NCBI GenBank assembly: GCA_046563655.1
Contig: CM102288.1
Location: forward strand, 4,712,001 to 4,776,000
Source: Yuukianura sp. NJ FZ-2021
Lineage: Eukaryota
Direction of reading: 5' to 3'
Length of the DNA: 64,000 nt
Each line of letters starts with the position of its first letter. Within the stretch, counting starts at the first letter, position 1. Below the pieces are notes generated by a model. It was not told the DNA's origin. It made no database searches and saw nothing but the letters and a program-made list of their open reading frames with translations. The translations under genes were made by a program, and so were the position numbers. Shown one piece after another: positions 1-64,000 of the stretch.

Positions 1-1136
1 AGTGGGCGGTTCTTGGTGGGAGGCTGTGGAGTCATGTCCGATCAGTTTCATCGTCATGGCTGCGAGTGTCGCTGGTGGGAGCTTTCCATTATGTCTTGTA
101 GTTTTCCACACTTATGTCGTCTGTGCAGGCGTCACTTCTAGAGAAGTCATTAGGAAATATGACGCAGAGGCTCTGCGCAGTCGCAATCCAATCAAAAACT
201 GTTTCGTCATTCTGTGTAAAACGAAAAGGCCGAATATGCAGGATATTGAACTTGTCACTTAACGTAGAGTAAAAATCCTAATGTGAAAATAAAGTTAAAA
301 ATAAAAAAAAACAGCTACTACTACTGCAAAAACAAATACCGGAAATGTTGTCATTTCGTAGAACATGTTGTCATATGGCGACGGACAAATGCACCTCCAG
401 ACAGACAGACCAATGTGCATGTATTTATAAAGTAGCTTTCGGTACGAAATAGTCATCAGGGTAAGTGCGAATAAATCGTTCATAAAACTCGTATTTATTA
501 TAACACTTAGAATTGACTCAATTTATAGACTATTTCTGCTTGGTTCTAAATAATTCACAATTTATTATTATTATTATTATTTAGAAATTTATTAGGAAAA
601 TTTTTCAATATTTGCGAAATTCTAACATTGGTGACATAGACGTTGCAGAAAGAAAGTAATTCGAATCGAATTGAGTAATTTAATTAAGTTAAATTAAACT
701 GTAATTTTAGAATTTTGCCAGATGTAAAAGTTGGTGTGTATTTAAAAAAAAACTAGTATAAGAAATAATTAATTAATTTGAAGTGATAATTGATGGTTAA
801 TTGGTTGGTTAATAATACATAATTGTAAATGTTGTACAATAAATCGGTTGAGGTAAGGGCTAGAGTAAGTGAGTGTAACCCTCAATTAACATCGTAAAAT
901 TAGCGGCGTCTGGCCTAGCGAAACTCGATGGGGACAAATTCGGAACTTTTGAAATTCCTGTGTGTGAATTATGTGCGGGATACTACAGAACTGGAAGTAA
1001 TAAAAGCTGGGAGTTCACTCACCACTAAATTGAAGCAAATACTTTGTACAACTATGTAAGTAACCGCACTTTAAATTTAGCTTAAATAAATTAAACAAAA
1101 CGAAATATGTTGAGCGCTTGGTTTTTGTTGGAATGC

Positions 1137-2020
1137 TCAATCTAATAAAAGTAAATCAATAATAGTTTGAAATACAATTTCGCCCCAAATTACAAGCAAA
1201 AATTCTTTGCTTTCGAAATCGAAGCTCCCTCCCACTTGAGTCCTGATTGGCATCATTCCGGTCCAAAATTGGAATTTGTGAGTAGACATTGATTTGTAGT
1301 ACGCTTGTTTCTTCAACTTAATTATGTCTGATGACATCAAACAAGTATTTGTCATCATGCCGAACCATACACTGCAAATTAATGTTACAGAAATAGCACA
1401 TCCTACAAAAGGGGCAATCAACAATTTCGGAACTTTTTCCAAAGTAAGCAACATGTAACAAAACACCAATGCAAATGACTACGCCAGCGATGCTGACCCT
1501 GAAAACGCCTAAATTTTTAGCGTTTAGCTTTCTCACACCACCCAAAGGGAAAGTTCTTCCCTGGAAACACTGGAAATTCCCTAACTTCAGAACGAGTTTT
1601 CATAGGCATTTGGAACAGAATTTAAAAACCTCAAAATAAAACACCTAAGCAGAGCATCCTTAAGATTATAAAAGGACGTTAATGAGAAAAACTCACTCAA
1701 TTATTCCATTCCACTTGTGGGCGATAAGAAATTCAAGTGTCCAGAGAATAGGAGAATCATATTCCATACATTGCGTCTAACTTATTTACAACCTTTTTTG
1801 ATGGAAGCATCTTGCGGAGGTAGGTTTCCAACAACATGTATCCAGAAACTAAGGTTATTCATTGGCTAGAAAGTCGCAATGGTCGTCAATACTAATGTGC
1901 TAATAACTGGAAACTCGCGAAAATTCGAAGGAAGTATCTCATAAAGAGTACGAGATAGAAACGGGGTTTCATTAAAATAAACCGTTGTAAACGCCTTACC
2001 AAAGTAGCGAACGAATGTTA
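1137..2020 (-). pseudogene. Degraded multi-pass membrane protein, possibly arthropod gustatory/chemoreceptor-like
   Basis: ORF 1137-1469 ends MPIRTQVGGSFDFESKEFLLVIWGEIVFQTIIDLLLLD, resembling the final loop+TM7 of arthropod GR-like receptors; upstream hydrophobic fragments lie in other frames (1318-1545; FVRYFGKAFTTVYFNETPFLSRTLYEILP... near 1865-2015) separated by stops/frameshifts. Family call is by resemblance only. Confidence 0.3.
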
Positions 2021-2258
2021 AAGTTTTTTCAGAATGCACATCTTATTTAACGGTAGACCAAAAGTCAATCACACACCGACACTAAAGTTGTTTGGCTAAA
2101 TCTAAGTGAGATGAACAAAATTTGTAGGAATACTTTTTTGAATTGTGGTTGTGGTGCTAAACAAATGTGACCTGCACGTTTGATCCGAAAGTTCGAAAAC
2201 TTTGAAACTTCCAGCCGACAAGTATAGAGTTTAATAAGAATTTAATTCCATTTCTTAC

Positions 2259-4177
2259 TTATTGTGCTTTTTTGGATTTGACCTTTGATGATGAGAGGTC
2301 ATTTAAATAAAGTTTTGAAGATTTGCTTGCACTGGCGTCAGTTCGGATCCATCGCGATGAACTTCTATCCAAGTCTTGTTTGGTGAAAGATTTTTCTCGC
2401 GACAATTCAGCCACACTTTGTCGCTGAGAACGGCTCGGTTTGGCCGGAACCTTGGCTGGTTTCTTTTCAATTAAGGCTGGTTGAACCTTGTCGGTATTTT
2501 CTGGGGCAGGTTGAGACGAACTTTGACCTGCGACCACCTCAGCGACAGAATCAGCAGGAGCAGTGGTGCAGCGTCTCCGATCCTCCAATTGCTGCAATTG
2601 ATCTGGACTAATTTTGACAATTGGCGGTAAACTGTCGATCAAAATGTCCATCACTTCTGGGACAGCGTTCATGTCACTCAACTGCAATTTTCAAAAAATT
2701 GTCAGATTTTGAAAAGTTAATAGTTTTTTAATCATCATAGCTTTCACTGCTCTTTTTTTTATTTTTACTTAACTGTTCTCATGATTTTTTTCATTTTGGA
2801 CCGAAGTACCGGAAGTGAGCGTCGACTCGGCAGTTCCCGGACTTTTTCTGCCTCTACTTCCACATTCGGCTCGGTTTCGGAAATGTCCGATTCTGAAACT
2901 TCCGCTCGTTCCGACACCTTACCCGAACTCGGACTGGAGCGAATCGTGGAACTGACAATCGGCACCAGGGAAATGTCGCTTATGCTTTCTCGAATGTCCA
3001 GAAGAAACTTGGGCGTAGAGGTCACGACCTTGACCTTAACCTCTTCACTTCCACAATCAGGCTCCAAGTACTTATATGCCCTTCGACATGGCAAAGGAGT
3101 GCCAGAAATGTTCGGAAAGTAGGCAGAGGATAATCGACGTTCCAGATTTAGTGGAGGGAGGCTCATTTTACTGAGAGCTGGAGTTGCTGTGAAGCTGCGT
3201 TGAGCGCTTGCGCAGTTCGAGCTGTCTCGAATGAACAATTGCTGCGTCGATTCCGAATCTACTGGAATTCGTGAAGCAGAAGCGTCCCATCGCAGAACTT
3301 GTCTCAGCGTGGCAGGATGAATGTTCATTTTTTGAAACAGCGTATGAGCAGAACTCTGCAGTCTGAACAGCGCCTCTTGCATTGGATCGTCGTTGTTATT
3401 TAAAAATGGATTGGTTGAGTGAAATCGCTGTGTCGAGTTGGAAGGAATTGGCGTAACACTGGCAGCATTTCTAATCGGTGTCCGAAGTGGCAAGTTCCGC
3501 AGAGAATCGGTGAGTTGAAATCGCTGATTTCCGGTATTCGACGCTTCTGGTCCAAAAGTAGTGGAGCTCACGACAGAAATTTGTTTCGGTTCCACTTCGG
3601 CTACAGCTTGAGCAATTCCAGGTTTTCGGATCGGACTTTTCAACTTTGCGTAGTGGTGACCTTGACCCAAAGGCGGACTGACTTTTCGGTGACCTGCGCT
3701 TGTACTGCTGGTCCTTCTTAACTTCAATCCAGCCACATCTTTTTGTACTTCGTTAACCATGAGCTTAAGGGCTGTTGGTGAAACTTTTGACCTCACTAAG
3801 GCGTGACCTGACGTTCGTGGATTGACCTCTTCTCCGGGTTTCAAGGTCACCGGAGTAGTAATTGATGCTGTTGATTTTTGGAAAGTGTCGTCAGTGTTTC
3901 TTTGTTTAAGCAGAATTTCCTGAGCTTTTCTTGCACTGCAGCGGACCATTGCAAACCGAGGAAGTGGAGATACTTCAACCTCTTCGGCGACATTTTCAAC
4001 CGTGACAAGTTCAGATTCATTGGCGACATTTACAAGTTCGGACTCATTGGCGACATTTTGATGTGTCTGTGACGACTGTGACTCAGTTTGAACTTCATGT
4101 TCCTCTGGAGGTTCTGGAAAAGCGGAAGTGGATACATTGCAACGCGAAGCCACCGGAGACTTGATGTAGAGCGGCAT
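2259..4177 (-). CDS. Uncharacterised Ser/Thr/Pro-rich low-complexity protein (2 exons, ~610 aa)
   Basis: ATG at 4177; exon 4177-2774 joins exon 2681-2259 in phase 0 (ACA|GTTAAG ... TTGCAG|TTG). Short internal NVANESELV duplication. No recognisable domain. Confidence 0.6.
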
Positions 4178-4422
4178 TTTATTCAAAGTGGCACCTTGTC
4201 AAAAAGTGCAAAAAAAAAAGTTTTTGAGATTTCCAAATTTTCCAAATTTTGGTCCAGAAATTCGAATGTAAACAAATTGTTTAGTCAAAAGTTTTGCACA
4301 GCCGGTTTGCTAGGTTTTTTTTTTTTTTGCCAAAATTTTATTTCGAACTTTCCAAACAGCAAAATAACTGCGAAGAACAAGAACAACTGAAATAATTTAA
4401 AAATTTTCAAAAAAAAAGTCGT

Positions 4423-5186
4423 TTAAAAGAGTGATGTCACTTTTTTCCAAACATCTTTGGCAAATTTCTCGGTTTCACTTTTCGTCTCTTTCCAAATTTT
4501 GGGAATGTTGATGCAGAAAATCTCCGAGGAATCTGCTACTTCCGAGTTTTGGTCTGCCGCTGGTGGAGCTTCTGTCGTTGTCGTTGTTGGTGACGGCATC
4601 GAACGGGTCAAAATTGTATTCATAGCTTCGTCCGTTTCTTTCTCTTTGACCTCCAATGTTCCTCGCTAGACCAAAAAATCAAAAGGATTAATCGATTAAT
4701 TAATCACATTAATTAAAAGTTGACACTTCCCGGTTTCTGACCTGGAGAATCATAGGTTCCGTGTTGACCCCACAAATATACGTCCCACTCTCCTCTTCTC
4801 CCACGTTAAAAATGTACAAAATGCTCTCCATCACATCGCCTGACCTCGGAATCAGCGAAAACGAAATCTTCGGATTCCTAGTAACTTTTAGCCCGTTGAC
4901 AGCCAATATGGAGTCCATCGTAGCGTCTTTTCCCCGCCAGAACCAAATGACCTGCAAAGTATTCCATTTTAACTTAATCAGTTTTCAAGGTCAAATTAGG
5001 TTCAGAATGTTTGACCTTTGACCTTACCCGTGCATTTTCAAGGTGAAGGATAGAACAAGAAAATTCCAAATTCGTGCCAGGGATTGCAGTAATGTTTTTG
5101 AGCGGTTCGAGGAAGGCTGTTTGTTCTTCGGCCGAGACGAAGGTCACTGAGGTCAGACAGAAAACTGCTAACAAATTCCACTTCAT
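4423..5186 (-). CDS. Secreted single-Ig-domain protein, DIP/lachesin/IgLON-like, with Thr/Pro-rich tail (3 exons)
   Basis: Signal peptide MKWNLLAVFCLTSVTFVSA; Ig pattern FLEPLKNITAIPGTNLEFSC..VIW..ILAVNGLKVTRNPK..ESGTYICGVNTEPM resembles Ig1 of DIP/lachesin proteins; ORFs 4974-5192, 4709-4957 and 4423-4656 are separated by short introns. Confidence 0.7.
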
Positions 5187-5774
5187 TTTCAAAATTCAGA
5201 AGTTAGTATTTCAAATTCAAAAGTTCAAAACACGTTTTTAAAGGATTTTTTGAAGGTGCTGAGTGAGTGCGAGATGAGATTACTGAATGGCTGAATGTGT
5301 CGCCTTGTCTTTTGGATGTTAAGGAGGAAATAAGTCATTTAATCTGTGACAGGGTCCAACTGTGGAGCTAAATTGGGAAGATAAAGTGGACCAGAGTGAG
5401 GATGAGTGCATCACAAAGGTCAAATTCTCATGACCTTCTCACCAAAGCATCTTGAGTAATCAGCCATCAGAGATACCTCATGCTAAGCACTAAAATTAGT
5501 TCATAAGTATAAAGTCATTACATAATTTAGCGTAATTTGGGAAAGTCAATGGAGTTTTGCAATATCTAGCTTCGTTTTGCTTCTATTCTACGATAAATTG
5601 TTGCCAAGGACAACACTACAGTTGTATAAATGCAATGGAAGTAACAAATATGATGATGGATGGTTGACTGGTGCTGGTCATGCGCAGCAGTAGCGTTGAC
5701 CCTTTGACCTTGAAAATTTTTGAAATTGTACAAGACAAAGTAAATACTGGCGGTTGGAAGGATTGACGTTGACA

Positions 5775-8700
5775 ATGAGCGCCACCTCTCCACCCAGCAG
5801 CAGTGCCATCAAAATCTTTTGCCGCATCAAACCAGTCAACGATCCTGTTGTAATAAGTCCAAAAATAACGCAAAATTTTAACATTTCAAAAAGTGAGGCT
5901 GATTCCAATGAATTCGTTTTTGAATTTGTTCTGTAGTCTTACGACATCCATACGATAGAAGATGGGGATGAAGAGAGACTGGAGCTGCATTTGGATCCAA
6001 ATGCAGCAGTGCAGTACCTCAACAACAAACAGGATCAGTTCCAATTCAGGTACAAAAAATTTGAACGCACGACGATTTTTAAAAATCGTAGATCTTTTTT
6101 TGAATTTTGAAAAAAACTGTATATTTTCTGTACGTTTTAGATTTAGCAAAGTGTTTGATCGGTCAAGTCGGCAGGATTATGTTTTTGGAGAAGTAGCTCG
6201 ACCAGTAATTGACAGGTAAAAATTTAGAATTTATCTAAAATTTCTTTGAAATTCAAAATTTGAACAAAAATGTTGAATTGTGCAGTGCATTTCTGGGATA
6301 CAACGCCACTATTTTTGCTTATGGCCAAACAGGTTTGTTGAAATAACAGCAAAATTGTAAAAAAAACCTGGAAAAGAAACTTTTTTTTTGTAGGAACTGG
6401 AAAAACTTTTACAATGACTGGAAGCCGTGCTTCGTACCACGACCGTGGAGTACAGTTTTTCTAATTCGAAATTTTGATTTTTCTTTTTTTCAAATTTTAA
6501 AATGGATTCGTTTTTATAAAGATCATTCCAAGGACGCTGGAGTACATTTTTGAAAAATTCGGTCCAGTAAGAACATAAATACGGAAGTTTTACAATCTAA
6601 AAACAAATGGAAAATGATTTTTGACTTTTTGAAAATGTTGTTCAAAATTTAGGACAACAATCCCGCAAAAGTTCGAAACGTTTTTGTGTCGTATTTGGAG
6701 ATTTACAATGAGGCAGGATACGATCTTCTCAATCCTACACCAATCACAGGACGCATGGACGACATGGGGTATGACTGACACCAACTAATTACACATTTAA
6801 TTACTAATTAAATTAATTCATTTACTCTTCAGCAGGAGAGTCACAATTATGGAAGATGGGAGTCATCAGATGCATCTGCGCAATCTCAGTGTCAATTCTG
6901 TCGCCAATGTCCAAGAAGCGATTCAGCTTCTGTACTTGGGAGATCACAACAGGTTTAACAGAACCTAAAAGATAAAATTCAAACAGAAATTTTCAAAAAT
7001 TCAAAAATTCCTAACTTTTCTAAAAAATTTGGTTAGAACAATTGCTGAAACGCCGATGAACGAAACATCGACTCGTTCTCATTGCATTTTTACCATCCAC
7101 TTGTGCATCCGAGATGTGAACACTTCCCTCACAACGCGTTCCAAACTAAATCTTGTGGATTTGGCAGGGTAAGCAGTACTTTCACTCTAGAAGATGCAGT
7201 TTGACCTTTGACCTTTTGACTTCCAGGTCAGAACGAGTGTCGACGATTAGCACGACGAGTCATCTGGCTACAGAGGCTCGTCATATCAACTTGGCTCTTC
7301 ACTACCTCGAACAAGTCATTGTCGCTTTAGGCGAATCCAATCGAAATCACATTCCTTACAGAAACTCCATGATGACGGCAGTTCTGCGCGACAGGTAAAA
7401 AAATTTCAAACAATTCAAGAACTTCAAAAATTTTGAGAAAGTTTCTAACATGTTTTTTTAGTCTTGGAGGGAACTGCATGACTTCCATGATTGCCACTGT
7501 GTCTCTGGATTTGAAAAATTCACAAGAGAGCTTATCCACATGTCGCTTCGCTCAGAGAGTCGCTTTGGTCAGAAATGTCGCCAAGAAGAATGAAGGACTG
7601 GATCCAAACATCATCATCACGCAACTCAAGAACGAAGTCAAGCGTCTTCGGGAAATTATCGAATCCAACTCCATCTCAAACGTAATCTAAAAACCAAAAT
7701 AAAAAATTTTTTTTTTTTCAAAATTTGAAATTTTTTATTCTTAGGTCAAAGAAAGTACCGGACCGCTTACTGACGATGAACTGGACGCTTGTTCTTACGG
7801 AGTTCAGCAGTTTTTAGCCAACAGTGACATGCGTGCTGGACTCGCAATTCCAGCTGACATGCGCATGGTTCAAGAATGCTTCCGGATTCTGAAGCGACAA
7901 GTGACATACAAAGCAAATTCGCCGTCCAGTTCTGACGCTGCCCTCCGAAGTCCAGTCACGCGTGGTCCAGAAGAACCTGCATCAGACCAACCACAAGACT
8001 TTACTCAAATGCTGGCTAGACGAGATGCTGAAATTAGTAAACTGACAACTTTTTGAAATTGATAAACTAGAATTCCTGACCTTTGACCTTGAGCAGGAGT
8101 GTTGACTGACATGATCCGAAGAGAAAAGACGAAACGAAGTCAAACAGCAGTTCCAGCAAGTCCAAAACTATCTGATGAAAGTATTCCGGTTTCTGGGAAG
8201 CAACGTCCGTCCACCACAAGCCGATCCGAGGGCAGTGGCAAGCAGTTGATATCTCCACGAGGACTTATGCTGGACAAGCAAGATGTTCTGGCCCGCTTGG
8301 CTCTTCTGGCACCTCCTGGAGACGGAAATCGCTTTGATGACACTCCAGGAGTACTGCCAGGGGGACATAAAAACAGACTTGACTGCGACACTCCACCACC
8401 TTCAAGAGGTAAATCATATGAAATTAGAAACTTTATACTGTGTCGATGTCTTATTCTAAACATTGACCTCAGATGACCCCACTTTTGATGGAAACGCAAT
8501 GACTCGTCACTTTTCGGAGGCCAAACGAATTGCTCTCGTGACGTACATCAACAAGTACGAAGGAGCTCCTGCTGTCCAGAATCTTCGTGCCAAAGGATTT
8601 CAAATTCGAGCTGAAATCCGGGATTTGGATGCGTCAATTGCCTCTTCCAAACAAAACATTGGTAAAAAAGGTCAAAGGTCAAGTATTTTTTGAAAATATT

Positions 8701-9923
8701 TCATGAAAACTTACAGAGTCGATGAAGAAAATCGCTGAAACGACGGGTGACCCAGAAACGAAATGTAACTTGTCCGTGTCCATGAACAATCAACAGCGCA
8801 CGCTTGACCTCAACTCTGATCGTCGTCAGACTTTGGCTGAAGAAGTGGAAGGAATCGAGGTAACGCTGAAGGCTGAATACAAAAAACTGCTGGCAGGATT
8901 CGAAGAGTGGTGGGACGTGACTCAGAAAATTGGACCAATCCAGGGTGAGTTGATCAGATTAGTTGACCTTGACATAAATTGTTGACCTTTGATTCCTTGT
9001 TCTTCAGGAATGGTTTTGCCAACTCAGAAGGACATTGTTCCACAAGACACCATGGGAGAGGTCGTCAAAAAAGTAAGTTCTGCATTTCGAGCGACAGTGT
9101 CGCTTAGGAGACAGTGTCGCTTCTAGGCGGAGACACAGGATGAGATGACGAGTGACAGGGGTTTGGTAATTGTTCCAGATTTTGGTTCCAGTGGTTCCAT
9201 TTGTGCCTCTCCTCCTTCTTGAACTTTATCACGAAATCGAGTCCTATGTCTCCTCCTCCACCAATCGCCAATAACGTCTTCTAAAAATTAAAATCCAAAA
9301 TTATACTTTTCCAAAATCCCTCAATTTGTTCAAAATTCGAGTTCCAAAATTACCAAATTCAAAATAAAGCCAAGTATAACTCGATGCTGGCGCTGCGAAT
9401 TCAATTTTCCTGGTGGCTTTTAGTACGCTGGACTGCAACTTAAAGTTTACATTGTTCTTGTGCTTTGATAGTCAGGAGAGGAGGAGAGGCGGGTGATGGG
9501 TGGAGGTCAAGGTCAGACTCCGGTGACCTCGAGTCGACGAGACGCAGAGGCCAACATTCTTGTATCTTCAGATGAAACCGATGACAAATCCAAATTGAAC
9601 TCATCACCGAGTAAGCCTAAAAACCATTTTTTTTTAAAGTCAAGGTCACCAAAAATTATTTGATTTCATTTCTTACCTCAGCTTCACCCATGTTGCCTCC
9701 ACGAGCTCCCCTCAAAACTCGTCTGGATTTGGCCACTGGTGGGAACCAATCAGAGAGTGACTCTGACGACAGTCCGGAAGAGGAGCAAGGAGGTCAGAGG
9801 TCAGGGTCACGCATTCCAGTGACAGGAGACACGGAAACGGATCAAGAAGTCCTCCAGTTCCTGCAAGCAAGGAAACAAGTATTTCAAGCAATTAAGATGA
9901 AAAAGGAGGAAATTGGGAAATAA
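5775..9923 (+). CDS. KIF6: Kinesin-9 family motor, KIF6-like (multi-exon)
   Basis: IFCRIKP; P-loop [106 protein letters not shown]-terminal [21 protein letters not shown] matches the KIF6 tail. Confidence 0.9.
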
Positions 9924-10237
9924 CACAAAATGTTTTATGGTTTGACTCACCTTTCGTCCAAAAATTTTGTTTTAGAAATTCAAAAGTATTTTCTAAAAAG
10001 TAAAAATTAAAGTGATGACCTCATTTGACCTAAAATTAGACGAATCTTTTCAAGTTATTCATAAACTCTCCTGTCCAATTTTACTGCACAAAATAAAAAT
10101 GCATTTCCCAGAATAAGCTTCTGGATTCCTATAACTTTTAACAACAAAGTTTTTAAAGATTCAATAAATATAAAAATCTAAAGTTAACTCAACCTTAGCC
10201 TACCTTGCCAAATAAGTTTTCTAAACAAATCAGAAAA

Positions 10238-13643
<3,406 letters not shown>

Positions 13644-14507
13644 TGTAAACTCCCAGTCTCAACTTCGGGTCCTAAACAAAATTACAATACAGAGAAAGGA
13701 ACGGTGGAGAACTAAATTATAAATTAACTATAGACAAATTGTAAACTTTACAGTTTACAACTTACAAAAGTGTTCTCTGGGTCGTATCCAGCAGTTCCGG
13801 TCAATGAGGTCACTTCTTCAGAGGGTCATGATGACACGCCCAATAAACAATTGACAGAATAAAAGCTGAAATCTAAAAGTAAAAGCAAAGTTAATTAAAA
13901 AAATTAAATTGTTTGCGTTGATTTTTAGTACGGATTTTCCCCGTGTTTTTTATTTTATGTTTTATTTTTCGAAAAAAAAAGAAACTAAAAACCGAATTTT
14001 GAATGTTGCCGCTTTTAAAAAAATTTGAATAACCTACCAAAAGAGTGCGTGGACAAATCAAAGGGTTGCTTTCACACCACCCACTCACCCGTGCCAGTGA
14101 TATAACTACTAAAGAAACAAGCCAATACTAAATTCTGAAAATTAGTAAATAACTTAGTAGAGGTGACTAATTAACTACTAATTAAGGCATTTAATTAATA
14201 TTAACATTTGTTTAATAATGATGATTACTGGCGATGTAAAAGAACAAGAAATAGAAAGACAATTGCCCATATAAGGATGGCAACATCGTAGTGTGGATTT
14301 GCATAATTTAAAAATATTTTAGTTCCGCTGTCTGCCGCCAGGGGTTTGGCCATTGGAATTTTTTTTGCAACTCTATTTTAAGCCTCCACCATCTTTCGCC
14401 ATAGTGGATTTTTTGGGCAGGGAAGTTGGCATCGGTAACTCAGTCTTCGTGTTGGAATAATCTGGGATTTGATTAACTTAATCATCGTTAGGAATCGATA
14501 GATCAAG

Positions 14508-17147
<2,640 letters not shown>

Positions 17148-18504
17148 ACGTCGGAATTTAATTTTAGACTGCCATTACCGTTAGAAATGAAAACCTTTAG
17201 CTAAAACAATGAACGTGATGCTGCGAGTTGTCTAAAAAATGAAGCCCTGTTAGTAAAAATCGAGTCAATCCCAGTTTACTAAAATGTCTGTTGTCAGCAA
17301 TTCAGAATTGGACAAGCATGATTGAGTGTCTGATAAAATCTAACTGTTTGGCTTTTAGCAGAAGTTAATTCCAGTCAACTCATCTGTTAAACATTCGACA
17401 CTCAAATAAAACTCACACAAAATCAAAGTTTAGAACGGATAATAACTTTTTATCTGTTGCACAACCTCCTTTTGTTGCTAACTTTACTATGAAAATTCGC
17501 AACATTGTTCTCGTGAAGTCGTTTCACTTTCGTCATCCTCAATACAACCTTAATTTTGAGTAGCTTTGCAAATTGTTGCCAATTTCCATCACGGGGTTAT
17601 TGCAGAAACTGAAGTTCTAATTTTGCAAATTGTCAAAACGTGAGTTGAGGTGAAGTTGGGAGTTCTCCCCCAATTGTTCTCCCCACCCCATCCCCAACAA
17701 CAACTTTTCTTTGCACAGTCTCTACCCATAGCGCAAAACTCTGTACCCTTCAAAGATTCAAAATTTAGCACCCCCTTATAACTTATAAGGTTTCATCGAT
17801 TTAACGCAAAAAAAAGGTCCTTTAACTATTGGGATTTGGAAAAATTCGAAAATTTTAATAATATACTAGTTCAACGTTTTGGCGTAAGGTTTGTGGTGCA
17901 TACCTTTGAAATATCGTTTACATGTTTGGGATACTTTTATACTAGTTTTCTTGACACAAAATTTTATACACAAACACATTAAAAATATCTAAGTGCCTTA
18001 AAAATCGCTACTAATCTGGGTGTCTCCCGGGGTATTAAATGAAGTGTTATGTCGGATAGTCCAATTCTTAGTATCTTTGATACGTAGTAAACTTTGTGCC
18101 TTTTTCCGGCCCCGAGTTTAGTATCCATAGGATGCTAAGTTTTGCACTGTGGGCAACAACTGTTCAAGAGATCATCTAGCATATCCCTTCACGGACGTCT
18201 TGGATAGACTCCTTTTAATAGACATAAAAGACACAAGACATAATTTGGTCAAGATTCGATATTCGACTAATTCAGAGTCTCAGTGCTCTCAAATTAATCA
18301 GGCAATCAGTTCTCGTAGAATTAAGAAACATATGTTCTAGTTTTGGGATTTGGAGAACGGGGCACGGAGCACGGAAAGAGAAAAAATCCGGATTCAGCGA
18401 ATCAGCATTCAGGAATTTTGGTGCTTTTCGTAGCAACCACAACCAGCCGGAGCTGAATTGTGAAACGACAGGTCGCGGAAGTTTTGGGGTTTTGAGATTT
18501 CGAC

Positions 18505-19754
18505 ATGAACGGTTTCGTAAGTAACAAGCCTGGAGAAACGATTACGGATAAATTGGGACTCGGAAGCGAAGTACGTGAACTAAAGTTCGGAGCTGGATTT
18601 AGTGGAAATCGGGCCAGAGGAGGACCTGCTAGAAATGATTCTTTTCATACCATACGGTAAGAGTTTACATGTGGAATTAAGTGGTAATTGGAATGGAACT
18701 TAATTGATTTGATTGGTAATTTGAAATTACTTTGCAGGTATGATTTCAAACCAGCGAGTGTGGATACTACACAGCAAGCTACTGTTGAAGTTGGAAGTAA
18801 CAATCAAGTAACAATTTCAATTCCGCATTCGGATGGAACCGGAGCAAATGTATTCAAAGGTCCACGGAAGCCCTACGCTAAAGAATGTGTCCTCATCATT
18901 GACCATATCACTGGAGAAGTCACACTGGAAAAATTGGGAGATAATATTACTGTGAAGAAAACGAGGCCAGAGAGGTATTGTACTCTTTTCATTTATTGTA
19001 GTCCTAGGTTCATGTGTTGGACAGAATTAATCATTTATCGTCTTTCTCTTGACACTGTAGGCCGGAAGGAAGCAGTCGGCCAAACTCCAACAGTAGTAAA
19101 CCTCCAGCTCCTGCCCCACCACCACCCCCAACTCAAGAAAAGAAAAATTATCCGCCACCACCGCCTCCAGCATCTTCAGTTGAAAGGCATGTAGCCCCAC
19201 CTCCGGTTCCGACACAACCCGAAAGGAAAAGCAAACAACATCCATCAGCTGCCCCACCACCTCCAGTACCATCTGAAAAGAAAAAACCGAATCCCCCGCC
19301 GCTGCCGCCTCTGCCATCTTTGTCACCTATTGAAGAAATGGAACTGCCCAAGACTGACTTTCTTCCATCACCTCCACAATCCAAACCACCAAAACCCGTA
19401 TCCAAACCGACCTCACAGACAAAAGAGGAACTGTTATCCGAAATGTCTTCGAGTGACGACGATTCCAGCTCCGGTAGTTCCAGTAGCAGCGAAAGTGAGA
19501 GCAGTGATGACGATATGATGGATGTTGAAGATGTTCCAGTTCCATCAGTTCCAATAATGCCAATGGTCAAGCACCTTCCAAAACTGCCTACATTACCATC
19601 GCATAAAGTCGCAGCTCCTTCTATGCCGCTGTTCGACTCTCCGGATCCATTCAGTTCTTCGAGTGCTTCAGCTCCACCACCGAAGGGCCTCTTGAGTACT
19701 TTAGTGAACGAAGATTTGCAATTATCCGAAGAATCGGATTCTGATTCTGACTAA
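18505..19754 (+). CDS. EAF: ELL-associated factor (EAF1/2-like), 3 exons
   Basis: Spliced FHTIR|YDFKPASVD motif, VFKGPRKPYAKECVLIIDHITGEVTLEKL..ITVKKTR, Pro/Ser/acidic tail ending EDLQLSEESDSDSD. Confidence 0.9.
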
Positions 19755-22250
19755 TCAAGTTCTGGCACGAATGGTAAAATGTTGCTCAGGCCTCAGACGA
19801 AAACCCTTCGAACGGAGGATCGGAATATCGTTGTCTTCTAAAAATCACGATTATGAATCCATAAGCTCTGCTTTTTAAATTCGTGTGATTGAATTTGACC
19901 CGCGAGTTAGTTTCGCTGGTACGGTAAAAGTTTTACCGTGAAATATTCTTGCTAAAAGTTGTGAAATTCTTTAATTTTTCGACAAAATGTCCAAGTCCAA
20001 TTGAAGCCGACGTTTAGCTGCAGAATATTAAACAAACGTTGCATATTTTGAAAAGGAATGCAAATCAGTTGTTTTGTTTCAATTTCAAAAATTTCAACGT
20101 TTTCTCGCTCCGAGTCCGAAGTGATCTCGTCACGCCCTTTGAAGATGAAAATGGAATGCGGGTGCCGTGACCGAATGGACCAGTTATAGGATCATCTGCT
20201 AAGGAGTTTCTCATCCCTTTGGAATGTTGTGTCCAAAGTCCAGACGTTAGTTTGAATGAAGATGAAGATGAGGGGGTTGAGATCTTCGGTAAGCAAGCAC
20301 GTTTCATCCCCTTGCACAAATTCCTAAGACGATGGGGGAGGGGGATGATGGTAGACATCGCATACCGAGTGATCATGCTTTCGTGCCTGCCTGTTTCTGT
20401 TTCATTTGTCAACAGAGGAGCAACTGGCTCTGCGTAATCATCAATCAACAGGTGAGATTAGTAGTTGTGAAAGTGAAAGTCAATTGTGTTGAAGTCTGTC
20501 ACTTTTGGCAACTGAATTTCAAGGGCACAGTAGTTGCCTCTGTTTGTGACACTCCTCGAACAGCCCCATCCCCATATCAAAGGGAGGGGAACAATGTGAG
20601 AGAACGAGAGAAGCAAAGCAATGTTCGGTTTCATTTTCAACACGGTTTGTTAAAGTTAAACTCCACTTCCAGAGACTGTCTTGCTGTGAACTCGCTTAAG
20701 TTCATCTTCACGTTTAATTTGACAACTGAACTTAATTTAATCTTCACTTAAAACTGTAACGTCATCTTCAGCTTAACTCCTATTCCAGTACCTTCGAAAG
20801 CATTCGTGCCTCAAGTACCTACTCACATCGCCCCCAAGGGGTAAGTCAATCAGTTTTAATTTAATCCCATTTAAATTAATGGACTTCTAAAATTAGGTTT
20901 TGTGTCAGCTGTCGGTCAGAAAATGACAAACAGAAGACAGAACGAGCGAAGCATTAAGCGCGTAATTGAGCAATTAGCACAATTAAGCGTTGTGATTCCG
21001 AAGCGCAACATGGGGTGGCATGGCATGGTGGCCATACTTAGTAGTGGGATTATCTGCCGCCATCAGCAGTTGGGTTGTTAGTTAGTACATCCTCTGCCGT
21101 TCTTTGCAAATAGTGATCCACTTTGTCTTTGTGGTTTACGAATCGGTCATGTTCATGTTGTCAAATGGGACTCAAAGGCTGAATGTCATTGTTTTTGCGT
21201 TTGTTCGGTAGCCAGGCGGATGTAAGAATTGAGATTATTCAGTGACCGAAGAAAGTGAGATCATGATTATTTTCATGTAAGGTCTGGGAGTGCCATCAAC
21301 AAAACAATACTCATCGTCTCATGATGATGACCTTCTAAATATGCATAACAGCGAAGTAGTGTAGTGTCCACTAATTTTGCTATTGCTGCGTATAATTAAA
21401 AGCTATAGATAGAATGTTTTTATGTTTGTTTTCGTTTTGCAGTTCTCATGTTCATATGTAGAGACTAGGTAAGGAGTGTTTTCTTATAAAGTAAAAATTA
21501 TGGTCATAAAGCATAACAAGCAGTGAGTGGGAGGGATGCATTGGATATGACATCATTTCAGTTCAGTTTAACCTAAATAATTTAGTTTATGACGGTCACG
21601 GTTATAGTCGCTTTAATATATTTTAAGAGTTCATAGAGTCACGGTGTACGTTGCAATAATTCTGACAACTTTAATTTATTTGTTTACAGATTTAATCGCT
21701 GAAAGCCTGGGAGTCACACCACGTCAATTCATGAGTGTCGAATTCAATTTCTGAGTCATCGGGTTACGTTCTCTGGGAACCAAAACCGGAAGCTCGAACC
21801 TTGGGAAAGGAAGACCGCAAAGGAATCTACACACACATATCTAGTACGTGTACATAAAATGAATGGTTTCACACCAAAGTCAGCGACAATTGTCAACACC
21901 AGTCCATAAACCAAAGTTCCAACGACCGCAGTTGCTTCACATAACTTTACAATCTCGGTGATCTGTTCCACTGGCAAACTCCCAACAACACTACATTTTC
22001 CATTTCTACAACACGTCAATTCCAAGATTCATCGTCAACCGATCGGTTGACAAGGACAACAAGACGTTCTTCACGCAACTTCCCAGTTGTTGTTGTCGTT
22101 CAGTATGATGAAGATGATTTACGTTCTAATTTCCTTCTACTGTGTTTGAATGAAAATTAATGTGAAGAAGATATACCTTGAAGACAAAGTGAGTGGTTTA
22201 GTTCGTGCCTAGGAAGATTATCATCACCTCTAAGTAAAACTGACATCATC

Positions 22251-25200
22251 ATGGGTAATACACTGGGAAGTTACCGTCGAACGTCTAATGGAGGTGCAAC
22301 TGGTAAAATTGGGTTCGATAAGACAGAGACGCTCAAAGCCAACATTCGACCACAGACCGGGATTCAGTTGGATCTGGAAGAGGGTGAGTCAGGCGGATTC
22401 GGCGGAGTAGAACAGAGACATACGCTCCCGGGTAACACAAACAATTTGATTCTGTATCCGCCTGGAAGTGACCCAGCCACGACCAACTTTGTTCGGAATC
22501 GTAAAGATCTACTCAGCATGAGGTCATCCAAGCACTCTCCCAAAACGGTGTCTCCAATGCCAAACCCAGAGGAACTTGAAAAACGATTCACGAAAGTTCT
22601 CGTAAGTAAAGTTATAAGGAATTACTTTTTAATTTAGTAATTGAAAGTTAACTAGGAAATATTCATCTCTTTTACCTTCAACATTTTCTTTCTTTGAAAT
22701 CGCTAACTGAATTTTAACGAGTTTTTGAAAGTGCATTTGTTGATTTAAATGTTCTTGCATGAAACATACGAATATTTCTTTAGAAATTTTGAAAGAACGA
22801 AGTGACAGCTGATTGCAGCTGCTTCGTGTCCAAGCGCAAGCAGGGCACTTTGTATTTTGGTTTATGTCAATCACTTTTTCAAAAACGGGAGTTTAAGTTT
22901 TCGTTTTTGATATTTTCATTTAACATTTCAACATCTTCTGAACATTGACAAAAGTAGTTGGTCATGGTCGACGTTTGGACGTGGTGATAAGCTTGATAAT
23001 AGGAAGAGAGATGGAACGATTGTCAATTGTGGGCTTGCCTTTAATGTTGTTGTCATTGTTCTTTAATTAATTCTGTGACCATGACCTTGAATCAATCTAA
23101 GAATTTAAGTAGTACATTAAACTTTTTTCATGTTGAGGCTTCACTTAAGATCTAGTATTATGATCATGGGGTCAAAATTGTTTTCGAACATATTACTTGG
23201 GACCAAAATTATGAATACTATTTCCGCAGTTTGTAGTAAATATTTTTGACACGCCTGATCAGATCATGCTAGATGAATTTTTGGCAGAGTGGCGTAGTGG
23301 CGACAAGAGTAGGCAGATTAGTATTTTTATGGAATTTTTCTCAGAATTCGAATCATCATGTAAAGTGTCACCTCTAAATTGATCATTTTTTCTCCAAATC
23401 ATTAACAGCCAAAAAACGGACGTGATAACAGGAACTGTTCCCATTTCTTGGAAGTAATCTACGTGATTCGTATGATCAATGATCACTTGAATGAACTTCT
23501 GCAGAGCAACCTAAAAAACCGTTGGTTGTGTTGAATTCATGGTTTTTGAATTTGAGCAATTTGTTTAGCTTTAGGATTTGAGTTTCGGTTGATGACTTTG
23601 AAGAATGGATTAATTTAGCTCGTCCTCACGAAGAGTTTTGGTTGAAGTAATTGGTTAAATGTGACATCACAAAAAGACTATTTACGTTCCCATTTCCTTG
23701 TGTCAAAGAAAACCACAGCGAATGTCGCAACGGAATGACGCAAGGGATGCGGTAGTAACTGTCCCAAGTGGAGCAGAACAATGGGTTGACATCATCTTCT
23801 TCTTGGGAGGTTTTAGAAATTGAAATGGAGCTGTTTTGACGACTTACTGGCCAGAGGCTCTTAAATTACTTACTTTGTTAAGGGATTAAGGACACTTTAA
23901 GGGTGTAAGGGCCACCAGAGGAGCCTCTTCCCATAAAATGAGAACTCGAGAGCATTTGAATGTTAATGGAATTGTTATGGATGTCAGGGAAGGAAAGAGA
24001 GTTTGTGTAAAAAGTAGATCAGACCAAATGAATTGGAAAGCGTGGACTCATGTTATGGCTTTCTACGATCTTTTATGCAGTGTTTGAAATTGAATTTTAG
24101 ATTGGTTTATACTTTGTTTGTAATATTTTGTCTGAAATTTTGAATATGAAATAATTTTTGCGATTTTTCTTTTCCTATTTTTAGGCTTCCATGGACCTCC
24201 CTCCAGACAAAGCGAAGCTCCTCAAGCAGTATGACGACAAGCGGAAGTGGGAAATCGTTTGTGATCAGGTAAAAACACAAATTATGAAATTAATAAGTTG
24301 TGAATTAAATATCAAGTTTCAATTCAATGTTACTAATTGATTCGTAGGTGCTGGTCCAAGCACGAGATCCTCCCGGAAGTTACCTGAGAAAGCTACAAAC
24401 TTACCTGGATCCCAAAGCTTCTAAAAGTTTTAAAGTACGAAATCTTTGAAAATGTGATGAAAAAAAAGTTATGTAAAGTAATGCTTGATTTTTTGTTAAT
24501 TTAGAAACGGAAAGGTGTTGGTGATGCAACGTCGACGCAAGTACTCAAAGATATGGAGATTTCTTTACGAACTAATAACATTGAGTAAGTCGGGAACCCC
24601 TGCGGATTGATGTACTATTTTGTTACATAAAATACTTGAAATGACTTAACAATTTATTTCGATTTGTAAAAATAAGCACTTGTGTTATGATTGTAGATGG
24701 GTTCGTGAGTTTCTGAATGAGCAGAACCGTGGACTGGAGGTGCTGATTGGATACTTAAACTTTCGCCTAGTCATGATGCGGTGAGTTTACATTTTATGAT
24801 GGAAAGTTTTACAATCAAAGTATCAAACTGTCGTGTTTTCTTCCTTTACGTTCGGAGATTGTTGAGTTTTAAGGAGAGTGAGGCGTGCGATGTATTTGTG
24901 GAGAATGGTCAGCGGAATATATTTGAAAACGTAGATCAGGATGACAATGAAGATGAGAATGTAGGAAGACGAGATGAGGTAGAGCCACAAAGCGATTCCA
25001 AGGAACCAACAAATAACGCCTAGGCGGAAGCATAGCTTCGATTTTGAAGAATTGTTCTAAAAACGGAATTTCGGAGTTTTTTAAAAAGTTAATTGAAGAG
25101 AGTTTTTGAAATTAACTTGTAGTTGTGTGAAGACTTACGCTTTTGACTGCGCAGCATTTGACGATTGCTAAAACTAATTCAGTGAGGTCGAGAGTGATTA

Positions 25201-28200
25201 CTGCGCAGACGATTGAAAATACTTGAGAAGTGCAAAAATCGAGTTCAACTTCCGGTGGACTTGAACAATCAGCGACGTAGGAAATTGTAAAGTACACTTC
25301 GGCCCCAAGTTTAGAAGCGATGATGAACTAGAAATCGAAAAATTTTTAAAGTTAACAAAATCTTTCAAAAGTTTTGAAAAAGAAGAAAATTGTGTGGCTT
25401 GCCGCTTCCAAAATTGTTATCACGCCTAGACCAGTTCGTAGTTTGTTAAAGCTCGGATTCGTGAATGCAGGCGTAGCGCAACAGGCCCTCATGGCGTAAA
25501 ATTTCAAAAATTGCAAATTCGCAAATTGTCAAATTTGGATGATTAGTTTTTGAAGTACTTGTGATTAAAGAACTGAGACTTGCGGAAGGAAAAATAAGTC
25601 ACGTAGTTAGTACAGACAGGTTTCAGGATTATAACTTCCACTGGGAAGTTGCATTTGAAGATTTTTGCAAAATCAGCATTCTTGGAAGACGAGATTTTGC
25701 AAAAATGCTTGGAGGATCATTTTGACTGGTTGAGCTCAACTGAATCTTAAGTCAGCAGGACTCATTAAATCCACACAAAAATGAGCTTCGTGGATGTTTC
25801 TTGTGGAGGTTTAACCTTTGGCAGAGTACTACTGGAGCCATTAAACTCCTTAATGGGCCGAGTGTCGTCTGACACTTAAATCATAATGGATGTTTGTTTT
25901 GTACTTTTCATTGTGACTCATTCTTTTTATGTTTTGTGTTTCCAGAGATGAGGAACGACAATTGGCTGAAGCGGAGGTACAGCAGGGTAACAGTTTTGGA
26001 AACCTGAGTAATGGGGGCACTGGAACGATGAAATCAGTGTCCAATGGAACGACTCATTCTGGAAATGGAACTCTGGGGCACAAAACGATGGGCAGTCCTG
26101 GAGCGGTCAAGAAGCGACAGTCAAGGCTTCTGACGAAACTGAACATGGGAGATGCCAAAGATGATATTCATGTGAGAACTAAAAAATGACGGAATTTTTT
26201 AAGAAGTTTCGTGTGATAAAAAATAAATACATGCGTATTTATGTATTGATGCGTTTTGGTTTGGTTTAGGTGTGTATCCTCTGCCTGCGTGCCATAATGA
26301 ACAACAAGCATGGGCTGAGCAATGTGATCCAGCAGCAGGAAGCCATTAATGCAATTGCCCTTAGTCTCAAGCACAACAGTCTGAGAACGAAAGCACTCGT
26401 CCTGGAACTACTGGCAGCCATTTGCCTCGTCCAGGGTGGACACAGAATCATACTCAAGGCCTTTGACAACTTCAAAGATGTTAGTTTTGAGAAAAATTTT
26501 GAAAATTTTCTATTTGGAGATGATTTTTTGAAAATGGAATTCAGCAATGAATGTTTTCTTGTGGCAGGTCTGTGGCGAAAGGAGAAGGTTTGAGACTCTC
26601 GTAGACCATTTCATGAATTTTGAATTTTTTCATGTCGAATTCATGGTGAGGAATACGAAATAGAATTAACGAATGTTTTTTTGGAGGTCAATGAAATTAT
26701 TGAAATTGTAAAATGGTTTTGATTCTTTTGTTCCTAGGCCTCATGCATGCAATTTATCAACATTGTGGTACATTCCTGTGGTAAGTTTCTTCTTTCCATA
26801 CTATTGGCTTACATAAGAAGGTAACTGTTAGAATTTGCCTTGAACTTTTAGAGATTGATGAGTCTTAAATTTTTTAGATGACATGAACGAACGGGTTTAT
26901 CTGCAGTACGAGTTTTCTGAACTGGGGATTGATACTTACCTGGAGAAACTGAAAAATACGCCGTCCGAGGAGCTGAGGGTATAAAACTACTTTGCTAACA
27001 ATTGAAATTGAAGAGAATGCTTAAAATAAGTTGTTTTTCAGGTTCAAATTTCTGCGTACCTGGACAATGTTTTTGATGTTGGCGCTCTCATGGAAGATAG
27101 TGAAACGAAGTCAGCCGCTATTGAGCGCGTGTCTGAACTGGAAGATGAAGTTTCCCATGTCAAAGAGATGTACCAGAAGTTGGAAATGGATTCTTTGTCT
27201 CGAATGGTGGAACTGGAGTCTCGAATCAAGGAAATTGCAGATGAGAGGGATTCACTGATATCAAAGCAGAAAGAAATCAGTGATGAGGTGACGACCCTGA
27301 GACGGACAGTGACGCAGAAGGAAGAAGAATCCAGAAGCTTGCGGGCGAAGATTAGAAATAGTGGAAGCCACCTCACTGAACCAGATTCAACGTCCAAGAG
27401 TCCAGTGCCGTCTGCTGGTCCACCACCTCCAGCCCCACCACCGCCGCCACCTCCTGCACCTCCAATGGCGGGACCACCTATGCCACCACCTCCTCCGCCT
27501 TCGTTTCCTGGTCTTGGAGGACCTCCACCTCCACCAATGTTTGGTGGCAAATCGAATGTGACAATCAAGAGAGCCTTGCAACCGAAATGTAAACTTCCGA
27601 CCTTGAACTGGACGGTGAGGATTTACAAATTTTTGCCAAAAAACGTAACGTACGTAAGAGAAGACTTAAGGGAAACGATTTTTTTTTGTAATGTGTAGGT
27701 ATTGAAACCACGAGAGGTGAAGGGAACCGTGTTCAATCAGTTGGATGACTCCAAGTACTACAGTTCCATTGACTTTGATGATTTTGAAAAAGTTTTCAAA
27801 ATTGGACCTGCGTCTGGAGCTGGTAACTTTCTTTTTTGAAAAAAACAACGTCGAAAATAGTTATTTTATTTGGTTTTTTACATATTTTTAGCACAAAACA
27901 TGGATGAATCGGATGGAGATTTGGCAAGTCTGGGATCGAAGCGCTTCAAAAAGCCCGAAGCAGTTTCACTCATGGAGCACACCAGATTGCGAAATATGGG
28001 TACGCTGATTTTCCACAACAAAAGTTTCATTTTTCAAAAAAATGTTTTTGAAAAAAGTTGTGTTTTGTTTTATTTGAACGCAGCAATCTCTCGTCGAAAG
28101 TTGGAACAACCGATAGAAACGGTGGTGCGAGCAATCAATTCGTTAGATCTGAATGTACTCAAGTTAGAGCAAGTGGAAATCCTTCAACGAATGGTACCTA

Positions 28201-29631
28201 ATGAGCAAGAGGTAATTTTTATTCAAGTTATGAAGATTGAGAGCAATTAGTTTAGTTTGTCAATTAATTTCCTGTTTTGTTCCACAGTCCAAGTTGTACC
28301 GTGAGTACACCTTGTCCAGGAAAGACACGAATTTGCTCACAGATGAAGACAAGTTCCTGCTGCACTTGTCCAGAGTGGAGAGAATCACGACCAAGTTGGG
28401 AGTGATGGCCTACATTGCCAATTTCACAGAAACTGCAAACATGATTCAACCACAAATCCATGCACTCATCATGGCCTCAAGATCAGTTCGGTATGGTGAA
28501 AATTTAAATATAAATCTAAATTCGAAGTAGCTTTAGTTTGATTAAGTTTAAAAGAGTTGGTTTTACGTTAAACATGTTTTACTGAAAACAGTGTTTCTGA
28601 GAAATTCCACCAACTGCTGGAAATTATTTTGGCCTTTGGAAATTACATGAATTCTGCCAAGAGAGGACCGGCATACGGATTTAAAATTCAGGTAAATCAG
28701 AATCGTTTTGATTTTTTTTTTTTTACTTTTTTGGAAGTTGAAAAACATGAGTATTTGACGTTTTTTTTTGTGTTACAGAGTTTGGAGTGCCTTACGGATA
28801 CAAAATCGGTGGACAGGAGACAGTGCTTGATGCATTACCTTGTTGAGACAGTTTCTGCAAGATTTCCAAATCTGAAAGCCTTTGAACATGAACTCCAGTT
28901 TATTGAGAAGGCGTCACAAGTCTCATTGGAAAACATTTTAAGTGACCTGCATGATTTGGAGAAGGGCATGGAGATGACGAAGAAGGAAGCTGAATTTTTG
29001 AAACAAAAGAATGAAGTGAACCCGGTAAGATTTTCGATTTTTTAATGCTTTTGACGAAATCAGGATTTTCAAAAATGTATTTTATTTCAGGTTATGCGTG
29101 ACTTCCTTGCTTCGGCTGAAGATAGACTGAACAAAATTAAGGCGGAGTGCAAGACTGCGGTGAATGACTTTGGAGACTGCGTAGAATTCTACGGAGAGGA
29201 ACGCCAACAAACCAGTACGACAACATTCTTTTCATCGATTCTCAAGTTTACAAGAGCCTACAACACAGCAGAGGCAGAGAATGAACAGAAGAAGCGCGTT
29301 TCAATGAAAGCTCAGTCTCCGCCAGAACCCGTCAAAGTTACCGGAAAGAAGCAACAGGTAAAATGTCTAACCTCTTACTTTGTTTTTGTTGTGTTTTTTC
29401 AATTCTAACTTTTTAATTTTGGATTTTCAGGAGGCTCTCATCAACGAGCTGAAACGACGCCAAGTTTCTGAAAACAACAAAAAGTTGCAGGAAACTTACC
29501 ACGGAGCGCTGGAAGACATTTTATCTGACCTCAAAAACGAACCGTACCGCAGAGCTGATGCACTGAGGAGAAGTCAGCGACGAAAAATTGATCAACGCCT
29601 TTCTCGAAACTTTGAAGAAATGGACGTTTAG
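22251..29631 (+). CDS. FMNL: Formin-like protein (FMNL/Frl; GBD-FH3-FH1-FH2-DAD)
   Basis: MGNT N-myristoylation-type start; [67 protein letters not shown]; poly-Pro FH1 (27415-27540); FH2 [45 protein letters not shown]. Confidence 0.93.
24823..25492 (-). CDS. Nested antisense gene: small four-transmembrane protein (~170 aa) inside a formin intron
   Basis: Exons 25492-25403, 25327-25139, 25056-24823, all phase 0, ATG to TGA without internal stop; intron 2 is GTAAGT..TTTTAG; intron 1 uses GCAAGC (or a weak upstream GTGATA)..TTTCTAG; four hydrophobic segments. Confidence 0.72.
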
Positions 29632-30436
29632 CAAGAAAAACAAAGTTTTTGGAAAAACGTTTTTGGATTGATTTGTGTTACTTTTTTGATTTCAAAAAAC
29701 CAACTTCCGTTATACTCATTTTTAGTCATGAGCGTGACAGTGGAGGCTGTTTCTCATCTTTTTCCTTTGAATGGAGTCTGATGTTCCTGGATTATTTTTG
29801 TAATGAGTGTGACATCGCGTGCATGTGAACGTTGTTGTCGCTGCCAATCTTTTCTTCAAAGTCCTCCCGAATGTGCCTTTTTGCAACTGAATGTTCAAGT
29901 GCTTCAATGTACATTTTATATTTAACTGGTATTGTTATTGTATTAGTTAATTACAGTTAATTACTTGATTACTTGGTGTTAATTAAGGTTTGACTTAAGT
30001 GATACCCGATGAAAAGCCTCTTCCATCCCTTTGACAAACATGAAATGTGATTCCGATCTGATTACTAGAACGAAACGGAAGCGTCCTTTGTTATGTGCTT
30101 ACAACTCAAAATTCATTGCCTAGGTTTACTATTTACTTTAATAAGTTGTTCCATTCCAGAACTCTGTTCAATACAACATTATAACAAATAAACTTGTTGT
30201 ATTAATTGATAAGTTCATTAATTATTGATTAATTAAGTGTTCTTTTATTTGCGGGATATAAGAACATTTAAGTTTTATTTTACAGTAGTTGGCTTTTGTG
30301 TTTGTTTTTTTCTGATTCTGGACATCGTTTTTAAGAAAGAAAATTCCGTTTTTTTGACAAGATTGAAAGGAAAGGTTTTTGTTTTTTTGAAATTCTAAAG
30401 TTTTTTGGAATTTAAAAAAAAACCTGCTATGTAACT

Positions 30437-31065
30437 TCAAATTTTGTGGCACCTGAAATTCATATTTTTTTTCTGAAAATCGTGTTTGACTTGAAAAAAA
30501 TTAACGAATAGTTATGATTTTACTTACATCGGGATTGGCTGGCACGTTTCGACCTACGAAAATATAAATATAATTAGTTTAATTTGGTGTAATTAGTTTA
30601 AGTATTAATTAATTAAGTATTAATATCAATTGACCTTATATGCTTGTCCACAAAAGATAGGGGTCATGACACAAGTTGTTCTAGAAGGGCATGTCTGTTC
30701 TTCACACGTAATTGGTTGAGTTCGGTCTCCTTCATCATTAATTTTTAAATTTAACTTTAAAACTGCTAATGCAAACATTAGGTTTGCGAAATCACAAATT
30801 TTGTATTGGTTTCACCGTTTGCTGGAGGAAGAGGTGGTGGTGGTGGTGCTGGATTTCTGTCTGCTAAAAAATATGTATTTTTGAATTTTTTGTTTTCCAA
30901 TTTCAATTTTTTTTTCGAAATTTGGGTTTATGCTTTACCTTCCCCTTGACCCTTGTCTCGATCTCTGTTTCTGTTTCTGTTTCTGCCTCTATTTCGGTTA
31001 TTTTGAGCCTCGATTGCACAAAACAGGAAAAATAGAAACAAAACAACTAAAATCCTGTTTTTCAT
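30437..31065 (-). CDS. Small secreted peptide (~102 aa): signal + Arg/Asn repeat + poly-Pro + 6-Cys domain (5 exons)
   Basis: Exons 31065-30939, 30860-30816, 30729-30635, 30553-30528, 30452-30437 with GT-AG ends and consistent phases give MKNRILVVLFLFFLFCAIEA-QNNRNRGRNRNRNRDRDKGQGEDRNPAPPPPPLPPANGDRTQPITCEEQTCPSRTTCVMTPIFCGQAYKVETCQPIPMCHKI*. Confidence 0.75.
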
Positions 31066-31510
31066 TTTAAAAATCCTTTTCAATTATATTTTAACTGAAT
31101 TTTTAAGATTTCAAACTAGTAGAGCTGAAAACTGAACTGAAACTGGAATTTCAATTTGAAAAGTTGCAAAACGCAATACTGGTCAAATGAGTTCCGGAGG
31201 TCATGTCACTCGTCATTCTATCCATTGTTTCTTTGTCATAATTGTCAAACTGTCTCTCCATTTTCAATTTTAATAATCCCAGCTATTTGCAATTTTTTTT
31301 AACAATTAGGCAGATCAGAAAAAATATTGGCACACCTAAAAATAATTCAGCAATGACAAGCATTACATCAGCGTTCGCAACAAAATGGTTACTACATCAT
31401 TTCATATTCAACGATAATGATTCATTTTGTAACAAAAAATTGTAACAAAGAAAACTAAAATTTTTCAAAAAAAATTCAAGTCATGTAACGCAATCCTCTG
31501 AATTGGAAAA

Positions 31511-32299
31511 ATGCAAGTCAAATTAACTGAAAAGCTTCAACTTCGTTTCTTTTGTAAAATTTTTCTCATGTCCCAAGCGTTTCTACTTTTGTTCAATGGA
31601 CAAGTGATCTCCGGAAACGCCGAATCTTCTACCGAAGTGACCAACCAAAGAGTTCGTCTAGTGCTGGACCGTCTTCGTCTCTTCCGATCCTACGGTCCGG
31701 AAGATCGCTTGAACGCTGAAAAGCCCAATTTGAAACACGGTTCACCTTGTGTTCCTGTTCCAGCCACTCCAGATCCAGAACTCGGTTCGCCACAAACCGA
31801 CGAAACCCGAATAGATGTCGGTCGAAACGAACCGGATGACTGCCTCAACAGTTCGGTTCAGGATCTGCGAAATCCGAACTACACGCAAGCGCTGGAATGC
31901 GATGCTCAACGCAAGATTTGTCTCTGTTTGGTTCGGTTTCCACACCAAGATGGTCTACAAGTGAACGGAAGATGCATGATCTCTGAGGGACTGCTGTGCA
32001 ACGACAATGACGACTGCGCTGGAAGTCATCTCCAGTGCAACGAAAAAGCAACTGCCAGACCAAGTTTGTCCAAGAGTTATAATGCACTTGGGCAACTGTA
32101 TGACTATGCTGACGAGGAAGGGGCCAACGAAGACAAGTTTTGTACAAGAGGATCCAATAGTGTCCAGAATACTGAGGCACGAGTTGCTGTGGTCGAAGAC
32201 ACTCAAAACCCAGATACTGGAATGGAAAATACTGGCTGTTGCCAGGTTTGCAAAATTCAATATATCGTTGGTTTTTCATTGCTAATTAATTTACTGTAA
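31511..32299 (+). CDS. Intronless Cys-rich secreted/GPI-type protein (EB-module-like), 262 aa
   Basis: N-terminal hydrophobic signal-like segment, Cys cluster ECDAQRKICLC..GRCMISEGLLCNDNDDCAGSHLQC..FC, hydrophobic C-terminus IQYIVGFSLLINLL. Confidence 0.65.
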   Translation: MQVKLTEKLQLRFFCKIFLMSQAFLLLFNGQVISGNAESSTEVTNQRVRLVLDRLRLFRSYGPEDRLNAEKPNLKHGSPCVPVPATPDPELGSPQTDETRIDVGRNEPDDCLNSSVQDLRNPNYTQALECDAQRKICLCLVRFPHQDGLQVNGRCMISEGLLCNDNDDCAGSHLQCNEKATARPSLSKSYNALGQLYDYADEEGANEDKFCTRGSNSVQNTEARVAVVEDTQNPDTGMENTGCCQVCKIQYIVGFSLLINLL

Positions 32300-32434
32300 G
32301 TAATTACCGACGAATTACACTCTAATGTTACACCAACATGACGTAAAAAAATTATAAATAACCTCCACCATAATGTATTGTATTTCTTTTGCATAGTTGG
32401 GTTAATGACTCAATGACCTCGCAGGCAGACGCAT

Positions 32435-32790
32435 ATTTGCAAATTGGGATTGCTGATTGCTGAATTTTTGCAAATTGGGATTGTTGATCGAAAATTTTTG
32501 CAAATTGGATTGTATATTGCTGAATTTTTGCAAATTGGGATTGCTGATTTTTTGCAAATTGGGATTGCTGATGGTTGAATTTTTGCAAATCGGGATTGTT
32601 GATTGTGAATTTTTGTGAATTGGGATTTCTGATTGATGAACTCTTGCAAATTGGGATTGCTGATTGCTAAATTTTTGGGATTTGGGATTGGTGATTACGA
32701 ATTTTGGCAAATCGGGATTGCTGATTGCTGAATTTTTGTAAATGGAGATTGGTGAATTGTTGTAAATTTTGACTGCTGGATTTTTGCAAA
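32435..32790. repeat. Degenerate ~31-bp minisatellite (TGAATTTTTGCAAATTGGGATTGCTGATTGC), roughly 11-12 units
   Basis: Direct reading; explains the repetitive spurious ORFs at 32352-32926. Confidence 0.9.
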
Positions 32791-35042
32791 TTATTCTGAC
32801 TTGGCGTTGGAATTGACTTGGTTGCAGTTCGTGTTGGCTGGATTTGGCCAGTCGCAGATTTTGGTTTCTGGATTCCACTCGGTTCCTTCTCGGCACGAAA
32901 ACTCCACTGGAACGCCATGGACACACCAGTAGTACTGAAATTTAAGATGTCATTAATAAGAAATCAAAGGTCAACATAAAGGTCAAAGGTCAAATTACCT
33001 TTCGACAATCCTCTTCATGCGGATAGTACTGTTGTTTGGAACAATCGTATGTCCCTTCCGGTAATCTGTGGTCTTCATCAGGAGTGTTTGTTGTTCCAAC
33101 CTCTGACTCTGGCGTTCCCGTTCCGACTTCAACCGGTTTCGGTGTCACTGCAGCGGTCGTTGGCTTTGGTGTCGGATTTTGCCAACTCGGAGTCACTGAT
33201 TGGCCAGACGGAACTGGAGGTTTGAGCCAATCAGGGCGCGTGTCTGGCCGTGGCTGAGCCACCGGGACAATGTACCCCTTCATGCCTGGCAAAACATGGA
33301 AAACTGAAAGTTGTCAACAATTTTGGGTTGGAGTAAGGCAAAAAGTATTGTTTGTAACCTTTTTGAAGAACGTCAATGAGAACGTCTTTTGGACCACAGA
33401 CACCGCGGAAGTCGTCCATGTCAATTGCCCAGTTCATGGCTCCAGCATAGCCCTTCTTCTTGATCCAGTCCATTTTGATTTTCAGCGAATCAGCGTCTTC
33501 GTAACCAATCCAGTTTTTCGCATAGAAGGTGTATGGCACAAGTCCAACGTTGTCATAAGCCTTCGTCCAATTCGGAGACTTTTGGTTCAAGCAAATCTGT
33601 AATTGGAAAAAAAGGAATTAAATTTTAGACAACGATTTTCAAATTCAGAATTTCAAATTTTGGAAAATCAAACCTCGTAGTAGCTAATGAAACCTCGAGC
33701 ATTTGTGTAATTTCCAGGATCTCCACCGTTCATCCACTTCACAATGTACGATCCAGGCTTCGTCTGTTTCTCATCGCTGAAATTGAAAACGAATTTGGAA
33801 AATATAAAACTGAAATATGAAATATGAAATTTTTGAAAATTTGAGTTGAATTTCAAAGGTTTGATGTGAAACTGGCTAGGTTATTCGAGTTGCTTCAAGT
33901 AAATTTTGATTGTCACCCCAAAATGAAACTTCGTCCGTAAAATGCTGTTCCGATGACGAGTTTGTCCGGTTGGCATCCCATGTCCACCCAGAGTTGCGTC
34001 CCATCATTGACATTGAGATTCTCATAAGCATATTCGTCAAACGGTCTTTTGTACAGCGGAGTGTGGACATCAGCAAATCCAGCCCAGTTTCCTCTGAGGT
34101 CATAGGTCATCACATGCACTGCATTCATCACAGCACACAACTCACGAACATAGTAGCCCTCTTGCAACCGAAACTTAGCTACAGGAACGGCCATTGTGAT
34201 TTCCCAGGCAGAATTGGCCTTGTCAAAGGCACTTCGCAATTCTTGCACGAATTCCCAGAAACGATCTTTGTCTGCCATCGTGCCTCCGCGGTCAGTCGCT
34301 GCTGGATACTCCCAGTCCAAGTCAAGGCCATCAAAGTCATACTTCTTCAAAAACTCTGAAAAACAACCAAAACATTCAAAATTTTACAAATTTTTCAAAA
34401 AAATGATTCCAAAACAAAAATCTTACCTACGACACTGGAGATGAACGATTTCCGTCTTGCTGGAACTGACACCAACTGGCTGTATTTTTTCCCGCCCTGT
34501 TTACAATAAAAGGCGGCACACCAATACATTTATAATTTTGTGTAAATAAATACTAATAAATTGTACAATAATATTATATTAATAAGTTATCATGAATAAT
34601 ACGTCTACCTCTGCCCAACCTCCTACTGCCACCGTTGTTGTCAACTTTGGATTCTGTTTTTTGAGATCCGTAAATTTTTTGAAATTGCCTTTTTCCACAT
34701 CAAGCTATGAAAAATGCTAGAATTAGACACTTGAAATGCTTTTGGTTGGTCAAAGGTCAAAGGTCACCGTACCTCTTGGTCCAGAATGAGAACTTCCCAA
34801 GTGACATTGGACACTCCGATGAATGCGTAGACGAGGTGAGTGCACTTGGTAATTGGAATGTCATCGACCGTGTACTTCCCAATTCCTGGACGATATACAG
34901 CCCAGTTTGAGTAGTAGCAAACGACTCTCGCTTCCTTTCCACCCATCCCGTCTGATTCAGTGTATGCTGCAGTAAGGGGCGGGGCTAAAACCAAAATTAG
35001 TTGCACAAATATTTGCACCAGCAAAATATTTGCACAACTCAT
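32791..35042 (-). CDS. Cht5: Group I endochitinase (GH18 + Pro/Thr linker + CBM14), Cht5-like
   Basis: Signal peptide; [27 protein letters not shown]; intact catalytic [38 protein letters not shown]-terminal YYWCVHG..FSC..GTEWN..ICDWP CBM14; stop at 32791-32793. Confidence 0.92.
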
Positions 35043-35647
35043 CTTGAAGATGCAAATTTGGATGAGCTGTTCAAAAGAAGCCAAAGATGCTTGTTATTGT
35101 TGGCAATTCGAGAATCGACTGGACGGAGATCCTGAGCTTTTCAGCTCTTTTGAAGCCTTGGGCTCAAGCACTTCCTAATGGACGGGAGTCAAGATCCTTT
35201 TAAAAATTCAAGAGATCAAAATATTGATCTTGCATTCTTTGACCTCTCGTGACCCCTGCCTCTTCTCTGCATATTTTGCTAATGGACTTTGATGGCTAAT
35301 GACCGATACAGTTGCCTTCCATTTCCATACAGTTTTGCCATTAACATTCACTTCCGATCTGCAAAGCCGTACAATTTTCACCTCTAACGAATTAACTCAT
35401 TAGGACTACACGATGGCTAAAATACCAATTTTTCACACCTTCACAATCAACACAAAGATTTCCGCATTTGGAGCCCAGAGTTTTGGACAATGCTTCAAAA
35501 AATTCAAAATTTTGACGATGTTTTCAAATTTTCCATGCAGCAACTACAGATAACGTGATGGGAATTCAGGTCATAAAAATGCTTTATATAATACATAAAT
35601 TATTTAAACTAATTCAGCTAAACATGTTTGTTAATAGTAATTATTTC

Positions 35648-35844
35648 GGTTGAGGTAGGAATAAATTGCATCTGTTGTAACCACCTGCTTCGTATTTGTA
35701 ACCACTCGATGGTTACACTATCTCACTTATTAGGTTAAATTTTTATACTACTCAATGTATCCAAGGGGGTGGTTACAGATAGGGCGGCGAGATGGTTATT
35801 TCAGTAGGTGGTTACAATAGATGTAATTAATCCTTACCTTAACC
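35648..35844. mobile_element. MITE-like element with ~43-bp imperfect terminal inverted repeats
   Basis: Left end GGTTGAGGTAGGAATAAATTGCATCTGTTGTAACCACCTG vs reverse complement of right end GGTTAAGGTAAGGATTAATTACATCTATTGTAACCACCTA; internal GTAACCAC/GTGGTTAC motifs; no ORF; no clear TSD. Confidence 0.7.
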
Positions 35845-35900
35845 ATTAATTCATTAGGTAAAAAAACTTTTTGTAGAATGATTTTTTGAATTTTGGTGCT

Positions 35901-36524
35901 TTAGTTAGACGTGAGTGGGGCCGAAGGTTGTTCGGCAGCCTTGTTCGCGCCAAAAATAGAGTCAATGACCGTGTTGGCGACACTTCTCACGTTTTCATTC
36001 CTGGTGAAAGTGAAGGATCCTCGTAGAATGTCACCCAAGTTTAAATTGTTGACCCCGCCAAGTAACGTTCTCAGCCCGGCATTGACACGTTCGATCGGAT
36101 AAGGTGGCTGAGTCGGAAGTTGAGCCGAGATTTGCTGCAGCGTCTGATCCAATTGGGCATTCACGTCGCGAGTTTCTTGCTGTCTCTGAGCATCAGAATT
36201 CCCGACTCCCACTCGGATAGCTCCGGAATCCTGGGTTGTTCCGGAACCAACCGAATCGGCATCTTTGATTGGCAAAACTCCCGATCCGGCTCCTGCTGAA
36301 CCATACTTCCGTGCTCGCCGTAGTTCTTTCAAAAATCGAATCACTGGAGTGTAGCGATCGTCATCGTGGTGTGGCATTCCTTCTAAAACCTTCAACAATA
36401 AAAAAAAACTATGTTAACTTTTGAATTAATTTTCATAAATTATCATAAATTTCAATTCCAAACTTACCGAAATTTGAGAAAAGCAAATACAGAGGAACGC
36501 GAAAAACGGAATTGCTGAATGCAT
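35901..36524 (-). CDS. Uncharacterised secreted protein with multibasic RRARK site (2 exons, ~181 aa)
   Basis: Exon 1 MHSAIPFFAFLCICFSQIS|GTAAGT splices in phase 0 to VLEGMPHHDDDRY... (ORF 35901-36398). Confidence 0.7.
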
Positions 36525-37174
36525 TTTGGAAATTTTAAATTTTGTAAGTTTTTGTTAAATGTGAAAATTTAATAAAAATGTTGCTCCTTCGTCAGAGGTC
36601 AAGCGACAACAAGAGTCAGCCAAGCTTAAATTGTTGTGAATCCAAAAAATAAACAAAAGTTTACCCACGATTTTCCTACTCATTGCGAAATCGTTGCAAT
36701 TATGCTTATCAACCATGCGAATATGTGAAGGCGTTCACTGACACCTCACTCCCATTTTTGCATTTTGTGCAAAAAATCTGCAACCAAAAGCCTCTTAACA
36801 TAGTAAATCTCATCATTAAAATTCATTTATGAAAAAAACTTGTAAGTTTTTTCATGTAATTTTGGCACTCCAATTGTTTGCCCTTTGTATTATGGGAAAG
36901 TCAAAAGTGGTTTGTGAGTCACAAATTGTGACCTTCACCCAACTTTTGACTTGCTCAATGTCTACAAGCTCAAGAATTTATGTGACAGTTCACACGAGAC
37001 TTTGTTACGACATTCATGAGAAAACAACATTTTGTCAGCCAGTTGATGATACATAATGCAAAGTCCATAATTTATTCTGGAAGACAATTAACGCAGTTCA
37101 CACGGGTCGTTTCATATTCACAATCACAATTTGTTAGTTATGTGAAAAAACTCGAAAAAATTGGTACGATTTTT

Positions 37175-37351
37175 GGTCAAGGTAAAGATTAACGACCGTC
37201 ATTCATTACCGCCTCAGGGTGTAGCCACTACGGCCATCTTTGGTGGCTACATAGGAGGCTACACCTGAGTGGTCATGGTGTTGCCACCTATCTGAGCAAC
37301 AAAAGATGCCCAGAGTGGCTACAATCACGGTCGTTAAACCTTACCTCAACC
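37175..37351. mobile_element. Second MITE-like element with related termini
   Basis: Left GGTCAAGGTAAAGATTAACGACCGTCATT vs reverse complement of right GGTTGAGGTAAGGTTTAACGACCGTGATT; internal GTAGCCAC/GTGGCTAC motifs. Confidence 0.65.
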
Positions 37352-37532
37352 TAATTTTTTAAGAAAATATTTTCAAGTGTCTGTTTTAACGTTATGCGAC
37401 TGACAAATCGGAACCTGCTTAAAATATAAACTCGGATGGTATGACTTACAAGGCACATGGAAAACTGGGAAACTCTTTGTACTCGATTCATATTGCAATC
37501 AGCAGTTCTAGGCTGATCTCAAAGTATAAACT

Positions 37533-39376
37533 TCAAATGTGGCATCCAGAAGAACTCGGCTCAAAGAATGACTTCCGGTAATTCGGAATTTCCGACTCAT
37601 TGACTTCGGCTTCGGCAGGACAAGCATTTGTAGGCGAGTCATTTTCACATGAAGGAACTGACACCTCCACCGGGTTGTCCAATTTGGCTAGACGGTATGA
37701 CTTCTCAGATTCCGTAAGAGTGGTTGACTCATTGATGTACTTTTTGATAACTTCTTTGATTGGTTTCATAAAGACGATCATGATGGTTGTATTGTCTTTG
37801 GAACCTTGGTATTTGGCATGTTCGAATAAGGTCATGCACAGTTTGCCTTCATTAACTACAAACAAAACACGAACTTCAGAATTTTCGAAGTTCAATTTCA
37901 GAATTGTGTTCTTTTCAAAAATATGTTGACTCACGATCAATAACGAGTTTGGATTTGATCAATTGGTGACACCGTTGTGGAGAAACATCGTCCCAGAGAC
38001 CATCCGTGGCCAAAATGATGTACTCCTCTGTTCCATCCAACGGGACTTCAACAATGTCTGGAGTAGGAATGATGAACTTCTTTAACTCAGGATCACCTAC
38101 AAAGTTTTACGAAACAAATTCGTAAACCAGGACTGAAACTTTAAAAATAAGCGTTACTAAAATACCAATAGCCCTCGACACCGCTAAGCATCCATTGACA
38201 CGCCACACATCAGAGTCAGCATCATTACACGACACGTTACCACCAAGACCTTCTATGCGCGTCATTTCATCCTGTAAAAAACAGAAAACAGTTATTTTTT
38301 AAGTTTTCAGAATTTGAATTTTAAAAAAAGTACTCAATTTCAAACAGCACTAACGATTCTTCCTGGTTTATGCGGAAATACAACTGAGTCAAGTCCAGTA
38401 CTACCTCTGCAAACCACCACTTGAGAGTCTCCTGCCCAAGCGACGTACATTTTGTCCTCAACGAAAAGAGTAATTGCCAGCGTCGTCCCACTCTTGTGGT
38501 CAGTCGCAGCACATTTACGAAGAAAGGCTTCGTCTGTTGCATGAAACGCTTCTGTGATTGCTTGCTCGACGTTTTCAGGAAACGATTCACGCTCGACTAT
38601 GTTAATGTGAAGTTGAGCCGCGGAGTAGTTGGCGGCTTCACTGCCGTCATGTCCATCAAAAACGGCGAAGTAACTTGTGCGTACAGGAATCTGTTAAAAA
38701 ACAAAACATATAAAAAAACGTTTCGAAAATAAAGTAAAAAAAAAAAATAGTTACATCGAAGATGTGATCCAAGGAAGGCACTATACAGAATCTGTCTTCA
38801 AGTGTCCTACGACCATTTTTAGTTGAAAGGCACACGATTTCATAAAATGGCTGTTTGAAAGTGACGTCCAGAACTTCTGGATTGTATTCCTCGGCATATT
38901 GCAGACATATTTCATCCACTTTGTTGATAACGACTTGCTTCGCATCCAGTGCATTGTACCAAAGAACTCCTAGAAATTCAAACTAACGTTATTTCTACGC
39001 CTTCATTAATGTAGCTTGAATTATTGAATCAATGATTCATTGATGCAAAAATACCGTCAATCTCTTTTCGTTTGGAAGTATCAAACTCTAGTGTGTCAAA
39101 CTGAGTTTTAAGTTGCTTGAGCAAAATGGTGATGAGATTCAGGGGGAAACGTCTGAAAGGAAGATAAGGTTAATCAAAATGTAAGAATATGTTAAAATGA
39201 CGGACACATGGAACATGGAAGACAAAATTCGAATACTTAGAGCAAAGATACTGTGAAGCCCAGTCGAGCAATTGGCCATGCAGCTCCGTTTCTGACACTG
39301 GAGGAAGCGGAAGGATACGGTTGAAAGCCGACGGTGGCTGGTAAGGCAAATAACTGCTAAAGTATTTGGAGTACAT
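37533..39376 (-). CDS. Protein phosphatase 2C, PPM1E/PPM1F-like
   Basis: KNGRRTLEDRF; YFAVFDGHDG; SGTT; VAWAGDSQ; WRVNGCLAVSRAIGD; ILATDGLWD; GSKDNTT; N-terminal ELHGQLLDWA segment reminiscent of PPM1E/F. Confidence 0.85.
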
Positions 39377-40479
39377 GGTTCGTTGAACTCAAAAGTAAGT
39401 TGCGATAAGTGTTTCGTCTCGGCGTCGGCACATGTGTTGTATTACTAGTCCGTCAATCCGAGTCACTTAGGTCACTGAAACAAACAAAACAAATAGTATG
39501 TTAGCACATTCGTACGTGCCAGCCAGCTATACCAAAGCAGACTAATACGAACAGGCGTCGATCTAAATGTTTAAGTTACTAATTTAATTGATATCAATAG
39601 CTGATATTAGCTTATTTGTAAGTAACTTCATACATTCTATTACGTCGTAAGTCAACTTACCTTAAATAAGTCCGACAGTCACTCGCTTCTGCCCTGCGTT
39701 TGTGGTTTTTTGTAAGTACCTATGATTTTTAATTAGAAAATTAAAATTAAACTGGACATTTTCTAATTTAGTTTTTTTCAATTGGGTTTAAAGTCACATA
39801 CGCCAGTGTATTTGTGCACATTATAGATTTACTTAAGTACCGAGCAATTTGCACTTTGGTTTCTAATTTATCAAAAACGAAAGTTGCCTTGCATTCCTAA
39901 ATATACATACAAGAGAAGTTAGTGAATTAATTTACTTTAAATTACTTTATTTCAATTGCTCACAAATAATTGATTAACACGTTTTAGCATTACATAATTG
40001 GAATTGGATTTATTTGTATTGAAGTATACAGGTGGTAAGTTCTGGTTAGCTTCAACCAGGATGCAAAGGAGGAAAATTTGCAATAAAAGGGTGGGGAGGG
40101 GGACACGCCCACTTAAAAATTTCAAACTACAAATTCCCGCTTCTCAAATGTAAACAATCAACAATCATAAACCTGAAAGGACACTGTTTGTTTTTCCATT
40201 TCCATTAATTTTCGGCTAATGATTTGATTTGACCTGAAACGCTCTCAGATTCTTTATCGGTTGAAGTCAGGTCAATAGAAGTCTGACGTCCACGGATGAA
40301 GGAAGGAACGTGAAAACGTGATTGATCGTAAGATTACCTTTAGCTATAAATGAAACCGGAAGTTCCGATGTAAGAACTTAATCTTAATCATAACATTCTT
40401 ATCTTAATTCACTACGTTTTTTTTAGATTTTCAAAGGCAACGCTAAACCGACTTAAGAGCTGCAGCCAATGTCCAGAAT

Positions 40480-41301
40480 ATGGCCAACCCGAGGTCTTGC
40501 CAAATTCCAGTCACAGGGGAGGCTCTTATGTACAAATCGTTTTTCTTAAAACCGTTGAGCACTGGAATATCTAAACTAGACTTGCTCCTTGAAGGTGGAT
40601 TGCATCCGGGAGAACTAATTGAAATTTATGGCAAATCGAATTCCGGCAAAACTGAGCTTTGTTACAAAATCTTGGCATCCATCTCAAGTCGAAGAGAGAA
40701 AAACGTTTCGTGTCTCTACGTGGATTTGCACAATGGATTTTCTGCCTCTCGCCTACTCCAGTACTGTGACCGCCAAAATTCACAAATCGTATCCCGATTC
40801 AACGTCGTTCAAGCATTTGGAGTTGATGGACTACTGCAAACTTTGAACCACCTTGAAGCTAATGTTGGTAATTGTGAATCACAGTTCTTTGAGAAGTTGC
40901 GACTGGTCATCATCGATGCTTTACCGTTTGCCTTTTACCCCATCATGGATAGTCGGAATCCTGCAAGAGAAACGCAAGAGCAGATTGTCAAATTGCTGAG
41001 AAGATTGGGATGTATCCACGGCCTAACCTTCATCTTAGTCAATCACGCTATAACTCAGTCCGAAAAAGTCATCAGAAAGACATCAAAAAGCATTAAGCCT
41101 GCTCTTGGAAAATACTGGTCTCACATACCCAACATCAGAATCAGTTTGAGTAGAAATGGAAATGGCATGATGGCTGAGGCTGGGGCTTTTGGACCGGAGC
41201 CAACGACTGATGATGTCTTTAGAGCTACTTTGGAAAAATCAGGGCATGGTCAAACGGAACGGTATTTTGACTTTCGAATTACCGAACATGACATCATCTA
41301 A
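40480..41301 (+). CDS. RAD51D: RAD51 paralog, RAD51D-like (intronless CDS, 273 aa)
   Basis: LSTGISKLDLLLEGGLHPGELIEIYGKSNSGKT (Walker A), LYVD..GFSASRL, LVIID (Walker B), LVNH, KPALGKYWSHIPNIRISL typical of RAD51D. Confidence 0.8.
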   Translation: MANPRSCQIPVTGEALMYKSFFLKPLSTGISKLDLLLEGGLHPGELIEIYGKSNSGKTELCYKILASISSRREKNVSCLYVDLHNGFSASRLLQYCDRQNSQIVSRFNVVQAFGVDGLLQTLNHLEANVGNCESQFFEKLRLVIIDALPFAFYPIMDSRNPARETQEQIVKLLRRLGCIHGLTFILVNHAITQSEKVIRKTSKSIKPALGKYWSHIPNIRISLSRNGNGMMAEAGAFGPEPTTDDVFRATLEKSGHGQTERYFDFRITEHDII

Positions 41302-42300
41302 ATTGGAAACAGCACGCCTCATCTTATGTCAGCAGTTCTTTCAGCAAAGTAAAAACAACAAAAATGTTATCTAAAAATCTGTTTGCACCCATTGTCTTTA
41401 ACATTTTACGTTTATTTAAGGAACTTGGATTCAGCGCCAAAAAAACAAAAGTGGGTAAAGAGGATGTAATCGACACCGTTTTCCGTGACCCTGACATTGT
41501 TGGAGTGTACCATACTGGCGACATGATCGAGAAATGTGCTGTCGGTTGTCGCATGGCCAAATGTAATTAACGACAGGCAGACGAAATGGAGTTTTCGTCG
41601 CATTTCACGTAAGATTAACAAAGTTCTAAAACTTTCTTAACAGTTAACTTTAATTGGTCCTTTACAAGCAATTGGATTTTTAAACTTAGATAATCATCTG
41701 TCTCTCAGGAAGTGCATAAAATCTATTCAGCTGTAAAAATTGGTCTGATGAAGGAAATCAACGAAGTCAAGCTGACAAGGAAGTCTTGACTCGGCTGTTT
41801 AGACTTTGGAGAATCTTTTGTAAATCTATTTTTAACTTTAAAAAAAATCTTTGGCAAGGCTTTGGAAATGTAAACGATGTAATGTGCAAAGTTTTCGAAT
41901 CAAATCTCCCACTAATCCCGTTTTTGCTTGGCTTCCAACTTTTTATTTCCAAGTTTATTTTAAAATTTTGCTTTTAGGACTTGGATCCGGCTCCAGTTTT
42001 GGTTCATATTCACACGGAAATTAAACAGCCACCACATCCGCCAGCTCATCGACTTCAAGCATCTTCGTAACCTTCATCTTCGACTTTCATCTTCATCGTC
42101 TTCATCTTGGCCTCCTTCATTCTGTCTTCAACGTTCACATCAGTTGGAGCCTCTCCCTCGTCTTACTGTTGCCAAAGGGCGCTGTCTGTTTCAATAGTTT
42201 ATAAGCTTAAAGTAAGATTAAACCACAAATTAACTAGATCTGCAATTAACAATTTTTGGACTTAACTAATTAATTAGTTTGATTTATTGCAGAAACTACA

Positions 42301-43434
42301 ATGGAAGACTACGAAGTGAGATGGCAACGTCCGGCAGCAACACGACGAGATTATAGAGCTTCGTCGGCTTCACGAGACTACCGAGAGTCTTCGGCTTCAC
42401 GTGACTATTACCGTGAATCGTCACTCGCTCGAGACTACCGTGAATCTTCAACTGCTCGTGATGCTCGGGAGAGTTCGGTAATGTCTACGACAAGCCGAAA
42501 CGTTCGAGCGACGTCTGTTTTACCAGCGTCGTTGAAGCACTACGAAGACTTGGCAGAAGCCGATGAAGATTACATTGCTGGAACAGGCTACTTGAACCGT
42601 GGACTTCATCAGGCCAAGAGAGCCTTATCCGAAGCTCGTGACATTTTGAGACGTTCAGTTCCCAGGGAATCGTCTGTCACGCGCGTCGTAAGCAGTTCAT
42701 CAGCCTATGACAAGAAAAGTAGTCGCATGGAAGACATTCAAGAATTCAGCGATGAAATTCTTAGAGAACGCCGTGAGAACAAAGGATTGTACGAAACTGG
42801 AACGTACAAAATCACTGTCACGCCACAAACGGACTACTGGTCAACCCGGATCCCAAGACGACTCTACACACGCTCTACTGTAGCAGCTCTCTTGGCTGCT
42901 TACAGCCCAAGACATTTTCCGGATTTCATCTTCGGACGATATGGCGGCAATACGCTGCAAAGGCCAGTTTCGGCTACTACGGATTACTATGACCCAAATT
43001 ATCAGTCAACTTTATTGGATTCATCTTCAAAGTATGACTTGGACTCCAAGTATCGCTCGTCTTATGATTCTAAGAACTACTACGACAAGGTGTCGTCGTC
43101 ATCAGCTTTTGAACGGGAAGGATCAAAGCGTAAATCTTCTTATGAAGAGGAAGAATTCGTTCCAGCAGCGCCGTCACGTCAACGACAGAGCTCATACGAC
43201 TACTTGAACAACAGAGAGAGCAGCAGCGTTCGGGATTTGAAGGATTTGTACAGCAGCAACTCTCGATACAATTACAACTACGAATTGATGAATTCTACTG
43301 AGAATTCCAAAGTAATTACTGACAAGAGGAAGAGCAAGTACTACCACTACTATATCCCCAGACATTATCCAGGAACTCCCATGCGAGGAGGTTACCTGGT
43401 CAATGCTGGACGGGACTATGGCTGGAGATATTGA
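42301..43434 (+). CDS. Uncharacterised Ser/Arg/Tyr-rich protein with RDYRESS repeats (377 aa)
   Basis: Single long ORF preceded by a 5'UTR intron (GTAAG at 42212..CAG at 42291); five ~9-aa RDY(Y)RESSxx repeats at 42346-42480. Confidence 0.75.
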   Translation: MEDYEVRWQRPAATRRDYRASSASRDYRESSASRDYYRESSLARDYRESSTARDARESSVMSTTSRNVRATSVLPASLKHYEDLAEADEDYIAGTGYLNRGLHQAKRALSEARDILRRSVPRESSVTRVVSSSSAYDKKSSRMEDIQEFSDEILRERRENKGLYETGTYKITVTPQTDYWSTRIPRRLYTRSTVAALLAAYSPRHFPDFIFGRYGGNTLQRPVSATTDYYDPNYQSTLLDSSSKYDLDSKYRSSYDSKNYYDKVSSSSAFEREGSKRKSSYEEEEFVPAAPSRQRQSSYDYLNNRESSSVRDLKDLYSSNSRYNYNYELMNSTENSKVITDKRKSKYYHYYIPRHYPGTPMRGGYLVNAGRDYGWRY

Positions 43435-43959
43435 TAACAGCATTTAGAGGAACTAACAATTTGAACGATTAATTTCATTGTTATAAACTTGACGGGAAAA
43501 AAAATTACAAAAAAAATTCATGGAATATGATTCGGTTTGTTTCTGTGCTGTAAATACCGCAATAAATTTCAATTGGATTCGAGAAACTAACCACCGGAAC
43601 TAATTGTTCTAAGTTAATTAGTTATTAATTAAGTTTAATTATTATTAATAGATTATTGTAAACAGTAACCAAACTACTAAATATTAACATTTGCCTAGGG
43701 GCTGTGAAAAGATGCCAGATGATGCCACAGCCACTCCCCACACCAACCGCCGGCGGGAGAAAAGTATTTTGTTGTCCGTTGGTCTACACGCAGTTTTTGT
43801 TTTCATGTTTTCTTCAAAAGTTTGATTTTTATTTGCTGTTGTCTTCTGAACCTTCTTTCTTACCATCTCCGACAGATTGATTAATTTCGTTAATTTAATT
43901 GCTTGCAGTTCTTAATCGTTTCGTAACTTATCTATTTATTGACTCGGGAGTCCAGATTC

Positions 43960-45867
43960 ATGGACATCATTAATCTACTCGCTCCATATCGCTCAAAACC
44001 GTACACAAGATCCGAAGCTACTAAAGCGCAAAAATTTACGACCCACGCTCCTGGCATAATACTAGAATTTTCGGCAAAGACGACCTCAACTACTACTACC
44101 AAGACAACCGTTACCAAGTATGGCAACGTCTTTTACATAAATTTGAACTTTTACGGCGATTACTGTAGTCTTTAGATGAGTTATAGTCTAGTCAATCAAA
44201 CTGAAAGGCTCAACCATCCAATGTCCAAATTAATGATAATTATTTAATTACAATTAATCATTTTCACCTCAGGACTAACTCGTCATCGGCGTCGGGTATT
44301 CCACAACTGTCGCTTCAGATACCAAATCGTACTCAAAGCAAAGAAGCAGTTTCCAGCAAGGCAACGCAAAGCGAAGTAAAGACGTTCCTTGGTTTACACA
44401 AGAAAGTAAATCTCAAGTTTGCTCGTGACGCTCCTTCACAAGCTGAAAATCGACGTACCGTGTTCAACCAAAACATAAAACAGAAGCGGGACGAACGGAA
44501 GAACATAAATCGGGGGATTTCGAGGGACAACTTAATCATGGATCGTCTAGCACAAAAACCGGATGCACAAATGACCCAACTGGAGAAGTTGCAGAAATGG
44601 AAACGGGAGAAGGGTAAGGCTGTAAAACGTATAAGAAACGAAACAAATCGGTACTTTATTCTCCAACACTAGTAAGTAGCCAGTTTTACATGATAATGTT
44701 CTTATCTTTCAGCTGAGTTGATGAAACTTCAGAAGCAGCAGCAGAAGCCACCGATGACTGCTGGGCTTCCACGACGCAAACCCAATGGTGTTGCTGATAT
44801 CCCTGCTAAACCGCTTCTGACTAAAGCATTTAGTTTGAATACGAATTTCGCTGCAGAGAAAGAGAAGCTCAAGTTGTCTGGAATTTTGAAAAAAGCCCCT
44901 GGGTCAGCGAGTTCGGCCAACTCGTCTGTTTCCTGCTCATCTTCGGGATCGGAAAAACGGGCTGAATTCGGCAAAGAAAATGAGTTGATCAACGCAAATA
45001 TTTTCAAATCTAAATCAACTAATGGCCCAATGAACACAGTCAAGATCCAAGTGTCTCCTGTACCAAACGAAATGTTGGATCTCTTCGTTCCTCCAGAGGC
45101 ACAACAAAATGAGAATCCGAATGTTCTGGCTGTAGTGCCAAAAATGGCCACCGTCCCACCCAATGTGACTAATTCTCCGGCGTTCAAAAAACGTGGTGGT
45201 GGTGGTGCAGCTACTTCGCCAGTCAGGAACCTTGGTGGAGTTCGGCATTCTCCAGCGATCAAGAAATTAAGCTCCTGCTCCATTACACTCGTACAATCGC
45301 CAACTTTCAAGAAAGTGAAGAAGCCAAAGGGAATGCAGTTTGACTCTGTTTATATACAATTCAAGTAAGCATTTTACAGAAGAATTTCTGAATTACAATT
45401 CACTTAAATATGACTCAGCGTTAATCGATTGAATTCGTATTTTTAGTACCGCGTTTACTTCCGATGCAAAATCACTTTTGGACTATGTTGAACGCTGGAC
45501 CAAGATTCTCGAAGAGGACATTCCACTTGGAACGATTCCGGAAGAAGTCGTTGGGGACATTGAAAGTAGTGTTGGACAGGCTCGACTACTGCTGGATTCT
45601 AAACTGCCGCAATTCGCCGAGCTTTTGTACTTTTACTTGACCCGTACAGCCAATCCATTTCCAACTCTCGCTTGTGACCTCGAAGGCTGGTGGGAAGTGG
45701 CGAGCATCAGCGTAAGATAATTTCAAAATTCGAATCATTTTGTAAGAAATTATAAATTATTTATTGCTTTACAGATTTCTAAAGTGAAAGACCGTTTTGA
45801 TAAGTTGGAGAAGCTGAGTCGTAACCGCTGGATGTCGGGAGATCGGAAGCCACTCAAACCCCTTTAA
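43960..45867 (+). CDS. DLGAP5: GKAP-domain spindle protein, DLGAP5/HURP/Mars-like (5 exons)
   Basis: LEKLQKWKREK motif; GKAP core IPEEVVGDIESSVGQARLLLDSKLPQFAEL..PTLACDLEGWWEV..VKDRFDKLEKLSRNRW; stop TAA 45865-45867. Confidence 0.75.
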
Positions 45868-46939
45868 GATTTGGTCGTTTCCAATCACTAAAATCTTTCC
45901 AAAGTGAGTCGAAATTTTGAACGTACAATTTCACAATTCGTGGATCTCGAGTGACAACGATATTTTCAAAAGTTCCTTCCCGAATTGCCTGAAAATTAAA
46001 AATAATTGTTTGTTTTAACAGTTTGCTTCAATATGAACGAGGAGGTGATGCCAAAAGAGAAAAACGATGACACACGCCGACTGAGGCAACAAAACCGCAC
46101 TTAAGTATCACCTTACATTACATTTTATGCTAATTACATTTAAATATGTTAAACTTAACTGACTTCTTAATTTACTGTAAACTTACTCTTTTGGTAAAGT
46201 TTAGTGATCCTGTAAGAACAGCTTCTCTGTCAATTATAACGTACTTGTTGTGCATCAAGTGCTGACTGTTCTTGGTACGAACAGGAATTCCTACAAAGTA
46301 AAAAATTCATTTCACTTTTATGCTCATTCTTATCATCTATCGATCAAATAAAACGCAATTGACTAATTTACAAACTAAAATCCATCAGTGACTGATTAAT
46401 TAATTAGTTTTATTTTATTTTTTAGTTCACCTACCGACTTTGCTAAAATGACGACTGGTGTTGTTCATACCGGTTTGAAGTTCGTTTATCGTGTCGTGGT
46501 CCGTGATTAGTTGAATGGCAACTCCACGATTCTTCTTCCGAAGGATAACATTGGCCAATTCAAACTCGGATAGAAGGAGGGCGCAGATTTGAATGGATTT
46601 TTGAGCTTGTTCAAAGAAGAAAGCGACTTGTTTGAACAGACTTTCCGGAACAAGCGACAGATCCGGTAGCATTTGACGACTCGAACGCTTCATCACCCCT
46701 TGAGCAATCGATGGAAAGAAAATGACAGTTTCCCATCTTGAAGCTGGTTTCCGTTTGTCAAGGTCAGGGTCGTGGGGCAACCACTGGTTCCGTTTGGTAT
46801 TTGACCTTGACCTGCACAATTTTCTGTCCAACTTCTTCCGAGGATTAGTCTTACGATGATAGAAAACTTGTACTGCAGCGGTAATTGTACAGGCTAAGAT
46901 GAAGGTCAACATCCAATGCTGAGTAGGAACAAACGACAT
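45854..46939 (-). CDS. PLD6: Single-HKD phospholipase D/nuclease, PLD6/zucchini-like (3 exons, ~247 aa)
   Basis: Exons 46939-46435, 46290-46187, 45988-45854; N-terminal TM anchor; VIFFP; AQKSIQIC; RGVAIQLITD; GIPVR..LMHNKYVIID..LTGSLNFT..ENIVV..FDSLW. Confidence 0.85.
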
Positions 46940-47914
46940 GACCTTTCAGGTGACCTTGACCTTCGTTTAACGTTTAAGTCTACCGTGGTAGAAATTGGCT
47001 TTGACAGCAGTGGGTTCTAAAAAAAATCTGCAAAAGATAAACGGCAAGTTCGAAGTCAGACAATTTTTTGCCTCGTTTGCATCAGGAAAAAAATTGCAAA
47101 TTAGTTTGCAGAGACACTGCAAAAGGGCGTCTGCGGATTTGCAAAAAAAAATTGCACAATACGGCTGTGTTCTATTCGCAAAAGTCGTGGAAAAGTTTCC
47201 TTTTGCGGAAACGAAGCAAGATTTTGGCAACACATTTTGCATGTGACTTCCCTTTGGAAATTTTTGGCAGAAGAATCGATTGACCCATCCCGAAAGGAAC
47301 CGAAATTCCAAAGCCCATCTTTCCGCTTTGTCGCTTGTAGACATTTTACTCTTCTATAAATAATTCCATGCACAACTTAAAAAGAACAAAGTTAATTAAA
47401 GCCAATCCGGGAGGAATTTGTGGAAGTTGTCCGATTTGCCATTAAATTGTTCCTTATTCAAGAGAGACACGCCAGAAGAACTGAATTTCCCTTTTACTGT
47501 GTTCCGGTGGCGCTATTTTGCTTTTTAATCCCAGTGTCAACAACGAACAACAGCGAACGTGATAAAAGCTGCGTTGCTTTTTATTTTAGACATCAAAATT
47601 TTTAACTTTACGTTATTTCGCTAATTTAGTAACTATTAATTGAGTGCAACAATACAAAGGGCAAGGGGTTGCTAAACTCCTCGGAATTTCCGAGTCGGAA
47701 ATTAATCCAATTCTTCAAGGTGAACTCGACACCAAGGCCTTGCTTGTACACGATCGATAACTTCTCGGATCAAGTCAAGGGACAAACGGAAAGTAAGTTT
47801 ATATCGAACTTATTTCCGACGTTTTCCAATGCCAGCGTTAATTAATTTAGCTCAATGTCAACGATTGACGGTCAATCTATTATTTAACTGTCTGTCTTTT
47901 GATAGGTCAGAAAA

Positions 47915-49894
47915 ATGTTGAAATCCAATTGCACGGCTTCGGTCGTTTCGAAAATGCTCATATCAAAGAATGGGACTGGCAGCTTACTGAATTTACGACG
48001 ATCGTCGATGACTGATGGAGGCGGAAGTACAAGCGTTGGTATACTGGGTGAAGCCGGAGGTGCTCGTTGCTATCATCGTATTCAGTCGCGATCCTTGTCA
48101 TCTTCCCCAATGTCAAGTCCTTTGACGTTTAGAAAAGGAGTGATCCTTGGAATCGAGACTTCTTGTGATGATACAGGAATAGCAATTGTTAATCACAACA
48201 GGGAAGTACTTGGGGAAAGTATCAATTCACAACTACAGACTCACCTCAAGTAATTACTAGCTTGCTAAATAGTTCAAACGAATCATCGTGAAAACTAATT
48301 GAAGTCTACATCTATTACTTAACGTCAATCTCAAAAAAAAATGAATGTAACAATTTGGTTCTTTTCAGTCACGGAGGAATCATACCACCGATTGCTAAAC
48401 ACCTTCATGAAAAACACATTCAGAGGGTGCACAAAGAAGCTATGGACAATGCCAAGCTGACACTGAAAGATATCGATGCTGTTGCAGTGACTGTGAAGCC
48501 AGGGCTCTCTGCGTCATTATCAGTTGGACTGAAACACGCAAAGGACTTGTGTGTCAAGGGTGACAAACCTTTGATTCCAGTCCATCACATGGAAGCACAG
48601 TCAGTAACTTAATTTTCTTAAATGCTAAGTTAATATCAATGATAATCAGTATTTATCGAATCATTGGAATAACTTTTCAGCGCTCTCACTGCTCGTTTGC
48701 TAACCGATTTGGAGTTTCCGTATATGGTACTCCTCATTTCTGGTGGTCATTGCCTTCTCGCCGTGGCCAAAGGAATCAACGACTTCCTCCTCCTTGGAAA
48801 AACGATTGATGATCCTATCGGAGAGGCCTTTGATAAGGTACTTTAATACATTAGTAACCAGCAAAGTTTCTTAATTTTAATTACTTCTCTGTTGACAGAC
48901 CGCGAGGCGACTAAAGCTTCACAACAAATCGGACATCTCGTCCATTTCTGGAGGAGCAGCGATTGAACGAATGGCGAAGGATGGGAATCCAATGGCCTTT
49001 CAGTTCCCCACACCCATGTATAAGTATCGAGATTGTAATTGGAGTTTTGCCGGTCTCAAGTTCAGTGCTCTTCGACACATACTCAAGGAAGAACGGAAAT
49101 ATGGTAAGGAATTTATGATTAATCCCTCTTCAAGAAAATAATCCAAGTTAAACCATTGATTATTTCACAATTTGTTAGACCTCAGTGGAAGTGATATGAT
49201 TCCCTCCGTGAATGATCTCTGTGCCAGTTTCCAGCACGCAGCAACGACACATCTTTGCAAAAAGATACACCGGGGGATGATTTACGCCGACATGGTAATT
49301 AATAAGTCTGCTAATTAACTCCATTTTCTTCCTTTATCAAGTACTTTTGTTTTTAGCGGAAGCTGATTCCGGAAACCCACAGGAAATTCGTAAGTTCAAA
49401 CAATTGCTTTCAATGTTGTTGCGTTTCACAACGTTGGAGAAATGAAAGGAGAATGATGATTTTGTTATCACGCTGGGTTTTAGGTCGTTTCTGGAGGCGT
49501 GGCTTGTAACAATTACATTACGAGTGGGATTAAATTAGTTTGTGAAGAGATGAATTACAGCCTGTTCGTGCCTCCTGACTCGCTTTGTACTGACAATGGC
49601 GTCATGATCGCCTGGAATGGACTGGAAAAATGGACGGCGGGCGTCGATATCTTCTCACCGGCAACCATGGATAGTGTTGAAATCGAACCAAAGTGAGTAA
49701 TGAAAATTGAAAGAATTCTTTCTTGAACTGAATTAAGTATTAACACTGTGTTGCATTTCAGAACACCTTTTGGCATGGATCTCCAACAAGACATTCGTAA
49801 TCTGGATATACGCTGTAAGCGCATCAATCTCAAGCAACTTTACGAGTCACAACAGCAAGAAGTGAACCCAGAGAAGTCAAAAACTGTCGCCTAA
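47915..49894 (+). CDS. OSGEPL1: Mitochondrial tRNA N6-threonylcarbamoyltransferase (Qri7/OSGEPL1)
   Basis: Transit-like N-terminus; [80 protein letters not shown]. Confidence 0.93.
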
Positions 49895-51050
49895 AACTGA
49901 CTTTTCTGGCTTTTGCTTTGTGCCAGTGTATTGCGTAAGAAGTCTAACTCGTTGACAAGGGAAGGTTAGGTTAGACGGAACCTTTTTGTCGTGATCTGGA
50001 ATTTTTGAATTTGACTAGAGAAATCGTTTTGTTTTCTCTTTCGGGACGGTGTTCGTTTTTTCAGCATTTGGCAATCGAAACTGATTGTAATTCTTTTTGA
50101 CATACAGAATAATGCCTGTAACTTTGAAATTCGAAAATTCGTGGTCACATCAAAAACGGTTCCTTCGTTAGTTTCCAACTGAAACCGCAGCGTCGCATAT
50201 CTTTGAAACGTAATCTTACTGTACATGGATGGAACTTTTAGACTTAGATGTTAGCATGCTTAGACCTAAACTTATGTTAAGGATTTAGAAAAGTTAATAT
50301 GAGCACCTTGCCCTTGTCGATGGTTAGACCTTTACGCACTGCTAACGCTGATTTTTGCAGCGGATTACGGAGGGACGAAGGGCGACTGAATTCTTTTTCT
50401 AGTGACATTCATTAGTTCCGTGCATGTCAGTGTCATATTTTTCTCTAGTCAAAAAACTTTAAAACCAAGTTTTCTCATCTCTACTATTTACTGAACATAT
50501 ACCAATACGTAGTTTGCAGCTAAATTTCAGTGTTCTGTTACCATCTCCCTCGGTGCTGATCTCGTCCTTAGATTGTAACTTAAAGTGGAAGTAGTTTCAT
50601 AACTTTAAAGTAGTAAAAATATTTCCATCCAAAAGTTTGCTATTCAAAGGATTTGGGAATGGATGGATTTTAGGATCTTAAGGGGAGGGGACAGAGTTCC
50701 AGCATAATGGACAATAACGTGACAATAATAATTTAGTTTATAAGTCCCTGCTAATTAGCTTACTGAATGTTAATCAAGGACTCTCCAAATTTTAGAATAG
50801 TTGATGTTGTGATGTTTTGTGATCAGCATTTTCCCTAGATTTGTGTTAATTGTGTAATTTCCAATGCTGTTTCAGAGATTCTGTAACTTAAGGGCTTATT
50901 TGTTCCTAAAATTCAAATGTTGTCTTTAATTCATCTTCATCTTTAATAAAATTCTGTTCCCTTTTCAACAAACTGCGCAGACTTAACCTAAATACGATTA
51001 GCTCAATCAGTAACTCTAAGCTTAAGTGACATAACATTAGATAAACTAAC

Positions 51051-54103
<3,053 letters not shown>

Positions 54104-54378
54104 GATCTCCGTCTATCCTCTACGTTCAATTTAGGTGTTTTCCTGCGACAAAAAATAAAAATAAGTAAGCAGTGCTAGCGCAACCAACAGCATTCACTGA
54201 TTCACTACTATTCACATGTTTGTTTACCTCCTTGCTTTGTACCCGCCGTATGATCGCGACCTGGAAAAATCAGAATCAAGGCACAAACTCGGATTAGCCC
54301 ACTTGCGATAAGAGCAATAAACTAAAAGAAAAGTTACCAAAATACCTTGTCTTTTCTGCCTCTTGTGGGGAACTCAAA
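54104..54378. promoter_or_regulatory. Probable bidirectional promoter between DDX42 and PIGV
   Basis: Head-to-head start codons only 275 bp apart (inference from arrangement). Confidence 0.5.
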
Positions 54379-56774
54379 ATGGACTGGACAGGAACTACTA
54401 ATCGTCAGCGGTTCAACTGGTCCGGAAGAAGTTCAGCGTCCGGTTTCGGTGATTTCGTTAGTACTGAAAAACATAAAAGTTCCAGAAATGTTCAATTTTC
54501 GCGGAACGCTATTCCAAGTGATACTGAAACGGAGTATGAAGAGATTGACAATCTCACTTTCAATACAAAAGGGACTAAATCCGACAGACCAAAAGTGAAT
54601 CCCGTTGTGACAACAGTAAATAGTTTACTGGGATCGATCGTCGGTGACGTCCAGAAGGAATTTGCTTACATCTTTTCAATAGCCGGTGACCCAATGACCC
54701 CGTACACTGACGACGATGTCCGAAGAACAGCACTCGTGTCACGATTAATCCTCATCAGTATTCAGGTTTTCGATTTTTTTTTGGAAAAATTGGATTCATT
54801 TTTTGAATTGTGAAGCTTCCCGCATCTTTCTTTTTGTTTACTTTGGATCTTTATGAGCATGAAAGACCAAGAAATTCATGTGTAACTTTGACCTTTCAGA
54901 TCTTGGGGTCACTGACCGTACCACAACATGTCAACGATGGTTTCAAGACTCCATTGGACGTCAGCGCCAACGGAGCATTTGATAGCATGGTCAACTCTAC
55001 GTTTGGCGGTATGTTACTCTAAAACCTTTAACATTTCACTTACAAACCGAATATATTGTTCACATTTGTTTGTTTTAAGGATTGGCCAATTGGGACGGGC
55101 AGTACTTTTTACATATTGCCACGAAGGGGTACACACATGAGAACACGATGGCATTCTTTCCTTTGTTCCCACTCGTCGTCGGATATCTGTCCAGCATCAT
55201 CCACTTCGTTCTGTTTCCAGTCATGACTTACCACTCTCTTACACTTGTCACTGGAACCATCTTTAATTTATGGTGCTTCCAAAATGCTGCTCTTACACTT
55301 AGCAAAATCGTTCAACTCCAGACAGGCGACAGAGCAAAGTACATCCTTCCTACAGTCATGCTTCTCTTCTGCTACAATCCAGCGTCCATCTTCTTTTCAG
55401 CATTCTACTCAGAGAGTCTCTTCGCTCTTCTGACATTTAGTTGCATTCTGGAGCTGTACAAAAGGTAAGTTAATTCTAATAATTTAATAATTCTAACTTA
55501 CTTTAAATTAGTGATTAGATTAAGCATAGCGTAAGTCTTGGTCAAGAGTTAACAACAATTGAAATGTGAATTGTTTGTTACACAGGAATTTGACGAAAGC
55601 AATCATGTACGCCTCCTTGGGATGCATTTGTCGTTCCAACGGTCTCCTGAACTTTGGGCTCATCGCAGTAGCAGCATTGGCTCAAGTGACTTCTGAAATC
55701 CGAAGCGACCAGCCGAAGAAGTCGCCATTCCCACGGACTCCTCCAGAATCAGCCCAAAAACTATGGTTGGCCGCTGGAAGAAAGTTGGCCAAAATCGGGG
55801 GGATGTGTTTAATTGGAATTTCACCATTCCTTTGCTTCCAGGTACAGAATTCAAGCGTCATTTTTGAATTTGCAATCGCTTTTTCAATGTGTTGTTCAAG
55901 TATTTCAATGTTCATTTTTGATGTGACAGGCTTACTGTGTGATCCACTTTTGCAGCGACGCTAGAAGCTCCTCTCTTCCTGATTTTTGTTTCTACGATGT
56001 TCTGCCATACACGTACATTCAAAAAGCAAACTGGAACGTCGGATTTCTCCAGTAAATTCCAAAAATTTTTAATTCTAATCATAATTTTCGAAATTCAGTC
56101 ACAGGTTTCGTTTTTTTTTAACATAGGTATTTCGAGTTGAAGCAAATTCCAAACTTTGTACTTGCATTGCCAGTACTGTTGACTTTGGGATTTGAATCTA
56201 AACGCCACGCGAGAATTCAGGTTAGTAGATCCTGCTTTTTTCAAATAAATAGCTAGCTGATGAGTGTTATTGGTATAATACAATATAATATATTATATTG
56301 TATTATGAATTGGCAGGGAATCGAATTGCTTGACAAATTAAAAAATTCAAAGCAAGATTTCTACTGGAACATTCTAGAGCTGACCTTAGCGTTCCACGGA
56401 ATCTTTCTCACAGTCTTCTGCCTTCTTTGTATTCACGTCCAAGTAAGTCCAATCATGTCAATTAAACGTAGTAAATTACATCTAACGTAGTAATCTCAAA
56501 TTAATCTAACGTAGCCTGATTGACTTCACTCAATAACCGATTGACCTCCGATTCTTAATTTGCTAACTTTTGACTATAGGTTTCCACTAGGATGATCATG
56601 TCGGCCTGTCCGTACATCTACGTCTACATTGCCCAAAAGCTAACTGATGAGCGACTGCTTTTCTTGGAGAGACTCATTTCCTGGATGCCAGTGACGACAT
56701 TTATTCAAACGTGGTTCTCAATGTACTTCCTAGTCGGCACAGTCGGATTCTCCGTGGGATATCCATGGACTTAA
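54379..56774 (+). CDS. PIGV: GPI mannosyltransferase 2
   Basis: WDGQYFLHIA..GY..ENTMAFFPLFP; FCYNPASIFFSAFYSESLF; RSNG; YTYIQ..WNVGFL.YFELKQIPNFVLALP; HVQVSTR; C-terminal YPWT. Confidence 0.9.
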
Positions 56775-56887
56775 GTGGACAAGCAAAAACAAAATAGAGA
56801 ACCATAATCAACATAAGTGTTTTACAAATAAACTCTACTTTGCTCAAAATGCTTCAAAGTATTTGTATTTTTTGATTGGTAAAAATT

Positions 56888-59122
56888 TTAGAGTTCTTTT
56901 TGCAGTTTTCGGAGAGCAGCGGATTTGCTTCTGCGTTTGGTTTGTGTTTTCGGGAATTGAGGTTCCGTAGCTTCTGCGACTTCTGGAGAAATGCGACAAA
57001 ATCTGCAAGCTTTTTTGCATTTGCTCAGCATATACTTCGGATTCAACGCGCACTCTCCACGGGCAGCCCATGCTTGACAATGTTCATGCTGATCGTCACA
57101 CTCAATAGTAGGATCTTTCAAAAGCATTTCGAAATTAAAGTTTGATCTTTTTTTTTGCTTAAAATTTTGAAATTTTGAAAATACCAGAGATGACCCCTGG
57201 GTCAGCAGGGCAAGAGGCACAGGATACTGGACAGTACATTTTCATATAATCGGAGTTCTTGACACATTCTCCCATCTGAGCCCAAATTGCACAATTCGGA
57301 TTAACATCAGAACATGGCGAATCTGGAATTTCCACAATTTTGAAAAACTGAAATTCCTTTTTTCAAAATTGAAATAATTTTGAAATTTACCGCAGCGATT
57401 GCACGATCTCTTGCAGTTGACCAGCATCCATGTTGGATTCTTCTGACATTCTCCACGCGCTGACCAGTCGGGACAATATTTGTGAGAGTCCAAGCACCTC
57501 GACTCAACTAAAATTTACAAAAATCCAATAAATTTCAATTCAGATTAATCGATTAAGTTAGTTTAGACTTCGACTGCTGTACTTGGTGTGGTTGGTTTCT
57601 GTGTGACCTGAGTGGGTTCGTTGGTGCCTGGTGCTGATTGTCCATTACAGTGGTAGAGTCGATTGATCTTCATTATGTCATTCTGCAAAGTTCGCAAACT
57701 TTTGTTTTGAAACTTTTTAAACACAAATGAAGTGAAGTGAAAATGAATGTACTGCCAGTATACCTGGGAGAATGCCACGCGCTGTCCCATTTTGTCATTG
57801 GGGACTTTGGGCACAATGGTGGGGTAGCGTTTGTCCTTGGCAAAAGCCGAAGCACCATAGTGCAAAATGGATCCAGTGTCGTAGGCCACGCCCAGATTCT
57901 GGATTGTGTTCCAATTGTACTTCTGGAAGTTGAAGTCCATGTCTGAAAACAAATCAAACAAATTCATTTTCCAGCAAAATTTTCGAAAAAAAATTCACAA
58001 TTTTCAAAAAAGGAAATTCGGAGCCGGCTTCTCCCTTACTCGGTTGAATATTTTCGTATCGGATGGTGACATGGTCGTCTCTGTCAAATCGGGACTGTTC
58101 ATGCCAGAATCCAACCTAGGATGGGATAAATTAATAATCATAGAATTAATCAAAATAATTATTATTATATCATAATTTATATTATATAATTGTGTTCATA
58201 CAGCGTGCATCAACTCGTGCATTGCAATTCCTGCGTAGACGCATCCGTTGCCTAGAATGACTGGCTGAGCCCCTCCGGTCCTTCCGACGTGGCTGCTGCA
58301 TCCGTTTCCTTTCGTGATGTGAATGTAGTCTGTTTCTGTCGTCCTCGGTTTAAATACAATGCAAGTGGATCGCTGATACTCCAAAAACGCTCGAGCGATT
58401 GTACTTCGTTCCATTGGATCTACAAAAACATTCAAAAAATGCAAGTGAAAGTGAATTTTTAGAAATGATTTTTGAGTTTACCAAACTGAGCAGCGATGAA
58501 GTACGGAATGACTCCCCCTGGCCACTTCAGATTCTCTTTGACAATGGCATTTTTCAAACTGTCATCGCCAATTTCCTCTGCTGTAAAGTTGGTGACCCCC
58601 GCGTGACCTTTGTCCCCCTCCGTCAGAATTATGTCACCTTCGAACAATCCTGCCAACTCAATTGGATCTCTGTGGAAAACGGTATTTGGAGGAGGAATGT
58701 TCACTAAAAAAAATCAAAAACTTGCCCGTGAAATTTCGAAAGTAAAAAAAATTGCAGAAGTTAGAAAAATCTTACGCAAGAGATCCGCGTTTTGGTAGTC
58801 AATTGGCGACAACTGAAAAAAAATTGAGACAAACCTAATGATTTTCGACATCTTCTTTTCAGTTTCAAATTTGAGGAATCCATTTATCATTATGCAATTT
58901 CTTACGGGTTCGCCCGGAACGTGTTCGATCATCTTGAATTAAAATGAGAAAATCAATTAACAATTTTGAATTAGTTATAACTTATTAGAATTTAGCACCA
59001 TCATAACAGAATTTAACACTTACTTCGAATTGTGGTTTGGCCCAATTCGGGGAATTCGGTTTCTGTCCATTGGAACTGCTAGAAATTATCAGCACGAGTG
59101 GCAAAAAAACGAAAACGGTCAT
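56888..59122 (-). CDS. Astacin (M12A) metalloprotease with three C-terminal ShK domains
   Basis: Signal peptide; prodomain [25 protein letters not shown] zinc motif; SILHY at the Met-turn; ShK repeats ([50 protein letters not shown]). Confidence 0.9.
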
Positions 59123-59443
59123 GATTTTTCGATTTTGGTAAAATTTTTTGAAATTTGGAAGATTACGCTTCCCTGTCTCTAGTTTTTATGAGTTCAATCG
59201 AAGGTAAGTTTTTTGGATTGATTTTGAGTAGAAATGACTCCAAAAAAACAATGGCAGTGACATTGACAAGTTCATTTTGATGCAAATACTGTCGACCTTT
59301 CCCTGGAATTGATTTGATGGAAAATCACGAACGACCAAGGTTCATTAACACCCCACACTTGCAGAATCAATTATTTTAATTAATAATTAATATAAGTTAA
59401 TTAACGCACCAAGGTAGGATTATATTTTAATTTCAAAGGAATT

Positions 59444-61291
59444 TTAGCTTTGGGGTTCACAAACTTCACAGGATTTTGGACAGTAGATGCTCATGTACTC
59501 TGCGTGCGAATCACAAGCTCCCTTGGATGCCCAAGCTGGACATTCCCTTTTCATGTCTTGACAAGGATTGGCTAGTGAAGTATTTCAAAAAACGAAAAAT
59601 GAAAATTTCGAAATTTCGAAAATCGGTGTTTGGCTTTGGCTGTTCCTTACAGCAAATGTTGCAGGCCTCTCGACAAGTGACCTTGAACCAAGCGTTTTCG
59701 GAGCAGGTCGTCAATAACTTAAACACGTCACAATTTTCATGAAAGTCTTTGCAGTTATCCGATTGACGAAAATCTGTTCAATCAGTGAAAAAGTATTTCT
59801 TTAAAAGGTTAATGTATTTCAGAAATTTCATGAACGATTAGTAATTGAGTTAGCGAATTACCAATTGGTGGCTCTACGCTTTCGTTGCTGTCTTCGTCAA
59901 GTTGAAACGCTCGATGTCTCTTCCTCACTCCTTCACATTTGTACATTTTGTTGATCCTCAGAACGTCTGACTAATTACAGCACAAAAACATGAAGTTTTC
60001 AAAAATTATTCAATTTCAAAAATCAAAATCTCTTTTTCCAAAAAAGTCGAATTTTGGACAACCTTTGAAAGGACTTTGGCCAACCCCATGTTTTCATTTT
60101 TAGATTTCGGTTCCATTACAACCAGTTTACCAGGTTCACGTGAGAAGGCATATTTGTCGTAATGCATGATAGAGTCAGTGTCGTAGTCCACTCCAAAAGC
60201 ATTCACTTGACGCTGATTCATCTTGTCAAAGTTGAAGCGATTTTCTGCACTTAAACAAAAGTGAATTGACTTGTTAATCAAAATATGACCTTGACCTCTG
60301 ACCTGGTTTGACATTGCCCAGGTACACGTTGACGTAGTTGTCTCTGTCAGGTCGATTTTGCTCATGCCAAAACCCTACCTAGAAAAGTCATGTCACCAAA
60401 TTTTTAAAAACAAGACTTTCCACTTTTTTGAAATGTTAATTTTAATTGAATTACGGCATGATTGAGTTCATGAATGGCAATATCTGTGTACTCGCATCCA
60501 TCACCAAGCGACAGCGTCTGTTCTCCTCCGATTCTTCCAGCGTCACTGTCACATCCATTACCATGGATGATGTGGATGTAGTCATTTTGAGTACTGCGAG
60601 GTACAAATCTAATGCAAGTCGTTTCGTGGAAGTTATCAAATGCTTTGGCAATCAGTTGTCTCTGCTTCGATGCTGCAAGTACAAGAATCATATAAAAATC
60701 ACTTTTCCAACACGAGCTATCAGTATTTCATAAATTTTTTGGAACAGAAATTTTTTAGAATCGGTTTTTACTGAATTTGGACGAGATGATGTAAGGAATT
60801 TGAACAGTTTCGCCAACTTTGGGCCAGCGTTTCCGATCATCTACGAGGCCATTCCGAGTTTGCGTGTCCTCACGTTCCCGCTCTTGTTCTCGCCGAAAAC
60901 TCTTGGCAAACAGAACTTCACTATCATAAAATCCGGTATTTCGCTGGCGCTGTTCCGATTCTAAAGTAAAATGGAAATTTAAAACAAAAATTCAATTTTT
61001 CAAAATCAATCAATTCAAGTCTACTCACCAATTAGTTTGGACGCTTCAAATTCACTAGGATTCAGTGGTTCAGCTGGAATCGAAGTCTCGATAGCAGTGA
61101 TGGTCACAGGTTCTGAAATCTTAAAAATCTCCTCCTTCATACAAATAAGAAAAAAAGTTGAAAGTAAAATGCATATTGTGGATACTTACAGTTTTGAGAA
61201 ATGATGCTGCAGAAGTTGCGTGGAGTTGCAATATTATCCGAATAACCAAAACCTTAAATACTGTACTCATTGGCAGCATTTTGTCCGCCAT
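59444..61291 (-). CDS. Second astacin metalloprotease with two ShK domains (tandem paralog)
   Basis: TCIRFVPR; GCDSDAGR; HELNHAVGFWHEQNRPDRD; YDTDSIMHY; last exons CKDFHENC..CREACNIC and CQDMKRECPAWASKGAC..CPKSCEVC; which of three in-frame ATGs (61291/61279/61270) is used is uncertain. Confidence 0.88.
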
Positions 61292-61639
61292 TTTGAAATT
61301 GAATGGAACCGTACCCCTTCTACAAACAAAATCAAGTATTAAAGTTCATCTGCAAAATATTTTAGGAATTACGATGTTAAACTAAATGCTAATTCAGGGT
61401 TGTTCCAGTTTCCAGAAAAAACGAAATCCAGAAATGTCAATTTTGGTTCACCTTTACGTAAGCTCCACATTTTTAGCTTCTTTTTTTTGTAAGTAAAACT
61501 AAACTAGGTCAGTCGGGTTGCTCAAAATTTCAAGGTGATCCAAATCTGCTTCTGAATTTATGATTAGTAGAATTCCGATTCTTTATTGTTCCCAAATAAA
61601 TACATATTTTAGCAGACTAATTTTTAACATAAGCTCTAA

Positions 61640-64000
61640 TCAACTACAAAGTGCTAAAGCTATGACAGGAAGGAGAACAAAATGAAGTGAGTTGATTACT
61701 AGCTGTTGACTGCTGCTCGCTGTGGAGTCTGAGGCAGGTTTTGGTGTAGAAGTGGTCGTTGTTGTTGTCGTTGGAGCTTCCGTAGGTTTCGCATGTCGTG
61801 TAATGAGGTCGCCTTGAGCGTTGGTTCCAGGCTCCGGTTCAGCCAAGATGGTTTCGACAATTTCGGATTCATCTGCAGGTGGAGCATTGGGAACAACAGA
61901 ACTTTTGTTCGTTGGAGGTTTTGAATTTTTCGTGGTCGAATTGGCGTCTCCTTCACCTTCGATAGAACGAACTGCGATGTCATCAGTCGGAGCATCTGAA
62001 CTTGACGCTGAAGCAGGAATGTTGAAATGCGTTGCGTCCACAGAGGTGGCACTCTTGAGCGCCTGAATTTGGTCCACACTGAGGAACGACAAAAGTTTTG
62101 GATTAGCCATAACTCGTTTGGCGGTGACATACGTCAAATTTCCAAGATGTGCTGGAGTTAGGCTCTGAATTTGTTGCGGTGTCATTTCCTGGACAGCCAG
62201 ATGGTGGAGTCCTTCCAGGGCCAAGGGCGAAATTGATGCAAGTGCTTCAGGCGTTAATCCTAAACACACACAAAAAGCAATCGTAAGTTCTTCAGAAATC
62301 TGTCACAATTTCAAAATCCGATGCATTTGAAAGACAAAATTAAAAAGCAGTTTCGAAGTATTGTCAACGTACCTGCCACTACAACCCCGACCGTATTGAC
62401 ATCTTCAATCGTCCAAGCGTTCGGAGGACCAAAATTGGTGGGCTGGACAGCATAGTGTGCCAGAACAGATAACGTCTGAGGTTCACATCCTTGGAGCCTT
62501 CCAAGTAAAGGACTCACGTACAAGAACATCGTCGGAGAAGAATCGAACATAATTTTCAACACAGTTTCGCTTAGGCCACAGACGATATTTCCAAGTGACC
62601 ATATCGTGGCCCTCATCAAATGTTCTTCAACTGGACGAACTTGTGTAGTATCGAGGCCATTGTCTTTCGTAAACTTGTCACCAATCACCTTCAGCTGAAA
62701 TCAGAATCCACAGAATTTCAAAAAACTTTTCCTTCGTTTTTTTTTTAAATTTGTTTTTACTAACCATTACAGGATCCGTAATTTGTGATCCAAGAACAGA
62801 AACGCTGTCCAGGTTGAGCGGCACAGAAAGGTCAATGGCCGAAATGTCAAAAGGAGTCAAGTTGTCCTTGCTTCCAGAATCAATAGAACTGAACAATCCA
62901 TTGGCAGCATTTGCATGTCCCGATGTTGACAGAGCCGTGACCAAATTTCCGAGTTCAATGAGGTTTACAGTAGTAAGAGCCTGGGTAGTTAAATTCAACT
63001 TCTGTTTGTACACTCGTAGTATTTCACGCTTCGCTGATTCACTCCAATCCACAAATCCAATTGTTTCAATGCAGTCACGCAAGTCATTTGGGTGCAGCGA
63101 TGCCAAATCCCGTGGTATGACACCGATTGCTGCAGGTCCGGCGGCTTTAATTCCCAGACATGTCAACTATTAGACAAAAACCAAACCAAAAGAATAATGT
63201 ATTCAAAAAGTTTAAATTTTACGGCGTAACGGCCAATTGGATGCAATAAAAATTCATACCTTAGGCTCCTGATTGTCCAAAATCGATCTTATACGTTCAT
63301 CATTTTTCACGGGACGAGCTGCTTGTGCTCCAGTTGGTGGTGGTTGCTGAGACTGGCCAGGTTTCGACTGTGGTGGCTGTTGAATTTTTGGTGCCGGTGG
63401 CTGTTGAAATTGTGGTGGCGGTGGCTGTTGAAATTGTGGTGCCGGTGGCTGTTGAAACTGTGGTGGCGATGGCTGTTGAAACTGTGATGGTGGCTGTTGA
63501 AATTGTGGTGACAGTGGCTGTTGAAATTGTGGTGGTGGTGGCTGTTGAAATTGTGGTGGTGGTGGCTGTTGAAATTGTGGTGGCGGTGGCTGTTGAAATT
63601 GTGGTGGTGGTGGCTGTTGAAATTGTGGTGGTGGTGGCTGTTGAAATTGTGGTGACGGTGGCTGTTGAAATTGTGGCCGTGATGGCTGTTGAAATTGTGG
63701 TGGCGGTGGCTGTTGAAATTGTGGTCGTGGTGGCTGTTGAAATTGTGGTGGTTGTGGCTGCTCTCTTGGAGGGGTCGATGGATGTGGCGTCCGTCCCGTT
63801 TGAGTAGCCATTGTTTCTGGCAAGTGAGGATGGACGATTGGAGGTTGTTGTTGTCTTGGATCCATTTGACCTTGAACCATGCCTGGAGGTTGTTGTTGTC
63901 TTGGATCCATTTGACCTTGAACCATGCCTGGAGGTGGTGGCATCGGAGCTTGCCTTCTGTACCTCTGAGAATCAAAATCCAGCGTTTCCTGGCCGCATAC
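61640..64000 (-). CDS. Otoancorin/stereocilin/mesothelin-like GPI-anchored protein with N-terminal Gln/Pro repeat (5' end outside window)
   Basis: FGPPNAWTIEDVNTVGVVVAG and GLTPEALASISP..MTPQQIQSLT resemble the conserved C-terminal region of this superfamily; Ser/Thr stalk and hydrophobic GPI-type tail; frame is open to the window edge (VCGQETLDFDSQRYRRQAP). Confidence 0.65.
63370..63760 (-). repeat. Coding 24-bp tandem repeat (PPPQFQQP, ~16 units)
   Basis: GCTGTTGAAATTGTGGTGGTGGTG units on the + strand; an adjacent 45-bp duplication (PPGMVQGQMDPRQQQ x2) lies at ~63840-63935. Confidence 0.92.

Follow-up and report, generated by a model that had tools for sequence, protein, structure and literature searches.

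A five-exon locus beside a Cht5-like chitinase gene that probably encodes a secreted, cysteine-rich orphan peptide

On the minus strand of the window (the whole 64-kb stretch of DNA that was analysed), five short exons bounded by GT and AG run from position 31065 to 30437 and, when spliced by coordinate, join in frame to give a protein of 103 residues. The locus is probably a real, independently transcribed protein-coding gene, and there is good reason, judging from the sequence, to regard its product as a secreted, cysteine-rich orphan peptide. Orphan is used here in the sense that no relative was found, not that none exists; by searches based on exon 3, the predicted product falls in no recognisable family. 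The gene is probably unannotated. The same chain of exons had been proposed in a first-pass annotation, and it was reproduced exactly. The exons and introns are as follows.

Exon 1, 31065-30939, minus strand: 127 nt, with the ATG at 31065 and donor GTAAAG; signal peptide and Arg/Asn-rich stretch.
Intron 1, 30864..30938, minus strand: 75 nt, GC 0.20, junction score 8.17; NAGNAG acceptor.
Exon 2, 30863 (or 30860)-30816, minus strand: 48 nt, GC 0.56, donor GTGAAA; proline-rich spacer.
Intron 2, 30730..30815, minus strand: 86 nt; the acceptor of the first-pass annotation is weak, with a purine-rich tract.
Exon 3, 30729-30635, minus strand: 95 nt, donor GTCAAT; cysteines 1-4 of the Cys-rich domain.
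Intron 3, 30554..30634, minus strand: 81 nt, GC 0.16, junction score 8.5; CTAAT 20 nt from the 3′ end.
Exon 4, 30553-30528, minus strand: micro-exon of 26 nt, GC 0.58, donor GTAAGT; fifth cysteine.
Intron 4, 30453..30527, minus strand: 75 nt, junction score 8.17; a rival TTTCAG acceptor lies within it.
Exon 5, 30452-30437, minus strand: 16 nt; sixth cysteine, and TGA stop at 30439-30437.

From its N-terminus, the 103-residue product consists of a signal peptide, an Arg/Asn-rich stretch (QNNRNRGRNRNRNRDRDK), the proline run PAPPPPPLPP and a cysteine block with the spacing C-x4-C-x5-C-x6-C-x8-C-x5-C, just as the first-pass annotation had described it. The leader occupies codons 1-20 (31065-31006), with MKNR as its n-region, a 10-residue Kyte-Doolittle mean of up to 3.65 and Ala20 at the -1 position; judged by rule, the signal peptide is probably cleaved after Ala20. 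The mature peptide has a pI of 9.15. Its Arg/Asn tail carries a net charge of about +5 and is devoid of hydrophobic residues, and the cysteine domain, about 34 residues from first to last cysteine, is neutral. The low-complexity parts are encoded by two simple repeats.

30964..30985, minus strand: in-frame hexamer microsatellite coding (Arg-Asn)n; TCTGTT x3.7 in the plus-strand reading, 100% matches.
30833-30852, in exon 2: (GGT)x6.7 trinucleotide repeat coding the poly-Pro run.

Low-complexity sequence encoded by microsatellites accounts for about half of the mature peptide. Its Arg-rich run and its Pro-rich run are separate, the latter being free of Arg, and the 12-mer AGAAACAGAAAC does not occur a second time in the window. 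Since in-frame microsatellites code both the Arg/Asn and the Pro parts, these are probably young and variable in length.

The window is a compact eukaryotic region, and the peptide gene lies in a 3.1-kb gap between a formin gene and a chitinase gene of Cht5 type.

32791-35042, minus strand: Cht5-like chitinase, 8 exons, 548 aa, with signal peptide, GH18 domain, Pro/Thr linker and CBM14 domain.
27327-27540 and 27861-29631, plus strand: formin, ending at 29631; its FH2 exons (27861-29408) come after an FH1-like polyproline stretch.

The chitinase is upstream of the peptide gene on the same strand, with its stop codon at 32791-32793, 1726 nt from the peptide ATG, in agreement with the distance of about 1.7 kb to Cht5 given previously. 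The formin gene converges on the peptide gene, and its proline runs provide the main cross-matches to the proline stretch of the peptide. An assignment of the peptide exons to the chitinase, as alternative 3′ exons, was rejected: the model of that gene is complete, including a CBM14 exon and a stop (32791), and exon 1 of the peptide gene carries an ATG and a leader itself.

The best database relatives of a 156-residue exon of the chitinase, among single-domain (Cht5-type) proteins of insects, decapods and barnacles, are 66-74% identical, and two multi-domain chitinases were among the matches at 39% identity. For the full-length protein no relative exceeded 64% identity (515 aligned columns). 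A quick single-gene tree placed the chitinase together with one sequence of 64% identity, outside both the pterygote insects and Multicrustacea. Because of these identities and the tree, the source is taken to be an arthropod without a close relative in the protein sets; an origin in a crustacean or decapod would not be supported by the single-gene chitinase tree.

Two further features occupy the interval between the peptide and chitinase genes.

31502-32299, plus strand: open frame of 265 codons, head-to-head with the peptide gene, the two ATGs about 450 nt apart.
32436-32771: about 11 copies of a 31-nt unit in a tandem array (76% matches), 20 nt beyond the chitinase stop.

The 265-codon frame is overlapped by long frames on both strands and has no Pfam or PDB match. 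Its Atlas feature scores, 0.91 and 0.90, are to clusters of 'hypothetical proteins' from arthropods, 11-15% of whose members have an EB module; at a recognition value of 1873, the likeness is weak. The frame may represent a second cysteine-containing secreted-protein gene that shares a bidirectional promoter with the peptide gene. The 31-nt array, which has long open frames on the minus strand, is presumed to be 3′ UTR or intergenic DNA.

Splice junctions were assessed by a simple donor-plus-acceptor score, using as reference ten introns of the window, seven from the chitinase and three from the formin. The reference introns are 64-140 nt long (8 of 10 at 64-77 nt), have a GC content of 0.21-0.38 and score 6.83-9.5. 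Introns 1, 3 and 4 of the peptide gene (8.17, 8.5 and 8.17) are inside this range of scores. Across the gene, the GC content of exons is 0.38-0.58 versus 0.16-0.26 for introns, and the GC-rich exon 4, only 26 nt long, has strong splice sites at either side.

If there were no gene here, the exons would be a chance chain in AT-rich intergenic DNA, made of a T-rich run acting as a leader, two microsatellites, and GT/AG pairs that happen to keep the frame. Certain features of the locus are indeed easily produced by chance. Shuffled windows contain on average about 1.1 ATGs that are leader-like by the strict rule, and when the filter was relaxed (three or more introns, none above 150 nt) a model could be chained from 6 of the 42 such starts in 40 shuffles, so that a leader with some in-frame chain is unremarkable alone. 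Simple repeats also make up two of the three advertised features of the product, and one acceptor is poor (4.33, exon 3). The codon usage of the coding sequence, with a log-odds of -0.003 per codon, reaches only the 83rd percentile of 515 stop-free ORFs; relative to true coding pieces (median 0.101, 5th percentile -0.031) it is in the low tail.

The outcome is different under stricter rules that match the neighbouring genes. Block-Markov shuffling of the window, a null in which the fine-scale heterogeneity found in real non-coding DNA is lost, gave 5476 leader-like starts in 300 shuffles, and 15 of them passed a strict filter whose criteria were set post hoc, with the locus already seen (ATG with hydrophobic leader, at least four introns of 50-90 nt, all junctions at 6.8 or above, at least 90 aa). 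Two of these passes also had at least three junctions scoring 8.1 or above, equal to those of the locus, and in the 300 shuffled windows there were none with an even cysteine number of six or more, and none in which the GC content of each intron lay below that of each exon. The real window had 31 starts, of which 3 passed: the peptide locus, the chitinase start at 35042, and a methionine codon at 55148. The strict filter picks real genes, because the two passes other than the peptide locus are confirmed genes. The spliced frame at the peptide locus is beyond chance. A GC-rich micro-exon of 26 nt with strong flanking sites is likewise hard to reconcile with a chance chain, and that explanation is considered unlikely. 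The ATG at 55148 was rejected as the start of a relative of the peptide, as it is an internal Met of a mannosyltransferase exon.

55079-55468, plus strand: exon of PIG-V (GPI mannosyltransferase 2), PF04188, E=1e-21.

Sequence signals are also found on both sides of the coding region.

31093..31140, minus strand: three initiator-like TCAGTT motifs at 28-75 nt upstream of the ATG, a putative core promoter with transcription start.
30244..30279, minus strand: AATAAA twice, at 158 and 188 nt after the stop codon, resembling polyadenylation signals.

The arthropod initiator consensus is TCAGTY, and the three TCAGTT motifs have their first bases at 31140, 31135 and 31098 (minus strand). Clusters of this type (at least three in 60 nt) occur once in the real window and were present anywhere in 15 of 500 shuffled windows. 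The position of the cluster, directly upstream of the locus and on the correct strand, argues against a chance chain. The AATAAA signals past the stop are weak evidence, the motif being common in AT-rich DNA.

Several acceptors have close competitors that would alter the product of the gene. The exon 2 acceptor is TAGCAG, a NAGNAG, so that the exon starts at 30863 or 30860, and this was correctly recognised in the first-pass annotation, as was the presence of an alternative, in-frame upstream acceptor for exon 3. The latter has its last intron base at 30766 or 30763, which are themselves a TAGCAG NAGNAG pair, and use of these sites gives an intron 2 of 50 or 53 nt and adds 12 or 11 residues, respectively. 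Intron 2 scores 4.33 with the acceptor chosen previously, below all ten reference introns (6.83-9.5), versus 6.83 with the alternative acceptor, and a branch-like CTAAT is 15 nt upstream of 30763 and 48 nt from the exon 3 acceptor of the first-pass annotation. In intron 4, the rival TTTCAG acceptor has its last intron base at 30473, 20 nt upstream of 30453, giving an intron of 55 nt. It scores 8.5 and leads to a product with five cysteines, versus 8.17 and six cysteines for 30453. The sole branch-like motif of intron 4 (TTAAT) is 28 nt upstream of 30473 and 48 nt upstream of 30453. The sixth cysteine would therefore depend on a putative choice of acceptor for intron 4. Retention of intron 3 would introduce a stop two codons on, leaving a product with four cysteines.

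These sites raise the possibility of a real gene with a different product: the better-supported acceptors would yield 112-115 residues, with an insert of 11-12 residues ahead of the cysteine block and maybe a five-cysteine C-terminus, or four cysteines if intron 3 is retained. Five cysteines might imply a free thiol or a disulfide-linked dimer. Besides the higher scores and closer branch-like motifs of the alternative acceptors (30766/30763 and 30473), the spacing fits that of the reference set, where 6 of 10 introns have a YTRAY motif 14-29 nt from the 3′ end. However, the alternative introns, of 50-55 nt, would fall below the whole reference range (64-140 nt for ten introns), the inserted and terminal codons are AT-rich or consist of A-runs and so have an intron-like look, and an even cysteine count is the norm in secreted disulfide domains. 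A different product is accordingly a substantial possibility, with a chance somewhat below even.

Database searches and folding took as query either exon 3, whose 32 residues include four of the six cysteines, or the 61-residue frame that surrounds it, and with a 32-residue query only close relatives are detectable. A word-index search with the 61-aa frame found no homologue among proteins of 33-107 aa, and none at E ≤10 among proteins of 108-2000 aa. An exhaustive phmmer search of exon 3 against 1.84 billion representatives returned a single match (P0001, E=7.3e-4), which was set aside as spurious: the protein is repetitive (846 aa), and the alignments are weak ones to 11 of its repeats that match no cysteine. 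A PDB sequence search with exon 3 gave 0 matches at E up to 10, and in Pfam this exon matched EGF_Pikachurin only, at E=0.1 and with 12.9 bits where the cut-off is 27. In the Atlas feature search, the best scores for exon 3 were 0.77 and 0.75, below the 0.9 lead level, and members of the second of these clusters carry TILa (82%) and FOLN (61%). Exon 3 does not match the CBM14 profile (PF01607) at E up to 10, and the cysteine block, at about 34 residues, compares with a profile of 53 positions and six widely spaced cysteines; as a positive control, the CBM14 exon of the chitinase scores 9.7e-11. A resemblance of the domain to a follistatin-N module had been suggested earlier, and this stands for the opening spacing C-x4-C-x5-C, but exon 3 alone has no match to the FOLN profile (PF09289) at E up to 10.

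Two of the checks proposed with the first-pass annotation were a tBLASTn search for paralogs and a structure prediction. When the spliced product and its halves were compared with the 64-kb window by tblastn, no paralogue was detected; apart from the locus itself, only low-complexity proline matches were obtained, mostly in the formin FH1 and EAF regions. No Rfam family reached its gathering score anywhere in the 64 kb. AlphaFold2 gave a model of exon 3 alone (four of six cysteines) with a mean pLDDT of 77.6 and a beta-hairpin between cysteines 3 and 4, but in a Foldseek comparison of this model, which is without the last two cysteines, 0 of 19 PDB matches were at E ≤0.001. The best of these non-significant matches were spider toxins/knottins (E ≥1.5, probability ≤0.21), and the list also included factor IX EGF domains, hirustasin and the Cys-rich repeats of the insulin receptor. 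The earlier description of the peptide as possibly undescribed survives these searches: with exon 3 or the 61-aa frame as query there was no homologue and no Pfam or PDB match, and the window holds no paralogue. The absence of homologues in exon 3-based searches could be cited in favour of a chance chain. It is uninformative in this respect, because the neighbouring chitinase itself has no relative above 74% identity, and close kin of the source are missing from the protein sets.

Crustacean antimicrobial peptides of bipartite Arg/Pro-rich and Cys-rich layout were the comparison made in the first-pass annotation. According to excerpts of two reports, penaeidins and hyastatins consist of a signal peptide, a Pro-rich domain and a six-cysteine domain (PMC4954822, PMC9409781), the cysteines forming an array of C-X2-3-C-X9-10-CC-X5-CC (PMC4954822); penaeidins have a pI of 9.34-9.84 and a mass of 4.7-7.2 kDa, and hyastatin a mass of 11.7 kDa (PMC9409781). 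Like the peptides described in these excerpts, the product has a signal peptide, a low-complexity, Pro-containing N-terminal part and a six-cysteine C-terminal block, and its mature form is cationic and under 15 kDa. Its array, 4-5-6-8-5 without a CC doublet, differs from that of the family as given in the excerpt of PMC4954822, which bears out the earlier remark that the Cys spacing is unlike that of crustacean antimicrobial peptides. No sequence similarity to penaeidins or hyastatins was detectable. Because it lacks the family array, the peptide is not a member of the penaeidins/hyastatins. As for the bipartite layout, the order of the parts agrees with the crustacean type, but Arg and Pro form separate, microsatellite-coded runs in place of a mixed Pro/Arg domain.

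Stylicins, as characterised in the excerpt of PMC9409781, are anionic, secreted peptides of penaeid shrimps only, with a Pro-rich N-terminus and 13 conserved cysteines. The product shares with them a proline-rich N-terminus followed by a cysteine-rich C-terminus, and predicted secretion. Unlike the stylicins of that excerpt, it is cationic (pI 9.15) and has 5-6 cysteines rather than 13, and so does not belong with them.

A closer parallel in kind is offered by the bacteriocyte-specific cysteine-rich (BCR) peptides of aphids. In the excerpted text of PMC3574423 these are orphan peptides with a signal peptide and 6 Cys, lineage-restricted and without a Pfam domain, 69-79 aa long in the table rows concerned, and two of their genes were missing from the official gene set. 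The product resembles them in its small size, its signal peptide, its six cysteines and the lack of a Pfam match, a likeness of kind and not of homology. It differs in that BCRs, as that excerpt describes them, form local clusters of paralogues, whereas the peptide has no paralogue in the 64-kb window, and in that no N-terminal extension, cationic or rich in proline, is described for them. Secreted, cysteine-rich peptides restricted to one lineage are the kind to which the product comes nearest: it has the size, the leader and the even number of cysteines of this group, and no domain or homologue was found for it with queries of 32 or 61 residues.

The cysteine block can also be compared with EGF-like and FOLN modules, which have C-x-C between cysteines 4 and 5. 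The opening C-x4-C-x5-C and the beta-hairpin after cysteine 3 are shared with these modules, but the gap between cysteines 4 and 5 is 8 residues in the peptide. In a rival reading, the gene is real but its disulfide module is an EGF-like or other small binding domain that serves a purpose other than killing microbes; the product might then be a protease inhibitor, act in signalling as a ligand or cytokine, or form part of cuticle, moulting fluid or matrix. Such a reading draws on the resemblance of C-x4-C-x5-C-x6-C, with its hairpin between cysteines 3 and 4, to the N-terminal half of EGF-like modules, and on the sole Pfam signal (EGF_Pikachurin, E=0.1), the TILa/FOLN cluster that was the second Atlas match (0.75), and the factor IX EGF, hirustasin and insulin-receptor repeats in the non-significant Foldseek list (best E 1.5), although all of these matches are below significance thresholds and EGF needs C-x-C where the peptide has 8 residues. 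The neutral cysteine domain and the hydrophobic-free cationic tail are also in keeping with it. The neighbouring chitinase of moulting type, and the divergent frame with its weak likeness to EB-module clusters, point the same way, but adjacency of genes is weak evidence in animals, and the peptide shows no recognisable reactive-site motif from a known family of inhibitors. Taken together, a non-microbicidal binding module is rated at close to an even chance, slightly below it.

The gene model suggests how the predicted peptide might work. It would enter the ER by way of a classical signal peptide, probably cut after Ala20, to leave a mature peptide of 83 to 95 residues in three parts. The first would be a hydrophilic, flexible tail rich in Arg/Asn, with a net charge of about +5, and the second a rigid polyproline spacer. 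The third, a C-terminal block of about 36 residues with five or six cysteines, would probably fold as a small, disulfide-locked beta-hairpin module; it is the sole part likely to be under structural constraint, and the likely binding unit. If the peptide acts in defence, the cationic tail may direct it to anionic microbial surfaces, while the disulfide module would confer stability and bind the target.

A secreted defence effector, built like the chimeric antimicrobial peptides of crustaceans, would be the likeliest single role, and a tentative one, with the chances well against it. The roles of inhibitor, ligand and matrix component each rank below defence, and together they are likelier than defence. 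The hydrophobic-free tail, the absence of mixed Pro/Arg sequence, the neutral cysteine domain and a cysteine array other than that of penaeidins/hyastatins all speak against a defence role. Defence, chitin-binding or inhibitor activity, as put forward in the first-pass annotation, would be suggested by the layout of the peptide. That the peptide gene adjoins a chitinase gene is no evidence of function. A bolder proposal, that the peptide represents an undescribed three-disulfide fold and family with a defence role, its N-terminal half recently built from in-frame microsatellites, in an arthropod lineage whose close relatives the protein sets lack, is quite improbable; if true, it would mean that a host-defence peptide had been assembled partly de novo from simple-sequence DNA.

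The far end of the window has an open frame without a Pfam match.

63254-64000, minus strand: open frame running off the window end, with repeated Gln/Pro-rich units (PPPPQFQQ-like).

Arthropod genomes contain many orphan peptides that are secreted and rich in cysteine, and the locus thus opens no long-standing question. If it is transcribed, it would be one more short, multi-exon gene for a secreted peptide that is missed by ORF-based and many automatic annotations. The layout makes the product, from a lineage with no near kin in the protein sets, a reasonable candidate for peptide discovery, whether in defence, inhibition or signalling, and the locus illustrates how the charged and the proline-rich portion of a peptide of this kind can come from microsatellites.
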